This document shows, piece by piece, positions 1 through 64,000 of a stretch of DNA of 64,000 nucleotides; the stretch's first letter is position 1, and the number at the start of each line of letters is the position of its first letter. Made by a program: the position numbers and the translations under genes. The DNA is from an uncultured virus (IMG/VR IMGVR_UViG_3300029267_002644) (taxonomy: Duplodnaviria > Heunggongvirae > Uroviricota > Caudoviricetes). The DNA lies in the IMG/VR virus record IMGVR_UViG_3300029267_002644. One strand, 5' to 3'. The notes beneath the pieces were generated by a model. The model did no database searches and was not told the DNA's origin. It saw only the letters and a program-made list of their open reading frames with translations.

Positions 1-138
1 AATAAAGAATATGATCAAAAACGTCAAGAACAAATTGAAAATGAAGGATGGTTATTTATACGTTATGTAGATTTCATTCCATCAATGAAATTATTGAAGA
101 ATGATTTAGATAAGTTATTTGATGCGGCATGCATGTAA
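1..138 (+). CDS. 3' end of a probable DUF559/Vsr-like endonuclease (partial, runs off window)
   Basis: Frame 1 reads NKEYDQKRQEQIENEGWLFIRYVDFIPSMK..., resembling the D-x2-R-x6-G-W-x2-I-R C-terminal motif; TAA at 136-138. Confidence 0.45.
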   Translation, partial: NKEYDQKRQEQIENEGWLFIRYVDFIPSMKLLKNDLDKLFDAACM

Positions 139-858
139 TGGCAAAAGGTAGCAATTAAGAAACTCCATGAAAAACATACTGTTAAAATACACAAAAGAAT
201 TGCAAAAATAAAAGAAAGAACGAAAGACAAAACACAACTAGATTCAAAAATTAAGAATGCAAAGAAAGAACTGGGTATAGATGAATTCATTCCTAATCAT
301 CTTGCGTATCTAGAAGGTAAAGATGCACATCTATATCTTTATGATATGATTTTCGCTCAAAAGTTTGCTGAGGAAAATCGAGCAATTATGATGACAACCA
401 TCCTTGACATTCTTGGCGCTAAACCAAAAGACGTAGTGGAGTCAGTCCATAACTATGTTGATCCACAAGATTATACAATTAGAAAAGGAGCAATAAGAAG
501 TGTTAAGGGTGAACGAATGATTATTCCATTTAATATGCGTGATGGTCTTCTTATATGTGAAGGAAAGAGCAACCCAGAATGGAACAACTCAGCACCACAC
601 GGAGCTGGTCGAGTATTGTCCAGAGCCAAAGCAAAGAAAGTATTGGACGTAAAACAATTTGAACATCAAATGAATGGTGTATTTTCAACAAGCATTGGAA
701 AGGGAACATTAGACGAAGCGCCAGATGCTTATAAAAATGCCTCAGTGATTGAGAATGCAATTGTTGATACAGCCATCATTTTAGATCGAATAAAACCTGT
801 TATGAACCTGAAAGATATAGGTAAGGAACAAAGAAGGAGAAAAGGGAACAAAATATAA
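139..858 (+). pseudogene. rtcB: RtcB-family RNA ligase, C-terminal portion (interrupted or split; first in-frame ATG at 346)
   Basis: WQKVA...LAYLEG...YLYDMIFAQKFAEENR...SVHNYVD...IRKGAI...IIPFNMRDG...WNNSAPHGAGRVLSR...DEAPDAYK are RtcB motifs; similarity begins right after the in-frame TAA at 136-138. Confidence 0.8.
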
Positions 859-863
859 ACTAA

Positions 864-942
864 CGCGGTGTGGAGGAGTCTGGTCGTCCTCGCGAGTTTC
901 ATAAGCTCGAGATCGTAGGTTCAAATCCTATCACCGCTCCCA
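864..942 (+). tRNA. tRNA-Met(CAT), initiator-like
   Basis: Cloverleaf with CGCGGTG/CACCGCT acceptor (C1-U72 mismatch), loop TTCATAA, GGTTCAAATCC T-arm, encoded CCA. Confidence 0.85.
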
Positions 943-1021
943 TTTTCTTGTGCTGGTCCTCGCTTGACCGTCCCGATGATAAGAGCAAAGGTCGTTAATA
1001 TTGCCGCCAGCATTTGATTTT

Positions 1022-1097
1022 GGCGAGATAGCTTAATTGGAAAAGCGCTGGTCCCATAAGCCAGAAAGTGTCGGTTCGACCCCGACTCTCGCTACCA
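1022..1097 (+). tRNA. tRNA-Met/Ile2(CAT)
   Basis: GGCGAGA/TCTCGCT acceptor, CTGGT-CCCATAA-GCCAG anticodon arm, ACCA end. Confidence 0.85.
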
Positions 1098-1101
1098 TAT
1101 T

Positions 1102-1177
1102 GACCCCGTCGTACAGTGGTTTAGTATATGAGCCTTTCACGTTCATGACGCCGGTTCAAATCCGGTCGGGGTCTCCA
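1102..1177 (+). tRNA. tRNA-Glu(TTC)
   Basis: GACCCCG/CGGGGTC acceptor, TGAGC-CTTTCAC-GTTCA anticodon arm, CCA end. Confidence 0.9.
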
Positions 1178-1198
1178 ATTCACTTTCGAGGTAACCAT

Positions 1199-1474
1199 AT
1201 GAAAGTAACTGAGGAACGAGTTGTAAAGATTACTGCAGTTGACTGGTCATACACTGATGATGCTGAAGGATACTCGTTACATGTTGACGATCAGTTTCTT
1301 CCAATTCAAGGCGATATCTATGGAAAAGTAATTGAAGAATCTGATGATCATATAGCTCTTGCTATGGAAGTCTTCGAAGGTGAAGATGTAAGAAAAGTAG
1401 AGTCGATACCGAAATCAGCTATTATTGAAATCGTTGAATTTGAAAGAAAGGTGAGAAAGTCCAAGAAAAAATGA
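1199..1474 (+). CDS. hypothetical protein
   Basis: Start moved to ATG 1199 after a GAGGT RBS; the upstream part of the track ORF overlaps tRNAs. Confidence 0.6.
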   Translation: MKVTEERVVKITAVDWSYTDDAEGYSLHVDDQFLPIQGDIYGKVIEESDDHIALAMEVFEGEDVRKVESIPKSAIIEIVEFERKVRKSKKK

Positions 1475-1848
1475 GAATGTGGATGGTTGATCCAAAGATT
1501 ATGTGTAGAAAACATTTGTTGGGAGAACATGTTGAATCACATATGTTTATCGGCACTCTTAGAAAAAGAAAAAAAGTGGATGGTTATATCCGAAACAATT
1601 GTTTACAACCAAGAGCATTATTTGAAAGACATAATGTTTTAGTTTGTGAAATGCAAAGAAGAGGTTATAATCATAAAACTCCAATAGCTGAAGAAGATTG
1701 TGATGTATGTCATCTTCCTCTTGAATATCAGCATTGGGAAATTAATTGTTCGCAATCCATGCAGGATCTTCTTGAAAGATGTCCTGAATGTAGATCGCGG
1801 AAGGAGCAATTAGATGGCAGTCAAAGACCTATTCACCAAGAAGGTTAA
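1471..1848 (+). CDS. pyrimidine-dimer DNA glycosylase / endonuclease V-like protein
   Basis: MRMWMVDPKIMCRKHLLGEHVE...RH..LV.EM..RGYNH.TP matches the DenV-like family pattern. Confidence 0.7.
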   Translation: MRMWMVDPKIMCRKHLLGEHVESHMFIGTLRKRKKVDGYIRNNCLQPRALFERHNVLVCEMQRRGYNHKTPIAEEDCDVCHLPLEYQHWEINCSQSMQDLLERCPECRSRKEQLDGSQRPIHQEG

Positions 1849-2170
1849 CACCTACTTAGCTATTATCGGTGGATTGATTGTTATCGTGACAGCAATGTTT
1901 CAACTTGATGCAAGATGGTGTCAAGAACAAGCTATTGCTTCACAAGCGAAAGAAATTGAAGAACAGGCGTTAATTATTGCAGGTGTTAATAAAAGACTTG
2001 AAATCAAAATCGTTGAGGATCAAGCAGTAAACCTCCAAAATAGAATGTGGAAAATGGAGGATCGATACGGACCAGAACCTCAAATGCAACAACCTCAGAA
2101 AAATGAGTATAGACAACTCAAGTTAGACAAAGAAAAACTGGACAAAAAACTTGATAAATTGAGAAAATAA
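1814..2170 (+). CDS. membrane-anchored coiled-coil protein
   Basis: N-terminal hydrophobic helix followed by a Q/E/K-rich coiled coil. Confidence 0.5.
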   Translation: MAVKDLFTKKVNTYLAIIGGLIVIVTAMFQLDARWCQEQAIASQAKEIEEQALIIAGVNKRLEIKIVEDQAVNLQNRMWKMEDRYGPEPQMQQPQKNEYRQLKLDKEKLDKKLDKLRK

Positions 2171-2193
2171 AAACAGAAAGGGGATAGAAGCTT

Positions 2194-2865
2194 ATGAAAG
2201 AGGATCTTACTGACATTACGTTGGTTTTGGACAGGTCAGGCTCAATGAGCAGGATCAAGGATGACACAATCGGTGGTTTTAATGAGTTTTTAGAAGATCA
2301 ACAGAAAGTTGAGGGAGAAGCATCTTTCACACTTGTTCAATTTGACGATGAATATGAACGAGTACATAATGCACTTCCAATCAAAGATGTTCCAAAATTG
2401 GATGATAATACATTCGTTCCAAGAGGAATGACACGACTGTTAGATGCGATCGGGAAAACTATCGTAATAACTGGTCAACGCCTCAAAGAAATGAAGGAAG
2501 AGGAACGACCGGGTAGAGTCATCTTCGTTATCTTTACAGACGGCGGAGAAAATGACAGTCAGGAATTTGGTGGTCCTGAAGGCAAGAAAGAAGTCTTCAA
2601 TATGATCAAACATCAAACTGACAAATACAAATGGGAATTTGTATTTCTCGGAGCAAAACAAGACGCGATTAGTGTTGGCGGTGGTCTTGGACTCAAAGCA
2701 AGCAACGCCATGAGATTTGGTCATACAGGTGGCGGTATCAAGAAAGCATTTGCATCGGTTTCAAAGAACCTCACTGGATATAGAGGCATGTCTGCTGGTG
2801 ACGCATTATACTCTTTCGCAGCAGTTGATAGAGAGGAACAAGAAGAAGAGATTGATAAAGAATAA
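2194..2865 (+). CDS. vWA-domain protein
   Basis: MIDAS motifs LDRSGSM, GMTRLLDAIG and FTDGGEN. Confidence 0.85.
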   Translation: MKEDLTDITLVLDRSGSMSRIKDDTIGGFNEFLEDQQKVEGEASFTLVQFDDEYERVHNALPIKDVPKLDDNTFVPRGMTRLLDAIGKTIVITGQRLKEMKEEERPGRVIFVIFTDGGENDSQEFGGPEGKKEVFNMIKHQTDKYKWEFVFLGAKQDAISVGGGLGLKASNAMRFGHTGGGIKKAFASVSKNLTGYRGMSAGDALYSFAAVDREEQEEEIDKE

Positions 2866-2872
2866 CCTTAAA

Positions 2873-2958
2873 GGGTGAGTCGGGCAGCGTGGTGAGCCCA
2901 AGAGTCTGTAAAACTCCCGCTTAACAGCATGTAGGTTCGATTCCTACCTCACCCACCA
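2873..2958 (+). tRNA. tRNA-Tyr(GTA)
   Basis: GGGTGAG/CTCACCC acceptor, CTGTAAA loop, long variable arm, ACCA end. Confidence 0.9.
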
Positions 2959-2979
2959 TATTTTACCACAGGAGAAATC

Positions 2980-3207
2980 ATGTTTGATGAAGATAAACTA
3001 TCAAAGACGCTACAAGCACTTGTCGTTACCTGTGGAGCTGATTCTAAAAAATGGATGGAAAAATTAGAGAAAGGTGGAATATCAGTAGCTTATAATTTTA
3101 TCTTAGAGAATGGTATCGGCTATAAAGTCAAGATCAACTTTGAAGTAGCTGATGTTGAAGTGAAAATAGTCGATAGAAAGGAAGGCGAAGGTGTCACCAT
3201 ACACTAG
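2980..3207 (+). CDS. hypothetical protein
   Basis: ORF with a CAGGAG RBS. Confidence 0.5.
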   Translation: MFDEDKLSKTLQALVVTCGADSKKWMEKLEKGGISVAYNFILENGIGYKVKINFEVADVEVKIVDRKEGEGVTIH

Positions 3208-3493
3208 AAGAAAAAAATCAGTCGTCAAAGAATTTATTGCTAATGCAAAGGGTTTTCTTGATAGTCCTATCTTTGGAAATTTTGTGGCAAAGACAATTGT
3301 AACAATAATCATCTGGGCAGTTGCTTTAATTCCTGTATATGTTGCACTTGGTTTATATCATTTGCTAGATCCAGTTGGCTTCTGGCAGATGGCAGCTTTT
3401 CTCGCTATATCAGTATTCTTTCTTGGAGGTTTCCAAGTATTTTTAGGTTTTATAGCACTTGCCATGACATTACATCTTATATTCGAACAGTAG
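3191..3493 (+). CDS. small membrane protein
   Basis: Two to three hydrophobic segments. Confidence 0.55.
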   Translation: MSPYTRRKKSVVKEFIANAKGFLDSPIFGNFVAKTIVTIIIWAVALIPVYVALGLYHLLDPVGFWQMAAFLAISVFFLGGFQVFLGFIALAMTLHLIFEQ

Positions 3494-3504
3494 GAGTAAA
3501 GTGA

Positions 3505-4062
3505 ATGGAGTTATCGAAACAGTTAAAAGAACGAGGCGTGATATTAGAGGGTCATTTTAAACTTACTTCAGGAAGACACTCTGACAAATATGTTAACAAG
3601 GATACAGCATTTTGTGATCCTTATTTATTTAAGACATTGTTTCAACAATTCTTATATTGTCAAGGTGGAATGCAATATGATGTAGTGACTGGACCAGCTA
3701 TTGCTGGCGCGGTATTGGCTGCGCCGGTAGGACTTTTTCTTGATAAGGTATTTGTTTATCCTGAGAAAGTTGAAGGTAAGATGGTTTTCAGACGTGGTTA
3801 TGATAAAATTATTAAGGATCAGAAGGTATTGATTTTAGAAGATATCATAACAACTGGCGGCTCTGTTCAAAAGACAATCGACTCTATTAAAGAATGTGGT
3901 GGAATACCAATGGGTGTTATTGCTATTTGGAATAGATCCGGTTGGAAACCAGTAGATTGTTTATGTATATCAATGGTTAATGAACAAGTAAAGTCATGGG
4001 AACCAGACGAATGCCCATTATGTAAAGAGGGGATCCCTCTTCAGGATCCAAAAGCATTATGA
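3505..4062 (+). CDS. pyrE: orotate phosphoribosyltransferase
   Basis: GHFKLTSGRHSDKY motif and PRPP loop ILEDIITTGGS. Confidence 0.9.
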   Translation: MELSKQLKERGVILEGHFKLTSGRHSDKYVNKDTAFCDPYLFKTLFQQFLYCQGGMQYDVVTGPAIAGAVLAAPVGLFLDKVFVYPEKVEGKMVFRRGYDKIIKDQKVLILEDIITTGGSVQKTIDSIKECGGIPMGVIAIWNRSGWKPVDCLCISMVNEQVKSWEPDECPLCKEGIPLQDPKAL

Positions 4063-4544
4063 AAATAATCTTCTTAGACATTGATGGGGTTCTAAACAAC
4101 TTTAGTTCTTATACTAATAAAACAACTGTTGTGTGGGAGTCAGATTGTGTTGAGAGATTGAACAAGATTGTTGAAAAAACTGGAGCTAAAATTGTCATTT
4201 CCAGCACTTGGAGATTCAGTAGACGACATATTGATGCCTATACAAATGATATGGGTATTAAGGGTGAAATTATTGACAAAACTCCAAGAAGTACATTCTT
4301 TAGCGCATGTCGTGGAGATGAAATTTTAGAGTGGATAAATGAACATAAAGAAGTCGAGAAGTTTGTGATTCTTGATGACGATTCTGACATGGGTGATCTC
4401 TTTAAGTATCTAATACAAATTAATCCTGAATTTGGTTTGACAGATTCAGATGTGGAAAAAGTGATTGCGAGGTTCAATGATACTCAGGAAAGTGATTTCT
4501 GGAGGACAGACGGGTGCAGACCAAGCAGGCCTTGCAGCTGCTGA
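4059..4544 (+). CDS. HAD-superfamily phosphatase (Swiss-army-knife RNA-repair HAD type)
   Basis: FLDIDGVLN...IVISSTWR...RGDEI..W...FVILDD. Confidence 0.8.
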   Translation: MKIIFLDIDGVLNNFSSYTNKTTVVWESDCVERLNKIVEKTGAKIVISSTWRFSRRHIDAYTNDMGIKGEIIDKTPRSTFFSACRGDEILEWINEHKEVEKFVILDDDSDMGDLFKYLIQINPEFGLTDSDVEKVIARFNDTQESDFWRTDGCRPSRPCSC

Positions 4545-4953
4545 AAGATTTGGGATTGAAACAGGTGGTCATGCGCCGAAAGGGTGGAAGACCAAAAACG
4601 GACCAAATCCGACCCTACTAAGGGGTCGGTATGGTCTAGTAGAATCAAAGGGTGACTATAAAGTCAGAACGTGGGAGAACGTAAAGAACTCCGATGCCAC
4701 TATTCGCCTGTGCTATTCTTTTGAAACGCCAGGCGAAAAGTGCACTCTTAATGCTATTGAAAAATATGAAAGACCCCATTATGACGTAGCCTTGTGGAGT
4801 ATAGAACCAGCTGATATTCTAGCAGAATGGCTTATTGAAAATCAAGTTGAGATTCTCAATGTTGCTGGCAACACAAATGGAATATTAAGTAAGGATGTCT
4901 TTAAACCTGTTTATGATTATCTTTGTGAAGTTTTTAGGAGATTGAAAGAATGA
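4477..4953 (+). CDS. SLOG-family putative molybdenum-carrier-like protein
   Basis: KVISGGQTGADQAGL...GGHAPKGW...RT..NV..SDAT...LNVAGN. Confidence 0.8.
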   Translation: MILRKVISGGQTGADQAGLAAAERFGIETGGHAPKGWKTKNGPNPTLLRGRYGLVESKGDYKVRTWENVKNSDATIRLCYSFETPGEKCTLNAIEKYERPHYDVALWSIEPADILAEWLIENQVEILNVAGNTNGILSKDVFKPVYDYLCEVFRRLKE

Positions 4954-5089
4954 GGTTTCGAGAAAAGGTTGATTTATTCGTTGGTGGAGTTATGGCGACA
5001 GGAATACTCTTATTCTATGTTGTTATGGCTGTCCCATGGATATTTTATGAAATATTGAGCTGGAGAGAGAAGAGGTTGAAAGGAGAATA

Positions 5090-5926
5090 GTGAAAATCCT
5101 ATATGCGACAGATCTACACGGACAGAAGTATAAATATGAAACACTGTCCGATTTAAGCAAAACTCGTGATTTGTTGATTATCGGAGCAGACATTCTTCCA
5201 AAGGGAACAGGACGAGATTACTTTCATCAAGCAAAGTTTATAACAGTCGTATTACCTCTGTTTTTCGAGGAAATAGAAATTCCTATCATTATTGATTTTG
5301 GCAACGATGACCTGAAATGTAATTACGAAGCATTTAAGAGAGTTGTTAACAAATATGACCATGTTTACTATAGTCATATGAATGAGGTTGTTATAGACGA
5401 TGTTTCTTTTCTTGGGATGCATTATGTTCCTGATTATCCTTTTACCAGAAAAGATTGGTGTCGCAGGGATGGTGATCGAGTTATGGACACCTTCCAGTTT
5501 GGACCGCCTTGGTGGGAAAGCTCTTCAGAAGGTGATATTCCCATTGAGGATTTGGATTCTTGGTTAAAGAATAAACCTTCTATTGGAGGATATCTTCAGA
5601 GACTACCAAAACCAAGTTGTGAGAAGGTTGTCTATTTGATGCATGCGCCACCAAGAATGCTGGGTTTGGATGTCTGTGCTGATGGTCGGCAGGTTGGTTC
5701 TGTAGATGTTACAGACTTTATTATAAACAAGAAACCCATGTTGACACTACATGGACATATTCATGAGAGTTATGCAAAAACAAAAAAATTCATGGGTTCT
5801 TTAATTGATGGTTCATTTTCAATTCAACCAGGTCAAATTGGCGGAGGTAGTTATAAAAAACTCGCTTATTGTGTAATTGATTTGGATGATATTGAAAGAG
5901 CTATTGTTATAGAAACGAGAGATTAA
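5090..5926 (+). CDS. calcineurin-like metallophosphoesterase
   Basis: TDLHG, GAD, GNDD, HAPP and HGHIHE motifs. Confidence 0.85.
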   Translation: MKILYATDLHGQKYKYETLSDLSKTRDLLIIGADILPKGTGRDYFHQAKFITVVLPLFFEEIEIPIIIDFGNDDLKCNYEAFKRVVNKYDHVYYSHMNEVVIDDVSFLGMHYVPDYPFTRKDWCRRDGDRVMDTFQFGPPWWESSSEGDIPIEDLDSWLKNKPSIGGYLQRLPKPSCEKVVYLMHAPPRMLGLDVCADGRQVGSVDVTDFIINKKPMLTLHGHIHESYAKTKKFMGSLIDGSFSIQPGQIGGGSYKKLAYCVIDLDDIERAIVIETRD

Positions 5927-5978
5927 TGGTAGCGGGGTATGGCTAGAACGTGGTCCACTTTATGGAGTGGATCATTTT

Positions 5979-6053
5979 GTGGCTGTAGCTCAACGGCAGA
6001 GCGCATGGTTGTGGCCCATGTGATGAGGGTTCGATTCTCCTCCAGCCACCCCA
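5979..6053 (+). tRNA. tRNA-His(GTG)
   Basis: GTGGCTG/CAGCCAC acceptor, TTGTGGC loop, C73; the -1 base is T, not G. Confidence 0.85.
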
Positions 6054-6082
6054 TTGATTTTATTCGAGAATTTTATATATGT

Positions 6083-6164
6083 CGGGATGTGGGCTAGTCT
6101 GGTTTAGGCCGCCTGACCTGGGATCAGGATACTTTCGCAGGTTCGAATCCTGCCATCCCGACCA
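6083..6164 (+). tRNA. tRNA-Pro(TGG)
   Basis: CGGGATG/CATCCCG acceptor, CCTGA-CCTGGGA-TCAGG anticodon arm, ACCA end. Confidence 0.85.
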
Positions 6165-6362
6165 TCTTCTTTTTCCAGGAGGTTACATGGTTTGTATTTT
6201 TGTAAGAGAAACAATTCTTATGGACCCGAACATATTATTGACTTTAGCCTATGTGTGTTAAGAAAGTAGACAACCACACAAATGGTAATGGTGTAACAAC
6301 AAAACCTGAGAAAAAGTATAAACGATCGAAGCAGCCAAAAAGGTTGTACAAAAAAGAGAAAA

Positions 6363-6785
6363 ATGAAAAAGAAAGAAAAGGAGTTTAGACAAGGCGACGT
6401 AGTTAAAGGAATAGGGATTATCAAGGAAGTTGACTTGGATGGGAAAAGTCCGATATGGACAAAACCCAATTTCACTTTCTGGGATTACAATGATGCATAT
6501 TACGGACCCTGTTCCAGAGAAATGGATCCCGAGAAAGAATGGGAAGTTGAAACTGAAAGATCGAACCTCATCCGTGCATATAATGTAATGGATGGAGAAC
6601 TAGCGAAATTTATTGCGGACAAAATGCAGGAACGAGAAGAATTCAATCAAATACACCATGATTTTTTCACAAGATACAATAAAGAACATCCGAGGAGAAT
6701 AAAGGATGAAAAAACTTCTCATAACAGTATTTCTAATTCTGATAATGGCAAGTCCGCTGATGGCTTGGGAAGTGAAGAGTCTTGA
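6363..6785 (+). CDS. hypothetical protein
   Basis: 140-aa ORF in the co-oriented gene run. Confidence 0.5.
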   Translation: MKKKEKEFRQGDVVKGIGIIKEVDLDGKSPIWTKPNFTFWDYNDAYYGPCSREMDPEKEWEVETERSNLIRAYNVMDGELAKFIADKMQEREEFNQIHHDFFTRYNKEHPRRIKDEKTSHNSISNSDNGKSADGLGSEES

Positions 6786-7104
6786 CCTGGTTTTTGGTTA
6801 TACAAGTGAACTAATTGATATAGAATGGGATTCTGCAGCAAATTGTACTTCGTATGATGTAAGGCTAAAACATATTGAAAGAGACACATACGAGCCCATA
6901 CAAAATACTACGAATGTACAAATCACATTGCAGCTTCCAAGAACAGGTCATTATGAAATTGAAGTCCGAGGAAGAAATGATACAACAAGTGAAATAGGAA
7001 ATTGGTCAAACATTACAGATCCTAATACATACACGGACGCACAACTGGGGCCATGGTGGATTTATGGTTCAGTAGAACCTGTTGGTCCTATTATCATTAA
7101 CTAA
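6706..7104 (+). CDS. secreted FN3/Ig-like beta-sandwich protein
   Basis: Signal peptide MKKLLITVFLILIMASPLMA; W...Y.V...Y.IEVRG.N FN3 pattern. Confidence 0.6.
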   Translation: MKKLLITVFLILIMASPLMAWEVKSLDLVFGYTSELIDIEWDSAANCTSYDVRLKHIERDTYEPIQNTTNVQITLQLPRTGHYEIEVRGRNDTTSEIGNWSNITDPNTYTDAQLGPWWIYGSVEPVGPIIIN

Positions 7105-7118
7105 TAGGAGATTGAACA

Positions 7119-7598
7119 ATGAAGCGGCGTCTTGTTGTTAGTATTTTATTAACACTTTTATGTTTATCATTTGTATTTGATGTTGGCTGTCTTTTTGGTG
7201 ATCCAACTACTATCCAAGGGTCAGATATAACATTAACATGGACACCAAATAGTGAAAACTACTTAGGTGGGTATACAATCTATTGGAGCACAACAAGTGG
7301 TCAATATGATTATGAGAATCCCGCTTTTATAGTCGATATTAATGATCCAGCTGATTTAGCAGAAAAGAATTTTGATCCACAAGATCCAAAAACAACAATT
7401 ACTGGATTCTCACCAGGAACATATTATTTTGTAGCGAGAGCATTTGATACTAACACAAAATGTATGAAAGATGGTGTTGAAGTTGACGGTCCTTGTTTTA
7501 GCTTGGATTCGAATGAGGTTGCTGGACTGTTTGAAATTGCTGTAACGATTCCAGCAGATGTCAAGAACATTAGACGACAAATACAGGTGTCACCATGA
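7119..7598 (+). CDS. secreted FN3-like protein
   Basis: Signal peptide; ITLTW...LGGYTIYW...TITGFSPGTYYFVARAFD...DSNEV. Confidence 0.7.
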   Translation: MKRRLVVSILLTLLCLSFVFDVGCLFGDPTTIQGSDITLTWTPNSENYLGGYTIYWSTTSGQYDYENPAFIVDINDPADLAEKNFDPQDPKTTITGFSPGTYYFVARAFDTNTKCMKDGVEVDGPCFSLDSNEVAGLFEIAVTIPADVKNIRRQIQVSP

Positions 7599-7999
7599 CA
7601 AAAAAAATTCAGAAAAAAGAGAACAAATGGAATAACTCTTTTCTATGGATTACTGTCATCGTAGTTGTTATTGTAATTGGTATTGGTTTTTTCACTACAA
7701 GAGTTAGTGATCCTATAAAAATGAGTTTTCCTGAGTCGAAGTCTCCGGATGTCGCCAACTACAAGTTGTATTTTGCACCTGTTGGTGATGAACTCACAAT
7801 GGATTCATATTTTGTAGATTTGGGTCTCAATAGTGAGTTTTATATTAACAATCTGCCCCTTCAACTCAATGAAGGGACGTATCAAATGGGTATAGCTGTT
7901 GTTGATCTTGGAGGCTTTGAAGCTAAGATCATCAAATCACATAGAACCTTAACTGTGTCAAAAAGAGATGGTCTCTATTTTGTATACACTATAAATTGA
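7595..7999 (+). CDS. membrane-anchored FN3-like protein
   Basis: TM helix, then FPESKSPDVANYKLY...DLG...GTYQMGIAVVD, paralogous to its neighbours. Confidence 0.6.
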   Translation: MTKKIQKKENKWNNSFLWITVIVVVIVIGIGFFTTRVSDPIKMSFPESKSPDVANYKLYFAPVGDELTMDSYFVDLGLNSEFYINNLPLQLNEGTYQMGIAVVDLGGFEAKIIKSHRTLTVSKRDGLYFVYTIN

Positions 8000-8012
8000 T
8001 CGGAGGTAACTC

Positions 8013-8321
8013 ATGCCCGTAAAAGAAGTCAATTTGAGCTTTCCGGCTTCAGGATCTCCTGACGTTGTGGGCTATAAGCTCTATATGGCAGAAGTACCGG
8101 CAGATGTAGACTTTTCATCTGAGAGTTGGGATTTGGGTAATAACACAAGCGTTGATCTCAGCACCCTTGATGGAATGACTACAAAAGATGGAACTTATAA
8201 TCTGGGAATCACGGCAGTTGACGATGCTGGTAATGAAAGCAGCATGACAGTTTTGCCTGACGTGGCCCTGGATTTTCAAGCTCCGGACCCGCCGGGGACA
8301 CCAGTGATAACAAGGACATAA
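8013..8321 (+). CDS. FN3-like repeat protein
   Basis: FPASGSPDVVGYKLY...DLGNNT...GTYNLGITAVDDAGNES. Confidence 0.65.
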   Translation: MPVKEVNLSFPASGSPDVVGYKLYMAEVPADVDFSSESWDLGNNTSVDLSTLDGMTTKDGTYNLGITAVDDAGNESSMTVLPDVALDFQAPDPPGTPVITRT

Positions 8322-8457
8322 CCAAATACATCATTATTGGTGTAGTTGTTGTTATTATTGGTTTACTGGTATATTTTGGGGTGAAGTAGTCCGGAACTTG
8401 ACTCGATGGCGGGTGGGTCAGGGTTCGCTCTGACCCACTTACTTTCACCTGTTTATT

Positions 8458-8531
8458 GGCTTCGTAGTTCAACAGCAGAACACACGACTGATAATCGTGG
8501 AATGGGGGTGCAATTCCTCCCGAAGCCACCA
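8458..8531 (+). tRNA. tRNA-Ile(GAT)
   Basis: GGCTTCG/CGAAGCC acceptor, CACGA-CTGATAA-TCGTG anticodon arm, ACCA end. Confidence 0.85.
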
Positions 8532-8551
8532 TTTTCAATAGGAGGCTGGTG

Positions 8552-9130
8552 ATGGCCGAATTAAAAGATCTATGGATTGAATTTCCGCCATCCAATTCGC
8601 CTGACGTTATAGAATATAAACTGTATATTCAAAAAGGTCTTTTTGATGTAACATATGACTCCCCTTCTTATTCATTGGGGATGAGCACTAATGTTAATAT
8701 AGCAGATTATGCAGTTGAACCTGGTCCTCATAATGTGGGGATTACTGCGGTGGATGATGCAGGAAATGAAAGTCAAATGTCCAGAGTTTCAATAACAATG
8801 GAACTCAAGGAGGACGATATGGGTTTAGTAAAAACAGTAACTTTAGTTTTCGAACCCTCAACCTCTGCAGATGTGGTTGGATATAAACTTTATATAGAAC
8901 AAACACCAACTGAAGTATCTTATCAATCACAATCGTTTGATCTTGGTAATAACACCGATGTTAATTTAGCAGAGGTTGAAGGAATTGGTATCCTAAGCGG
9001 CACATATAATTTTGGTATTACAGCGGTGGACGATACAGGTAATGAGAGCGACTTCGTTTTTCTAAGTGATGTAAAAGTTGATCTAGTTGCTCCAAATGCA
9101 CCAACAAACCCACAAATCGTAAGAACTTAA
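8552..9130 (+). CDS. tandem FN3-like two-domain protein (internal RBS and ATG at 8819)
   Basis: Two copies of the S-x-DV-x-x-YKLY...GITAVDD-x-GNES unit; AAGGAGG precedes the second copy. Confidence 0.65.
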   Translation: MAELKDLWIEFPPSNSPDVIEYKLYIQKGLFDVTYDSPSYSLGMSTNVNIADYAVEPGPHNVGITAVDDAGNESQMSRVSITMELKEDDMGLVKTVTLVFEPSTSADVVGYKLYIEQTPTEVSYQSQSFDLGNNTDVNLAEVEGIGILSGTYNFGITAVDDTGNESDFVFLSDVKVDLVAPNAPTNPQIVRT

Positions 9131-9136
9131 AAAAAT

Positions 9137-9212
9137 GTGGGGATAGCTCTAACGGTAGAGCGCAAGGGTGAAGTCCTTGGCGTTGCGGGTTCGACTCCGG
9201 CTCCCCACACCA
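9137..9212 (+). tRNA. tRNA-Phe(GAA)
   Basis: GTGGGGA/TCCCCAC acceptor, CAAGG-GTGAAGT-CCTTG anticodon arm, ACCA end. Confidence 0.85.
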
Positions 9213-9241
9213 TTTTCTTTTTTAATTACAAGGATTTAACT

Positions 9242-10234
9242 ATGGACATCGAGCTGAACTCAAAAGAAAAACTTTCTCTAGAAGTTGATAGAATGGAGTC
9301 TTTGATTAAACTCTATCAACTAAAAATAGACAGCGATCAAGATATTGTGGATTATGCTCTAGAAGAAGGAGTTCGACTCACAAATAGTGAAGTTGGTTAT
9401 CTCCATTTCTTTAATGAAGAATTAGTAGAATTGAAGTTGTTTACATGGTCCAAAAAAGTTCATGAACAATGTACAGCAGCTAAAGCAGATCATTATCCGC
9501 TAGAGAAAGCTGGTATCTGGGCAGATTGCATTCGCCTTAAAAGAGCTGTTATTCATAATAGTTATGACGAATTTCCATATAAACGAGGAATACCAGAAGG
9601 TCATTTTCCAATCACTCGACATATGAGTGTTCCTGTTTTTGATGGTGATACTATCGCAGCGGTTGCTGGAGTGGGTAATAAAAAAGAACCATATGATGAT
9701 ATGGACGTAAGACAACTCAGTTTATTTGTAAGTGGTGTTTGGAGAATTGTAAAACAACGAAGAGTTGAGAGAGAACTCAAAAAACGAGAACATAAAATCA
9801 AAACTATCTTTAGGGCTGCGCCGATTGGTATTGGGATGGTCAAAGGTGATAGGATTCTTATTGAAGTAAATGATACAATGTGTCAAATGTTGGGATATAA
9901 ACCTCAAGAATTGATTGGTAAGAAGACTCGAATGTTTTACCCAGATGATCATACATATAATCTTGTAGGACACCAAATATTGAACTATGATGTACTAAAA
10001 GGGTCTGGTGAAACAGAAACACAATGGATAACGAAAGATGAGAAAATAATTGACGTCCTAGTGAAAGGTGCACCTATTGACGCAAATGATATTTTTGGTA
10101 AGGGTATTGTTTTTACTGCAATGGATATCACAGAACAAAAAAGAGCAAAGAAAACAATTGCGGAAGTCCTTAAAGGCGGTCATGAACTAATAGATCGACT
10201 TGAATCTAGACTTGCACAAGAAGGTGAGTCATGA
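9242..10234 (+). CDS. GAF + PAS sensor protein with no output domain
   Basis: Start reset to ATG 9242 (the track ORF overlaps tRNA-Phe). GAF: GIWADCIRLKRAVIHN...PEGH...RHMSVPV...GVGNK. PAS: IFRAAPIGI...VND.MC.MLGY...ELIGK...DITEQKRA. Confidence 0.85.
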   Translation: MDIELNSKEKLSLEVDRMESLIKLYQLKIDSDQDIVDYALEEGVRLTNSEVGYLHFFNEELVELKLFTWSKKVHEQCTAAKADHYPLEKAGIWADCIRLKRAVIHNSYDEFPYKRGIPEGHFPITRHMSVPVFDGDTIAAVAGVGNKKEPYDDMDVRQLSLFVSGVWRIVKQRRVERELKKREHKIKTIFRAAPIGIGMVKGDRILIEVNDTMCQMLGYKPQELIGKKTRMFYPDDHTYNLVGHQILNYDVLKGSGETETQWITKDEKIIDVLVKGAPIDANDIFGKGIVFTAMDITEQKRAKKTIAEVLKGGHELIDRLESRLAQEGES

Positions 10235-10533
10235 ATGTAGTCAACGCTTATTTAAATCTTATTCAGGAAGCCGGATTTGAAGATATGCCGAAAGGTTGGT
10301 CAAAGAAGAGCGTGAAGAAGGCTGCGAGAACATTAGGAAAAACTGTAGGCAAGGCTCCTGAGAGTAAAGGATTTTTTGACAAATGTGTCGCCCGTATGAA
10401 GAAACATATGGATAATCCAGAGGGATACTGTGCCTCTCTAAAGGATGAAACATTTGGATCTACATATTGGCGAGGAAAAGATAAATCACCTCAGAAAGCT
10501 AGGAAAATGATGGCTAAACATAGAAATGTTTAA
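10231..10533 (+). CDS. hypothetical basic protein
   Basis: 100-aa ORF coupled to the upstream gene. Confidence 0.5.
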   Translation: MNVVNAYLNLIQEAGFEDMPKGWSKKSVKKAARTLGKTVGKAPESKGFFDKCVARMKKHMDNPEGYCASLKDETFGSTYWRGKDKSPQKARKMMAKHRNV

Positions 10534-10598
10534 GGAGGGAAAAATGCATTCTGATGGAGGTATTGCCATGATAAAGTAACCTAAGGAGGTGAAATATC

Positions 10599-10769
10599 AT
10601 GGCACAGGGTCAAACACGAAAAGGCGGTAAGAAAAACCGCAAGATCGGACGTGGTAAAAGGAAACCCTCTCACATGCGTTATAACGCAGAAGGGAGAAGG
10701 GAGATTAATAAGAAACGTAAACAAGAAAAACACAAAAGACGTATGGCTAAAAAGAAAGCCAGACAGTAA
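10599..10769 (+). CDS. small highly basic (K/R-rich) protein, 56 aa
   Basis: AAGGAGGT RBS; MAQGQTRKGGKKNRKIGRGKRKPSHMRY...; too short for the ORF track. Confidence 0.6.
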   Translation: MAQGQTRKGGKKNRKIGRGKRKPSHMRYNAEGRREINKKRKQEKHKRRMAKKKARQ

Positions 10770-10777
10770 CAATTTAC

Positions 10778-10904
10778 GGGGATGTTTGATAAATCTACTT
10801 ACTTCATCCTTATCTCTATGAGAACTCAGAAGTTAGTTCAGAATGGAAAGCATTTGCCTCATACGCAGATTGTAGATTGGTTCGAATCCAGTCCATCCCC
10901 GCCA
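10778..10904 (+). ncRNA. tRNA(CAT)-like RNA with the conserved bulged-helix module inserted in the D-loop (element E0)
   Basis: GGGGATG/CATCCCC-GCCA acceptor, TTTGC-CTCATAC-GCAGA anticodon arm, TTCGAAT T-loop; the D-loop insert reads CTTACT-N7-TA-TCTC-tat-GAGA-ACT-N4-AGTTAG. Confidence 0.8.
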
Positions 10905-11017
10905 TTTTTAAGTTTCCTGTTTCTTTAAAAAACAGGTGGTGGAGTTATTGGGGAGTCCCCACTCCCGACTTTTGGTTGCAAAGGTTGCTCATCCTGTTGA
11001 AAGACAGGAGGCAAAAC

Positions 11018-11473
11018 TTGAATAATGGTAAGTATTATACAGATAGTTATCGTTATAAACAATCTGTAAAAAACGATCGGTTATGGGGTCCAATCGAAGA
11101 ACATATGAAGGTTTGTGAAGAATGCGGCAAGTCTTATATTTGGGTTGGGCGAAGAAAAACTAAAGCATTTAAAAGAGCAAGATTTTGCTCAAGAAGTTGT
11201 GCGAATTGTTGTGGTCCAAAACATAGAACATATAAAACTAAAGAAACTTATGTTACTATATGTTTTGAGCATCATAAAAAAGAATGTGTTGTTTGTGGAG
11301 AGGATTTGATTGTGGCTGTTCATCACTATGATGGCAATCACAAAAACAATTCCCCATCAAATCTTGTCCCACTATGTCCAACACATCATATATACGCACA
11401 CAGTAGGTATTGGTATGTCATCAAAGAGTGTGTTGATGATTATATTAAACAATTTGTTGGGGGCGTAGATTAA
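11018..11473 (+). CDS. HNH endonuclease with zinc-finger motifs
   Basis: TTG start after GGAGG; CEECG, FCSRSC, CVVCG...VHHYDGNHKNN..SNLVPLCPTHH. Confidence 0.85.
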   Translation: MNNGKYYTDSYRYKQSVKNDRLWGPIEEHMKVCEECGKSYIWVGRRKTKAFKRARFCSRSCANCCGPKHRTYKTKETYVTICFEHHKKECVVCGEDLIVAVHHYDGNHKNNSPSNLVPLCPTHHIYAHSRYWYVIKECVDDYIKQFVGGVD

Positions 11474-11534
11474 CGGGAAATCGCCTGCCTTGCAAGCAGG
11501 AGAACTGCGGGTTCGATTCCCGCCGCCTCCACCA
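11459..11534 (+). tRNA. tRNA-Ala(TGC)
   Basis: GGGGGCG/CGCCTCC acceptor with G3-U70, CTTGCAA loop, ACCA end. Confidence 0.9.
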
Positions 11535-11560
11535 TTTTTTTTATTTATAAAAACAGTAAG

Positions 11561-11573
11561 TATATATATGACT
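11561..11573 (+). promoter_or_regulatory. TATATATATGACT motif, putative phage promoter upstream of the ncRNA array
   Basis: Identical 13-mer on the - strand at 54952-54964 and a near-identical copy at 56777-56789, both upstream of - strand genes. Confidence 0.5.
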
Positions 11574-11704
11574 TATTGAATATGAGATTTTGTCCTTCTA
11601 ATATTGCCCCACCAGGCACTGCAAAGGGCATAGTCTCCTTCTTTTTTGACCTCGGCCATTATCGGCCGGGGTCAATAGAAAATCTCAAAGGATTTGTTTT
11701 TGTT

Positions 11705-11866
11705 TAATAGTTTGAAAAAGCTGAGGACTGCAGAGTTATTACAGTATAGGAATAAGTTCAATTGGTTGAACATCATCCTGCCAAGATGAAGGCAGTCGGT
11801 TCAAGTCCGACATTCTAACGCATACACCTATAACTCACGTCCTACCTCAGCCTTTTCAAGCTATTA
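11705..11866 (+). ncRNA. Y-RNA-like element E1: conserved envelope around a normal-order tRNA-Gly(GCC)-like cargo
   Basis: About 22-bp outer stem (11705-11726 with 11845-11866); ACT-gcag-AGTTAT-TACAGTAT ... ACAC..ATAACT-N7-TA; cargo has D arm, CTGCCAA loop and TTCAAGT T arm but no CCA. Confidence 0.8.
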
Positions 11867-11872
11867 CACTTC

Positions 11873-12017
11873 AATTGGGAACTCTTAAGTTATTACAGTA
11901 TCAGTCTCTGATAAAGACAAGGCCGTAGGTTCGAATCCTACACCCTCCACCATTTATGGGGGGTTAGCTCAGCTGGTAGAGCAAGTGTACACTCATAACT
12001 TATAACTTATCCCAATT
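11873..12017 (+). ncRNA. Y-RNA-like element E2: envelope around a circularly permuted tRNA(GAT)
   Basis: Order is anticodon arm (GAT, 11910-12), T arm, ACCCTCC-ACCA, TTTAT linker, GGGGGGT, D arm; closed by AATTGGGA/TCCCAATT. Confidence 0.85.
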
Positions 12018-12027
12018 CACTTTTTAT

Positions 12028-12171
12028 TTCGGGGACTGTAATGTTGTTACAGTATATGCGTAGGTTCAATTCCTACATATGGTTCCAATAACACCATATT
12101 GGCTCAGTTGGTAGAGCAGTTGACTTGTAATCAATGATAAAAACACTACACAACATTCGAATTACCCCGAA
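12028..12171 (+). ncRNA. Y-RNA-like element E3: envelope around a circularly permuted tRNA-Thr(TGT)
   Basis: Order is T arm, ATATGGT-TCCA, ATAAC linker, ACCATAT, D arm, anticodon arm (TGT, 12126-28); closed by TTCGGGG/CCCCGAA. Confidence 0.85.
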
Positions 12172-12194
12172 CACATTTTAGAAAGGGCAGAGAG

Positions 12195-13079
12195 ATGGGC
12201 AGAGAATTGGTAAAAGAGAAAATTGAAAAAGCTGGTCACCGTGTTGTATTTGATGAACATCCACCAAGAAGTGGTCCATTTGCTCTTGATGTTCGTCGAG
12301 ATAAGAAGGGTGAATATTTTCATGTTCAAATGGAAGAACATGTGGAACCTTCTGTGATCCATACTGAGGATGATCATCTTTTATTGATGTTTAAAGTACC
12401 GTTTTTGGTGAATCCTCACGTTCCGCCTAATAAGTTTAAGGCGATGATTGGTCATGACGAGCGACAGTTATTTGTTGCAGCCATACCAGAAAGTGAACCG
12501 GTTTCAACAGTATTTCAGGCTAAGGAAGCTCTTAAACCTCGTGAGGTAAGGGAGTTTGAAAAGTCCATCGGACTTAAGACAAAGAATAAACAAAACAGAA
12601 AGGCAAAAGGAAAAGGCGGTAAACGTCTTCGACAAGGAGATTTTTACTTTATTCCAAAACCAAATTTTAAACCTCAATTGCTTTCATCAATGGATGAAGG
12701 CATTCTCAAAAACGAGCCAATTTCAAGAGGTGCTGGAGCTTCTCATATTTGTGAAGAACTCGTTCGACAAGGTGGTGAAGATTTCTTCTTTTTTGAAACA
12801 TGGAGTATGGGTAAGGAAGATACAGAACTTGCTAATCGACTCCAAAATGAGAGACCAAATGGTTTTTCAATGGTGCAAAGGAGAAAACTTTTTCAAGAAC
12901 ATCCAGAAACACAAAACTGGCGTTGGCGTTCCAGACGAGGTGGAGATATTAAAGTTCATGTCCGAGGAGCAATTCGACACCATGAGCATGCAACTCTCAC
13001 TCTTGATATCTGGCATGAGGTAATACCAAACACAGAAAATCGCTCTGCTATGATGAAGCACGTGGTTTTCTTGGACTAG
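12195..13079 (+). CDS. uncharacterised protein with RQGD...H...HxEH motif, embedded in the ncRNA array
   Basis: 294-aa ORF; GHDER, LRQGDFYFIP, ASHICEEL, IRHHEHATLTL suggest a His-liganded site. Confidence 0.65.
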   Translation: MGRELVKEKIEKAGHRVVFDEHPPRSGPFALDVRRDKKGEYFHVQMEEHVEPSVIHTEDDHLLLMFKVPFLVNPHVPPNKFKAMIGHDERQLFVAAIPESEPVSTVFQAKEALKPREVREFEKSIGLKTKNKQNRKAKGKGGKRLRQGDFYFIPKPNFKPQLLSSMDEGILKNEPISRGAGASHICEELVRQGGEDFFFFETWSMGKEDTELANRLQNERPNGFSMVQRRKLFQEHPETQNWRWRSRRGGDIKVHVRGAIRHHEHATLTLDIWHEVIPNTENRSAMMKHVVFLD

Positions 13080-13085
13080 CATAAA

Positions 13086-13237
13086 ACTTTAGGGACTGTG
13101 AAGTTATTACAGTATGACGCCATGCAAAGGCCGTTGTCGCAGGTTCGAATCCTGTATCCCCGTCCACTTCTATCGGGGATTAGCTCAGCTGGTAGAGCAC
13201 GGAAAGTACACCAATGACTACCGAATTACCCTAAAGT
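13086..13237 (+). ncRNA. Y-RNA-like element E4: envelope around a circularly permuted tRNA-Cys(GCA)
   Basis: Order is GCC-ATGCAAA-GGCCG, T arm, ATCCCCG-TCCA (U73), CTTCTAT linker, CGGGGAT, D arm, ACGG; closed by ACTTTAGGG/CCCTAAAGT. Confidence 0.85.
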
Positions 13238-13249
13238 AAATTTATATCT

Positions 13250-13414
13250 GAGGGGACTTCTAAGACATTACCGTATAAAACAAACTGAGAAAATGGATCT
13301 CATCAAAATGTTTTTATCTATTAGATTAAAACATTATTTCATCCATATTCATTCTATATGATAATTTATGGAATGAATATGTTTTTACCTTATATGTCTT
13401 AACACCTACCCCTC
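13250..13414 (+). ncRNA. Y-RNA-like element E5: same envelope around an AU-rich three-hairpin non-tRNA cargo
   Basis: GAGGGG-ACT-tcta-AGACAT-TACCGTAT ... ATGTCT-N7-TA-CCCCTC; the inner helix is compensated relative to E1-E4. Confidence 0.75.
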
Positions 13415-13449
13415 TCACTTTTTCAAAGGAAAGGAAAGGAGAATGAACA

Positions 13450-14085
13450 GTGAACAAGCGAATTGTTGGGAGAAGCGAAGTTTATGTCCTTTCTCTGAAT
13501 GCGGCTGATCAGTTTATCATCAGGACGACCAAGCAGTTTTATGTTTTTCTTATATTCGGTCACCAATGTAAGATCAGCATCAACAAAGCATTGAAAGGAA
13601 ACAACCTCTTCTTTCACATCACTCGTGATGTTGAAGGAGATATCAACAAAATCCAAGCGGACACAAAGAGACGCTTTGAATTTCAAGGCGTTAAACTTCA
13701 GATGTTGTCTGAAGAGTACAGAAAACGAAAACTAAAAACCCCAAAGGAGGAACGAGCAATGTTTACGAATTACAAAATCACATCAGTCGAATTTGCGGAA
13801 ATCAACGAAGTAGCTCTCGAAGCTGCAATGGAAAAACTCGCCGGTCAAATGGACGGGGTTGAAATCAAAGCCAAGGGTGAAAAGACGTATCTCGTCAAAG
13901 ACGGTACGGCCATCGAACTCAATGGTGAGGAATTCGTCGCCATGGTCAAGAAATATGTCATCGGGAAAACCGAGGCAGAATTGACCAGGAACACATCGAT
14001 GTATAACCTTATCAAGACATTGGGTATCGTCAAATCGGCAACCGTCGAGCGAGACGAGAGCAGCCTTTCATCCATCTTTGGATAA
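13450..14085 (+). CDS. hypothetical protein (strong internal RBS and ATG at 13759)
   Basis: 211-aa ORF between E5 and E6; AAGGAGG precedes MFTNYKITS. Confidence 0.55.
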   Translation: MNKRIVGRSEVYVLSLNAADQFIIRTTKQFYVFLIFGHQCKISINKALKGNNLFFHITRDVEGDINKIQADTKRRFEFQGVKLQMLSEEYRKRKLKTPKEERAMFTNYKITSVEFAEINEVALEAAMEKLAGQMDGVEIKAKGEKTYLVKDGTAIELNGEEFVAMVKKYVIGKTEAELTRNTSMYNLIKTLGIVKSATVERDESSLSSIFG

Positions 14086-14091
14086 CAATTT

Positions 14092-14221
14092 CGCGGGGTG
14101 GTCAAACACATACAACCTGACTCCTCCCCTACCGATTCGTCGGACTTTGTAGTTAGTTTAGGGTAAAGACACTGGTATTAGGAACCAGGCCATGGAGGTT
14201 CGACTCCTCCCCCCGCGACCA
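14092..14221 (+). ncRNA. tRNA(TAG)-like RNA with the conserved module inserted in the D-loop (element E6)
   Basis: CGCGGGG/CCCCGCG-ACCA acceptor, CTGGT-ATTAGGA-ACCAG, GGAGG-TTCGACT-CCTCC; D-loop insert ACAC...CTGACT-N7-TA-CCGA-ttcg-TCGG-ACT-N4-AGTTAG. Confidence 0.85.
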
Positions 14222-14233
14222 ACTTTAACCAAA

Positions 14234-14269
14234 GAGGGATAGTTGCTTCGTGCGACTATCCCTCATTTT
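14234..14269 (+). terminator. hairpin, probable intrinsic terminator or processing site
   Basis: GAGGGATAGTTGC-ttcgt-GCGACTATCCCTC followed by ATTTT. Confidence 0.6.
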
Positions 14270-14312
14270 CCGTCATGGGACTAAGTAATTTTTGTGAAAG
14301 GAGGAAAGGAGA

Positions 14313-15893
14313 ATGGAAGCTATTACAAACCTACCCATGAAAGCACCTCCAATAGATTTGGAGCGTTTGGGTGAAAAGAAACTTACACAACTGGCAGAAG
14401 GGGTATTGGAACTTCTCAACCTGTCCGGTGTTGACATGAACCGAGATACCCATTACAATACCAAAGATGAAATGGAAGAGGTCCGAAAAGACTTACACCG
14501 CAGGGTGTTTGAACTCGACCGATCCATATATGGTTGCCTCTTTTGCCTTCCCGGTGTTACGGACTTCGCTCGTCAAAAAGCCGTTCACGCCATGTTGGGA
14601 AACCCTTGGGGTAATGGCGAAGATGGTGCATTGACAATGGATCATGAGATGGCGATCATCAACTTTCTTGTGGAAGCCCTTCAAGCAAATAAGAAACTCA
14701 ATTTGTTTGTCGACCTCAAAGGTAACAGGGTAAACAACTCAAGAACACGGAGAACCATCTTGTCTCATGTTCTTAACGCGAGGAACCTTGAGCTGTGGTC
14801 GGTAAAATATCGCAGCAAGATCAAGGGTATATTTGAACACGCGTGGTCAGTCAGAGTATGCGGCATCCTTCGAAGCATTCTCAAGAAAAAGAGAAAGTCA
14901 CAGAAGGATAAGGATATCCTTACGGCTCACATCGATCCTTTTCTTTCTCCGCAAGCATACAAGAGAAAGAAAGACATCTATAAATATGTGAGTTTTGCAC
15001 TTGGAAACCTGGATGAAGATTTCCCACTTTCTTTGGTATACAACAAAGCAAAAGTCAAACTAGAAGATGGGAACAAACTTCCTCTTGAAATTCTTGAGGG
15101 AATAAGAAGCACTTACCATCCAACGATACCAAGAGCGAAAGTCCTTGAGATCGCAAAATCCAACTTGACCACAAAACAGAAAAGGTTGGTCCAAAAGACA
15201 GCCAAGAAAGCTGGTGTGAAGATTGACTTCGATCCAATGAAATACGGGATGGTCGATCTGTACATTTACGCCTTTGAAATGGGTTGGTCTAACACGATCA
15301 AAGACGCCCTGCGTGCCAAAGCAAAGAGAGCAGCTGCGGCTCTGCCATTTCACTTTGATCATATTGCTATTTTGGTTGATGACAGTTTCTCGATGAGCGG
15401 TTCCGAGGATCAAAAGTTGAGACCAATGGCAGTAACTCTGGCGACTCGTGATATGCTTATATACGCCGGAGATAGGAATAGCATTTCCACGGTGTCTGGT
15501 AGTCATAAAGGTCTTGCAAGACCAAAAGGTGGGACAGATTTGGCGACAGGTCTGATCGAGCTTTTGAAGCGAGACCCTGACTCTATATTCGTCATTTCAG
15601 ACGGATATGAAAACCAACCTTCTGGACGCTTCTCTGAAGTGTTAATGATGGCTCGTGAAATTGGAGTAACCACACCGATTTACCACATCAACCCAGTAGG
15701 TGCGGCAGAGTCCAAAGGCGCTCTAAGGAGACTGGATAAAGAAGTTCCGGTTCTCCCAATCAATAACCCTCAAACCATTGGTTTGACTATGTTCAAAGCA
15801 ATGTTGGAAACCGATCCAAAGAACGGACTCTTGGGTCTAGTCGGGATCGCGCTTCCTATGATAGAAAAACCTAAGGAGGTGACTGCAAAATGA
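14313..15893 (+). CDS. Ro60/TROVE-like protein: helical basic N-terminal region plus C-terminal vWA domain
   Basis: 526 aa (Ro60-like size); MIDAS motifs VDDSFSMSG, GGTDLA and ISDGYEN; lies directly after the tRNA-mimic array. The vWA call is firm; the TROVE call is inferred. Confidence 0.6.
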   Translation: MEAITNLPMKAPPIDLERLGEKKLTQLAEGVLELLNLSGVDMNRDTHYNTKDEMEEVRKDLHRRVFELDRSIYGCLFCLPGVTDFARQKAVHAMLGNPWGNGEDGALTMDHEMAIINFLVEALQANKKLNLFVDLKGNRVNNSRTRRTILSHVLNARNLELWSVKYRSKIKGIFEHAWSVRVCGILRSILKKKRKSQKDKDILTAHIDPFLSPQAYKRKKDIYKYVSFALGNLDEDFPLSLVYNKAKVKLEDGNKLPLEILEGIRSTYHPTIPRAKVLEIAKSNLTTKQKRLVQKTAKKAGVKIDFDPMKYGMVDLYIYAFEMGWSNTIKDALRAKAKRAAAALPFHFDHIAILVDDSFSMSGSEDQKLRPMAVTLATRDMLIYAGDRNSISTVSGSHKGLARPKGGTDLATGLIELLKRDPDSIFVISDGYENQPSGRFSEVLMMAREIGVTTPIYHINPVGAAESKGALRRLDKEVPVLPINNPQTIGLTMFKAMLETDPKNGLLGLVGIALPMIEKPKEVTAK

Positions 15894-16906
15894 GCACAGT
15901 AACTATTGCAGAAGTTTTGCGAGGAACAACACCAGGTAGAATGCAGTCCGTTGGGTATATGCAGATTATACCACTGGTGTCGGAGCTTGTCGATGACAGG
16001 TTTGTGACTCCGGATAATCTCGCTACCTCGACCTCCGATTATGGTACAGTCAATGTCCATAACGAATCCGACGGGATGACTATCATGCCATTCGGTTCTG
16101 CAGTCATGACAAAACAAATGGCTCAGAACCACGCCATTCCAAAGGCGAAATTGATGGGCGCGAAGGAGAATGCTCGCATCAACACTGCTGCGTGTATTCA
16201 GGACAGTCAGGGTGGAACCATCCGGAAGGGTAAACACCCTATGTCCATCATCCCTTGGGTCCTCAAAGAGGCTGCCCTTATGACCCGTAAGGTGAGAAGC
16301 TACCAGAAACTTTGGGAGCCGATTAAGGAGTTCAACAAACGTCTTGGACTCCAAGCTCGTGGTCATCTGGAGTACTACATGGACAGGTTCAAGGACGACT
16401 TGGATCAGTTCATCGCCCAGTTTGAGGTTATCCCAAATCAGGTCGGTGCAATACTGCTCCTTGATGGATCTGTGATGGGTGTGGAAAGAGCACCCAACTA
16501 TGAATACTGGAAGGCGGTTTGGAAACCGTTGATTCGGGAGTGCTACGGTTCCCTTTGTCTTCAGTATGTCAAAGAGAGAGGTGGGGAAGTAAGTCTACCC
16601 AAAACTCGTGTTCCTCTGAAATTCAAGAGCACTAACTCTCTTGATGACATCTCCAGAGCTCTTGCTGAAGCAAAGAGTAAGGAAGACGAAGTAATCAAAA
16701 AGATTGTCCGAAAGTTCATCAAGGAAAAATTCAAACAGGAGCCTGAGGAAACCAAGGGCACCATTGCCGTGGAGAACATCACCCATAAACAATTCACGGG
16801 TCAAATTGTCCGTGATGAGGATAAGGTGGTCTATGCAAGCCTTGTAACTCGAGCTGCTTGGGCGAGGAATCACACCTGGTATGAAGCGGACGAGTTTACT
16901 ATATAA
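15890..16906 (+). CDS. ARPP-like (DUF6569-type) protein
   Basis: Q....MQIIPL...GTVNVHN...AQNHA...ACIQ..QG...PNQVGAILLLDG.VMGVE resembles ARPP-1/2 proteins; ATGA overlap with the upstream gene. Confidence 0.55.
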   Translation: MSTVTIAEVLRGTTPGRMQSVGYMQIIPLVSELVDDRFVTPDNLATSTSDYGTVNVHNESDGMTIMPFGSAVMTKQMAQNHAIPKAKLMGAKENARINTAACIQDSQGGTIRKGKHPMSIIPWVLKEAALMTRKVRSYQKLWEPIKEFNKRLGLQARGHLEYYMDRFKDDLDQFIAQFEVIPNQVGAILLLDGSVMGVERAPNYEYWKAVWKPLIRECYGSLCLQYVKERGGEVSLPKTRVPLKFKSTNSLDDISRALAEAKSKEDEVIKKIVRKFIKEKFKQEPEETKGTIAVENITHKQFTGQIVRDEDKVVYASLVTRAAWARNHTWYEADEFTI

Positions 16907-17045
16907 GGACATCCGGCGAACTCCCAATCGCCTTATGTCATAGTGTTTCTCCTTTCCATGGTGGGGTATCTGTTCGTGGATACCCCACCATACCAACATT
17001 TTAACACGTAAATTTTTTTCATTTAAAGAACAAAATATAAATCAT

Positions 17046-17119
17046 AGTCCCTTAGTAGAATGGTAGAACGCCGTCCTTACAAGTCGGAAAACTCGGTTCG
17101 ATTCCGAGAGGGACTACCA
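17046..17119 (+). tRNA. tRNA-Val(TAC)
   Basis: AGTCCCT/AGGGACT acceptor, CTTACAA loop, ACCA end. Confidence 0.85.
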
Positions 17120-17448
17120 TTTTAGAAAGGATAAGACAATGGTATCTTGTACAACGTCAGTCTTAATAGCGTTGTTGGCTGGTTTTATTCTTGGTTGGAA
17201 TATGAAAAGTATGATCAGTCGAATGGACATAAAAGGTCTTATTAAAAAGTTAGGAGGTTGATTATTGAAAGAGACAATTTATGGTTGGTCTGAGCGGAAG
17301 ATGACTGAGCAGAAAGAATTCAATGTTCGATGTCCTGAGTGCAAGCGGGTCTACACAATAACAACTTCATATGACGAACTGGTAAATGGTTCGCGGTCTT
17401 GCCCAGATTGTAATAAGGAGAAAGAATCAAAGGCCGCATAGGGGGAAC

Positions 17449-17721
17449 ATGAGAGAGGCAATTGCAATTATACTTGCAGTTGCACTGGTTTACATTACGT
17501 GGTTTTATGAAGAAACTCACGAAAAAGATTTCCCACCTGAAGATTATTATATCGAGAATCCAGGTTCTTCTTTTATTAAAATTCCTAAGGGATTTTTTAA
17601 TGATAGGAACAATTTTTTAACAGAAGAAGAAATGAAATTATTTAAGGAGAATCTAGGAGATTATTTTGAATGGAGGCAAGAAAAGTACGACAAAGAAAAT
17701 AAAGACGAAACTCCGGTGTAA
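17449..17721 (+). CDS. hypothetical membrane-anchored protein
   Basis: AGGGGG RBS; N-terminal hydrophobic helix. Confidence 0.5.
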   Translation: MREAIAIILAVALVYITWFYEETHEKDFPPEDYYIENPGSSFIKIPKGFFNDRNNFLTEEEMKLFKENLGDYFEWRQEKYDKENKDETPV

Positions 17722-17728
17722 TTGCTGG

Positions 17729-17801
17729 GCGGCGGTGGTGTAACTGGTAGCACGCTGGACTCCAATCTAGAGGTCAGGTTCGAACCCTGTGAGCCGCTCC
17801 A
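17729..17801 (+). tRNA. degenerate tRNA-Gly(TCC)-like pseudo-tRNA
   Basis: GCGG...GCCGC-TCCA ends with D and T arms, but a 6-nt anticodon loop (CTCCAA) and mispaired stems. Confidence 0.55.
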
Positions 17802-17936
17802 GACAGAAAGGAATAGTCGATGAAGAAAAAAGTTGTGAAAGTAGTCTGTGAAAATTGCAAACAGTTGTATGAAGTTTCTTTAAAAGAAAGCATTGAAATG
17901 AAAATTCGACTTTGTCCTAAATGTAGAAAACCATAA

Positions 17937-18021
17937 GCGGCCGTAGGCAAATTGGTATGCCACCAGCCTTCCAAGCTGGCGCAGAAATGCACTGCCGGTT
18001 CGAGCCCGGTCGGCCGCTCCA
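17937..18021 (+). tRNA. tRNA-Gly(TCC) with long variable arm
   Basis: GCGGCCG/CGGCCGC-TCCA, CCAGC-CTTCCAA-GCTGG, V-arm GCA-GAAA-TGC. Confidence 0.85.
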
Positions 18022-18037
18022 TTTTTAAGGAGTTAAT

Positions 18038-18355
18038 ATGGATTTATTAGCTAATTCAACCGGCTATATTATGGATCAACAAACATCAGATGATTTGATG
18101 TTATGTGGGCGACTTCAGGATATTGCTCAACAATATGGTTGTGAATTGACTAATGTAAATCTTGACGATATGGATTTCGCCATTGTTGGTGAAAAAAGTT
18201 ATGAGGCAGGAGAAGCAATATTAAAATATTTAACGAAGGTTAGTGGAGGAAATCCAGATGAGCGAATTCGAGTTGGGCGAACAGGTGAAGGTTCCAAAAC
18301 GCTCCAAATTATTCACGAGAAAATCAACTCCGGCGATAGTCCTGACAAATCCTAA
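18038..18355 (+). CDS. hypothetical protein
   Basis: AAGGAG RBS, 105 aa. Confidence 0.5.
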   Translation: MDLLANSTGYIMDQQTSDDLMLCGRLQDIAQQYGCELTNVNLDDMDFAIVGEKSYEAGEAILKYLTKVSGGNPDERIRVGRTGEGSKTLQIIHEKINSGDSPDKS

Positions 18356-18869
18356 ATATCCTCATAATGTCGGGCAGACTGTGAGAGCTGCTTCATGTTT
18401 TGGAGCACAACTTATTATGATCACAGGGAATCGGGTTAGTTTGGAAAAAGGAGATAAGACAAAATATCGCCTTCCCCGAGAAGAAAGAATGAGGGGGTAT
18501 AAAGACGTAAAGTTGATTTGTGATGATTATCCTTTTAATAGATTTGACGATACAGTAACTCCGGTTGCAGTAGAGTTTAGAGAAAATGCTGAGCCGTTGA
18601 CATTCTTCGAGCATCCTAGAAATGCTGTATATGTTTTTGGACCTGAGGACGGCAGCATTCCTCAAGTTATGTTGCGCCATTGTCAAAGATTCGTTGTTAT
18701 TCCAACAAAACATTGTGTAAATCTTTCCGCCGCCGTCTATCTGGTTTTATATGACAGAATAGCCAAACTTGGTATTTGGCGTGGAGAGGATATTGAGAGG
18801 ATGCAACCATGGGCTGGATCAGAGATATCAAACATGGGTTCAGAAATCTATACGCCTGGTTGCCATTGA
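18258..18869 (+). CDS. SpoU/TrmH-family RNA methyltransferase
   Basis: PKYPHNVG...RAASCFG...YVFGPEDGS...IP...CVNLSAAV.LVLYDR SPOUT motifs. Confidence 0.85.
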   Translation: MSEFELGEQVKVPKRSKLFTRKSTPAIVLTNPKYPHNVGQTVRAASCFGAQLIMITGNRVSLEKGDKTKYRLPREERMRGYKDVKLICDDYPFNRFDDTVTPVAVEFRENAEPLTFFEHPRNAVYVFGPEDGSIPQVMLRHCQRFVVIPTKHCVNLSAAVYLVLYDRIAKLGIWRGEDIERMQPWAGSEISNMGSEIYTPGCH

Positions 18870-19288
18870 TTTGGAAAGACAGAGATTGGGATCATGGTTT
18901 TCTCTTTGAGATGCTTCAGTTTAAATTATCTCGTATGGAGAAATGTCTTAGAAACGGTATTCATCTTCATGCTGATGAAACAGCTGATAAAGTTAAACTT
19001 TGTGTTCTTCTATTAGACCGGATCAATAAGGATGAATATCATGAGATGGTCTTCAAACACCATGATAAAAAATGGGGTGAAACTGACTTAACATTCACTA
19101 AATGTAAAGACAACCCCGAAATGTCAGAGCTCCATATAAGTCGAGAAAATGTAAACTCCGAAGAAGATAAGGAGCAAGAAAGAAAAGAATATCGAGCAAT
19201 AATGAAACGTCCTGATGAATTAATGCAACAGGATATTGATATGCTCTTTGAAACAATGAGAAAACATATTCGAGGATGGTGGGATTAG
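18809..19288 (+). CDS. phage-type hypothetical protein
   Basis: W.PLIWKDRDWD...GWWD motif seen in phage proteins. Confidence 0.55.
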   Translation: MGWIRDIKHGFRNLYAWLPLIWKDRDWDHGFLFEMLQFKLSRMEKCLRNGIHLHADETADKVKLCVLLLDRINKDEYHEMVFKHHDKKWGETDLTFTKCKDNPEMSELHISRENVNSEEDKEQERKEYRAIMKRPDELMQQDIDMLFETMRKHIRGWWD

Positions 19289-19617
19289 TGAAACTTGAAG
19301 AAGGTGAATATCTTTGTTGGAAATGTAAGGGGAATAGACTTGTTGCAAGACCAGATGGAAGTGAAAGTCATGTGATTAGTCTTTGTCCAATTTGTAATGG
19401 CACAGGAAAGCTTGATTGGGTTGAGAATGTTGTTGGAAAAGGACCAATTTCTGGTAAAGAAAAGAACGGCAAACTTTTCGAAATTCTTATGAAACATGCT
19501 CAAGCTCAAAATAAAGCTATAAAGGTAGCGAGGCAAAATGACCCAGAAACTAGACGAGAATATAGGGGAAATGATTTGCGACCAATGCCAAGGCTCTGGG
19601 AAGGTCCCGGTTTCTAA
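19276..19617 (+). CDS. DnaJ-type CxxCxGxG zinc-finger protein
   Basis: LEEGE.LCWKCKG...CPICNGTGKLDWVENVVG. Confidence 0.6.
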   Translation: MVGLVKLEEGEYLCWKCKGNRLVARPDGSESHVISLCPICNGTGKLDWVENVVGKGPISGKEKNGKLFEILMKHAQAQNKAIKVARQNDPETRREYRGNDLRPMPRLWEGPGF

Positions 19618-19858
19618 ACATAATGGAATCACTGTTATTGAATCTTTAAAACAATGTCCGAAATGTGTTGGAACTGGAAAAGTTGATTGGATTGAGAATG
19701 TTGTTGGAAAAAGGAAGCCATTTACTCAACTATTTCAAGAGATTATGGATGTTGTGGCAGACGCAACATTAGGAGAAGCCCCTGCCGGAACAGGAATGAC
19801 AAGACCGGATAAGTTATATGTGGGTCTATCAACAACCGATCCGGGAAAGGAACAGTGA
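19538..19858 (+). CDS. DnaJ-type zinc-finger protein (paralogue)
   Basis: GEMICDQCQGSG...CPKCVGTGKVDWIENVVG. Confidence 0.6.
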   Translation: MTQKLDENIGEMICDQCQGSGKVPVSKHNGITVIESLKQCPKCVGTGKVDWIENVVGKRKPFTQLFQEIMDVVADATLGEAPAGTGMTRPDKLYVGLSTTDPGKEQ

Positions 19859-20076
19859 ATATGTGGTGGTTAATATTGATTCTGCTAGCTGTTATTGGAG
19901 TTATTTACATGGCTCGTAGGCGAGAGCAACATGAATGGAATAACGGCAAATGTGAATGTGGTGGATTGTGGGAATATTTCGATACTGATTCTCAAGGCGG
20001 TCGAGGTTATAAGTGTCCTGAATGTGACAATCATATTTGGATCTCTTATAAAGTAGACAAAACTCAGCGGGTGTAG
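19855..20076 (+). CDS. small membrane-anchored zinc-ribbon protein
   Basis: TM helix then WNNGKCECG...DSQGGRGYKCPEC. Confidence 0.55.
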   Translation: MNMWWLILILLAVIGVIYMARRREQHEWNNGKCECGGLWEYFDTDSQGGRGYKCPECDNHIWISYKVDKTQRV

Positions 20077-20141
20077 CTCAACGGTTAGAGCGTCGCGTTG
20101 CCAATGCGAATACGAGAGTTCGACTCTCTCCATCCGCTCCA
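20067..20141 (+). tRNA. tRNA-Gly(GCC)
   Basis: GCGGGTG/CATCCGC-TCCA acceptor, TTGCCAA loop. Confidence 0.9.
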
Positions 20142-20279
20142 TTAAGACTATGATTGTAAATAAACAAAAACAATGAGGCGACGCCGACCTCAACACAAAA
20201 GGTTTTTGTGATTACGGCGCTTGGTGGGAACAAGGATGTTATTGTCAACTAGGACCTGCAAAAGGACTGAGATGCCCGT

Positions 20280-20702
20280 ATGCATATAAACCCATTCCAA
20301 CGAAAGATAGAAGAACTGAGCAAGAGGATGAATTCAAAAAGAGACGATATTTCTATTGAAGAATGGCGCAGAAAAGTTGATGAAGGTTACTTTATTAAAA
20401 AACATGAGGAATACTTAGCAAATAGAAAGTTTAATAGTCCTCTATTAAAATACAGTGATGATGATAAAGTCATGATGTTAGAAGCTTTACAAGTTGGTAT
20501 TCCTGCCTTTATTCTATTTCAACAAATTGGTTTAACGGAGACTAGAAGTGAAGCTCGACGACTTATTAAACAAGGTGGCGCGTATTGTAATTCGAAACGC
20601 ATTGAGCATTTTGATATGCACATTAATGATAGCTATATTATTGACAATGAAATAACCTTAGCAGCAGGAAAGAAAAGAAGGGTGAAATTGGTGATTAGAT
20701 GA
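20280..20702 (+). CDS. protein with stand-alone S4 domain like the TyrRS C-terminus
   Basis: GL.ETRSEARRLIKQGGAYCN..RI...LAAGKKR. Confidence 0.75.
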   Translation: MHINPFQRKIEELSKRMNSKRDDISIEEWRRKVDEGYFIKKHEEYLANRKFNSPLLKYSDDDKVMMLEALQVGIPAFILFQQIGLTETRSEARRLIKQGGAYCNSKRIEHFDMHINDSYIIDNEITLAAGKKRRVKLVIR

Positions 20703-21220
20703 GTCCATCCTGTGGTGATAGATTACGTGAAGAGGTAAATGAAAGAGCTCGGCAACAAAGGAAAAAAGAAATTCCAATAAGAATGAGTAAGCCGAAGATC
20801 TTTTTATCAACTCCCGAAGTAGGGGAGATGATTGGAGTTTTTCACACAACAGTGCGTCGGTGGTGTGAACAAAAGAAAATTACTGCCTTCAGAGTAGGTC
20901 GTAATTGGAAAATTCCAATACCTGCTCTTCATAAATTTCTGTCTGATAGAGGCTTACCTCTGCCGCAGGACTTAAAAGAAGCGATGCCAAAAACAAATCG
21001 AATACGATTTGAACTTAGCGATAGCGAAATGGAGATGTATCAAAGTTGGGATGAAAAACATAGAACATATTGTCCCTTAGCAAATGGTAAAGATGGTGCT
21101 ATTGGTGGAAGAATATCTTTTAAGTTTACTCCAACTGGGCTTGGTACAGCCACAACTGTAGAATGTGGTTGTGGTCAAGGTGAATATAAAATGGATTTAA
21201 CTAACTATGATGAATGGTAG
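20699..21220 (+). CDS. excisionase/MerR-like HTH protein fused to a phage domain
   Basis: LSTPEVGEMIGV..TTVRRWC....I.AFRVGRNWKIP; C-terminal GAIGG...FTPTGLG...C.CG. Confidence 0.65.
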   Translation: MSPSCGDRLREEVNERARQQRKKEIPIRMSKPKIFLSTPEVGEMIGVFHTTVRRWCEQKKITAFRVGRNWKIPIPALHKFLSDRGLPLPQDLKEAMPKTNRIRFELSDSEMEMYQSWDEKHRTYCPLANGKDGAIGGRISFKFTPTGLGTATTVECGCGQGEYKMDLTNYDEW

Positions 21221-21787
21221 GTGAAAATGGGCAAGCCGATAGTGGTTAATTTGTTTGCAGGACCCGGAACTGGAAAGTCAACCACTGCAACAGGTGTATT
21301 CTCAATATTGAAACTCAATGGAGTCAACTGTGAATATGTGCCTGAGTTTGCAAAAGATTTAACTTGGGAGGAGAGATCCAAAACACTTCAAAATCAGATT
21401 TATCTATTTGGAAAACAATATCATAGAATGTGGAGATTGTTTGACCAGGTGGATGTAATTATTACTGATGCTCCATTTATTTTGGGTTTGGTATACGGTA
21501 TCTTTGATTTATCAATGATCCAAGTCATGATGGGAAGATTTGTTGAATGTAATAATCTCAACTTCTTTCTCAGACGTACTAAGCCTTATAACCCGAAGGG
21601 AAGAAACCAAACCCTAGAAGAAGCAAAACTCATTGATGGTCAAATTAAGGCAACACTGATCGGACATCAAATAGATTACTTTGAAATTGATGGTAACTAT
21701 GATGCAATAAATACAATTACTCATAGAGTTCTCAATGATTTGAAAATTACAAATATGGAGAGATATCGAATCGTGAAGGAGGAATAG
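21221..21787 (+). CDS. P-loop kinase/ATPase (NadR/AAA_28-like)
   Basis: AGPGTGKST Walker A, EFAKDLTWE, IITD, GRNQT.EEA. Confidence 0.7.
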   Translation: MKMGKPIVVNLFAGPGTGKSTTATGVFSILKLNGVNCEYVPEFAKDLTWEERSKTLQNQIYLFGKQYHRMWRLFDQVDVIITDAPFILGLVYGIFDLSMIQVMMGRFVECNNLNFFLRRTKPYNPKGRNQTLEEAKLIDGQIKATLIGHQIDYFEIDGNYDAINTITHRVLNDLKITNMERYRIVKEE

Positions 21788-21799
21788 ATGTATCACTTA

Positions 21800-21889
21800 G
21801 GGTCGGTCACCTAGTCAGGAGATGGTACCGGACTTTTAATCCGGCGGGACTACGTCCCCACGCGAGTTCAAATCTCGCCCGACCCACCA
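21800..21889 (+). tRNA. tRNA-Lys(TTT) with long variable arm
   Basis: GGGTCGG/CCGACCC-ACCA, CCGGA-CTTTTAA-TCCGG, V-arm GGGAC-TAC-GTCCC. Confidence 0.85.
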
Positions 21890-21896
21890 AAATTAT

Positions 21897-21969
21897 AGGC
21901 TGGTAGCTTAATGGAAAGCTCACGACGCTTAATCGTGAATCGGAGGTTCGAACCCTTCCCAGCCTACCA
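21897..21969 (+). tRNA. tRNA-Lys(CTT)
   Basis: AGGCTGG/CCAGCCT-ACCA, CACGA-CGCTTAA-TCGTG (G at position 33). Confidence 0.75.
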
Positions 21970-22001
21970 TCAGTGAGAATATTTAGAGGAAGGAGAGAAT
22001 A

Positions 22002-22220
22002 GTGACTAAAGAGGAGCAAGAGATTTTGGATAATATGTTTACATATCATCCACCGAGGGAGAAACAGGTTGAGGTCTATGAGCAACTCAGAGCTACAGCA
22101 AAAGAATTTGCAGCTTTGGTTGTTAATATTTGTCCAGACTCTGATGAAAGAGGAAAAGCAGTTGCCCGAATCAACGAGGCGGTTATGTGGGCGAACGCAT
22201 CCATAGCGAGGCATACATAG
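22002..22220 (+). CDS. Acb2/Tad1-like helical-hairpin protein (candidate immune-signal sponge)
   Basis: FTYHPP...CPDS.ER..A..RINEAVMWANASIAR pattern. Confidence 0.55.
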   Translation: MTKEEQEILDNMFTYHPPREKQVEVYEQLRATAKEFAALVVNICPDSDERGKAVARINEAVMWANASIARHT

Positions 22221-22370
22221 GAGGTGCCGTGTTTAAGTGGTTAGCAAACCGTGCATTTGAGCACATGGTTGGGGTTGCCATCGCAGCTGTCTGTGGTGGC
22301 GTTGTAAAATATGTCGGTAAAGAAGTAGCCAAGTGCTACTACGAGGCTAGACAGGAATTGGAGGAAAGCC

Positions 22371-22805
22371 GTGAACGAGCGTAAAAGAGTTGCACTTGTT
22401 GCTCACGACGAAAGAAAGAAAGATTTGCTAGATTGGGTAAACCATAACAAAGAGGTGTTAAAACACCATACTTTATACGCAACAGGAACAACAGGAAGTG
22501 TCATTACTAGTCAGACAGGTTTAATAGTTAATTGTTTATCTAGTGGTCCTCTTGGAGGAGATCTCCAGTTAGGCGCTATGATTGCTAGTGATGACCTCGA
22601 TATGCTTATATTCTTCTGGGACCCCATGACGGCTCAACCTCACGATGTTGATGTAAAGGCGTTGTTACGAATTTCAGTCGTCCATAATATACCTGTTGCT
22701 TGTAATCGCTCAACTGCTGATTTTATTATATCAAGTAGTTTGGTTGATGAACCGTATTATCCAATTGTAAAAGATTATTCGAAACACTTAAATAGAGATG
22801 TTTAG
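22371..22805 (+). CDS. mgsA: methylglyoxal synthase
   Basis: ALVAHD.RK...YATGTTG...[12 protein letters not shown]...[19 protein letters not shown]. Confidence 0.95.
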
Positions 22806-22888
22806 GGCGTGTGACCCGAAAGGCAAGGGTGCCGGCTGCAACCCGGTAGCGAAAGCGTATGCAGGTTCGACTCCTGTCACGCCCTCCA
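22805..22888 (+). tRNA. tRNA-Cys(GCA) with long variable arm
   Basis: GGGCGTG/CACGCCC-TCCA, CTGCAAC loop, V region TAGCGAAAGCGTAT. Confidence 0.85.
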
Positions 22889-22950
22889 TTTTAGAATTGA
22901 GAATTACATATATTACTAATTGATAGAGAATTTGCGAAAGGAGAAAAACC

Positions 22951-23283
22951 ATGTGGGTATGGATAGTTAGAATATTAAGATGGGTATTAGTTTCACTGGT
23001 TTGGAGGTTGCTCAAAGAGAGCGGAATCGGACTAGGTGAAATATCAGGTTGGATTTGGGAACAAATACAAAAGTTTAATGCGTGGTATAATAGTTTAAAA
23101 GAACCGACTCGTTTTAATGTTGCTATAACAATCGCGATTGGTCCGATTATTTTAGCAACAATGAACAATATGATTTTGAAAACAATCGGAATCATTTTGA
23201 TGATTGGTATTGTCGTTATTCGTATTTACCTTACGCAAATTAAAGTCAAAATTACAAACAAAAAGAAAGCCGATGTCGCTTAG
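22951..23283 (+). CDS. membrane protein
   Basis: AAGGAG RBS; hydrophobic segments. Confidence 0.5.
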   Translation: MWVWIVRILRWVLVSLVWRLLKESGIGLGEISGWIWEQIQKFNAWYNSLKEPTRFNVAITIAIGPIILATMNNMILKTIGIILMIGIVVIRIYLTQIKVKITNKKKADVA

Positions 23284-23354
23284 TGGTCGATAGCACCGGT
23301 CTTGTAAACCGGCGGAGAAATCCCTCGGGGGTTCGACTCCCTCCATCGGCTCCA
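23269..23354 (+). tRNA. tRNA-Thr(TGT) with long variable arm
   Basis: GCCGATG/CATCGGC-TCCA, CCGGT-CTTGTAA-ACCGG, V-arm GGA-GAAA-TCC. Confidence 0.85.
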
Positions 23355-23529
23355 AATTTTACTTATGAGCAAATTACAGGATTTGTGGCTGTTCATTTTA
23401 TTTTGTATAACTGTTGTTGGTGGTTTTATTCATTGGTTGTTAATTTTGTGTTCTGATGATATCACCATTGAGACAGAAGATGAAGAATGGTCCGTTACAT
23501 TTCCTGATTTGTCTAATACAAACCAATAA

Positions 23530-23619
23530 CTCCCAGTGGCGGAACTGGAACCGCAACGGACTTCTAATCCGTAGATCTCGAAAGAGTGTATGTGGGTTCG
23601 AATCCCACCTGGGAGTCCA
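23530..23619 (+). tRNA. tRNA-Arg(TCT) with long variable arm
   Basis: CTCCCAG/CTGGGAG-TCCA, ACGGA-CTTCTAA-TCCGT, V-arm CTC-GAAA-GAG. Confidence 0.85.
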
Positions 23620-23642
23620 CTTTCTTAAGAAAGGAGAAAATT

Positions 23643-23900
23643 TTGAGCGGGGATCCTGTTTTTACTAGCGATGGTTCGTGTCCGAAATGTGGAGAAAGAG
23701 ACCCTAATTGGGTTAAATCGTTAATGAATCGCATTGCTGGTTTCATAGCATTTTGTCCCAAATGTGAGACTGTGTTTATTGAGCCACTGGGTCAAGTTAA
23801 ACAACCAGAAAAGTATGTTCCAATTTGGGAAGATACTGATCACGCTTCAATTAAAACTATGCACCAAATTCAACAAGAAAGGAGTCGAGAGATGACGTAG
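23643..23900 (+). CDS. small zinc-ribbon protein
   Basis: TTG start after AAGGAG; CPKCG...FCPKCE; ends in TAG. Confidence 0.55.
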   Translation: MSGDPVFTSDGSCPKCGERDPNWVKSLMNRIAGFIAFCPKCETVFIEPLGQVKQPEKYVPIWEDTDHASIKTMHQIQQERSREMT

Positions 23901-23951
23901 GTTATTTTCGGCATTCCCCCGTAGGTAGTTGCTAGAGGTCCGCCTTATTAA
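23892..23951 (+). promoter_or_regulatory. putative amber-readthrough leader micro-ORF M-T-amber-VIFGIPP-amber-VVARGPPY
   Basis: AAAGGAG RBS 7 nt before ATG 23892; in-frame TAG at 23898 and 23922; RGPP then Y and TAA. Confidence 0.55.
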
Positions 23952-23996
23952 ATTATAATTTAAAAACCTAAATTATAATTTATAAGGAGACAAAAA

Positions 23997-24311
23997 ATGA
24001 AAAGAAAGCAACTACTACAAAAAGTAAAAGAAGAACAAAAGGCAAGGGCAAAAGACATTCGAGAACTTAAAAATACCAGGAAACAAGATAAACGTAATGG
24101 TAGATCTTTGTATGCAATTGAAGGTGATATTGCTTGGGAAAAGCATGAGTTTAGACACCACCATATTGCTTACTGTGAAATGAGGGGACGCACGAGAGAA
24201 GAAATTGAATGTCCCCGAGAAGACAATCTCCCAGTCCAGCGAGAGATTGATAGCATTAAAGACAAGTGGATGGAGCAGCTCGATGAAGATGTACATTCTG
24301 ACGCGGCGTGA
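23997..24311 (+). CDS. phage-type hypothetical protein
   Basis: AAGGAG RBS; FRHHHIAYCEMRGRTREEIE motif; overlaps the next gene. Confidence 0.6.
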   Translation: MKRKQLLQKVKEEQKARAKDIRELKNTRKQDKRNGRSLYAIEGDIAWEKHEFRHHHIAYCEMRGRTREEIECPREDNLPVQREIDSIKDKWMEQLDEDVHSDAA

Positions 24312-24570
24312 TCTCACTCCATCTCAACAGGCTGTTCAGGGGGGACATGCATTAGCAGAGTTCCTCCTGAACATCCCGCAAGATTGGAATAACAGCACTC
24401 TCGTTTATCTTGGAGTTAATGATGAAACCCATTTACATAGATGGGCACATAAGCTGGACATTTATGATATTGACTTCAAGGAGTGGCGAGAACCGGATAT
24501 GGGTAATGAGTTGACTGCTCTTGCAGCTTACTCAGATGGACGCATTTTTAAGAATTTGAATTTGTTATAA
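24283..24570 (+). CDS. PTH2-like peptidyl-tRNA hydrolase
   Basis: MYILTRRDL...QQAVQGGHALAEF...TLVYL.V..E...WREPD..NELTALA. Confidence 0.7.
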   Translation: MKMYILTRRDLTPSQQAVQGGHALAEFLLNIPQDWNNSTLVYLGVNDETHLHRWAHKLDIYDIDFKEWREPDMGNELTALAAYSDGRIFKNLNLL

Positions 24571-24577
24571 AGTGTGA

Positions 24578-24652
24578 AGGCGTGTAGCTGAGTGGCTTTA
24601 GCAGCTGTCTCTAAAACAGCTTACGTGGGTTCGATTCCCATCACGCCTTCCA
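24578..24652 (+). tRNA. amber suppressor tRNA (anticodon CTA), Trp-like scaffold
   Basis: AGGCGTG/CACGCCT-TCCA, GCTGT-CTCTAAA-ACAGC, canonical D and T loops. Confidence 0.85.
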
Positions 24653-24765
24653 TTATTTTTTTGTACAACAAAAAGTCAGGGGGAGTCGAACCCCCGTCTA
24701 CTAGTATGTTTTCACCAATTAAACTATATACTTAGATAATAATATATATAGAAAGGTATTGAATA

Positions 24766-25434
24766 ATGAATAGTCGAATTATACTACCGTTAGATCATAT
24801 GGATTGGGAAAAAGCTGAAATGATTATGGAGATGACCCAAGGAATGGTATGGGGTTATAAGATTAGAAAAACCATTCTTGAGAAAGGTCTCTGTGTTATT
24901 CAAAAAGCAAAAGAATATGGCAATGTTATGGTTGATTTTAAACTCTATGATATTCCAAGTGCTATTGATGAATCTGTTAAATCTCATCTCGAGAGTGGAG
25001 CTGATATCACAACTGTCCATTGCACAGCCGGATATATTCCTGTACCAGTCCAAGCAAAACATATTGCTGGTGTAACGATTTTGACTTCTATGGGGTCTTA
25101 TCAATATGAAAAATATTACAGAGGAGCAATGGATTCAGTCATCAGGTCAATGGCTCTTGATGCTGAGACATTTAGATATGGATATGTTGTTTGTTCTGCG
25201 CAAGATTTAACTGGTGATGTTCCACTTCCTGTACATAATACAAAAAAGATATGTCCAGGAATAAGACCACAATGGTATCAAGAGAACGATGATCAAAAAA
25301 GAACAATGACTCCGAAAGATGCTGTTGAGGCTGGAGCAGACTTGCTTGTTATTGGTCGACCTATTTTGAATTCATCAGATCCAATTAAAGCGATTCAAAG
25401 GACGAATGAGGAAATAGAATCTGCAGAAAAATAA
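24766..25434 (+). CDS. pyrF: orotidine-5'-phosphate decarboxylase
   Basis: DFKLYDIP, VTILTS, CPGIRP, DDQKRTMTP..A...GAD.LVIGRPI. Confidence 0.9.
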   Translation: MNSRIILPLDHMDWEKAEMIMEMTQGMVWGYKIRKTILEKGLCVIQKAKEYGNVMVDFKLYDIPSAIDESVKSHLESGADITTVHCTAGYIPVPVQAKHIAGVTILTSMGSYQYEKYYRGAMDSVIRSMALDAETFRYGYVVCSAQDLTGDVPLPVHNTKKICPGIRPQWYQENDDQKRTMTPKDAVEAGADLLVIGRPILNSSDPIKAIQRTNEEIESAEK

Positions 25435-25469
25435 ACGATCGGATGTAAAGTCCGTTCGTTTATTTTTTA

Positions 25470-26429
25470 CTATGGTTCTGTTGTAGATCTCCTTGGATCA
25501 AGATGTTTGATATATTCAGAAAACCAGTATGTATCATATTTACCAGAACCAACTTCCTTAGCAATGTATTTACATGCATGGAATAATGGCATTGGTTTAC
25601 GATATCCTCTGGAATTGGATGTAAGTGCTTCGATACAGTCAATAATCGATACAATCCGGCAGAACTCACTGATACCCTTACCGGACTTACCGTGATAACC
25701 AGAACCATCTAAACGTTCGTGATGATACATGGCAACGTCTCTGACTGCGAAGTTGATTTTCTCGTTCCCAAAATCAACTCGTTCGAGAAGGACAGCACCG
25801 ATGACTGTATGAGCTCGCATGGCGGTGTACTCTTCATCGGTAAGCTTTCTATCAGACTTTAAAATCTCGTCTGGTATTTGAGTCTTACCAATGTCATGGG
25901 TTAGACACGCCAGTGCAAAGATTCTAGTCTTGCGTTTCGACCATTTCATATACATGGCGAAACTAATTCCAAGACTCATAACTCGAACTGAATGAACCAA
26001 TGTTGAATAATCCTTATCACTAATAGAAAGGACTGATTTCAACATTTCTATACTACTACCATCAATCAGTTCATCAACTAGAGCTTTGATAGCATCTACT
26101 TTTGCACTGATTATATCGTTTGGATCGCTGAAGATCGTATCCTCAGCAATATCCTTAATGAGCTTCTTGGTATTACTGAGATCCCCAGAAGCCAAATTTT
26201 CTCTGAGCGCTGAAGTCCAACTTTCTTTCAGCTCATTAAACATCAACCCCTCATGAGCTTTTTGAGCGTATAATACTGAGGGTGCCATTCCCTTTTTCAT
26301 TCGTTCTTGCAGTGGCCGGTCACCATCAGAGTAAAGAACATACTGACCATCATACTTTCGGTATAATGGTGTCTTGTTCAGGTACTCCAACCTGCGGGGC
26401 GGCACTACAAAGTAGAGAGAGTCACTCAT
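25470..26429 (-). CDS. HD-GYP domain protein (cyclic-dinucleotide phosphodiesterase-like)
   Basis: HSVRV...HDIGK..IPDEILK...KLTDEEY..MRAH...HHERLDGSGY...R.YRK. Confidence 0.85.
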   Translation of the reverse strand: MSDSLYFVVPPRRLEYLNKTPLYRKYDGQYVLYSDGDRPLQERMKKGMAPSVLYAQKAHEGLMFNELKESWTSALRENLASGDLSNTKKLIKDIAEDTIFSDPNDIISAKVDAIKALVDELIDGSSIEMLKSVLSISDKDYSTLVHSVRVMSLGISFAMYMKWSKRKTRIFALACLTHDIGKTQIPDEILKSDRKLTDEEYTAMRAHTVIGAVLLERVDFGNEKINFAVRDVAMYHHERLDGSGYHGKSGKGISEFCRIVSIIDCIEALTSNSRGYRKPMPLFHACKYIAKEVGSGKYDTYWFSEYIKHLDPRRSTTEP

Positions 26430-26600
26430 GATGACCTCCTTTCGTGTAGTTTGGACCGTCTTTGGAAAAGTATTAAAATACTTAGTTTATATATATAGTA
26501 CTAGGGACCCGGTTTGAACCCCTAGCACATTATACGAAAACAATATTTCTTTCTTAGTTATTAATATATTTAGAAAAACTATTTTTACGGACTAAAAATA

Positions 26601-26679
26601 CCCCGTGTAGCTGAAATGGAACAGCACCTGGCTACGAACCAGGGATGAGATGCAGGTTCGAGTCCTGTCACGGGGTCCA
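26601..26679 (+). tRNA. tRNA-Arg(ACG)
   Basis: CCCCGTG/CACGGGG-TCCA acceptor, CCTGG-CTACGAA-CCAGG anticodon arm. Confidence 0.9.
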
Positions 26680-26846
26680 TACAAAAAACAGGTGGGACTC
26701 GTCAACCCACCTGTTTTCACCATGTTACATTCACCAATTATTTTTTTACCTTCTGATATACAAATCTTCCGACTCCCACTATAAAAGCTAAACCGACTGC
26801 CACAATTATGATTCCGTATTCTACCCAGAAATCCATAATATCCTCC

Positions 26847-27080
26847 CTATGATAAAATTTGGTTTTGGTATTGGATCCATCTACCACACTTTGAGTGTGC
26901 TTCCAATACAACCTCAATTTCTGCAAGATCAGCCTTCTGCCACCACCCCTCTCGTATATGTTTTGTATAATTTCTTTTCCCATGAAAAACACATTCAGGT
27001 GGATTGTCTCCACATACGGGACAGTATGACATCAGGTTCATGACAAGCATCCGTTTATCTAGTTCGTCTGCTTTGCACAT
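26847..27080 (-). CDS. small Cys/His-containing hypothetical protein
   Basis: AAGGAG RBS on the - strand; CPVCG..NP.EC.FH. Confidence 0.5.
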   Translation of the reverse strand: MCKADELDKRMLVMNLMSYCPVCGDNPPECVFHGKRNYTKHIREGWWQKADLAEIEVVLEAHSKCGRWIQYQNQILS

Positions 27081-27408
27081 TATTTACTCCTTTCGAGGGC
27101 AGTGCTTACTAACCACCCTCGTTCGGTATCCTCAATCAAAGATCGATTTGGATCCATGGTGCTGCATGACCATAAAGACAGTAACATAAATAAGGTAATT
27201 ATTATTTTTGAGATGCTCATAGATCACCTCCAAGAATATAATTCCTTTCCTTCAGTTATTAATATATGTAGAAAAACCGATTTTACGGACAAAAAATGTA
27301 TACAATGCCCTGATCATTTATTAATATATGTAGTATCTGATTTTATCCAAAAAGAAATTTTTTTGTCAAATGGGAACATAATATAAATAGAGAAAGGAGT
27401 ATTATCGC

Positions 27409-27879
27409 GTGGACGTAATAATTGTTGCACCACATCCTGATGATGAAATTATTGGTTGCTATTCTGTTTTGAAAAATAGTAAACAGAAACCAATAATTAT
27501 TTATCCTGAGGAATTAGACGAAACAAGAAAAGAAGAAACTTTAGGAATCAAAAAGGTTTTCAATCTTAAAGCTCAACTCTACACTAGACAAGTCCCACAA
27601 ACTCTGATGGTAAAAGAGAATATCTTTTACTTTCCAGATCCCATTCATGAAACACATCCCGCCCACAGAATACAAGGAGCAATCGGTGAAACATTTGCGA
27701 GAAGCGGTCTTAACGTGATGTTTTATACAACGAATATGCAAGCGCCTTATATTCACGAAGTTGAGAATCCAGAGGAGAAAAAAGAAGCTCTCAATGAGTG
27801 TTATCCAAGTCAAGCTGATCTATGGAAGTATGACCATAAATATTTCCTCTTTGAGGGTTATTGTAAGTGGTTCTTCTAG
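27409..27879 (+). CDS. PIG-L/LmbE-family deacetylase
   Basis: VAPHPDDEIIG...HPAH...Y.SQ. Confidence 0.8.
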   Translation: MDVIIVAPHPDDEIIGCYSVLKNSKQKPIIIYPEELDETRKEETLGIKKVFNLKAQLYTRQVPQTLMVKENIFYFPDPIHETHPAHRIQGAIGETFARSGLNVMFYTTNMQAPYIHEVENPEEKKEALNECYPSQADLWKYDHKYFLFEGYCKWFF

Positions 27880-27911
27880 GTTTTTAAAGTCGATTTATAG
27901 GAGACAAATAC

Positions 27912-28151
27912 ATGACACAAAATATTTGGGTAAAAGTTCCACAAATGGGTAAGTTCCAAGCAGAATTAGAGGTAGTAGAAAGTAAAGATGACAAAAAATT
28001 AGTTAAAACGTGGCAGGGTATTTTCAAAGAATTTACAAAACATGAAGAAGGTTATTATGAAGAAACAGGAACATTTAGAGAAATCCCAGATGATTGGAAA
28101 TGGGAAGTTAGACGAGACAGTGTTCCAAGAAGCCTTAAAGCAGTGGGGTGA
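27912..28151 (+). CDS. hypothetical protein
   Basis: AGGAG RBS, 79 aa. Confidence 0.45.
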   Translation: MTQNIWVKVPQMGKFQAELEVVESKDDKKLVKTWQGIFKEFTKHEEGYYEETGTFREIPDDWKWEVRRDSVPRSLKAVG

Positions 28152-28368
28152 AGAAGCTCAGATACACCAATGTATTGAAGAGATGGGTGAAGTATTAGTT
28201 GCCTTTAACCATCTCAACAGAGGCAGAATTGAAAAAGGGGAATTGATTGAAGAGTTTGTAGATGTCTATATTATGATGTGTCAAATGAGATATATGAATC
28301 AAGAACTCTTCGATCAAATATATGAATTTAAAGTGAATCGTTTACGACAAAGGTTAGGATTACTATGA
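28042..28368 (+). CDS. MazG-like nucleotide pyrophosphohydrolase (start uncertain)
   Basis: WGEEAQ...IEEMGE...LIEEFVDV.IM..Q. Confidence 0.7.
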   Translation: MKKVIMKKQEHLEKSQMIGNGKLDETVFQEALKQWGEEAQIHQCIEEMGEVLVAFNHLNRGRIEKGELIEEFVDVYIMMCQMRYMNQELFDQIYEFKVNRLRQRLGLL

Positions 28369-29339
28369 GATTAATTTTTGTGCCGCAATATCCAGCAAAA
28401 CTCCGATATCAGGAGTGGTGGCTCACAGAATTTCCGAAACAATTTGAAAACTATTTTGATGAAGTATTCGTTCTTGGAAAAGATTATCTCAGACTTGAGC
28501 GTGAACGGTCAAGAGGTGATGAAGCAATGTTCTCACCTATTGAGCTTGCTATTGAATTTGAAACCCGTCTTATTAATGAATACTGTGGGATGCAATTAAG
28601 AAAAGACGACGTCTTATTTCACGCAGATTTGAGTTTTCCGGGGTTCTTTACGGGCGCTCTATATCATAATCCATGTCCACGAATGTACGCGTTTTGCCAC
28701 GCGTCTGCGCGCAATGCGTATGACTATTGGACGCCTGTCAGACCGAATAAGTGGAGAATAGAGTCCGAGCACGCGAAAATGTTTGACAGGGTTTTTGTTG
28801 GTTCAAATTACCATGCAAACAAGCTTGTGCGGCGTCCACACAGAATGTTAAATACAATGGTAACTGGTCTTCCAAACCCTCCATTTCATGGTCTACCACA
28901 ACCAAAAAAGGATCTTAGATTTGTAAGTGTATCTCGTCCGAGTGTTCAGAAAGTAAATGTAAAGTTAGAAAATGAAATCGAAAAGATGTTTGGGGGAATC
29001 ACAAGAACACCAGATATGCACCTTAAATCTTGGGAAGAATATTATCACGTTCTAGGTCGTTCTAAAATGATGCTAATTTCGAGTAAGGAAGAGACCTGGG
29101 GGTATCAAGTAATAGACGCTGTATTGAATGATGTGATTCCTATTGCGCCGAACAAATTTTCATATAGGGAACTTTTACCAAGGGAATATTTATATGATAA
29201 CTTGCATGAATTGGTTGATATTATTAGAAGAGTATTAGAATATGATGATATCAGGGTTCCTGAAATTTTAGCTCAACGAAGAATAGATACATTTTATAAA
29301 ACCATTTGTCATGAGATGATAGGGAGGAGAGGTTGGTGA
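28365..29339 (+). CDS. GT-B glycosyltransferase
   Basis: C-terminal SKEETWGYQVIDAV....IPIAPN..SY.ELLP. Confidence 0.75.
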   Translation: MRLIFVPQYPAKLRYQEWWLTEFPKQFENYFDEVFVLGKDYLRLERERSRGDEAMFSPIELAIEFETRLINEYCGMQLRKDDVLFHADLSFPGFFTGALYHNPCPRMYAFCHASARNAYDYWTPVRPNKWRIESEHAKMFDRVFVGSNYHANKLVRRPHRMLNTMVTGLPNPPFHGLPQPKKDLRFVSVSRPSVQKVNVKLENEIEKMFGGITRTPDMHLKSWEEYYHVLGRSKMMLISSKEETWGYQVIDAVLNDVIPIAPNKFSYRELLPREYLYDNLHELVDIIRRVLEYDDIRVPEILAQRRIDTFYKTICHEMIGRRGW

Positions 29340-30481
29340 GCAGACAAGGAACATTGAAGAAAGATTTGAACTTTGTTCAAATGAGCTTTGAAATGGCATT
29401 ACAAAGAAAAATTGAATATCTTCTAAAAAAAGACACACATCATTTTGTATATAATCATAGATTTTTTGATTTTATGCATACCCTTAAAGGTAATTATAAT
29501 TATCATAATTTGCATAGATTGTTAGATGAAACAATTCATTATTACTTTCGATTTCCAGAATGTTGGCGGTGTAGTATTGATCAACCACCAAGACCCAACT
29601 TATGTGGTTGTAAAGATCCTGGTTCGAAAACTAGCGAAATATGTCATTTGTATGTGCATTTTCGAGGGACTGCAGGAATAAAGAAAGCTCCTATTGTTGA
29701 AACAAGAACTGATCCTCGAAAACCATGGACGATAAAGTTATCAAGACCATCTATCCGTTTAATGCTTGATTTAGAGTTAGATTTTATTTTTAGAACGGCA
29801 GAATGGTTTCCTGGTATTATGCATCATCTTATAGATTATATGGATGATAGTAAAGGAGCTATTGCTCTTGTCGATCCCCTGTGGCATCAATCACATCATA
29901 GGAAAATGGAGGCCTGTGAAAAAAGAATAGATACATTAGAACGTTGTATTAGATCAGAGAATGATTCAATTAAAAAACAAGTGTATATTATAAAGCTATC
30001 GCGAGAACGAGAGCTTCTAACGAAATTGCAAATAGTTTCTCATGATCCACAACTTCTTAGATTGGTCTACGAAATCAATGATCGTGTTAAACTTGTTGAA
30101 TCAACTGGTGATATCAGTTATTTCTATCCTATGGATTTTGAAATTCCGACAAGGATGTCTAAACCAGAACAAACCTTAATGCAATATTTGGCAGTGTGGT
30201 ATCCAAGATCTTATATCTTTACAGGAAACGGGCATGGTAAACAAATAATTGGCGGAAAGAAGCCAGATTTTACATGGGAAAAGAAGAAAATTTGTATTGA
30301 TATTAATGGTGGGACAGGATTTATACATGGGAAGGATCACCCAATGTTAATTGAAGATCAAAGACGAATCGCTGCTTTTCGAGAGTTTGGATATCATATG
30401 TTGGTTGTTTGGGAACATGAACTGAAAGATCCTGAATCATTAAAACAAAGAATAGATCAATTTCATGAGGCGATAGGATGA
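29333..30481 (+). CDS. protein with C-terminal Vsr/DUF559-like endonuclease domain
   Basis: MSKPEQ...GKKPDF...CIDING...H...D..R...FREFGY..LVVWEHEL. Confidence 0.65.
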   Translation: MVSRQGTLKKDLNFVQMSFEMALQRKIEYLLKKDTHHFVYNHRFFDFMHTLKGNYNYHNLHRLLDETIHYYFRFPECWRCSIDQPPRPNLCGCKDPGSKTSEICHLYVHFRGTAGIKKAPIVETRTDPRKPWTIKLSRPSIRLMLDLELDFIFRTAEWFPGIMHHLIDYMDDSKGAIALVDPLWHQSHHRKMEACEKRIDTLERCIRSENDSIKKQVYIIKLSRERELLTKLQIVSHDPQLLRLVYEINDRVKLVESTGDISYFYPMDFEIPTRMSKPEQTLMQYLAVWYPRSYIFTGNGHGKQIIGGKKPDFTWEKKKICIDINGGTGFIHGKDHPMLIEDQRRIAAFREFGYHMLVVWEHELKDPESLKQRIDQFHEAIG

Positions 30482-31014
30482 GTTCTACAAGTCCATACCA
30501 AGCGTTCTGGAACTGGTGTTTTGACAAAAAACCTCATTCACCAATTCCAATGCAAGATGTGTTATTAAAATATAACTCCCCAATAACACAACAATTTTTG
30601 TTAAAGTCTTTCGTCCGTCATGCGAGGTTGAATCATTACTTAAACAAATGGATTAACAACATTGGTGTATATTATATTGAGCGAGAAGAATTATACTTAT
30701 TTATTAAGAAATGTATCCAGGATTTCAAAGTCAAACGAAAAGAAATTCAGTTTGTACCATATAAACCAAAAGAGGCTCTTGTTGAAAAATTAAGAAAGAA
30801 ATTTCCAACATTAAAAGTATATGATGTTGAATTGTTGTCGGCTAAAATTCAAAAAAGTAAAAATCGAGATGCAATTTATAGTGCGCTTGGGATGGAGAAA
30901 CCAAAGAAGTCAAAACTCAAAAAGAATCGTCGTAAAAAGAAGAAATCTTTAAAAGCATTTCTTGCAGAAAATTTTAACACAGTCAAACTCAAAGCAAGCG
31001 AGGTTAAACTTTAA
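30478..31014 (+). CDS. hypothetical replication-module protein
   Basis: 178-aa ORF coupled to the polymerase gene. Confidence 0.5.
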   Translation: MSSTSPYQAFWNWCFDKKPHSPIPMQDVLLKYNSPITQQFLLKSFVRHARLNHYLNKWINNIGVYYIEREELYLFIKKCIQDFKVKRKEIQFVPYKPKEALVEKLRKKFPTLKVYDVELLSAKIQKSKNRDAIYSALGMEKPKKSKLKKNRRKKKKSLKAFLAENFNTVKLKASEVKL

Positions 31015-34000
31015 TGTTTAGCATTAAATCTTCATTTGCAGATTGTTCAAGCTGCGCTCTCCTTGATGCTCCTTCCTGTATTCTTGAAACTAATTGTAAA
31101 AGTGATCTATCTAAAGTAGATGTGGTTTTTGTAAGTGAGAATCCAGGAAAGAATGAGATCAAACGAGAAATTCCATTAATAGGAAGAGCAGGTCAGACTT
31201 TCCGTCGTCATTTTGATAAGTACGTTAAAAAGAATTGTAACTGGTTATTGACAAATTGTGTATTATGTCTTACTCTGGATGAAGAGGGGAATACAGGAAA
31301 TCCAACAAAAGAAGCCATCGAACATTGTAAGATTAATTGTTTTGAAATAATTAAACAATGTGATCCAAAGTTAATTGTGGTTATGGGAACAAGTCCGATG
31401 ACAGCATTTGGAATTGCTAAATCGGGTATCACAAATATTAGAGGACAAATGTTTAAATGGGAAGGATATGATGTTTTATTGACTGTCCATCCCAGTTTTG
31501 TGAATCGTAATAGAAATTTTGCGAAAGATTTCGAGGAGGACATAAAAATGGCTGCAGTCTTTCTAGGTGAGTCATTTGATAGAGATGACACGAAAGAGAT
31601 GAAAGTCGAAGAAGGCAAGAAGGGTATGCACCGGTACAAAATCCCAGATAAATTTTATACTGATGAATATCGACTGGTTGATATTCAGTATCTTACAAGA
31701 GCTGGTAAAATCCTCTATATCTTTAGAGACAAGGATAATAAGAAAGTATATCACGAAGAAAGTGATGATTATTATTGTTATACAGTTCCATCCAATGTCC
31801 CAGCAAAAAAGATTGTACCATATGATGAGTTAAACCAAATTTGTATTCCATATAAACAGAAAGCAAAGCTTGATCCAAACATGACATATGAAGGTGATAT
31901 GAAGTTGACAGCAAAGCATGCAATGGATTATTACCATTTCAATAAGGGTGAAGCAGAGACGTCTTGTATGAATGTCATGTTCTGCGATATTGAGGTTGAT
32001 ACAGGAGATAGCAGATCTTTTCCGCAACCAAAAGAAGCAAAATACCCAATTAATATGATTACGTCCATTTTCCAGGACCAACAAAAGAAAATTACATATG
32101 TCTTGGATAATAAGACAGAAAAAATTAAACCGATTGATGGAGTTGAGTTTAAAATCTTTACAAATGAAAAGAAGATGTTACTCCAGTTTATTAAAGATTG
32201 GAAGGAGTATGATCCAGATTTTGCAACTGGTTGGAACTTTATCTCCTTTGATATGGAGTATATCTACAATCGGATGACAAAGATAAAACTTCAACACAAC
32301 CTTATGTCAAAATACGGAGAATTTTATGTTGATAGCTTTAGATTCTCTTGTAAGGTTGCTGGTTGTGTAGTATTAGATCAGGACCATTTGTATAAATCTT
32401 TCACATTTACAAAGATGGAGAATTATAAGCTCGGTTTTATTGCTCAACATGAACTAGGTGTTTCTAAAATTGATCTTCCGTTACCAATGAATGAAATGTA
32501 TTGGAAGATGTTAAATTTGACAATTGAATACAATGTTCGCGATACAGAATTGTTGGAGCAATTGGATAATAAGCTCGGTCATATTAATCTCTTAAAAGAG
32601 CTGAGAGAAATTTGTAAAGCAAGTTTTGATTCTGCTGCATCTGGTTTTGGTCAGATTGATTGTACTATGATCTCATTCTTAAGAGATAAGGGTCTAGCAT
32701 CTAAGAATTCAGACCCACATGTTCATAAAGAGAAATATCCTGGAGCATATGTCCAACCTCCAGTTCCTGGTGTATATGATAATATTACAGACTTTGACTT
32801 CACATCTCTGTATCCGTCAATTATTATGACGTATAATATTGGTGTCAATAACTTTGTAATGAGAACTAAAGATCCAACTGATGGTTTTGACCTTGCATAT
32901 CATCCAGAGAAATTAGATGATATGATTGATATGGTTATTGATCCAATGTTTGAGAATAAAAAGGTCAAGGTCAAAAAGAAAGATCTTCTTAAAAAGATTA
33001 AAGATAGTAATTTAATCCATACAATTAATGGCTGTTTTTATAAAACTCATGGAGATGAAATGTCTGTTTATAGTCAGGTATTGGAGCATCTCTTGAGTGC
33101 AAGACGAGCATATAAGAAAAAGATGCTCGATGCAAAAGGTGAAGGTGATAAAACCACAGCTAGTTTTTATAATACAAAACAAATGGTTTATAAGGTGTTG
33201 GCGAATACTCTATATGGTGTTGTTGCAAATAAAGCATTTCGATTCTTTGACGTGGGGTGTGCAGCAGCTATTACGCTTGGTGGACAAGAGGCTTTGAAAT
33301 ACTCCATAATTGAAGGTGACGCTTTTATGCAACATTTATTTGATGGAAAGCCAGTTGTTCATCCACCAGAAATTACTAAAAGAGAAATGTACTCAGAAAA
33401 GATGCCAGATCGTCAACCGAGGTTCATTGTAACTGGTGATACTGACTCCATCTTTTGTTGCTTTCAGGAGTTTAAGGGCGAGAAGTCTGATGAACAAATA
33501 AAAGCATGGTGCGACCAAATTCAAGATTATTTGAATAAAGAGATTATGGCTCCGATTGTTAAGAGACATAATGTCCCAGTTGAGTTGCACAAATTAGATC
33601 TTAAAAATGAGTTGATTATTAAACGTGGTCTATTTCTTGCAAAGAAACGTTATGTTATTAATGTTACAAATAATGAAGGTCGTGTTGTTAATGAAACTAA
33701 GTTTATGGGTCTGGAAGTTAAGAGATCTGATTATCCTTCTGCGAGTAAGCAATTTATGAAAGATGTTGTTGAAATGATTATGGAAGCAGATAAAGTAAAA
33801 CTTCCAATTATTTATAAATTCATTGCTCGTAAAGAAAAAGAATTTATGAAACTCATAAGAGAAGGAAGTAAAACTATTGCCCGACCAGTTAGTTATGGTA
33901 AGAAAATGAAAGATTACAAGTCCATTCCTCAAGGTGTTAGAGCAATGGAAACATTTAATGCAATTTCTTATCGCGCTCATACTGTTGGAGCAAGAGCTTA

Positions 34001-34247
34001 TATGTTTAGAGTGTCTGGAATAGATACAACAAAGGCTCCACCTGAAGTTGTAGCAAATTATGATAAATTTGTGGCTAATGGAGGGAAACTCCAAGTTGTC
34101 GCAATACCAGATGAAGAACCAAGACTCCCGGAATATTATGTTCCTGATGTTAAAGGAAACTTGAAATTTGCATTCGAGGACAGATATAATTTGTTATTAC
34201 AACCATTAATGGAAGTTAAAAAGAATGAAGGAGTTTTGACGATTTAG
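31014..34247 (+). CDS. family B DNA polymerase with N-terminal family-4 uracil-DNA-glycosylase-like domain
   Basis: UDG4: CSSC, ENPG..E.....PLIGRAG, TNCVLC, HPS. Exonuclease: DIEVD, GWN...FD, YNVRD. Polymerase: DFTSLYPS, K..AN..YG, GDTDS, KKRY. Confidence 0.92.
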   Translation: MFSIKSSFADCSSCALLDAPSCILETNCKSDLSKVDVVFVSENPGKNEIKREIPLIGRAGQTFRRHFDKYVKKNCNWLLTNCVLCLTLDEEGNTGNPTKEAIEHCKINCFEIIKQCDPKLIVVMGTSPMTAFGIAKSGITNIRGQMFKWEGYDVLLTVHPSFVNRNRNFAKDFEEDIKMAAVFLGESFDRDDTKEMKVEEGKKGMHRYKIPDKFYTDEYRLVDIQYLTRAGKILYIFRDKDNKKVYHEESDDYYCYTVPSNVPAKKIVPYDELNQICIPYKQKAKLDPNMTYEGDMKLTAKHAMDYYHFNKGEAETSCMNVMFCDIEVDTGDSRSFPQPKEAKYPINMITSIFQDQQKKITYVLDNKTEKIKPIDGVEFKIFTNEKKMLLQFIKDWKEYDPDFATGWNFISFDMEYIYNRMTKIKLQHNLMSKYGEFYVDSFRFSCKVAGCVVLDQDHLYKSFTFTKMENYKLGFIAQHELGVSKIDLPLPMNEMYWKMLNLTIEYNVRDTELLEQLDNKLGHINLLKELREICKASFDSAASGFGQIDCTMISFLRDKGLASKNSDPHVHKEKYPGAYVQPPVPGVYDNITDFDFTSLYPSIIMTYNIGVNNFVMRTKDPTDGFDLAYHPEKLDDMIDMVIDPMFENKKVKVKKKDLLKKIKDSNLIHTINGCFYKTHGDEMSVYSQVLEHLLSARRAYKKKMLDAKGEGDKTTASFYNTKQMVYKVLANTLYGVVANKAFRFFDVGCAAAITLGGQEALKYSIIEGDAFMQHLFDGKPVVHPPEITKREMYSEKMPDRQPRFIVTGDTDSIFCCFQEFKGEKSDEQIKAWCDQIQDYLNKEIMAPIVKRHNVPVELHKLDLKNELIIKRGLFLAKKRYVINVTNNEGRVVNETKFMGLEVKRSDYPSASKQFMKDVVEMIMEADKVKLPIIYKFIARKEKEFMKLIREGSKTIARPVSYGKKMKDYKSIPQGVRAMETFNAISYRAHTVGARAYMFRVSGIDTTKAPPEVVANYDKFVANGGKLQVVAIPDEEPRLPEYYVPDVKGNLKFAFEDRYNLLLQPLMEVKKNEGVLTI

Positions 34248-34319
34248 TATGTAACTAATGCGCAATGCAACGCAAAAGTTAGAACAAATAATAAATGCGA
34301 ACTTTGAAAGGAGTATAGT

Positions 34320-35000
34320 GTGGAAAAGGTTAAGTTGATCGAGTGTATTAATACATGGCAGGGAGAAGGACCCGACACAGGTCAGCGGATGCTTCTTTGT
34401 AGATTTAAGCATTGTAATCTACGGTGTCCTTGGTGTGACACATTAGTCAAAATGAGGGCACAGCAAGAAGCAGAATATTCCCTGGAACAATTACAAGAAA
34501 TTATCGACGAGCAAAAAGTTGGTTTAATGATTACAGGAGGAGAACCAACCTTTAGCACAAAAACACACAAACAATTTGCTAGTACCGTTACAATGTTGAA
34601 CAAATTGCAATACCCACTTGCAAACGTAGAGACGAATGGGTTTGCGTTAGCAGAGTTGATAAATGCGGTTGATTCTGAGAAAAATATTCATTTTATTTTC
34701 TCACCGAAACTTTTTGAAGAGTCAGATTTGAATGAAGCAATACATAAGGTTCAAGTCTTGATGGACACAGCGGATTATTCCAGGGTATATTTGAAACCAG
34801 TTTGTGAACCAACAACAAATATGGTTGAATTTTTGAAGTTCTTGCAACATGTGAGGTATCCAAACAATAGAGTATATCTTATGATTCAAGGACAGAGTAG
34901 AGAGGAGTTGCTTTCAAATGCACCAACTGTATTTGATATGGCAGAAGAATACAAATTTAATATTTCAAGCCGAACACATTTGATTTATGATTTTGTCTAG
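34320..35000 (+). CDS. queE: 7-carboxy-7-deazaguanine synthase-like radical SAM protein
   Basis: TWQGEG...G....RF..CNLRCPWCDT...ITGGEP...VETNG...SPK. Confidence 0.8.
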   Translation: MEKVKLIECINTWQGEGPDTGQRMLLCRFKHCNLRCPWCDTLVKMRAQQEAEYSLEQLQEIIDEQKVGLMITGGEPTFSTKTHKQFASTVTMLNKLQYPLANVETNGFALAELINAVDSEKNIHFIFSPKLFEESDLNEAIHKVQVLMDTADYSRVYLKPVCEPTTNMVEFLKFLQHVRYPNNRVYLMIQGQSREELLSNAPTVFDMAEEYKFNISSRTHLIYDFV

Positions 35001-35232
35001 GAGAAAATAATGGTTACTGACACCCTATTTAGAATTGCGGGGGAACTTGACGAAATTGCTGATAGTGAATATGTAGAAGCTGGCGTTCATATGAGGCTGC
35101 ATGATAAAGCAAAGATCCTAAGGCAACTCGCAAAACTGATCGTTTTATCAGAGGAAGAAAGGGCGTCAAAATCGTTATGGAAAACAATTTGCAGAATATT
35201 AAAAACAAGGTTATGGTAGAAAGGAGTTCGAA

Positions 35233-35526
35233 ATGGCGAAGCATTTAACAGCCGTAAACAATCATGTAGTTATGAAACTTGTTCCTGATGAACAGATGAC
35301 AAAAGGGGGTATTGTCCTTCCCGAAGGTTCTGTAAATGCACCTCAAGCTGCTGGTTTTATCATATCAGTTGGCCCTGACGTAAAAGACCCAAATATAAAA
35401 GAAGGGGCAACTGTTTACTGTCATCGTAACGCCGGTATGGATATGATGGTAGATCAAGAAACAATGAAAGTGGTTAAGGACGAAGAAGTTTATTGTACTG
35501 TAAGTCAAGATGTGGAGGGAGAATAA
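35233..35526 (+). CDS. groES: co-chaperonin GroES-like protein
   Basis: TKGGIVLP...G.IISVGP.V....KEG..V. Confidence 0.8.
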   Translation: MAKHLTAVNNHVVMKLVPDEQMTKGGIVLPEGSVNAPQAAGFIISVGPDVKDPNIKEGATVYCHRNAGMDMMVDQETMKVVKDEEVYCTVSQDVEGE

Positions 35527-35792
35527 TGAATCCTAAAAGTATGCCACCAGGAAGCGGAGCCGCAGGAGGGTCAACACCCCAAATGCAACCCCAAATCACA
35601 GCAGAAGATTTGGAAATGGCTACAACATCGAAATGCGAAAAGTGTCAGGCAGTTGTTTTTAATCAGGGGTTTATAATGAAAAAGACTTCACCCTTAAGTA
35701 AAGTTGGTGAAACCTTACTACAACTTCCTGTTGTTTATTGTGTAATGTGTGGGACAATCCTTCCGGACTCCTGCCCGTTTCCAATAGATTAA
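35526..35792 (+). CDS. zinc-ribbon protein
   Basis: CEKC...F......KK.SPL...PV.YCVMCG. Confidence 0.55.
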   Translation: MNPKSMPPGSGAAGGSTPQMQPQITAEDLEMATTSKCEKCQAVVFNQGFIMKKTSPLSKVGETLLQLPVVYCVMCGTILPDSCPFPID

Positions 35793-35804
35793 GGAGTGTG
35801 AATT

Positions 35805-36626
35805 ATGATGGACGTTGTGAATCTCGAAGCGACGAGTTTATCGGACGCATGGTATCAAAGTGTATATGCGATTTTAGACCATGGAAGGGTTTTTAAAATT
35901 GATAGGGGATCATATTCTGGACAAAAACGTCTTGAATTTGATTACTATTTAATCAGGATTAAACATCCAAATGTAACACCTCTTCTGCCAAAAATTGATG
36001 CGCAATATGGTATACCAGATCCTGTTGAAGAAACTTATCTGGATGATTATCTTCCATATCTTATGACAGCAGAATTAAAACCAGGTGAGAGTTATACATA
36101 CGGACAACGACTTTCTGGTTATCCTATTGCTTGGAATGATGTAGCAGAATATTTCAAAGAGAGGAATAAGGATATTCTCATTCAAGATGAAGAAGTTTGG
36201 AAAAACAGAAAAATCATTACAACGAATGAGAAACAAGATCAATTCTTTATTAATCAAATTGAACTGATGATTTGGACGTACAAAAACAAAGGTTATCGCA
36301 ACAATCAAATGACTCTTCAGGTTGCACATCCTTCAGATATGCGACTCCAAGATCCGCCTTGTTTGCGATTAATCGACACACGAATCCAGGATGGAAAACT
36401 CCACTTTTTTCCATATTTTAGAAGCTGGGATTTATGGGGTGGTTTCCCTGCTAACCTCGGAGGGATACAACTCCTTAAAGAATATTGTGCTTCTGAAATT
36501 GGAGTGGAGGATGGAGAGATCATTGCTTCTTCAAAAGGTTTACATGTTTATGATTACACTTTTGACATGGCGAAACTCTTGAGGATGCGAGAGGATATGG
36601 AGCTTAGAGATGGAGACCAAGGTTGA
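35805..36626 (+). CDS. thymidylate synthase-family protein (archaeal-type ThyA-like)
   Basis: YTYGQRL...DPPCL...FRSWDLWGGFPANL...SKGLHVY. Confidence 0.85.
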   Translation: MMDVVNLEATSLSDAWYQSVYAILDHGRVFKIDRGSYSGQKRLEFDYYLIRIKHPNVTPLLPKIDAQYGIPDPVEETYLDDYLPYLMTAELKPGESYTYGQRLSGYPIAWNDVAEYFKERNKDILIQDEEVWKNRKIITTNEKQDQFFINQIELMIWTYKNKGYRNNQMTLQVAHPSDMRLQDPPCLRLIDTRIQDGKLHFFPYFRSWDLWGGFPANLGGIQLLKEYCASEIGVEDGEIIASSKGLHVYDYTFDMAKLLRMREDMELRDGDQG

Positions 36627-37326
36627 AATCGATAAAAAGTTTTTTGATGTATCTTTTCCACTATTAGACAAGTTTCGTGAGCTTGCACCTGGCAGTTTTA
36701 AACACGGACAAAATGTTGCTAATATTTGTGAAGCTGTTGCTAATGAACTTGATCTTAATGTCGACGTATTAAAATGTGCGGCTCTTTTTCACGACGTGGG
36801 AAAGATGAATAATCCACTTTACTTCTCAGAGAACCAACCTAAGAATGAGAACATTCATGATACATTAGAACCGTTTGTATCATATCATATGATTACCAGA
36901 CATGTTGGGGATAGTGTTTTGCATCTACTCCAAACACCTGGAATTCCTCTTGAAGTTATTGAGGTGGTAAGTCAACATCATGGGACGACCCTTTTACAGG
37001 CGTTCCATGCAAAAGCGAAAAGCGAACCAGAAGATAAATACCGCTATAAATGTTCAAAACCTACTTCTGGAGAGGCTGCAATATTAATGATTGTGGATGG
37101 AGTTGAAGCCACAGCGAGATCATTATATAATGCAGAAAATTGTCCAGAAGATTTTATTAAGAAAGCTATTAGCGGTACTGTTGAAAGACTGGTCGACGAT
37201 GGTCAACTGGATAATATGAAGATTGGAACATTAAAGAAAACAAAAGTTGTTCTTACCAAAGAATTAGAAAGTATCTATCACAAACGGGTCTCGTACGAGC
37301 CAGAGGAGAACGGTACTGAGGCCTGA
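36610..37326 (+). CDS. soluble HDIG-type HD phosphohydrolase (resembles the PgpH / 7TM-HD catalytic domain)
   Basis: APGSFKH..NVAN...ALFHDVGK..NP.YF.ENQ...HV...QHHGTT...EAAILMIVD.VEA..RS. Confidence 0.8.
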   Translation: METKVEIDKKFFDVSFPLLDKFRELAPGSFKHGQNVANICEAVANELDLNVDVLKCAALFHDVGKMNNPLYFSENQPKNENIHDTLEPFVSYHMITRHVGDSVLHLLQTPGIPLEVIEVVSQHHGTTLLQAFHAKAKSEPEDKYRYKCSKPTSGEAAILMIVDGVEATARSLYNAENCPEDFIKKAISGTVERLVDDGQLDNMKIGTLKKTKVVLTKELESIYHKRVSYEPEENGTEA

Positions 37327-37456
37327 CAATAAGAGGTCCGGCGTCTACATGGCGCCGGACTTAGTTATTAGAATCATTCATTAATCCTACCAGAAATTTT
37401 TTCCTTATCCTGTAACATAATAAAAAGGATAAGCGTTGCCCACGTCGGAGGACAAT

Positions 37457-38827
37457 ATGTCGAACTATACTTTAGCAGGTTGTGAAACATTTGCGAATTA
37501 TGTCCGGTTACAAGATTATCTTACACCGGAAGAGGTAGCCAATTTCCTTACACCAGATTGTCGATGGTATCTCCATTCATTTGGTCAAGATTTTAAAGGG
37601 AAATATGACAAACACGTAGCTCATGAGTTGAGGACAATTGAACGATGTTTAAAATTATATAAAGATTGTGAAATTGTTATTGACTCTGGTGGTTTTCAAA
37701 TTTCAATTAATAAAATCCCAAGACGGGATATCCCGAGATTTCAAGATCTTTTCTATGATGAATTTTTGCTCCAATACTACAAATTGATTACAAGAGCATT
37801 TGTAATGGATATGCCACCTGGTCCTGGTTGTGAAGTATTTAAGAACTTTCAAGATATGTATGAATGGAATCTCCAGTCATATTTGAGAGCAGCATCTCTA
37901 CCTCAAGAGATTCGAGATATAATGATTTATATCCACCATTTTAGAACTCCACAACTTTGGTTGTTATATACAAAGATTATGAGAGAATATGATCTGTTTG
38001 ATAAATTTCTTTTTCATGGAACTGGCGGTCTAGTAGCTAATCAGTCAACAGATACACAAACACCACAAATTCTCTTGATCTTTCCATTAGTTCAACTCCT
38101 CAATGAAGCAAAGAGATGTGGTCGTAATTATTTGGAGTATCATGTTCTTGGTAATGCAACATATCGAGATGTATTGTTCTATCATTTGATTGAGCAGCAT
38201 GTTAAAGAATGTCATGATATTGATCTGACAATTAGTTTTGATAGTTCTGGATTATATAAAGGAATTATGAGAGGTCGACATATCATCATTATGGACGATG
38301 ATCATAGAGCCGTTAAAGTTGATCTCCGAGAAGCAAAACTAGACAATAGATGTCAAAGAAGTATATCTTTCAGAGATAAGTTTGTCAATGCAATCAGAGA
38401 AATGTGTCAGGATACAGGTTTGCGTTTGCCGCCTGAAGATATGTTACATGAAATTTATTATTGGAAAGAAGAGAAAAAGAAAAAACCAACCAGAACTCTG
38501 CATCCAGTCATGCGACTCTATATTGGTATTCTATATTTGTATAATTATTCAAAAGCTAATAAACAATTCAAACCGATTGCAAATGACCTGTATCAATTAT
38601 ATAAGGACGACCACATTGAGCAATTCAATATGGAGTTGATGCAATTGACAAGAGCAATTAACTTTGGAAAGATTACCAGAAAACAGAAAAAGAAAACTGA
38701 AGGTATTGTCAGCACTTTGAATCTATTGAGAAGTCTTGATGAGGATCATTGTTTTCATTTGGTAAATAAATATCTTGGAAAAGATGAGTTTGATTTGGAT
38801 GCTACACGGAAGGTTCTTAAAATATGA
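37457..38827 (+). CDS. tRNA-guanine transglycosylase-like protein (DpdA-like DNA base-exchange enzyme candidate)
   Basis: IDSGGFQ, MD.PP, HVLG and SFDSS TGT-family motifs; near queE. Confidence 0.6.
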   Translation: MSNYTLAGCETFANYVRLQDYLTPEEVANFLTPDCRWYLHSFGQDFKGKYDKHVAHELRTIERCLKLYKDCEIVIDSGGFQISINKIPRRDIPRFQDLFYDEFLLQYYKLITRAFVMDMPPGPGCEVFKNFQDMYEWNLQSYLRAASLPQEIRDIMIYIHHFRTPQLWLLYTKIMREYDLFDKFLFHGTGGLVANQSTDTQTPQILLIFPLVQLLNEAKRCGRNYLEYHVLGNATYRDVLFYHLIEQHVKECHDIDLTISFDSSGLYKGIMRGRHIIIMDDDHRAVKVDLREAKLDNRCQRSISFRDKFVNAIREMCQDTGLRLPPEDMLHEIYYWKEEKKKKPTRTLHPVMRLYIGILYLYNYSKANKQFKPIANDLYQLYKDDHIEQFNMELMQLTRAINFGKITRKQKKKTEGIVSTLNLLRSLDEDHCFHLVNKYLGKDEFDLDATRKVLKI

Positions 38828-39135
38828 TCTTAGAAGAAGGTGAAATGGTCTGTCATAAATGTAAAGGAAAAGGTCACTGGTATGAAGAATCAGAATTTGG
38901 TGATTCTCTTATCATTTGTCAATGGTGTCAAGGAAAAGGAAAAGTTGACTGGATAGAGAATATTGTTGGCGCCAGGTCAGAATTTGATTTTGTTGATTCA
39001 GGTTCATTTCAAATATCATTATCGCCTGATGAACCTCCGAAATTAGCACCTGGTGAAATGTATGTTGATTCAAGTGGTGTCTTAATGCAATATGATGGAC
39101 AAAAATGGAACGTTGTTGAGGACAATGTAACATAA
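38824..39135 (+). CDS. DnaJ-type zinc-finger protein (third paralogue)
   Basis: LEEGEMVCHKCKGKG...CQWCQGKGKVDWIENIVG. Confidence 0.6.
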   Translation: MILEEGEMVCHKCKGKGHWYEESEFGDSLIICQWCQGKGKVDWIENIVGARSEFDFVDSGSFQISLSPDEPPKLAPGEMYVDSSGVLMQYDGQKWNVVEDNVT

Positions 39136-39154
39136 TATAAAAGGAGATAAACCG

Positions 39155-40660
39155 TTGATTACAGAGAACTTTCTCAATGCTTGTTTTAGTCTAATTCTTA
39201 ATCCAAATGTGCGCGTTAAGAAAAACAAAGCATTGTATAGAGATATCTTATCAATATTAGAATTTCAAGAAAAGAAAGATAAACTTGACGTTCCAATGAC
39301 AATCAAAAACAAATTTGATTGTTTAAGAAAAATAGCCGAGTTGAAGTTAGAGGATAGAGCAACTGAAAGTATTGTTGACAGCATTAGCAGTCAACCAAAA
39401 TTTTTATCTCTTGCTGACTTTCTTGAAACCAAGTTGGAAAAAGAAACAGTAACAGAAGAGGAAGCTGTTGATTATGTTAGACAAGTTAGATTAAGAAAGA
39501 AAGTCAATTCTCTATTTTCAAATTATGATCAACTCAGTAAGTTTATGGAGCAAATCAAGGATGGCTCCTTTGATGCTATGGATGATCTCGTATTGAATTA
39601 TGAAACAATTGTTAAAACTCTTTATACAAATATGATGGAAGAGAATAGAGGGGTAGCAATTGAAGCATCCGCATCTCTTGATTTGGTTGATGACGATTAT
39701 GAATCTGTCGTTGAGATGATTAAAAAGAAATATGAAAGGGAAAATACAACACATACAGGTTTTACAATTTTAGACAATGAAGTTTTTAGAGGCGGATTGG
39801 AAGCATCTCGTTTGTATATTTTTGGAGGTGCTTCCGGTTCTGGTAAATCTACAATTATTAATAATATGATGATCAATGGATCCACAAGTATGGTGCAATC
39901 CGTTGATGGTAATAGGGAGAATGTAGAACCAAAGAAAAACGGAGTTAAGAAGGTATTTGTCAGTATAACGTTGGAAAACACTATTGAAGAATCTTTATTG
40001 AGATGTTATCAAATGATGTTCAACAGAACAGCAGCTCAAGCCATTTCTGACATTAAAAATGGAGTGAACATCAAAGAAGCATTTATGTCTCGATTAAAAG
40101 ATACTGAAAGCACGATTGTAATGAAATATTTTCCTGCTTATTCAATTAGTGCTCTAGATATTATGGCTGTATTGGATGACGTTATTGCTGAATATGGAAG
40201 AGAAGCAGTTGAAGTTTTATTTGTTGATTATCTTGATCTTTTAAGAACCGATGTGAAATATGATCTCTACCGTCTTGAACTTGGTCATATTACAATGGCT
40301 CTTAAAACAGTTGCAGTAACATATAACATCCCCGTAGTAGTTCCTACCCAATTAGGCCGATCAGCCTATCGAATTCAGGATTCTAGCAACCTGTATTTGG
40401 ACCAGATCTCAGAAGCAATTAAGAAAGTTGAACATGCAGATTTCGTAGCATTAATGAGTAAAGATCCGACTAATGACAAATTAGTTCATATGAAAGTTGG
40501 AAAAAATCGTGGTGGAAAATCCGATGTTTCTATTGATTGGGAAGTCGATTTTGAGCGTTACACATTTAAAGAGGGTAAAAAACTTTCAAACGCAAAGAAG
40601 GCTGACGAGACCGGTGGTGATGAAAGAGTAAAACAATTTGATGGTCTTATAACCTTTTAG
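39155..40660 (+). CDS. DnaB/T4 gp41-like replicative helicase
   Basis: TGF..LD...GASGSGKS, ITLEN, VDYLDL, PTQL.R, KNRGG. Confidence 0.88.
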   Translation: MITENFLNACFSLILNPNVRVKKNKALYRDILSILEFQEKKDKLDVPMTIKNKFDCLRKIAELKLEDRATESIVDSISSQPKFLSLADFLETKLEKETVTEEEAVDYVRQVRLRKKVNSLFSNYDQLSKFMEQIKDGSFDAMDDLVLNYETIVKTLYTNMMEENRGVAIEASASLDLVDDDYESVVEMIKKKYERENTTHTGFTILDNEVFRGGLEASRLYIFGGASGSGKSTIINNMMINGSTSMVQSVDGNRENVEPKKNGVKKVFVSITLENTIEESLLRCYQMMFNRTAAQAISDIKNGVNIKEAFMSRLKDTESTIVMKYFPAYSISALDIMAVLDDVIAEYGREAVEVLFVDYLDLLRTDVKYDLYRLELGHITMALKTVAVTYNIPVVVPTQLGRSAYRIQDSSNLYLDQISEAIKKVEHADFVALMSKDPTNDKLVHMKVGKNRGGKSDVSIDWEVDFERYTFKEGKKLSNAKKADETGGDERVKQFDGLITF

Positions 40661-40763
40661 AAACAATCTGTCCAAAAGTATCCTCCCTAATTAGAACAAA
40701 ATACAAAAGAGAATATCTTTTAGTGGTCCACACGATTGGACATAATTAAGGAGGAAAAATAAA

Positions 40764-41660
40764 ATGACTACGAAAAAAGTTAGTTACATGAAGCTTCTCA
40801 AAGAAGCCATTTCTGAGTTTGACACAAGTAAAAGTGTTGACGTCAAAGGTCCGATGCTAGATCCGATTCTGTCTTATCAAGGCGGCGGAGAGCTCCCAAC
40901 TCATAAAGATGCCGCTTCAATTCTCGAGCGATATTATTTTCAGGAAGAAGAGGACAAGGGTGTATCCGTCAACGAGGATACTCTAGCTGCTGATAATAAC
41001 GAAGTAGATGCCATTCCGGGTAAAGAACCAAAAGCAACTCGTAAAGACGTCGAAGACGAACTCACCAAAGAGGGTGAGGAAGTTGCAGATGATGAGGAAG
41101 CCGTTTCTGAGCAGGAAGAAGAGGAAGTTGAAGCTCCCGCTGAAGAAGAGCCTGCTGAAGTTGAGCAAGAAGGCGACACAGCTGTTGTTGACCTGGAAAA
41201 TTCCGTCATCGAAAAACTTATCGGTGAGATGGAAGAAGAGGAAGGCGAAGAAGAGGAAGTTGAAACCGAATCTGAAGACGTAGCTGAAGCTGAGCTCGGC
41301 TCTGACATCAAAGGTGATCCTGACAAACATGCGACTGGTGCTGGTACAGAACAAGCTGGCACAGGCGATGCCAACAAAGAGGTTCCTGACAGAAAAGAAT
41401 CTAATACTAAGGGTGTAGCCGAAGATGAATCCGTCGTAGAGCAGGAAGACGAGGCTGAGGAAAAAGAAGAGGAAGACGAGGAAAAAGATCTCGACGTCGA
41501 AGTAAAGAAAGAAGGCGCCCTTCTAAAATCCAGGACTCGCAACGACTATGAAGATGCTTTGGACGCAGGTGTTGAAGAAGCTTTTCAAATCTTCAAAGAG
41601 CAAATTGTTGATGAAGAGGAAGAAGCTCCTGAGATGGACAGCGACGAAGTAACTGTTTAA
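40764..41660 (+). CDS. highly acidic protein, probable head scaffold/core protein
   Basis: E/D-rich low-complexity 298 aa with a strong RBS at the start of the head module. Confidence 0.55.
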   Translation: MTTKKVSYMKLLKEAISEFDTSKSVDVKGPMLDPILSYQGGGELPTHKDAASILERYYFQEEEDKGVSVNEDTLAADNNEVDAIPGKEPKATRKDVEDELTKEGEEVADDEEAVSEQEEEEVEAPAEEEPAEVEQEGDTAVVDLENSVIEKLIGEMEEEEGEEEEVETESEDVAEAELGSDIKGDPDKHATGAGTEQAGTGDANKEVPDRKESNTKGVAEDESVVEQEDEAEEKEEEDEEKDLDVEVKKEGALLKSRTRNDYEDALDAGVEEAFQIFKEQIVDEEEEAPEMDSDEVTV

Positions 41661-41741
41661 TATAGACGCGATATTCAGAATCAAGCGGATTCCATCCTGG
41701 GGTCCGCTTGATTTATTCGAATAGAGAAAGGAGATACTTCA

Positions 41742-43034
41742 ATGAAATATAAGGTTCATATTCGAACACCTAACAAGATGTTTTTTGTACACGGGCGCCT
41801 TGTACGTACTCCCGCTGAATGGGTTGCTATAGAGGCTGACTTAAAAAATATCGAATTAAAAATTAGACAAGATGGAATTTCGGATTACTCGATCGAACCA
41901 TTTGACCCTACCAAAGAGAAAAAGAAGCCTATAACACCTGTCGTAACAAAAGAAGCTTCCAAACCAAAAAAGACAACAAAAAAGTCCAAAAAGGAAAAAG
42001 CGACCACTACTCTTGGAAAGCTTCTTGAAGACGAGTAATATTGTGAATGGAGAAGTTTATGAAAGAGATTACGATTTATCAAGCGAATAACCCGCCGATT
42101 ATATTGACGGATAATGACGAATCACAAATTTCTGATTTTACACAAAAAATATCTGCCATATTAAAGGCCGGAAACGTTACTATTCTTGAAATGGAATCGG
42201 GTAATGTAATTATACGGCCTCATAAAATTGATTCGGTCCATATCAGAAACGTAACACCTTTAGATTATGTCACTGAACCAGTTGAGGAAACAGTTATTCC
42301 AGAGACTGTTGTAGGAAAGTCTCAACCACCGATTGAGGAAGAGGATTATATAACAGATGGAGATTAAACATGGCTACGACATTTATTATTTTTGTGGGTG
42401 CGACGTTCGTCCTTGCCGTGTTTGCTCTTATAGCTCTTCAAAAGGAACTACGTCTAAGACGAAGCCACACTAGAATAAATAATTTTCAAACATATGCATC
42501 TGTGTTACAATTTCATTTAGACAAAGCATATGAAATTATTTATAAAGATCGAATTTTGATTTACTCATTAGAGGCAACAAAATTCGATGAAGGTGAATTT
42601 AAACAGACAGCTAGAGACTTTGGTTCTTTAGTCCTACGTCTACTTGGTCCAACTCTTGTTGAAGAACTGACTTTATTATATGGTAATGAGGAAACTCTTC
42701 TTCTAAATATTACTGAGTATTTTAATACCAAATTTGATGACGATGAAATAAGAAAAACCGCTCAAGACTCTTTAATGGAGCAGGAAATACAGTAATGAAA
42801 CTCTACGAGGAATATTTACAAAATATTGAAGAAGCTAAACGTACCTCTCGTACGAGAATTACACGCAAAACAAAAATTAAACGAGCGACCGGTCAGCTAT
42901 CTACAATTGCTGCTCGTAAGAAAAATGATCCTCTGTATAAACAGATGATAAAATACAAAAAATTATATTTCAAGTATCGAGATATGATGCACAGAAAATA
43001 CTCACCAAGAGTCAGGTCGAGAGCAAGGAGATAA
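41742..43034 (+). CDS. four small hypothetical head-module ORFs (41742-42038, 42047-42367, 42370-42795, 42795-43034)
   Basis: Tightly packed co-oriented ORFs before the portal gene. Confidence 0.5.
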
Positions 43035-43035
43035 T

Positions 43036-44943
43036 ATGCCTACTCTTAAAGATACATTCTATAAACTGAAAACTAGTATCGTTGGAACCAAAACGGTAGA
43101 CATTGATACTAAGCTAAACAATGCGGTAGATGATATTACTGCATTCAAAGCTAATGCTGGAAGAAATGGATACGTGGAGTTGGTCCGCTCTCTCATTTCT
43201 CGTACAACAGGCGGCGACCTTAACCTCGACAACACTGGCGGTCTTTTTGGGCAAGGAGCAACTTCCCCTGCGACATTTGGTCAAGGTGGGAGGTTGATGC
43301 GATATAAAACATATGAGTCGATTATTCAAAATATAAATTATTGTTTTCGAGCACTTCATGTTCTCACTGATAATATCTTGTCTCCTGATGATATTACAAA
43401 AGCATCATTAGAGATAAAACAAAAATCATATCTTGGAGATGAGGTCCCTGCAGAATCCAAAGTTCTGGCTGTTAAGGAAGCTGTTAAGGCTTTAAATTTA
43501 GAAGACAATCTCGATCAGATTATTAAGTTTACATTATTGTATGGTGACTTCTTTTGCGAGATTGCAGATGCTAAGACAGCATTAACAAGTAAAGCTTACC
43601 TAGCTGAACATCTTGATGAAGCTGTTCAAATTGGTACGAAGGAAGTAATTTCATATAATAAAGACAAATTTAATATGAGAATCGTTATGGACTATTCAGC
43701 CTATAATGAATCTCAAGATTTTGACAGACAGGTTTCATCTACTCCTGAATTAAAACCAGACAAATCTGGTAAAATTCCGATTGAGAATATTAATCTTGTC
43801 TTCCACGACCCAAATCGAGTAGTAAAATTACAGAGTGATTTATTTCCTTTGTGTTTTGGATATTTAATTTTTCCAAAATCTGTGACGCATCCTCATCAGA
43901 TGATGCATGATCAAGTTGTAAATATCTTGTGTGCACAGATATTAAAGAGTATTGAGAAAAGAATTCCTCAGATAAAAGATGTTGCTGATGATGATGAATT
44001 AAAACGTATTATCAATGCAATGTTAAAAGAAACTGATGAAACAAGATCTCTCAATATTCGATATGTGCCACCGGATAGAATACAACACTTTTTACTACCA
44101 TCAATGAAGTATGCTCCGTATGGGGAGTCAATTTTTGATAGTACACAATTCACTTCAAAGGTTCTGGTTGCTTTAGAAACAGCTCTCGCTATTCAGCGTC
44201 TTTCTCGATCAACAGAAAAGAGAAAAATTGCAATCGAACTTGGTCTTCCTCGTGATGCTAGAAAATTGATTGAGAAGATGAAAGAGGAATTTAGAAAGAG
44301 AAAGGTTAGTCTTGATTCTTTTGGAACTGTCGATACAATTCCAAGTATGATTACAACCTTTGAAGATATTTACATTCCGCAAAAAGATGGAAAGGCTTTT
44401 GTCGACGTTGACACGTTTACAGGTGGTAATGTTGACATCAGAAGTAAGGTAGACGAACTTAAATACTTAAGGGATTCTACTGTGGCATCACTTGGCGTGC
44501 CACCAAGTTTTCTTAACATTGAAGAAAATTTATCAAACAAGGCCGCGCTTGGTGAAGAAAATATTCTATTTGCTAGAACAATAGTTGGACACCAAAAATC
44601 AATCACTGCTGGACTAAATGATCTTATTCAGAAAGTGTTTGATATCATAGATCCAGAAGGTGCGCTAGTTGTTCTGGATCAAGTATTAATTACTCTTCCA
44701 CCACCAAAATCTTTGCAGTTTGAAAGGGAAGCTAAATACATTGGAGATTTGACTAACTTGATCGAATCTCTCGAACGTATTGGTGTTCCTAAAGAATACT
44801 CAAAGAAAAAATACCTGACAAACATTGATTGGGAAGAAGTCGAAAATTATAGTATTGATGAAACTCTTGAAAAGAAATTAGGCACTGAGAAAAAGGACGA
44901 TGAAGGCGGTATGGGCGGTATGGGTGGAATTGGAGGCTTCTAA
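43036..44943 (+). CDS. portal protein (T4 gp20-like)
   Basis: YGESIFD...LE.A..I.RL.RS.EKR...I..G...EDIYIP...GG.......DEL.Y......SLGVP.S. Confidence 0.85.
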   Translation: MPTLKDTFYKLKTSIVGTKTVDIDTKLNNAVDDITAFKANAGRNGYVELVRSLISRTTGGDLNLDNTGGLFGQGATSPATFGQGGRLMRYKTYESIIQNINYCFRALHVLTDNILSPDDITKASLEIKQKSYLGDEVPAESKVLAVKEAVKALNLEDNLDQIIKFTLLYGDFFCEIADAKTALTSKAYLAEHLDEAVQIGTKEVISYNKDKFNMRIVMDYSAYNESQDFDRQVSSTPELKPDKSGKIPIENINLVFHDPNRVVKLQSDLFPLCFGYLIFPKSVTHPHQMMHDQVVNILCAQILKSIEKRIPQIKDVADDDELKRIINAMLKETDETRSLNIRYVPPDRIQHFLLPSMKYAPYGESIFDSTQFTSKVLVALETALAIQRLSRSTEKRKIAIELGLPRDARKLIEKMKEEFRKRKVSLDSFGTVDTIPSMITTFEDIYIPQKDGKAFVDVDTFTGGNVDIRSKVDELKYLRDSTVASLGVPPSFLNIEENLSNKAALGEENILFARTIVGHQKSITAGLNDLIQKVFDIIDPEGALVVLDQVLITLPPPKSLQFEREAKYIGDLTNLIESLERIGVPKEYSKKKYLTNIDWEEVENYSIDETLEKKLGTEKKDDEGGMGGMGGIGGF

Positions 44944-44944
44944 T

Positions 44945-45589
44945 ATGAACTTCGATGCACATCATTTAGTTAAACAAATTAATGATATATTAGAAAAGAG
45001 ATATACGTCATCTCTAGATCATACTCATAGTTATTCACAGAAAAAACCAGATGCAAGACAAGATTTTGCAGACGTTCCGTCAGTTGAAGATGACGATGAA
45101 TATCAAACTCATTTTGCTTTTCCTACTGAGCAGGTGGCAGAAGCTGAAGATGAGGAAGAAAAAGCTGCGGAACCAACGGAAGATGTACCAACCGACATAC
45201 CTGAAGAACCAGCAGATGCGGGTGGAGAAATGCCCGCTGATATGACTGGTATGGGCGGCGGTGAAGATATGTTGGGTGGTATGGGTATGGAGGAAGAGGA
45301 CGAAGGTCCTCAAGATCGTACTGATGTTGGTCGTCGTTTTGAGTTAAAGAAAATCTATTCTAGGTTAGTAGCTATTGAAGCTCATTTAAATACGGCATCA
45401 GATGAAACTCTGGTTCAAATGAGAAATTTCGTATCTCAAGCAATTAGTCTTTTTAGAGTATTAATCAACAACATTGATTTATACAAAGACAAAATTGACG
45501 AGGTGCTTGTTACATATTATAAGTTCGTAATACAGACATACGAGATGTTGAGCAAATATTATAAAGCAAAAGCAAATAAGGAGAAGTAA
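44945..45589 (+). CDS. acidic hypothetical head-module protein
   Basis: ORF between the portal and protease genes. Confidence 0.5.
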   Translation: MNFDAHHLVKQINDILEKRYTSSLDHTHSYSQKKPDARQDFADVPSVEDDDEYQTHFAFPTEQVAEAEDEEEKAAEPTEDVPTDIPEEPADAGGEMPADMTGMGGGEDMLGGMGMEEEDEGPQDRTDVGRRFELKKIYSRLVAIEAHLNTASDETLVQMRNFVSQAISLFRVLINNIDLYKDKIDEVLVTYYKFVIQTYEMLSKYYKAKANKEK

Positions 45590-45593
45590 TATC

Positions 45594-46253
45594 ATGGCTG
45601 TTTTCATTCAAGAGGGTGCAATATTTCAAGAAGCAAATGTTGTGCACCAAACACCAGGTAAAGCGAGATTCCGAATGACCCTGCAGACTATGAATGAAGT
45701 CAATCAAAATAATCGCTTATATCCCGATACAGTTCTTATGGGCGGAATGGAAAATTGTAGAGAGCGTTGTAATCGTGGTGCTTTCTTTGGCGAACTTGAC
45801 CATCCGTTTCCAAGTGGTAATGAACAATTTGATGCGGTTAGACAAACAACTGTATCTTTAAAAGAAGTTTCACATATTATTCGTGATTTTGAACAACGCG
45901 GTAACATGTTAGTGGGAGAAATTGAAACTGCATCAACTCCAAATGGTGCAATTCTTCACGGCCTTCTAAAAGACAAATCTGGTATTGGTATGAGCATGAG
46001 AGGACTTGCAGAGTTGGACCGTCAATCAGATCATAATATTGTAAAAGATCCTCTAATGATTGTCGCCTTTGATTCTGTATCTCTACCAAGTCATAAAGCT
46101 GCTGTTGTTGATTTTAATGAGATGGCATTTGAAAGTGATATGTTAGTAGAAAATCAACAAATGATCTGCTTTAATGGGAGATGCTTTCTGCCAAATTATT
46201 TTGATAAACTGGTTGAGACAAAAATGATTGATTTCTTTACAAGGTGGGTATAA
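45594..46253 (+). CDS. prohead protease (T4 gp21-like)
   Basis: NQNNRLY...GELDHP...VSH...TPNG.I..GL....GMSMRG...FD.V..PS. Confidence 0.9.
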   Translation: MAVFIQEGAIFQEANVVHQTPGKARFRMTLQTMNEVNQNNRLYPDTVLMGGMENCRERCNRGAFFGELDHPFPSGNEQFDAVRQTTVSLKEVSHIIRDFEQRGNMLVGEIETASTPNGAILHGLLKDKSGIGMSMRGLAELDRQSDHNIVKDPLMIVAFDSVSLPSHKAAVVDFNEMAFESDMLVENQQMICFNGRCFLPNYFDKLVETKMIDFFTRWV

Positions 46254-46449
46254 TGGTACCAACAATGAAGGAGAATGATTATCTCAAACTCCTGAAAGTA
46301 AGCGCCAATAATCACAAGGTTTTTAACATTCAAAAAGAAGATGAGGGTGAGCCGCCTTGTGAGTCCCAATGAGGCAAAAAGAAAAAGGTTACTCCCAGGT
46401 AGGGAGAGAAACAGACTAGGACGTCAGGAAACAAACTAGGAGAATAAAA

Positions 46450-47183
46450 ATGAGAATAGTGAAAACCGATTCCGACTCAAAATTAGAACAAATACAAAAT
46501 AACAGAGATTTTATCTCCTCTGTGCTTGATGAAATTTTCTTGATTTGCAGAAGTGATAGCGCCTTTCATGAAGTGAAAACACAGATTGAAGGAGTTGATG
46601 ACAAGCTAGAAACATTCAATAAACGTCTTAGAAAACAAACTAATTTACTAGAGCAATCTAATCAGATAGAACAAGATGTGAAGCAGAAAATTGCAATCTT
46701 AAATGATCAGACCTTTAAAATGAGGGCTGAACTACTCGAACAATTAGGAAGCTCAATATGAACATCATTGAAACGAATATTCCAGATGTCGATATCAGTA
46801 GCATCGACCAAGCAAAAGTTAAATTAGCAAACAAGATAATCAGAAATGTTTATCCGTTGTTTGATGAAGTACATTCAGATAAAGTTACAAGAATAAAAAC
46901 AGCACAAAGACAACTAAAAGAAAAGAGACAGCAAGTCGGTGAACAAAAGAATTTGTTACAAGGGTTAGTAGACGAATACTCCAGGAAAAAGAAAATTAAG
47001 AAATTGCTAGATCGTCTCTCTAAATTAGTTTCATCAGGTTTAGTTTATGACGGATCTTTAAGGACAGAAACAATTGTCCTTTTAAAGGTCATTGACAAGT
47101 TACCCGAAGATAAATTAGATTTTCATCTTCGAGACTCGATGAAAAATATTACAAAAAGGTTTGGTAGCCACAGTAATATTTGA
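46450..47183 (+). CDS. two coiled-coil hypothetical proteins (46450-46761, 46758-47183)
   Basis: Coupled ORFs between the protease and capsid genes. Confidence 0.5.
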
Positions 47184-47210
47184 TTTGATTAAATTAAGGA
47201 GGAAACCCTA

Positions 47211-48659
47211 ATGAAAGAAATACTGACTGAAGTTTACAGAACTACTAAAAAGGTTTCCGGTATCGACCCATCGAAACCAGGAAACATGAAGCAGATTCTG
47301 GTGGACGACAGTGCTTTTGAGACTTATGTTACAGGTCTAGCCGAATCGATCGAGAGTAAGAAAGATCGTGAAGCTTTCGTTAGATTAGCTGAGAATACTA
47401 GAGTAAATCTCTTGGAAAATTCAATGTTCCAGATCAATCCATATGAAACGTTGACTCTTCCTATTCTCCGTGTCTTCTATCCAAAGCTCGTTGCTAAAGA
47501 GCTCGTAACTGTAAGTCCGATGGATAAACCGGAAGTTATCAAGGCTTTCATCACTGCTGAATTCACCCCATCTGGCGGCTCAACTCCATATCCAGCGCCA
47601 GTAACACAAACTGACGTTTCTGGTGGTCCTGCAATTGGTACACCTGTTGCAGCCACTGTAAATGTTCCTCAAGATGCTTTTGACGTGTTGAATGTTATTG
47701 GTTTGACATCAACCGAAGCTCACCTTGAAAGAGATTTTGAAATCACATCAGTATCTGATGGTACTACAGACGTTGCAGTCTCCATCGTTCCTGCTGTTGA
47801 AGGACATTTCTCCTCAAGCGTAACCACACCAGCCGGTACTGACGTTGTCTCCGGTATGGTAGACTACCTGAATGGCACTCTCGCTATTTCAAGTGCTACA
47901 GGCGTTGTACAATCTGTGAAGTATAGCGTAACCTGTTCCTTGGAAGAAAACAGAGTTAACCCATTCGTAAAACTCAATGTGGACAAAGTTCGTCTCTACG
48001 CCAAAGATCGTCAGATCTCTGCTAACTGGACAATCAACATGGAGCAAGATATGCGAGCTCTATTTGATCTCTCCATGCAAGCAGAAATCGTTAACATCCT
48101 TGGTCAACAGATCGCGCTTGACATTGACCGTGAAATCATCGACGCCCTGATCGCTGGCAATGCCAGATTGAATTCTGCGGCTCATATCCAGACATTTAAT
48201 CGTACTCCTCCAGGTGGTTATACTTGGGGAACGAAATACTGGCATGAAAACATCATCCCTGTGATGAATGAACTTTCTGCCCAAATCTACACAGACACCA
48301 ACATGGAAGCTGGTAATACAGTTGCATGTAATCCGCTCGACGCAGCCATCCTCGAAGATCTCCAGACATTTAATTATACTGGTACTTCTTCCGCAGACGG
48401 CGACCTCGGGTATAGAAGTGCAACAGTTGCTGGCGGCAAATGGAGAGTGCTGACTTCAGCAGTCGTACCACAAGGTTCTATGGTTATGGTTTATAAACCA
48501 GCCGAAGAGCTCAAGTGTGTATATCTCTACTGCCCCTACGTGCCTGCGGTTTTACACCCGTATCCGTTAGGTCACACTCCTTCTCTAACAATTCTAAGTC
48601 GTTATGCGACTAGTCTTGTTAGAAGTAATGGAATTAGTGTACTCAACGTTGGACCATAA
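47211..48659 (+). CDS. major capsid protein (T4 gp23-like)
   Basis: LPILR..YP.LVA.ELV.V.PM...A..R.I.A.WT....QD...I...IDREII...YCPYVP...SRYA. Confidence 0.9.
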   Translation: MKEILTEVYRTTKKVSGIDPSKPGNMKQILVDDSAFETYVTGLAESIESKKDREAFVRLAENTRVNLLENSMFQINPYETLTLPILRVFYPKLVAKELVTVSPMDKPEVIKAFITAEFTPSGGSTPYPAPVTQTDVSGGPAIGTPVAATVNVPQDAFDVLNVIGLTSTEAHLERDFEITSVSDGTTDVAVSIVPAVEGHFSSSVTTPAGTDVVSGMVDYLNGTLAISSATGVVQSVKYSVTCSLEENRVNPFVKLNVDKVRLYAKDRQISANWTINMEQDMRALFDLSMQAEIVNILGQQIALDIDREIIDALIAGNARLNSAAHIQTFNRTPPGGYTWGTKYWHENIIPVMNELSAQIYTDTNMEAGNTVACNPLDAAILEDLQTFNYTGTSSADGDLGYRSATVAGGKWRVLTSAVVPQGSMVMVYKPAEELKCVYLYCPYVPAVLHPYPLGHTPSLTILSRYATSLVRSNGISVLNVGP

Positions 48660-48681
48660 TACGGGTTCTAACTAGAACAAC

Positions 48682-48715
48682 AATGTCCAAGGAGTTTCGA
48701 CTCCTTGGACATTTT
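48682..48715 (+). terminator. intrinsic terminator after the capsid gene
   Basis: AATGTCCAAGGAGT-ttcg-ACTCCTTGGACATT-TT. Confidence 0.8.
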
Positions 48716-48834
48716 CCGTCGAAAAATTCTAACATATTGATCACCTCATAAAAAAGGGCGGGGTCTCTGACTTCATGGAAGGATTTCCCTGTGTGTAAAA
48801 CCCCCTTTTTGTATCCTATGACCCCGCCCAGATT

Positions 48835-49362
48835 TTATTCCTTTTCGTCAAATTTTGCGCCACATTGCTCGAGTAAAGAAGCAAGAAGTGTTGTCATTGT
48901 AATATCACCTTCCCACCCGATCTCAGCAAGACTGTTAGCAATTCTTTGAGCAGCCTCAGGAACTTCATCAGTTCCATCGAGCACTTCAACCTTTACTGGA
49001 GGTACTACCATATCTGCCCTCCCCTTTTCTGTTATCATCCAACCATGTGGTTTTTTGTTGAGTTCAAAAAGAACCTCCAAACCCTTATCTATCAATTCAC
49101 AATCTGTTCGAATAAGCAAGTTTGAAGCATGACACTCTGTACAGTATTCAACAGTACCATGTATGTTCCAACCCGCTCGAGAACCTGCTTGTTTACCACA
49201 CTTACCACACCACCAATGATAGAAACCATCAACGAGAGGCTGATATGTTGCAATCGCATCAATTTCATGAGAAGGCATTGGTTTGCTAGTATTTCCATTG
49301 GTGTAATGTTCTTGTCGTAAAAACATATCACCTCCACAACCAGAAGAGTGTGCCTCTCCCAT
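48835..49362 (-). CDS. zinc-ribbon hypothetical protein
   Basis: CGKCG...CTEC. Confidence 0.5.
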   Translation of the reverse strand: MGEAHSSGCGGDMFLRQEHYTNGNTSKPMPSHEIDAIATYQPLVDGFYHWWCGKCGKQAGSRAGWNIHGTVEYCTECHASNLLIRTDCELIDKGLEVLFELNKKPHGWMITEKGRADMVVPPVKVEVLDGTDEVPEAAQRIANSLAEIGWEGDITMTTLLASLLEQCGAKFDEKE

Positions 49363-49714
49363 TAAAATGTCGTTGATATTCTACCTTGTCATCAACCAAG
49401 GTGTCAATTCCAACCTGAGCACAAATCTTCGCTTTTGAAGACCACCAATCCTCGTCACTTGCCCACCAGTTATCATTTTCGTCTTGCCACATTTTACAAT
49501 GCGTTGCACTACGAAGCCAATCTACTACAGAGATAACAAAGTTGTAATGGACATCCTGACGAAAACCAAGCTTCGCTAGTTCCACAAAGATATCACCCTT
49601 TGGCGGACCAGAGAGAATGACAATCTCATGTTCTTTCATAAGATGAGACAACCATCCTTTAAAGAACTCAGGTTTCGAGTCTATCGTACCGTGTAAATCG
49701 AATGCCATTTTCAT
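49328..49714 (-). CDS. HAD-like phosphatase
   Basis: AFDLHGTI...ILSG...K..IC...IDTLVDD. Confidence 0.6.
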   Translation of the reverse strand: MKMAFDLHGTIDSKPEFFKGWLSHLMKEHEIVILSGPPKGDIFVELAKLGFRQDVHYNFVISVVDWLRSATHCKMWQDENDNWWASDEDWWSSKAKICAQVGIDTLVDDKVEYQRHFNGRGTLFWLWR

Positions 49715-49715
49715 A

Positions 49716-50564
49716 TCAAGGCCGCCTTAACTGTGCTCGGGAGATGTTATATGGATCTTCCCTCTTAAAGTGGGTTCGAAAATGCATGGTGATAACAGGA
49801 TCGGAAGTATCAAAATCCTCACCATGTGTATACGCATACAGTCGAGAATCGACTTCCGAATAAGAATCAACACCAAATTGCTCAGTATCTGAAGACGTGA
49901 TACCAAGCCCGTCCGTAGGAACAGCATCAATACATGCTTGTATAGCTTCAACCTCAGAACCTGCATTTATCTTCTCATATTGTCCTTTGATGTGTTCAGT
50001 CAGCTCATACACTTCTTTTTTCCACAGATTTTGGATAGGACCAAAATTGCCAACATCTCCGTGGAGTGTCCAGAAACCAAGAAGCCATTCTGTATAATTG
50101 TCTGTGCTGAGGACAATACCCTTTTGACGCCTTGCGAGATCAAAGAGGTAGATCATTCGAAGTCTTGCTTTGATATTTCCTTTGCTGATGCGTTCTTCAA
50201 AATCTGGATGATAATTGACAGAATAATCAGGCCACACGTTTTCCAGAAGTTGATGATAACCAAGCGTCATATCACAAATAGAAAATTGGTCACAAAACAA
50301 TTCTCCCATCATTCTCGATCTGGTAAGTTCTTCCTCTGTTGATTCAATTCCAAGAAATCTGCCAATGAGTTTGAATTCGCCCAATCTGTCACATACAACT
50401 CTTGCTAGTAATGCAACAAGACATGAGTCGACTCCACCAGAAAGGCCGATAATCATTGTTTCTCGACCTCTGCAATTCCGTTTTAAATAGTTCTCCCAAG
50501 TGATAATAATGTTATCATACAACTTGGGTATGTTTGTAAACCACTTATAGTATTCTCCTCCCAT
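49716..50564 (-). CDS. nadE: NH3-dependent NAD+ synthetase
   Basis: GLSGGVDS, GNIKARLRM, STDNYTE..LGFWTLHGD, PTDGL. Confidence 0.9.
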   Translation of the reverse strand: MGGEYYKWFTNIPKLYDNIIITWENYLKRNCRGRETMIIGLSGGVDSCLVALLARVVCDRLGEFKLIGRFLGIESTEEELTRSRMMGELFCDQFSICDMTLGYHQLLENVWPDYSVNYHPDFEERISKGNIKARLRMIYLFDLARRQKGIVLSTDNYTEWLLGFWTLHGDVGNFGPIQNLWKKEVYELTEHIKGQYEKINAGSEVEAIQACIDAVPTDGLGITSSDTEQFGVDSYSEVDSRLYAYTHGEDFDTSDPVITMHFRTHFKREDPYNISRAQLRRP

Positions 50565-50568
50565 CTTT

Positions 50569-51762
50569 TCACCCTTCCTGTAGTTGAAAAACCTGCGCTA
50601 GATAGAGCAAGTAGGATTTGTCGTCGCACATTCCCTTACCAGGAGAATCAGATATTTTCGCCACCGGTTGCATCGGCTTTCTCGGGTCCGGAGTACAACG
50701 AGTCATTTTCATAACAATTCTAGGAGCTTCCACACCAACATCATTCGTAAGGTTCGTCCCAATACCAAAACCTGTTTGGATATTAGACCTGAAAGTCTTG
50801 TACAAATCTATCGCCAGTTGAATGGTCAAACCATCAGAGAACACTGCTCTTTTTGTTGTTGGTTCGATACCAAGTGTTTGATAATGTTGGATAAGTTTCT
50901 CACCCCATTGATACGGATCGCCGGAGTCGTGTCGAGCACCATCAAAAAGTTTGGCGAGGTATTTGTTAAAATCCCGCAAGAATGCTTCAAAACCAACGAC
51001 GTCGGATAACGCAATACCTAAATCGCCTTGGTATACTCGACTCCAAGAATGAAACGCCTCACTCTGAGAGTCAATGAGCCGCACGAACGATTGAAATGCT
51101 TGCAGCCACCAATGTGACATTGTTCCAATCGGCGTTAAACCATACTTCATAGCATACAACATATTAGAAGTCCCAGCGAAATGTTGACTGATGTATTGCA
51201 TACACATTTGGATGATTTCTTCATGCCATTTTGGACTATAAGCACGTCTGGTTCCAAAATCAGCAAATTTAAAAGTGAAATCGTCATGGTGAATATGTTG
51301 ACGAATATAATCCACTTTCCTCATAAATCGTTGCCGACCTTCAATCCATGGAAGTTCAGAATCACCATTGTTAGCAATGTGACTAATAATTCGTAAAATG
51401 GGAACTTCGAACCATGCGACGGACGAGAGAGGACCCAGCGCAACAATTGCTGGCGTCCCCTCTGAGTCTTGTGTTATAGCAATATGAGATCTGTTTGGTT
51501 GAAATAAACGGAGATACTCAAGAAAGAAAGGTTGGAAATATCTGATTCTCCCACACCATCGATATTCATCTTTAGCGAATCTGAGAGAGCAGAAATGATT
51601 GATCTCCTCTACCAATCTCTGCATTTGAGCATCGTCGAATTTCAATTTTCCACTTCTATCCTTAAATATGAATTCAGCGTGTGCATTTGGGTATTCCCTC
51701 AACACAGCTTGAACCATAGTGAAGATATATTGATCGGTATCTAGCAGAGACCGAATGATCAT
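50569..51762 (-). CDS. pncB: nicotinate phosphoribosyltransferase
   Basis: SLLDTD.Y..TM, ADFGTRR, GTSN, GTMSH, G.RHDSGDP, FSDGL, GIGTNLTND, KISDSPGK. Confidence 0.92.
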   Translation of the reverse strand: MIIRSLLDTDQYIFTMVQAVLREYPNAHAEFIFKDRSGKLKFDDAQMQRLVEEINHFCSLRFAKDEYRWCGRIRYFQPFFLEYLRLFQPNRSHIAITQDSEGTPAIVALGPLSSVAWFEVPILRIISHIANNGDSELPWIEGRQRFMRKVDYIRQHIHHDDFTFKFADFGTRRAYSPKWHEEIIQMCMQYISQHFAGTSNMLYAMKYGLTPIGTMSHWWLQAFQSFVRLIDSQSEAFHSWSRVYQGDLGIALSDVVGFEAFLRDFNKYLAKLFDGARHDSGDPYQWGEKLIQHYQTLGIEPTTKRAVFSDGLTIQLAIDLYKTFRSNIQTGFGIGTNLTNDVGVEAPRIVMKMTRCTPDPRKPMQPVAKISDSPGKGMCDDKSYLLYLAQVFQLQEG

Positions 51763-52001
51763 ATCTCCTCCTTCCTCTTAAACAGAAACATTGTGTTCAC
51801 AAAATATCCACAGTTATTGCAGTGATAAAAATTCTTTCCGTTTTCTTTATATCTGGTGAAAACCGTGTTACACTTTTTACACACTCCGTTATTCCAACAT
51901 CTTTTATCCTTCTCATAAAAGTAATGTATTGTGTAAACGATCACTACCAGTACGACGCCCAGGATTACGTAGGCGGGATGCACGATTTCCACGGGTCTCA
52001 A
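51759..52001 (-). CDS. small membrane-anchored zinc-ribbon protein
   Basis: TM helix then WNNGVCKKC...CNNC; similar to 19855-20076. Confidence 0.5.
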   Translation of the reverse strand: MRPVEIVHPAYVILGVVLVVIVYTIHYFYEKDKRCWNNGVCKKCNTVFTRYKENGKNFYHCNNCGYFVNTMFLFKRKEEI

Positions 52002-52009
52002 CTCCTTTC

Positions 52010-52447
52010 CTATTCCAGATGTTCATATCCTGGGCGATTAGGTTTTTCATCCAAACGTTCCCAAGGAAAAACAATCCAGTTTAAAGTCTGATGGACAAAC
52101 ACATTTGGTTTCCACTTCGATCCATTCTTATGAGGTTTCCAGTATAATGCAGCGGTATATACGTCGTTGCGATATTGTTCTGGAATCAAATCTCTCATTG
52201 TTTGACCAGTATCCGTAAGATCGTCAACAATCAAAAGACGTTTAGGTTTAAGGATCAACGGTCCTGTGAATGTCACATATTTAAGATTTAGTTTATTAGC
52301 AATAACGCCAGCAACAAATACACCCCCAACAGGTGGACCATAAACATGAGTCACTGGTAGTCGTGCATACTTCAGTTTGTCAATTAGATCATTCATCAAC
52401 CTTCCAAAATCGGTCCACTTTAATATTACTTTTCCTGGCTTACTCAC
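52010..52447 (-). CDS. type I phosphoribosyltransferase (Gpt-like)
   Basis: LIVDDLTDTGQT...WIVFPWE. Confidence 0.8.
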   Translation of the reverse strand: MSKPGKVILKWTDFGRLMNDLIDKLKYARLPVTHVYGPPVGGVFVAGVIANKLNLKYVTFTGPLILKPKRLLIVDDLTDTGQTMRDLIPEQYRNDVYTAALYWKPHKNGSKWKPNVFVHQTLNWIVFPWERLDEKPNRPGYEHLE

Positions 52448-52459
52448 TCCACTAACCTC

Positions 52460-54151
52460 CTATTTCTTTTGAATCTTATATAGCGTTTTTCCCTGATAAA
52501 ATCTCACACCATCCGGACCTTTACAGAGTCGCATAGTGGAGTTAATTTCAGGATCATCAAACTTATCAATTTCCGGTCGTGTCGGATTTGCTCGAAATAT
52601 TTCTAGAGTATCATCCGACATAATAGCGATTCCAATCCCATTTGATAACACAACAAAGTTCGGTTCTTGTAAATCCACATCTTGAATAAGCCTGTGAGAA
52701 TATGAGTTATACTGATTCCCAAATCGAATGACATGAAGATCATATTTAGAATCTTTATAACCAGTTAACATAACTACTCCGTTATCAAATTTTGCATTGA
52801 CAACTTTGTAGCCTTCAAGTTCTGGAACTTCAGTTTCAATAAACCGAGTTTTCTCACCTTGTTTGGGTATTGGAATAACCAAGTATGGTTTTCCCATAAC
52901 GAGATGGTAAATTAAGCCGTCAAAGACTTCATTGGTTGACGGCATAATTCCCCAGGTCGCATTTACAGACACTAAAACTTTAGAACCCATATCGTTGAAT
53001 CCTACCTCAGTCAACTCATTTTCATGAATAATAAACAAGGTGTTGTTCACAACCATATATTTTGATGCGGCTAACACCTGATACATAATCATGATAGATT
53101 GGTCTAACGATTTGAGTTGTAGGCTTCCATTGTTAACCTTAACAAGAATTTCTGTGAGATTTGTGTCTGTGATTACAACATCAACGCCAGGATTGACCTT
53201 ATAGTCGGCGTTCCCAATCCATAACCTCCCTTTAGTCTTTGTTATGGGTTTACCGAAAATATTCCGGTGGGAGATGATGTCGGAGTCATAATCTTTAACT
53301 CGAGTGATTTTGAAATTGTCGGTGCTCTGTATAAGAGTCACTTCGACGGATACGATTTCCAATGTGCCAGGAAGCAGTGGTGGAGCAATACGCTTACCTT
53401 TTTCAAACAGGTTAACATACCACTCTTTATAATGAGGTGGAATTAAACTAAAATCCCTGACTGATCTGGGTAACCGGACGTCAGAATTGAAGATGGACAC
53501 ATGAGATTTCATCCGACCTTCAATATCACCTTTCTTGAAGTCCTTGTGCTTACCTCTAAATGGATGTATTCCAGTAAAGAGATAGCACGTAATAATACCA
53601 AACGCAAACCAGTCCGTCAATTCAGAGAATTTTTGACAAGTCCAATCTCTGATATTTGGACTAATTGCACTCGCTGCCCAACTAGGGGTCTGCCAGTTAT
53701 CTGTATCGATAAAATATGGCTCTATCCAAGAGGAAGCAACTATGACATTGTATTCGTTCATGTCAACAACGAGACAACCTGCATCGTGCGCATCACGAAT
53801 CAGAACTTTCATTGCCTCGACAAGTTCTACTAAATGGTCAGGTGTTATCCCGTTGTCGTTTTGATAACCAGTTGTGAAAAGTTTAACAAGAGTTTCTCCA
53901 ACGGCAAGATCCATTGTAAACCCAATGACCTTCTTTTTGGTATCCATAATAATACCCTTGGGTTTTATAATATTAGGATTTTTAATCCTTTGGAGTTCTG
54001 ATATTTTCTCCTCGTTGATCATATGGTTAGGACTATGGTAGATCTTATACGCCGTTTTCCCCACAATCCAAACCTTCGCTTGTCCTCCCGCTTTAAAGTC
54101 GTTTGGGTCAAGATTTATGGGAGTTTTCTTACCTCGTACAAAGATCTTCAT
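52460..54151 (-). CDS. Ser/Thr protein kinase-like protein (TerY-P triad kinase)
   Basis: GGQAKV...AYKIY...VVDMNEYNVIV...IDTD...DWFAFGII....TGIHPF.G. Confidence 0.8.
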   Translation of the reverse strand: MKIFVRGKKTPINLDPNDFKAGGQAKVWIVGKTAYKIYHSPNHMINEEKISELQRIKNPNIIKPKGIIMDTKKKVIGFTMDLAVGETLVKLFTTGYQNDNGITPDHLVELVEAMKVLIRDAHDAGCLVVDMNEYNVIVASSWIEPYFIDTDNWQTPSWAASAISPNIRDWTCQKFSELTDWFAFGIITCYLFTGIHPFRGKHKDFKKGDIEGRMKSHVSIFNSDVRLPRSVRDFSLIPPHYKEWYVNLFEKGKRIAPPLLPGTLEIVSVEVTLIQSTDNFKITRVKDYDSDIISHRNIFGKPITKTKGRLWIGNADYKVNPGVDVVITDTNLTEILVKVNNGSLQLKSLDQSIMIMYQVLAASKYMVVNNTLFIIHENELTEVGFNDMGSKVLVSVNATWGIMPSTNEVFDGLIYHLVMGKPYLVIPIPKQGEKTRFIETEVPELEGYKVVNAKFDNGVVMLTGYKDSKYDLHVIRFGNQYNSYSHRLIQDVDLQEPNFVVLSNGIGIAIMSDDTLEIFRANPTRPEIDKFDDPEINSTMRLCKGPDGVRFYQGKTLYKIQKK

Positions 54152-54949
54152 TTAGTCCTCCCTATGAAAACCACCAATTGTAATATCATCTTGGTGGTAT
54201 AATTTTTGTTTTGCTAACTTCTTGATCATCCTTACCATCCGCCGTTGCAGAAAATTTCCTGCTGTGCTTTTGTATGTTGTGCTTTCTTGAGCAACTTCAA
54301 GAGGCGGAGGTCTATGATCAAATGAACTCAAACCATCCGAAGAAATCAAAACAGTTCTGAAATCATCTATTTGATGTTCCCAATGCATGGGTTCATCAAA
54401 TTCAAATAGTTTTTCATCCAATACACTTGTTATTCTCTGACGTATATGCTGCATAGCATACAAATCAAATGCCTTCGGATCCAGATAATATAACAAATAA
54501 AATGGTTTATTGTTCTGTTTACCATCAACAAATTCAATATGCTTCAGGTCTACGGTTCCATCATTATTTACATAGAAGACATAACCATCCCCATATGCAA
54601 AAATCTGGATTTTGTTTTTCTCATAATCATTGAGAACAATCATGAGAGTTGCGGCTAAACATTCATCATCCAAAAACATAGCGGTAGCCATAATTTCAGC
54701 TTGATGAATTATTCTCTGTCCTAAACCAAACCATTCAAATTGGTCCCAGTTAAATCTATATCTTTCCAATGTATTCGCCGCAGCATGACACAAAATTCTA
54801 GCACCAACGTCGGAATTGTGAGCTGCCGAACAACCATCAGACAAAATAACAAAATCGGGACCTGACAATATATAATCTTCACACATAAAGTGTGACTTGC
54901 CTGTAGCGATAAACTTATCCAAATGTACAGACATGATTTCTCCTTTCAT
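54152..54949 (-). CDS. PP2C-family phosphatase (TerY-P triad)
   Basis: G.SH..CED...SDGCS....SDVGAR...GDG...SSDG...DD. Confidence 0.8.
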   Translation of the reverse strand: MKGEIMSVHLDKFIATGKSHFMCEDYILSGPDFVILSDGCSAAHNSDVGARILCHAAANTLERYRFNWDQFEWFGLGQRIIHQAEIMATAMFLDDECLAATLMIVLNDYEKNKIQIFAYGDGYVFYVNNDGTVDLKHIEFVDGKQNNKPFYLLYYLDPKAFDLYAMQHIRQRITSVLDEKLFEFDEPMHWEHQIDDFRTVLISSDGLSSFDHRPPPLEVAQESTTYKSTAGNFLQRRMVRMIKKLAKQKLYHQDDITIGGFHRED

Positions 54950-55032
54950 TGAGTCATATATATAAAAAACAACTCCAATAACTTATTGTTAAGTTGACCG
55001 GACTCCCACTTTCGCAGGAGTCCGGTCAAAAC

Positions 55033-55806
55033 CTAAAACGTCAACTGACTGGGACCGCCCGAGCCAAGCATTTTCGATGTATCCGATGTGATGCTGGAGA
55101 CCTGGAGAATGATCTTTTTGATAGTATCATCCGTAAAGTCTTCCATATCGACGTATTCCGTCAGGTCTGCTTCAGCGTGGAATTCGGACAGTTTCTGGCT
55201 GACGACTTGTTTCCAAGATGAACTGCCCAGACCATCCGGATTTACACCAACCAAAATAGTCCGAATGCTTTCAAGAGCTTCCGATCGCATCGCTTCAACG
55301 ACCTTTTCTTTCACATTCTTCGGTTCTGGATATACTCTGGAATCGTTGTCATCTCCATCCGTCAAGAAAACCAAGATGGCATTGGAATCATATTCCTCAT
55401 CATCGAGACGTTGAGCTTCTACCACCGTTGCATCAATGGCAGAACCAACCGCGTCAAATAATGCGGTACCACCAAAACAATTGACAACGGGATAGTCAGC
55501 GTCTGGATCAATATCCATGAGCAACTTGAAACCATGGACTTCTTCCACTCCAATAGCGGAGCTGAAGATCACGACACGCCACAAGATATTCCTTGCGGTA
55601 TCTTCCCCTTTGAGTTTCTTGACGATCTCTCGCATGATTCGAGTGAGGTCGTTTTCCCGTCCACCAAGGCTCCCGGTGACGTCAACGACCAATGTCCCTA
55701 ACGTGTAGTTGGAAGCATCGAGTTTTTCAATTGCCGTGTTTGAGTATTTGAAACCTCCCTTGAGGTTTATCATTTGACTCCCAGTGGTATCTGCTAATTT
55801 CGGCAT
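55033..55806 (-). CDS. vWA-domain protein (TerY-like)
   Basis: VVDVTGS, GGTALFDAV, LTDGDDNDS. Confidence 0.8.
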   Translation of the reverse strand: MPKLADTTGSQMINLKGGFKYSNTAIEKLDASNYTLGTLVVDVTGSLGGRENDLTRIMREIVKKLKGEDTARNILWRVVIFSSAIGVEEVHGFKLLMDIDPDADYPVVNCFGGTALFDAVGSAIDATVVEAQRLDDEEYDSNAILVFLTDGDDNDSRVYPEPKNVKEKVVEAMRSEALESIRTILVGVNPDGLGSSSWKQVVSQKLSEFHAEADLTEYVDMEDFTDDTIKKIILQVSSITSDTSKMLGSGGPSQLTF

Positions 55807-55819
55807 TGTGTGTTCCTCC

Positions 55820-56704
55820 TTATATTCTATCCGTAGACTTCGCGAGTCTCATTCCGGCGGTGGTGGCTTCGTCCATGAAGTTATCCGTAAAACTTTGGAA
55901 CAAATTACCGGTCTGATCATTGTCAGGTATTGCCGACGTACAATCCGTCAGCAATACAATCTTCTTTACATTGTCGGGATCGAAATTTCGGATGATGTCC
56001 AACATGGTCTCCCGAACGCAGAAGTTCAATGCTTCTCCCGCAAAGTAGATGTTATCATAACCCTGGATCATATTGATAAAGGGTTTGTTTAACGCAGTTG
56101 ATGAATCTGAAGGATCCACAACGGCAGCCATCATGCCTGAGTAATGCTCTGTCCAAGGATTCGACCCCTTGGTAACATGAGTCAGAGTGGCGACGTATTT
56201 GTCTCTCCAACGGACGCATACTTCAATCACGTCTTCTTGAATTGCCGCACCGGTAGTACCGATCTGACAATGAGGCGGCCAAATGGTCAAAACATATCGA
56301 CCATCCCTCTCCATTGCTTCGAGATATTCAATGCCCCGTTTCTGATGCTCAGGAATAGGACTATTGATTCTCCAAAGTCCATCCTTTGCGTTCTGAGCAC
56401 TGATAGGTGTAAAAGGTGTTGGATGCTTCCCGTCTTTGTCAACCCACATAACCGGCGTAGCGATATGGAGGTCATGACAATCATGAGTCAGAGAAATCTC
56501 ATCCAGCAATGCGCCATTTGCGCTGATGAAATCAGCCAGACACAATGCATCTTGTTCAGCACCAGGAACAGGGAGTTTGGGTCCATCACCGGGTCGGTAG
56601 ATCCCATCCCTGACCTTGTCCATAAAATCATTCTGCATGTCAACAATTACCAATGCATTCTTCTCTTTCTTCGCCATTTTTCTTTTCTCCTTTCCATAGA
56701 ACAA
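55820..56704 (-). CDS. pncA: nicotinamidase (isochorismatase family)
   Basis: VIVDMQNDF...L.VPGA..D...THD.H...WPPHC..G..G...KG.N..TEHYS...GEA..FCV. Confidence 0.85.
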   Translation of the reverse strand: MFYGKEKRKMAKKEKNALVIVDMQNDFMDKVRDGIYRPGDGPKLPVPGAEQDALCLADFISANGALLDEISLTHDCHDLHIATPVMWVDKDGKHPTPFTPISAQNAKDGLWRINSPIPEHQKRGIEYLEAMERDGRYVLTIWPPHCQIGTTGAAIQEDVIEVCVRWRDKYVATLTHVTKGSNPWTEHYSGMMAAVVDPSDSSTALNKPFINMIQGYDNIYFAGEALNFCVRETMLDIIRNFDPDNVKKIVLLTDCTSAIPDNDQTGNLFQSFTDNFMDEATTAGMRLAKSTDRI

Positions 56705-56916
56705 AAATGAGTATTTGAAGATCGTGTTCGCCCAGCCCTACTATATAGTAGGACTGGACAAATACTTATATTGGTAAGTCATATATTTAGAACCAATTAC
56801 CTAACCAAAATTAGTCACGACCTCCCTTTTTAGCTTTCTTCCAAGTGCAGATCACAAACACTAAAGTACAAAATGTAAATACACCAAATCTACACCAGAA
56901 CAAATGACACTCCAAT

Positions 56917-58776
56917 TCAATCCCCTCCTTGGTTTTGAATTTTATCCAAAAGGTCGTCTACCGCCATAACGGTGACCCCTAGTTTTTCAGCTTTCTTTTG
57001 TTTCGAAGAATTTTTACTTGGATCAGCTACAATAAGCAAACCAAGATCCTTCGTTACGCTCTCAACGACTTTATATTTCGTCCCGCTGAGCAGAGCATAA
57101 TAGAAAGCTTTCTTTTTTGGGAACTTTCCGGTAAAACAGACCTTTATCATATCATTTCTGATCGCCTCCTTGACGACCTCCTTGGTCGGTAACAATTCAC
57201 GTAGTTCCTTGATATATCCAACATTGATTTCGATGCCGCTAAGCAACACAGCAGCTCGATCACGACCAACTTGATCTATTTCCTGTAACTGCGAAAACAA
57301 ATTTCCACGGGGTATAGTCTCAACCATATTAACCAGATGTGAGAGAGAAAACTTCTCCATCAGAATCTTGCTTAGAGTTTTACCAATACCAACAAGATTC
57401 AGAGAAGCAAGGATCTGCCAATCATAGGCTCCGCCCTTTAACACTTTTTGAATCTCACCATGCAAATTAGTCGCCGAACTCTCCGCAAATCCAGGTAATT
57501 GTAAAAGTTGATCTTTCTGTAATCTGAATATGTCTATCAGGTCTCCAACGCCTAAGACGTCGATCATTTTCTCAAGCGTTGGTTTTCCTAATCGTTCAAT
57601 CCCAATGCGAATCACTGAATCCATCAGCTTGTTTGTCAATTTACCAGGACAGTCGCTTCTTGCACACCTTACTTCAGGTTCTCGATATTCAACCGGTCCA
57701 TTACAGACAGGACATTGGGTGATAATTGGTAGTTCTCGCTTCTTACCAGGTATTACTTTTTGCACATCAGGAATGACGTCACCAGCTCGTTCAATAATGA
57801 GCGTATCACCAATATGAATATCGTTATCTCTGATATACTTCATGTTGTGAAGGTTTACATTTTGGACTGTCACACCGCTTATCTCAACAGGAGCAACTCT
57901 ACCAATCGGAGTTAGAACCTCCTTACCCTGACTCCAAGTAATAGATTCAAGAACAGTTGTTCCTGTAGGATTTGCAAACTTAAAAGCAATTTCGCTTCTT
58001 TTGTGATGTGATGTAACTCCGAGAGATTGAGCATACTTGAAATCAGCTAACTTAATCACCAACCCATCGGTTGGGTAATCTTGCGCTTGAGTATTTCTGA
58101 TGATTCCATCCCAGTCAAGGTGAGGCAACTGTCCAAGTTCTGCCTTGATGGAATATTCGTTAAAGTCAATTAGAGTCAAAAGAGGAACATTGATATCGGG
58201 ATTCTCATCGCGGTTTAGAATACCTGCGCATGCATTTCTAGAATTCTTAAATTGTTCCCCACCCTTCCGTGTTAGTTTAGTCTTGACATGTTCAAAAACA
58301 GATTTTGCGAGAACAATCTCACCCCGTGTAGCTCCTTTAAATTTAGTAGCCGGAATAGTTTCTCCACCTTGAAGAACTTTTAAGATCCGTGTATGTTGGG
58401 AAATGTTTTCACCTACTGTACCATCACCCCTCGTTGATAACACAGACTCTCTTAATTCTGCAGAGCACCCGTCATATTTTGGTTGTATCAAAAACAGCTC
58501 GCTGGGTCCCCTAGAAACTTTCTTACACCATTCCAATAATTCAGGTACAGAATATACCTTATTAAGACTTAACATTGGAATGATATGGTGGATTTTCTTA
58601 CCTTCACCACTAACAGGCGCATGCACTTTCATCAAAATAGGACTATCCGGCGCAACTTGTTGTAATTTTTGAACTAGTGCGTCATATTCCTGATCTGTAA
58701 TCATTGGGTTTTGTTCGTTCCAATAAGCATTATCGTGTTTTTGAATCTCTTCCTCCAGAGCTTCTTTTGTCGTCAT
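56917..58776 (-). CDS. ligA: NAD-dependent DNA ligase
   Basis: HD.AYW...ITD.EYD, MLSL, PKYDG, TRGDG..GE, DGLVIK, RAGDVIP, Zn finger, HhH repeats and BRCT. Confidence 0.95.
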   Translation of the reverse strand: MTTKEALEEEIQKHDNAYWNEQNPMITDQEYDALVQKLQQVAPDSPILMKVHAPVSGEGKKIHHIIPMLSLNKVYSVPELLEWCKKVSRGPSELFLIQPKYDGCSAELRESVLSTRGDGTVGENISQHTRILKVLQGGETIPATKFKGATRGEIVLAKSVFEHVKTKLTRKGGEQFKNSRNACAGILNRDENPDINVPLLTLIDFNEYSIKAELGQLPHLDWDGIIRNTQAQDYPTDGLVIKLADFKYAQSLGVTSHHKRSEIAFKFANPTGTTVLESITWSQGKEVLTPIGRVAPVEISGVTVQNVNLHNMKYIRDNDIHIGDTLIIERAGDVIPDVQKVIPGKKRELPIITQCPVCNGPVEYREPEVRCARSDCPGKLTNKLMDSVIRIGIERLGKPTLEKMIDVLGVGDLIDIFRLQKDQLLQLPGFAESSATNLHGEIQKVLKGGAYDWQILASLNLVGIGKTLSKILMEKFSLSHLVNMVETIPRGNLFSQLQEIDQVGRDRAAVLLSGIEINVGYIKELRELLPTKEVVKEAIRNDMIKVCFTGKFPKKKAFYYALLSGTKYKVVESVTKDLGLLIVADPSKNSSKQKKAEKLGVTVMAVDDLLDKIQNQGGD

Positions 58777-59305
58777 GTAACCTCCTGAATCTCCTGGTTA
58801 ATATCGCCAATGCGTTGTTCCAAGCGGTGAAGTTAGCTGTCCGTTTTAGAGCTTCGATCATTGCCAGTCGACCCCCCAGATCCGGCGCTGCAGAAAAAAT
58901 CATATCTCCGAGAAGATCAGCAACTACCTCTTCTTTGTTAAATTCCTCATCGGCATCTAACTCAGGATTATCCATTGCAACTGAACTGCATGTATCTTCA
59001 ACCTTTTTTAACATCTCCTGAGCTTTTTTTCTCATTTCCTCCGTTATTACCATAAATACCTCCTGTTATGGTTCCGCAGATTCTAATTCTTCTTGACTTT
59101 CTTTAAACAACGCCACAGAGATGACGGCCAGTTCTGCTTCTTTGAGTTTTATAGTAAGAAACTTCACAGCAGCATCTGGGTTTCGAATTATCAAATTATT
59201 GATTCCTTCCTTACAACCCCAGCATGGGTCGCATAGTCGGGTTCCAATTGATTCTGTGGGTTGCCCACAAATGTCGCAGTTGACGGGAACAGCCTGGTCT
59301 GTCAT
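58730..59305 (-). CDS. two small hypothetical proteins (58730-59053, 59066-59305)
   Basis: RBS-preceded ORFs upstream of ligA. Confidence 0.45.
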
Positions 59306-59380
59306 TTTCTTTTTTCCCTCCCTTATCTTATATAGTTTTAGAACAAATTATAAACTGGTTATCTGAAAGGAGAATTCTGA

Positions 59381-60037
59381 ATGAATAATGATGAAGTAAA
59401 TGAAGCTAGATATTTTAACGATCAAGGCAAAGTTTTATGTCAAGTATGTATGAAACCATTTGGTGTTATTGGTGCTACACACTTGAAAAAACATGATATG
59501 ACAATGGACCAATACAAGGAACAATATCCTGATGCTCCATTGAGTTCGAAAGCTTTTAAAGCTAAAGCAAATCTACGAGACATCAAAGGTTTTGGTAGCG
59601 GCGATGATGAAACTAAACCAAACCCATTGATGGAAGATGGAGAAGTTTCTGCTAAAGACGTTCGACAGAAAGCTAAAGAAGCAGAACAGAAAAAAGAACC
59701 TGAGAAGGAACCTGAAAAACTCATTCCTATCCTACAAAACAAAGTCGACATCATTAAATTCCTCAAAACCATTTATCCAGTGGTTAGAGAAAATTTCTTT
59801 ATTGAAAAACGAAACCATATTAATGACGCTCTTGAATATAGTTTCATTACTGATATTGTCGATCTCCAAACAAAGACAATCTTTGACTTTCCAAATGCTT
59901 ACTGGCATAATCAGGATGCTCGTCAAGATTATTACAAAGATAAAAAATTACAAGATGATGGGTGGACAATCCATCGTTTTACTAACAAACACCCTTCAGT
60001 AGATCTAATCAAAGAAAAATTGGATTTAGTCTTCTGA
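59381..60037 (+). CDS. MucR/Ros-like zinc finger plus degenerate Vsr-like C-terminal domain
   Basis: CQVC.K.F..I..THLK.H.MT..QYK..YP.APL; C-terminal YWH...D..L...GW.I.RF. Confidence 0.55.
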   Translation: MNNDEVNEARYFNDQGKVLCQVCMKPFGVIGATHLKKHDMTMDQYKEQYPDAPLSSKAFKAKANLRDIKGFGSGDDETKPNPLMEDGEVSAKDVRQKAKEAEQKKEPEKEPEKLIPILQNKVDIIKFLKTIYPVVRENFFIEKRNHINDALEYSFITDIVDLQTKTIFDFPNAYWHNQDARQDYYKDKKLQDDGWTIHRFTNKHPSVDLIKEKLDLVF

Positions 60038-60340
60038 TATCCTAGAAAGAATAGAACAAAATATAAATACACATCAACGAGATGTTATTCATCAATTACT
60101 AGTTACGAGTTTCTAATTACGAGGACGTCATTGATTTGGCGTCCTCACTTCCTACGTAAAAACAAACTTCCTTCATTAAGTTATATATATAGAACCCTTT
60201 TCTTCATAAGAAACAAACATCGCTCTGTGTTTAGATCTACATACCAATATAGAATAATTCAGAGAACAAATTAAAAAATAACGGTACGGTTTTTCCGTTT
60301 TGATAGAATTAGATACAGACAGTCTTATGGAGGTCAAATA

Positions 60341-61132
60341 ATGGGTAATCCCATCCCTACACAGCTTAGAAGTATTGATCCTTATGCTTCGTATAATTCC
60401 GACATTGCGAATCGACTTACAAGGATAGTCACTTCTGGAACTGACTGTCTTCTCCATCCAGATCCAATCGATGTATTACCAAATGATAGTACAAGTGTCA
60501 TTGTTACTTCCGGTAAAGCAGTTAAGGACGATGTCTATCTTGAAATCCAACAAATTACAGTTCCGTTAGATGACCCTGACTTTTTTGTTGACTCAACATC
60601 ATCATGGGATTCTACTGGTTATTACTATGTTGTCCTCGATTACACCTACGCAAAAGTCCAACCTGCAAATGTCGCATCTATTGGATGCATCAAACCCGCG
60701 CAACGAACTACTTCTTATGATTCACGCCATGTATTTCTTGCTTGTCTTGACGTGGGACCAGATGGGATGGGAGGATATCAAGTCGATGCCATCTTAGACT
60801 ACGATCCTGATTGGCCGAATAACCGTCGACTTGTGAGAGGCGCTGATCCATCGGGGGTGGTAGCGTCGTATATAGTGGTTAGTGCAAATTACACAGCGGA
60901 TCCGGATGATTCAAATATAAAAGCTTCTGGAAATACAACTATTACGTTACCTCCAGTAGCAAATAGTCCAAAGCAAATTAGAATTATTAAAACTGATTTG
61001 CCGCCAACAAAAATTACAGTCGTTCCACATCCTGGCGACTATATAGATAATGCTACTTCAATCGAAATGACAGGTCGATGGAATGAAGTAACACTTTTAC
61101 CAGATAATATCCAAACATGGATTGAAATTTAA
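60341..61132 (+). CDS. probable virion structural/tail protein
   Basis: GGAGG RBS; C-terminal TTITLPP...I.IIK.D...I.V......ID motif typical of tail proteins. Confidence 0.55.
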   Translation: MGNPIPTQLRSIDPYASYNSDIANRLTRIVTSGTDCLLHPDPIDVLPNDSTSVIVTSGKAVKDDVYLEIQQITVPLDDPDFFVDSTSSWDSTGYYYVVLDYTYAKVQPANVASIGCIKPAQRTTSYDSRHVFLACLDVGPDGMGGYQVDAILDYDPDWPNNRRLVRGADPSGVVASYIVVSANYTADPDDSNIKASGNTTITLPPVANSPKQIRIIKTDLPPTKITVVPHPGDYIDNATSIEMTGRWNEVTLLPDNIQTWIEI

Positions 61133-61159
61133 GGTCCTGTTCCAAGGAGGAAATAAGTC

Positions 61160-61450
61160 ATGGATTATAGGTTTGAAGACGTATATGACAGGTTAACTAC
61201 TCTTGAGGCAGGTGGCGGTGGTGGTGGAACCAATGGTTACACTGAAGAAATATCAACTGCAGCCACTGAATGGGTCATTACTCATAACCTCGAAACATAT
61301 GGCATCATGGTGCAATGTTGGGATGGTGTTGAAGAAGGCGCTGACAAAATTATGCCAGCAAATATCAATATAGATAGCACATCACAAATTACCATTGATT
61401 GGGGTACTGAAGAAGTATCAGGTAGAGTAGCCATTGTTGCAACAAGCTAA
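61160..61450 (+). CDS. probable virion protein
   Basis: W.ITHNL....VQCWD motif common in tail-fibre domains. Confidence 0.55.
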   Translation: MDYRFEDVYDRLTTLEAGGGGGGTNGYTEEISTAATEWVITHNLETYGIMVQCWDGVEEGADKIMPANINIDSTSQITIDWGTEEVSGRVAIVATS

Positions 61451-61476
61451 GAAATTCTCAAGGAGTCTACTACGTT

Positions 61477-64000
61477 ATGAAATATTACGGTGTAAATCTT
61501 AAAGGCGATCTTACAAGACGCACAGATTTCGAACTACTTGCGCCTCTATTAGGAGAGGCCAATAAATCATATATACAAAGTCTCCTAGATTACCGTGAAG
61601 GGAATGGAGCGCGTTATTACCATTCCAACGTTGTAGACACTATTCAAGGAGATGTTGTTACTGGACGCGATGACTTTTTTCCTGGTGTTCCTCCTTCTGG
61701 TGAACAGATTGATATTTCTAGTTTGAAGGGGTTAATTGACGGTGGAAATTATTGGACATCACGAACACAACTCTCAGAAGGAAGAAAGAATGTTCCAGGA
61801 TTCTCTCAAACGGAAAATCATGGTATCATTGCTGGTGGTTTTAATGGTCCACAAATCAGAAGCGCAGTAACAGAAAGATATTCTAATGCTGAGAATTATT
61901 GGATAAATAGGGTTAAATTTACTACCCCAAGATCGTATGCACAAACATTTACAATTACTTCTGATTTAGGACTTCATTATGGTGGTGAGAATGCAGCATC
62001 AGTAGGATTACTCACAGCTAATACTCACAGACACTCAAATGCTGAGAACTCATGGACACAAAGAACTACAACAGTTGCTAGATCGTCTGGTGCATCTTTA
62101 TCACTTACTCAAGATTTAGGTCTTGGAGCTGGTGGTACAAACACAACAGGATATTGGAACAGAGTAGACAGTTATGCCAACTCTGCAGATGTCTGGTCAT
62201 CAAGAACAGTATTGGGCACATCTAGATACTATATGCGAGGAATATCCCTAACAACAGATGGTGGAGTTGTGCCTGGTGGTTATAATGGTTCTGACTTAAC
62301 TACTAATGAAAGATATTCTTACTCATCAAATGCGTGGACTTCAAGAGCATCAATGACTCTAGCTAAAAGAGGTTTTGGTGGTTTAACATCAACAACGGAT
62401 TCTGGATTAGTAGCATGTGGAACCAACGGATCATATTTAGGACATACATCAAGATATAATGATTCAACAAATGGTTGGACAGAAAGAGCTTCTGAATCTA
62501 CAGGTAATCACACTTACACTGGAGAATTTAATCTTTCTAATACAACAGGAATATTAGGTGGTTCAGTTCAAAGTTATGGAACAACAGTAAGTAGATTCAA
62601 AGATTCATCTACTAATTTCGACAACCAAACAATCTCCACATATAAACATCCAAATGCAGCAGTTCCCAAAACTGATGAAAATCAATACGGTGAAAATCTA
62701 GTTTACAATGGTGATATGGAATTAGATGATGACACCTGGATCGCTTTTGGATCACCAGTGCAAACGCTTCGAAATAGTACATATTCTGTTAGCGGAACTT
62801 ATTGCTGGCGATTTGATTGTAATGGTTCTAATGATGGAATTCGAATGGCTGACCATAAAGCGTTTACAACTGAAACAGGAAAAACTTATAAGTTTAGTGT
62901 ATATGTTCGACCTCCAATCTCAAGTGTATATATCCAAATTAACAGAGGTGGTAGTGGCGCATACGCAGCAACATTCCAAAATCTAACTATAAATGAATGG
63001 AACCTGATTGAATTTGAATATGAAGAAACAAGTGGTGGTGATAATGGTTTAGTTTATATTGTATCTGGTGGATCTGGAACATACAATTACTTTGTAGATG
63101 ATGTACAAGTTAGAGAAGTACTTGAAACCAGAGACGCAAAAGATGTTGTATTTACAGAAGATCTTACTAATACAACTGATCAAATTAAACATATAGTTGT
63201 TACATCTCTAAATCAAAAAAGAGATCCAGTAACAATGAATGGTTACTGGACTTTTAGAAATCCAATGACTCCATTTAGAGCAACCGAAGCTAGTTTTGGA
63301 TTATCTGATGACGTCGCTATTGTTGCGGGAGGGTGGATTTCCTCAGCATTCAATGATACTAGTAAATATATTGACTCTGAAAATGCATGGGTTGCGAAAA
63401 CTGATATCTTAACAGCGAGAAGTGCATTTGATGGATTTCGTTTAGATTCAAATTATGGTGTAGCTGCATGTGGTACAACAACTGGATCAAATTATACTAA
63501 TATAACTGAAAAATATAGCGACCCTGCTGGAAGTTGGTCTAGCAGAACTGGAGCAAATATTTCCAGAATATACTGTAGATCATTTCAAATAACATCTGAT
63601 ACAGGTCTTATGAATTGTGGAAATAATGGAACTCAATATATTGGTAATGTTGAAAGACATTCAGACTCTGGAAATAGCTGGACAAATAGAACTCCAACAC
63701 TAGATAATGTTGTATCTCCTGGTGGTTTTGATCTAACTACTGACCTTGGAATCATTTCAGGTGGTTATAATAACAGTTCAGAATATAAAACAACTATTTG
63801 GCGACACTCCGATTCAGGAAATTCATGGACTAATAGAACATCGATGTTGAATGGTAAAAGACAACATCAATGTTTTAATCTTTCATCAACAACTGGATTG
63901 ATGGCGGGTGGTTATAATAGCTCAACAATGTATTTTTCAGAGTTGTATGATGATTCAGCAAACTCAGTTTCTACAAGAACAGATTTATCCGATCCTACAA
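61477..64000 (+). CDS. Kelch-repeat protein with internal carbohydrate-binding-like module (partial, over 840 aa; probable tail fibre/adhesin)
   Basis: ATG 61477 after AAGGAG; frame 1 appears open to the window end, so it is absent from the track; repeats of W.xR..m...R....G.iaGG.n...erYS...N.W flank an NLVYNGDME...W CBM4/9-like insert. Confidence 0.75.
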   Translation, partial: MKYYGVNLKGDLTRRTDFELLAPLLGEANKSYIQSLLDYREGNGARYYHSNVVDTIQGDVVTGRDDFFPGVPPSGEQIDISSLKGLIDGGNYWTSRTQLSEGRKNVPGFSQTENHGIIAGGFNGPQIRSAVTERYSNAENYWINRVKFTTPRSYAQTFTITSDLGLHYGGENAASVGLLTANTHRHSNAENSWTQRTTTVARSSGASLSLTQDLGLGAGGTNTTGYWNRVDSYANSADVWSSRTVLGTSRYYMRGISLTTDGGVVPGGYNGSDLTTNERYSYSSNAWTSRASMTLAKRGFGGLTSTTDSGLVACGTNGSYLGHTSRYNDSTNGWTERASESTGNHTYTGEFNLSNTTGILGGSVQSYGTTVSRFKDSSTNFDNQTISTYKHPNAAVPKTDENQYGENLVYNGDMELDDDTWIAFGSPVQTLRNSTYSVSGTYCWRFDCNGSNDGIRMADHKAFTTETGKTYKFSVYVRPPISSVYIQINRGGSGAYAATFQNLTINEWNLIEFEYEETSGGDNGLVYIVSGGSGTYNYFVDDVQVREVLETRDAKDVVFTEDLTNTTDQIKHIVVTSLNQKRDPVTMNGYWTFRNPMTPFRATEASFGLSDDVAIVAGGWISSAFNDTSKYIDSENAWVAKTDILTARSAFDGFRLDSNYGVAACGTTTGSNYTNITEKYSDPAGSWSSRTGANISRIYCRSFQITSDTGLMNCGNNGTQYIGNVERHSDSGNSWTNRTPTLDNVVSPGGFDLTTDLGIISGGYNNSSEYKTTIWRHSDSGNSWTNRTSMLNGKRQHQCFNLSSTTGLMAGGYNSSTMYFSELYDDSANSVSTRTDLSDPT

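What the first reader, a model, noticed from the sequence alone, without database searches (positions are those of the whole stretch)
23878..24652. Amber-sensing cassette: TAG-containing RGPP micro-ORF, PTH2-like hydrolase and amber-suppressor tRNA
Seen: an AAAGGAG RBS, then ATG ACG TAG GTT ATT TTC GGC ATT CCC CCG TAG GTA GTT GCT AGA GGT CCG CCT TAT TAA, i.e. M-T-amber-VIFGIPP-amber-VVARGPPY. It is followed by a hypothetical gene, a PTH2-like peptidyl-tRNA hydrolase and a CTA-anticodon tRNA. The frame also extends the upstream zinc-ribbon ORF. Known: RAGP/RAPP/RGPP-type motifs (SecM, ApdA, ApdP class) and PP-stop contexts stall ribosomes. Inference: the RGPP motif is reached only when amber is read through, giving a sensor of RF1 activity or suppressor level that controls a ribosome-rescue/suppression module.
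Basis: partly seen in the sequence, partly recalled or inferred. Interest (0 to 1): 0.8.

Follow-up and report, generated by a model that had tools for sequence, protein, structure and literature searches.

The report
Phage leader that senses amber suppression
A large phage puts a tiny leader gene with two UAG stops and a ribosome-stalling Arg-Gly-Pro-Pro end in front of a hidden ribosome-binding site, so the two small proteins encoded beside its own UAG-reading tRNA are probably made only when that tRNA is working.

Summary
The window is a standard-code large phage. At 23878-23951 it has SD + ATG-ACG-TAG...CCC-CCG-TAG...AGA-GGT-CCG-CCT-TAT-TAA. The same design (SD, ATG, 1-2 in-frame TAGs, then R-x-P-P or K-P-P) precedes homologues of gene 23997-24311 in all 63 loci that have enough upstream sequence, and in 33 of 35 loci of a second set found through that gene. 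Arg uses all six codons and Gly all four, so the frame after TAG is translated. The Pro-Pro codons (CCUCC) or the next few bases pair with the Shine-Dalgarno of the downstream gene in 47 of 51 unique leaders, against 35 of 113 control genes. One locus with a TCA tRNA uses TGA as the leader's sensor codon. Lak phages with a TTA tRNA use TAA. The controlled operon is an unknown helical protein overlapping a true PTH2-fold protein, followed by the CUA tRNA. Best reading: a read-through-gated arrest leader that unmasks the SD only when the suppressor works. What the two proteins do (feedback on the suppressor, or clean-up after read-through) is open. I found no paper describing this. Other windows of this scan hold the same class.

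The parts
23643..23900 (+). Zn-ribbon-like ORF (85 aa from TTG 23643). Its stop codon is the leader's first TAG. It is a neighbour, not a conserved part.
   Evidence: (weak Zn-ribbon and DUF6510 hits, all below cut-off). It is absent in the close relative L025, where the leader follows tRNA-Arg directly.
23878..23884 (+). Shine-Dalgarno (AAAGGAG) of the leader, 7 nt before ATG 23892
   Evidence: 41 of 53 unique leaders have their own SD+ATG at most 8 codons before the first TAG.
23892..23951 (+). Leader ORF M-T-TAG-VIFGIPP-TAG-VVARGPPY-TAA. Sensor codons at 23898-23900 and 23922-23924. Arrest core RGPP at 23934-23945.
23943..23987 (+). Hairpin. The 5' arm 23943-23962 begins at the second Pro codon. 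The loop is 23963-23968. The 3' arm 23969-23987 includes AAGG of the next SD. It holds the twice-repeated palindrome AAATTATAATTT.
   Evidence: strand folding (MFE -32.8, z -4.03, 0 of 200 shuffles as good). The palindrome occurs only at these two places in the window. Equivalent hairpins in relatives.
23984..23989 (+). Shine-Dalgarno (AAGGAG) of gene 23997, partly sequestered in the hairpin
23997..24311 (+). Gene for a 104-aa helical protein of unknown family with a basic N-terminal helix and an invariant R-H-x-H-I-A-Y-C...R-G-R..E-x-I-E motif (called 'HH protein' here)
   Evidence: AF2 pLDDT 90.8. No fold or family match. 561 unnamed relatives.
24283..24570 (+). PTH2-fold protein (95 aa from ATG 24283), overlapping the previous gene by 29 nt
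   Evidence: PF01981 E 0.0049, below cut-off. 33 of 55 relatives hit PF01981. Profile vs PDB 2zv3 E 2.3e-5. AF2 pLDDT 97.5. Foldseek TM 0.82-0.84 to archaeal PTH2 and Bit1.
24578..24652 (+). tRNA with anticodon CUA (amber suppressor), CCA encoded, 7 nt after the PTH2-like stop
   Evidence: A suppressor tRNA lies in 49 of 63 unique related loci with downstream sequence.

Best explanation
This is a read-through-gated translational switch in front of a phage suppressor-tRNA operon. Ribosomes start at the leader's own SD/ATG, or arrive from the Zn-ribbon ORF. Without suppression they terminate at UAG codon 3, the hairpin 23943-23987 stays closed, and the SD of gene 23997 is masked. If the phage's CUA tRNA reads both UAGs, the ribosome reaches Arg-Gly-Pro-Pro. 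There it arrests with CCG (23940-42) in the P site and CCU (23943-45) in the A site, as RAPP/RGPP arrest peptides do. The arrested ribosome sits on the 5' arm of the hairpin, whose base is the Pro-Pro codons acting as anti-SD. This frees the SD and turns on the overlapping genes for the HH protein and the PTH2-fold protein. Output therefore rises with roughly the square of suppression efficiency. What is shown (in silico): the leader, its translation past UAG, the motif, the hairpin, the gene set and the stop-codon/anticodon match. What is inferred: the arrest itself, the ON direction, and the role of the products. My preferred role is that they act on the ester bond of the suppressor tRNA or on peptidyl-tRNA made by read-through, giving either negative feedback or damage control.
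For: (1) Conservation in spite of divergence. The leader is present in 60 of 67 PTH2-anchored loci. It is present in all 63 loci that have the HH gene and enough upstream sequence, and in 0 of 5 loci without the HH gene. In an independent HH-anchored set it is present in 33 of 35. Controls: 63 of 647 windows for TAG..PP and 3 of 647 for TAG..RxPP.
(2) Translation past UAG. Among 53 unique leaders the core is RGPP 32, RSPP 5, RAPP 5, RDPP 4. Arg uses AGA 20, CGT 10, CGA 6, CGG 5, AGG 3, CGC 3, and Gly uses all 4 codons. The window and L025 differ by synonymous changes in F, P and P of the first segment.
(3) The motif spectrum equals the published arrest-competent set. RGPP is strongest, RAPP next, RDPP and RSPP are permissive, and EF-P gives no rescue (PMC12992588, passages). 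[quoted passage not shown]
(4) Hairpin. In the window z is -4.03. In 47 of 51 unique leaders at least 4 nt of the downstream SD pair with a partner within 15 nt of the first Pro codon, with median z -4.5. Among 113 control genes the figures are 35 and median z -0.58. In the independent set the figures are 23 of 30 and median z -3.6. Inner stems differ between loci while pairing is kept.
(5) Sensor codon matches anticodon. TAG goes with CUA in the bulk of loci. L080 has a UCA tRNA, a leader MKSHI-TGA-LVFIRGP-TAA, and an in-frame TGA in its PTH2-like gene. Lak phages have a UUA tRNA and a leader M(E/K)LQHW-TAA-VT..RG(P/SP).
(6) The same logic is built in other ways. There is one in-frame TAG inside the PTH2-like gene in 7 loci. 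M-K-TAG opens the PTH2-like ORF in L013 and the HD-PTH2 fusion of phages RAS14, Xoo-sp13 and XacN1.
(7) The base after leader TAGs is a purine in 85 of 86 cases.
(8) This is not a recoded genome. TAG ends 20 of 90 crude ORFs, including PolB and the DnaB-like helicase.
(9) The HH and PTH2-like ORFs overlap in 45 of 46 unique loci.
Against: There is no experiment and no RNA run (none listed). Arrest by RGPP after nascent chains of only 8-20 residues has not been shown. [quoted passage not shown] A sizeable minority of leaders end in x-K-P-P-stop, N/F-R-P-P-stop or R-G-P-stop. None of the papers I read names these as arrest cores, so in those a ribosome terminating slowly on the anti-SD may do the job instead. 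Four of 51 and 7 of 30 leaders lack a clear SD pairing in the MFE fold, and the hairpins are AU-rich, so predictions are soft. The loci are related by descent and were found through conserved peptide words, so the counts are not independent events. The TGA and TAA classes rest on one locus and one phage group. The amino acid carried by the tRNA is unknown. The ON direction is read from geometry only: the SD lies 35-65 nt beyond the stall site. TAG-ending genes of the window show no extra back-up stops.
Confidence: 0.75

Rival explanations
1. Nothing regulatory. TAG 23898 is only the stop of the Zn-ribbon gene. The rest up to 23996 is spacer, and the SD/ATG and RGPP are chance.
For: The first TAG is indeed that ORF's stop. 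The window alone cannot exclude chance.
Against: The element recurs upstream of the HH gene in 63 of 63 and 33 of 35 loci, whatever gene lies upstream. Codon-level selection on R-G-P-P is seen. The Zn-ribbon ORF is absent in the closest relative, which keeps the leader.
Confidence: 0.02
2. In these phages TAG is an ordinary sense codon (recoded, code-15-like). The leader would then be a constitutive arrest peptide that answers to some other signal, with no sensing of suppression.
For: Some relatives carry in-frame TAG inside the PTH2-like gene. Lak phages are described as recoded (preprint 10.1101/2021.08.26.457843, passages).
Against: The window's phage ends 20 of 90 crude ORFs in TAG, including PolB, and keeps long ORFs under table 11. 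There are 1-2 TAGs in every 8-20-codon leader, always before the arrest core. The stop codon changes with the anticodon of the linked tRNA. The leaders leave no room for a sensor domain.
Confidence: 0.07
3. The leader works in the opposite direction or at another level. Early termination at UAG could expose RNA to Rho or RNases (polarity on the downstream genes and tRNA). Or the stalled ribosome could repress rather than activate.
For: The tRNA lies downstream in the same orientation, 0-100 nt after the PTH2-like gene in 34 of 63 unique loci. A tRNA can only be controlled through RNA synthesis or stability.
Against: The conserved feature is pairing of the anti-SD with the SD (47 of 51). No U-run follows the hairpin, and no terminator-like site was called between 23900 and 24570 on the + strand. 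The SD lies too far (35-65 nt) from the stall for steric blocking.
Confidence: 0.1
4. Minigene reading. SD+AUG+one codon+UAG is a lambda-bar-like minigene whose product (dipeptidyl-tRNA drop-off) is the substrate or trigger for the PTH2-like hydrolase. The post-TAG part would be secondary.
For: M-T-TAG, M-L-TAG, M-R-TAG and M-K-TAG starts are common. A peptidyl-tRNA-hydrolase-fold gene follows. The bar/Pth link is recalled from my own knowledge, not from a call.
Against: This does not explain selection on R-x-P-P after the TAG, the second TAG in 32 of 53 leaders, or leaders with 4-8 codons or a long ORF before the first TAG.
Confidence: 0.04

Closest known systems
RAPP/RGPP-type regulatory arrest peptides (ApdA, ApdP, ApcA; SecM with RAGP)
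   Same: An R-[AG]-P-P core sits at the end of a small upstream ORF, with a downstream gene in the same direction. [quoted passage not shown] The motif spectrum here (RGPP > RSPP = RAPP > RDPP) matches the arrest-competent set.
   Different: The known ones carry a signal peptide or membrane segment and are released by Sec/YidC pulling. Here the leader is 8-20 codons, and whether the core is reached at all is decided by 1-2 in-frame stop codons. The element is in phages and controls a PTH2-fold protein, an unknown protein and a suppressor tRNA. PMC12992588 has 0 occurrences of 'phage' or 'suppressor'.
RF2 (prfB) autoregulation by an in-frame UGA (recalled, no call)
   Same: An early in-frame stop codon in a translation-factor operon measures the contest between termination and an alternative decoding event.
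   Different: prfB uses a +1 frameshift inside the coding gene. Here read-through by a dedicated tRNA occurs in a separate leader coupled to an arrest motif and an SD hairpin.
Leader-peptide translation attenuation (ermC/cat type) and tRNA-sensing attenuators (trp, his) (recalled, no call)
   Same: The position of a ribosome on a short leader decides which RNA structure forms. In ermC a stalled ribosome frees the SD of the next gene. In trp and his the regulatory codons report the supply of one charged tRNA.
   Different: The signal here is decoding of a stop codon by a suppressor tRNA against a release factor. No terminator/antiterminator pair or U-run is present.
'Code change module' of stop-codon-recoded phages (suppressor tRNA + aaRS + release factor)
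   Same: A phage-encoded suppressor tRNA is grouped with translation-related genes (10.1101/2021.08.26.457843, passages).
   Different: That text has 0 occurrences of 'hydrolase', 'leader' or 'stall'. The window's phage uses the standard code. The partners here are a PTH2-fold protein and an unknown helical protein, under a read-through sensor.
Peptidyl-tRNA hydrolase 2 (PTH2, PF01981; archaeal/eukaryotic Pth2, Bit1)
   Same: The fold matches (TM 0.82-0.84). The profile matches 2zv3 over the full length, including the Q-G-G-H-A motif.
   Different: It is shorter (95 vs about 115 aa). It falls below Pfam's cut-off as a single sequence. R-E-P-D stands where 2zv3 has R-D-A-G. The Lys before the motif is Pro in the window's protein. 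It is tied to suppressor tRNAs.

Membership tests
RAPP/RGPP-type arrest peptides | R-[A/G]-P-P (or permissive R-[S/D]-P-P) core near the C-terminus of a small ORF | tested here: met
   Window RGPP at 23934-23945, one codon before TAA. 46 of 53 unique leaders have RGPP, RSPP, RAPP or RDPP.
RAPP/RGPP-type arrest peptides | Core conserved as amino acids (synonymous codon turnover) | tested here: met
   Arg uses all six codons and Gly all four across 53 unique leaders.
RAPP/RGPP-type arrest peptides | Downstream gene whose SD is occluded by a structure that a stalled ribosome would open | tested here: met
   In silico only. Window hairpin z -4.03. 47 of 51 leaders vs 35 of 113 controls. 23 of 30 in the second set.
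RAPP/RGPP-type arrest peptides | Measured elongation arrest (peptidyl-tRNA accumulation, toeprint) | not testable with these tools
   No experiment. No RNA or ribosome-profiling run was listed.
RAPP/RGPP-type arrest peptides | N-terminal localisation signal that couples arrest release to Sec/YidC activity | tested here: not met
   Leaders have 8-20 codons, and 41 of 53 have at most 8 codons before the first TAG. There is no room for a signal peptide. It therefore works like this family but is not a Sec/YidC monitoring substrate.
PTH2 (PF01981) | Score above Pfam gathering threshold | tested here: not met
   Window protein scores 17.5-18.5 bits against a cut-off of 23. 33 of 55 relatives match at E <= 0.01, best 1.2e-9.
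PTH2 (PF01981) | PTH2 fold | tested here: met
   AF2 pLDDT 97.5. Foldseek 2zv3 E 1.2e-6, TMq 0.82-0.84. 3erj, 1xty, 1q7s and 1wn2 all have prob 1.00. Profile vs 2zv3 E 2.3e-5.
PTH2 (PF01981) | Catalytic residues and ester-hydrolase activity on peptidyl-tRNA | tested here: inconclusive
   Q16-H22, E70, P71 and T78 are invariant. E70 aligns with the Asp of R-D-A-G in 2zv3. The Lys before the motif is not kept in the window's protein. Activity cannot be tested here.
Amber suppressor tRNA | Canonical tRNA with anticodon CUA | tested here: met
   ARAGORN. Rfam RF00005 62.6 bits. 51 unique relatives keep the CUCUAAA anticodon loop.
Amber suppressor tRNA | Is charged and decodes UAG | tested here: inconclusive
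   Evidence is indirect only: amino-acid-level selection downstream of UAG and in-frame UAG in PTH2-like genes. The amino acid is unknown.
Stop-codon-recoded phage (code 15) | In-frame TAG in many core genes and poor coding density under table 11 | tested here: not met
   85% of the window is covered by table-11 ORFs. TAG ends 20 of 90 crude ORFs. PolB, portal, capsid and helicase are intact. Reading TAG as sense adds little.
Transcription attenuators (trp/his type) | Alternative terminator hairpin followed by a U-run | tested here: not met
   The hairpin is followed by AGACAAAAAAUG. No + strand terminator-like site lies between 23900 and 24570.

The most novel reading that the evidence does not exclude
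The cassette is a self-contained controller of genetic-code ambiguity. The leader measures how well the phage's suppressor tRNA beats the release factor, and is ultrasensitive because two stops must be passed. It then doses a two-protein enzyme (the PTH2-fold hydrolase plus its basic helical partner) that acts specifically on the ester bond of the suppressor tRNA. The enzyme would deacylate the tRNA or recycle its peptidyl form. A standard-code phage could thus hold read-through at a set level or flip it on at a set time. The same sensor has been re-tuned to UGA and UAA by changing one codon together with the anticodon.
Probability: 0.3. Interest if true: 0.9.

Novelty: new variant of a known kind. 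Interest (0 to 1): 0.85.

Why it matters
Why phages that use the standard code carry suppressor tRNAs has been an open question. The XacN1 paper states that no target of its two CUA tRNAs could be found (PMC5852040, passage). This cassette gives a conserved, directly testable target and a logic: a natural sensor of stop-codon read-through built from an RGPP arrest core and an anti-SD made of the Pro-Pro codons. It widens the known inputs of arrest peptides from secretion and small molecules to decoding itself. It ties a PTH2-fold enzyme and a family of 561+ unnamed proteins to suppressor tRNAs. It could also serve as a compact part for measuring or gating amber suppression in synthetic biology. 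Relatives in cultured phages make it accessible to experiment: mycobacteriophages of genus Bixzunavirus, and Xanthomonas and Stenotrophomonas jumbo phages.

Tried and rejected
- Whole genome: none is held.
- blastn of 23400-25500 against isolate phages: no match.
- Single-sequence searches with the HH protein found nothing (viral contigs; tblastn on phages). The alignment A3 later found 35 loci.
- HH protein function: no Pfam or PHROG family. Pfam over 48 members gave only one weak row on one member, a chance helical hit. The PDB profile gave nothing below E 0.2. Foldseek gave nothing at E <= 0.001. VIA-align wide gave best Z 7.3, generic helical hairpins. The ESM Atlas had no usable hit. The 561 relatives are all unnamed.
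- Complex prediction of PTH2-like with HH protein: 'no answer', which says nothing either way.
- tRNA identity: nearest-tRNA comparison was scattered over Arg, Thr, Phe and Lys. By eye in the alignment the discriminator base is mostly A or U. Residues aligned to in-frame TAGs are variable loop positions. Identity was left open.
- RNA runs: no RNA holder was listed.
- Back-up stops after TAG-ending genes: no signal.
- Genome collection: one locus only, on a MAG contig.
- The palindrome AAATTATAATTT as an operator: it occurs only at the two hairpin arms, so I read it as RNA stem, not as a protein site.
- Literature searches for a prior description found none. Supplements of the papers were not opened.
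Full report
**What is there.** The window is part of a large phage genome. It encodes a T4-type portal, prohead protease and major capsid protein, a UDG-PolB fusion, a DnaB-like helicase, an RtcB fragment and other RNA-repair-type domains. It carries 21 tRNA genes in its first 27 kb. GC content is 38.7%. No whole genome is held, and no isolate phage matches the region by blastn.

- AAAGGAG lies at 23878-84 and ATG at 23892.
- The TAGs lie at 23898 and 23922.
- AGA-GGT-CCG-CCT lies at 23934-45 and TAA at 23949.
- The frame continues a Zn-ribbon-like ORF, probable start TTG 23643.
- Then come a 104-aa ORF (23997-24311), an overlapping 95-aa ORF (24283-24570) and a CUA-anticodon tRNA (24578-24652).

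**The phage uses the standard code.** Table-11 ORFs cover 85% of the window. TAG ends 20 of 90 crude ORFs, including PolB and the helicase. Reading TAG as sense adds little.

**The refutation test.** I fetched relatives of the 95-aa protein: 7 viral contigs and 73 metagenome contigs. L024 is the window's own contig, and L025 and L026 are 93% relatives.

In the first six loci examined, every one had SD + ATG, an early TAG and a Pro-Pro near the final stop, whatever gene lay upstream. Examples are M-L-TAG-SYNERSPPE, M-R-TAG-MTKPP, MMPFQ-TAG-IVRGPP..., M-L-TAG-TGPP and M-T-TAG-IYKPP.

Over all loci, 'TAG, at most 12 sense codons, PP' sits 311-455 nt before the PTH2-like start in 60 of 67 loci with at least 450 nt upstream. 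In other 600-nt windows of the same loci, both strands, it occurs in 63 of 647. 'TAG..R-x-P-P' occurs in 53 of 67 against 3 of 647.

An HMM of the 104-aa protein (the 'HH protein', after its R-H-x-H-I-A-Y-C motif) hits 70 of the 80 loci.

- 61 of the 70 have the leader.
- L044 has it further upstream, because another gene is inserted.
- L080 has a TGA version.
- The remaining 7 are cut by contig ends.
- None of the 5 loci without the HH gene has a leader.

A second set, found through the HH protein instead, gave 35 viral loci, two of them on contigs already seen. Among these, 33 have the leader, 28 have a suppressor tRNA and 33 have a PTH2-like gene.

**The frame after TAG is translated.** The 53 unique leaders end in RGPP 32, RSPP 5, RAPP 5, RDPP 4, RRPP 1 and others 6. 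Arg is written with all six codons (AGA 20, CGT 10, CGA 6, CGG 5, AGG 3, CGC 3) and Gly with all four. Between the window and L025 the first segment changes by synonymous substitutions in F, P and P. No ATG, GTG or TTG follows the TAGs in the window. The codon after the last TAG is Ile or Val in 41 of 53 leaders, and the base after leader TAGs is a purine in 85 of 86 cases. From my own recall, a purine there favours suppression. Thirty-two leaders have two TAGs and 21 have one. Forty-one have their own SD+ATG at most 8 codons before the first TAG.

**Why RGPP.** PMC12992588 (passages read) reports the following.

- RGPP gives the most robust arrest in several contexts, and RAPP is next.
- RDPP and RSPP are partly permissive.
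- EF-P does not relieve the arrest.
- RGPP is the most avoided tetrapeptide in many bacterial phyla.

PMC10951233 (abstract) shows that RAPP stalls with RAP in the P site and Pro-tRNA accommodated in the A site. The motif spectrum of these leaders is the same set.

**The RNA switch.** In the window, 23943-23962 pairs with 23969-23987. The 5' arm starts at the second Pro codon, and the 3' arm holds AAGG of the SD AAGGAG (23984-89) of gene 23997. The MFE is -32.8 kcal/mol, z is -4.03, and 0 of 200 shuffles fold as well. The arms are the two copies of AAATTATAATTT, which occur nowhere else in the window.

Across loci the Pro-Pro codons themselves (CCUCC) or the next 10-15 nt pair with the GGAGG of the downstream gene, while the inner stems differ.

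| Set | SD >= 4 nt paired, partner within 15 nt of first Pro codon | Median z | z < -3 |
|---|---|---|---|
| Unique leaders | 47 of 51 | -4.5 | 42 |
| Other SD-bearing genes, same loci (SD paired upstream; no distance limit) | 35 of 113 | -0.58 | 9 |
| Independent set | 23 of 30 | -3.6 | 22 |

A ribosome arrested with CCG in the P site and CCU in the A site would hold the 5' arm open and free the SD. The SD lies 35-65 nt downstream, too far for steric blocking. So the inferred direction is ON when the stops are read through.

**Sensor codon and anticodon go together.**

- Most linked tRNAs are CUA and the leaders use TAG.
- L080 carries a UCA tRNA. Its leader is MKSHI-TGA-LVFIRGP-TAA with an SD-hiding hairpin, and its PTH2-like gene has an in-frame TGA.
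- Lak phages carry a UUA tRNA. Thirty nt after it comes M(E/K)LQHW-TAA-VT..RG(P/SP), followed by a hairpin before an HH-like gene and the PTH2-like gene.

The last two classes are thin: one locus and one phage group.

**The same gate in other forms.**

- Seven loci have a single in-frame TAG inside the PTH2-like gene, at variable loop positions.
- In L013 the PTH2-like ORF opens M-K-TAG.
- In the cultured phages RAS14, Xoo-sp13 and XacN1, an HD-PTH2 fusion opens M-K-TAG or M-K-K-TAG, followed by a conserved sequence, and the annotated CDS starts later. The XacN1 paper says no target of its two CUA tRNAs was found (passage).
- A Bixzunavirus mycobacteriophage has its annotated peptidyl-tRNA hydrolase 250 nt before tRNA(cta).

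**The controlled genes.** The 95-aa protein has a PTH2 fold.

- 33 of 55 relatives match PF01981, although the window's copy is below the cut-off.
- The family profile matches 2zv3 at E 2.3e-5.
- The AF2 model (pLDDT 97.5) matches archaeal PTH2 and Bit1 at TM 0.82-0.84.

The HH protein is all-helical (pLDDT 90.8). Residues 1-36 are strongly basic: 15 Lys/Arg against 5 acidic, by my count from the sequence. It has no recognisable relatives of known function. The two ORFs overlap in 45 of 46 unique loci, so the leader probably governs both.

Among 63 unique loci with downstream sequence, a suppressor tRNA starts 0-100 nt after the PTH2-like gene in 34. It lies somewhere in the locus in 49, and it is the only tRNA of the locus in 25.

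**What the products do is not shown.** One reading is negative feedback: the hydrolase removes the amino acid or peptide from the suppressor tRNA. Another is damage control: read-through by suppressor tRNAs creates tmRNA substrates (review PMC3985003, passage citing Ueda 2002). The complex prediction gave no answer.

**Prior knowledge.** Four full-text searches and the recoding preprint gave no description of such a leader or of a PTH2-suppressor link. Earlier notes of this scan describe the same class in other genomes. They agree with this reading but are not independent evidence.

**Verdict.** I rate it a new variant of a known kind: an arrest-peptide leader with an SD hairpin whose input is stop-codon read-through.

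Noticed in passing
window 23530-23619, 21800-21889, 23269-23354, 17937-18021, 22805-22888: tRNAs Arg(tct) 90 nt, Lys(ttt) 90 nt, Thr(tgt) 86 nt, Gly(tcc) 85 nt and Cys(gca) 84 nt carry a class-II-like long variable arm, a short stem with a GAAA-type loop. These isotypes are normally class I. The relative L025 has ordinary 76-nt Arg and 75-nt Cys tRNAs.
   Followed up: partly
window 24671-24733 (- strand): A truncated tRNA-like element (Rfam tRNA 33.1 bits, 63 nt) lies directly after the suppressor tRNA on the opposite strand. Its T-arm also scores as a terminator-like hairpin.
   Followed up: no
window 17729-17801: ARAGORN calls a tRNA with a two-base 'anticodon' (cc), of undetermined type.
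   Followed up: no
window 20699-21787 (TAG at 21218); also 34998 and 52462 (-): Adjacent ORFs are in the same frame, separated only by TAG: HTH_17 protein (173 aa) + AAA_28 protein (188 aa), radical-SAM ORF + 72 codons, and kinase-like ORF + 149 codons. These are possible read-through fusions under the suppressor, or chance.
   Followed up: partly
L008 1940, L011 1937, L014 1940 (phages RAS14, Xoo-sp13, XacN1): The HD-domain + PTH2-like fusion gene really seems to begin M-K-TAG or M-K-K-TAG, with conserved residues right after the TAG. The deposited annotation starts about 25 codons later.
   Followed up: partly
L013 (LR756500) after the PTH2-like gene: A second leader, VMK-TAG-IKITIRGPTYLF-TAA, stands in front of a different, unrelated gene and before the CUA tRNA. 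The sensor may therefore be reused for other genes.
   Followed up: no
L044 223-1290: A gene with repeated K-x-S-x-x-x-K-G motifs, which looks to me (not searched) like a homing endonuclease, is inserted between the HH gene and the PTH2-like gene. It splits the otherwise overlapping pair.
   Followed up: no
window 346-858: The RtcB-like ORF (170 aa) matches only positions 237-425 of the 426-position RtcB profile. The first half is not in the 345 nt before it, so the gene is split or truncated.
   Followed up: no
window 23881-23917: A second predicted hairpin pairs the leader's own SD region with 23901-23917 and puts the first TAG in its loop. It was not checked in relatives.
   Followed up: no
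L005 3285-3911: In the one viral locus without a leader, HH gene or suppressor tRNA, the ORF right after the PTH2-like gene has a GGCVRD...DYD motif. I read it, without a search, as a CCA-adding enzyme.
   Followed up: no
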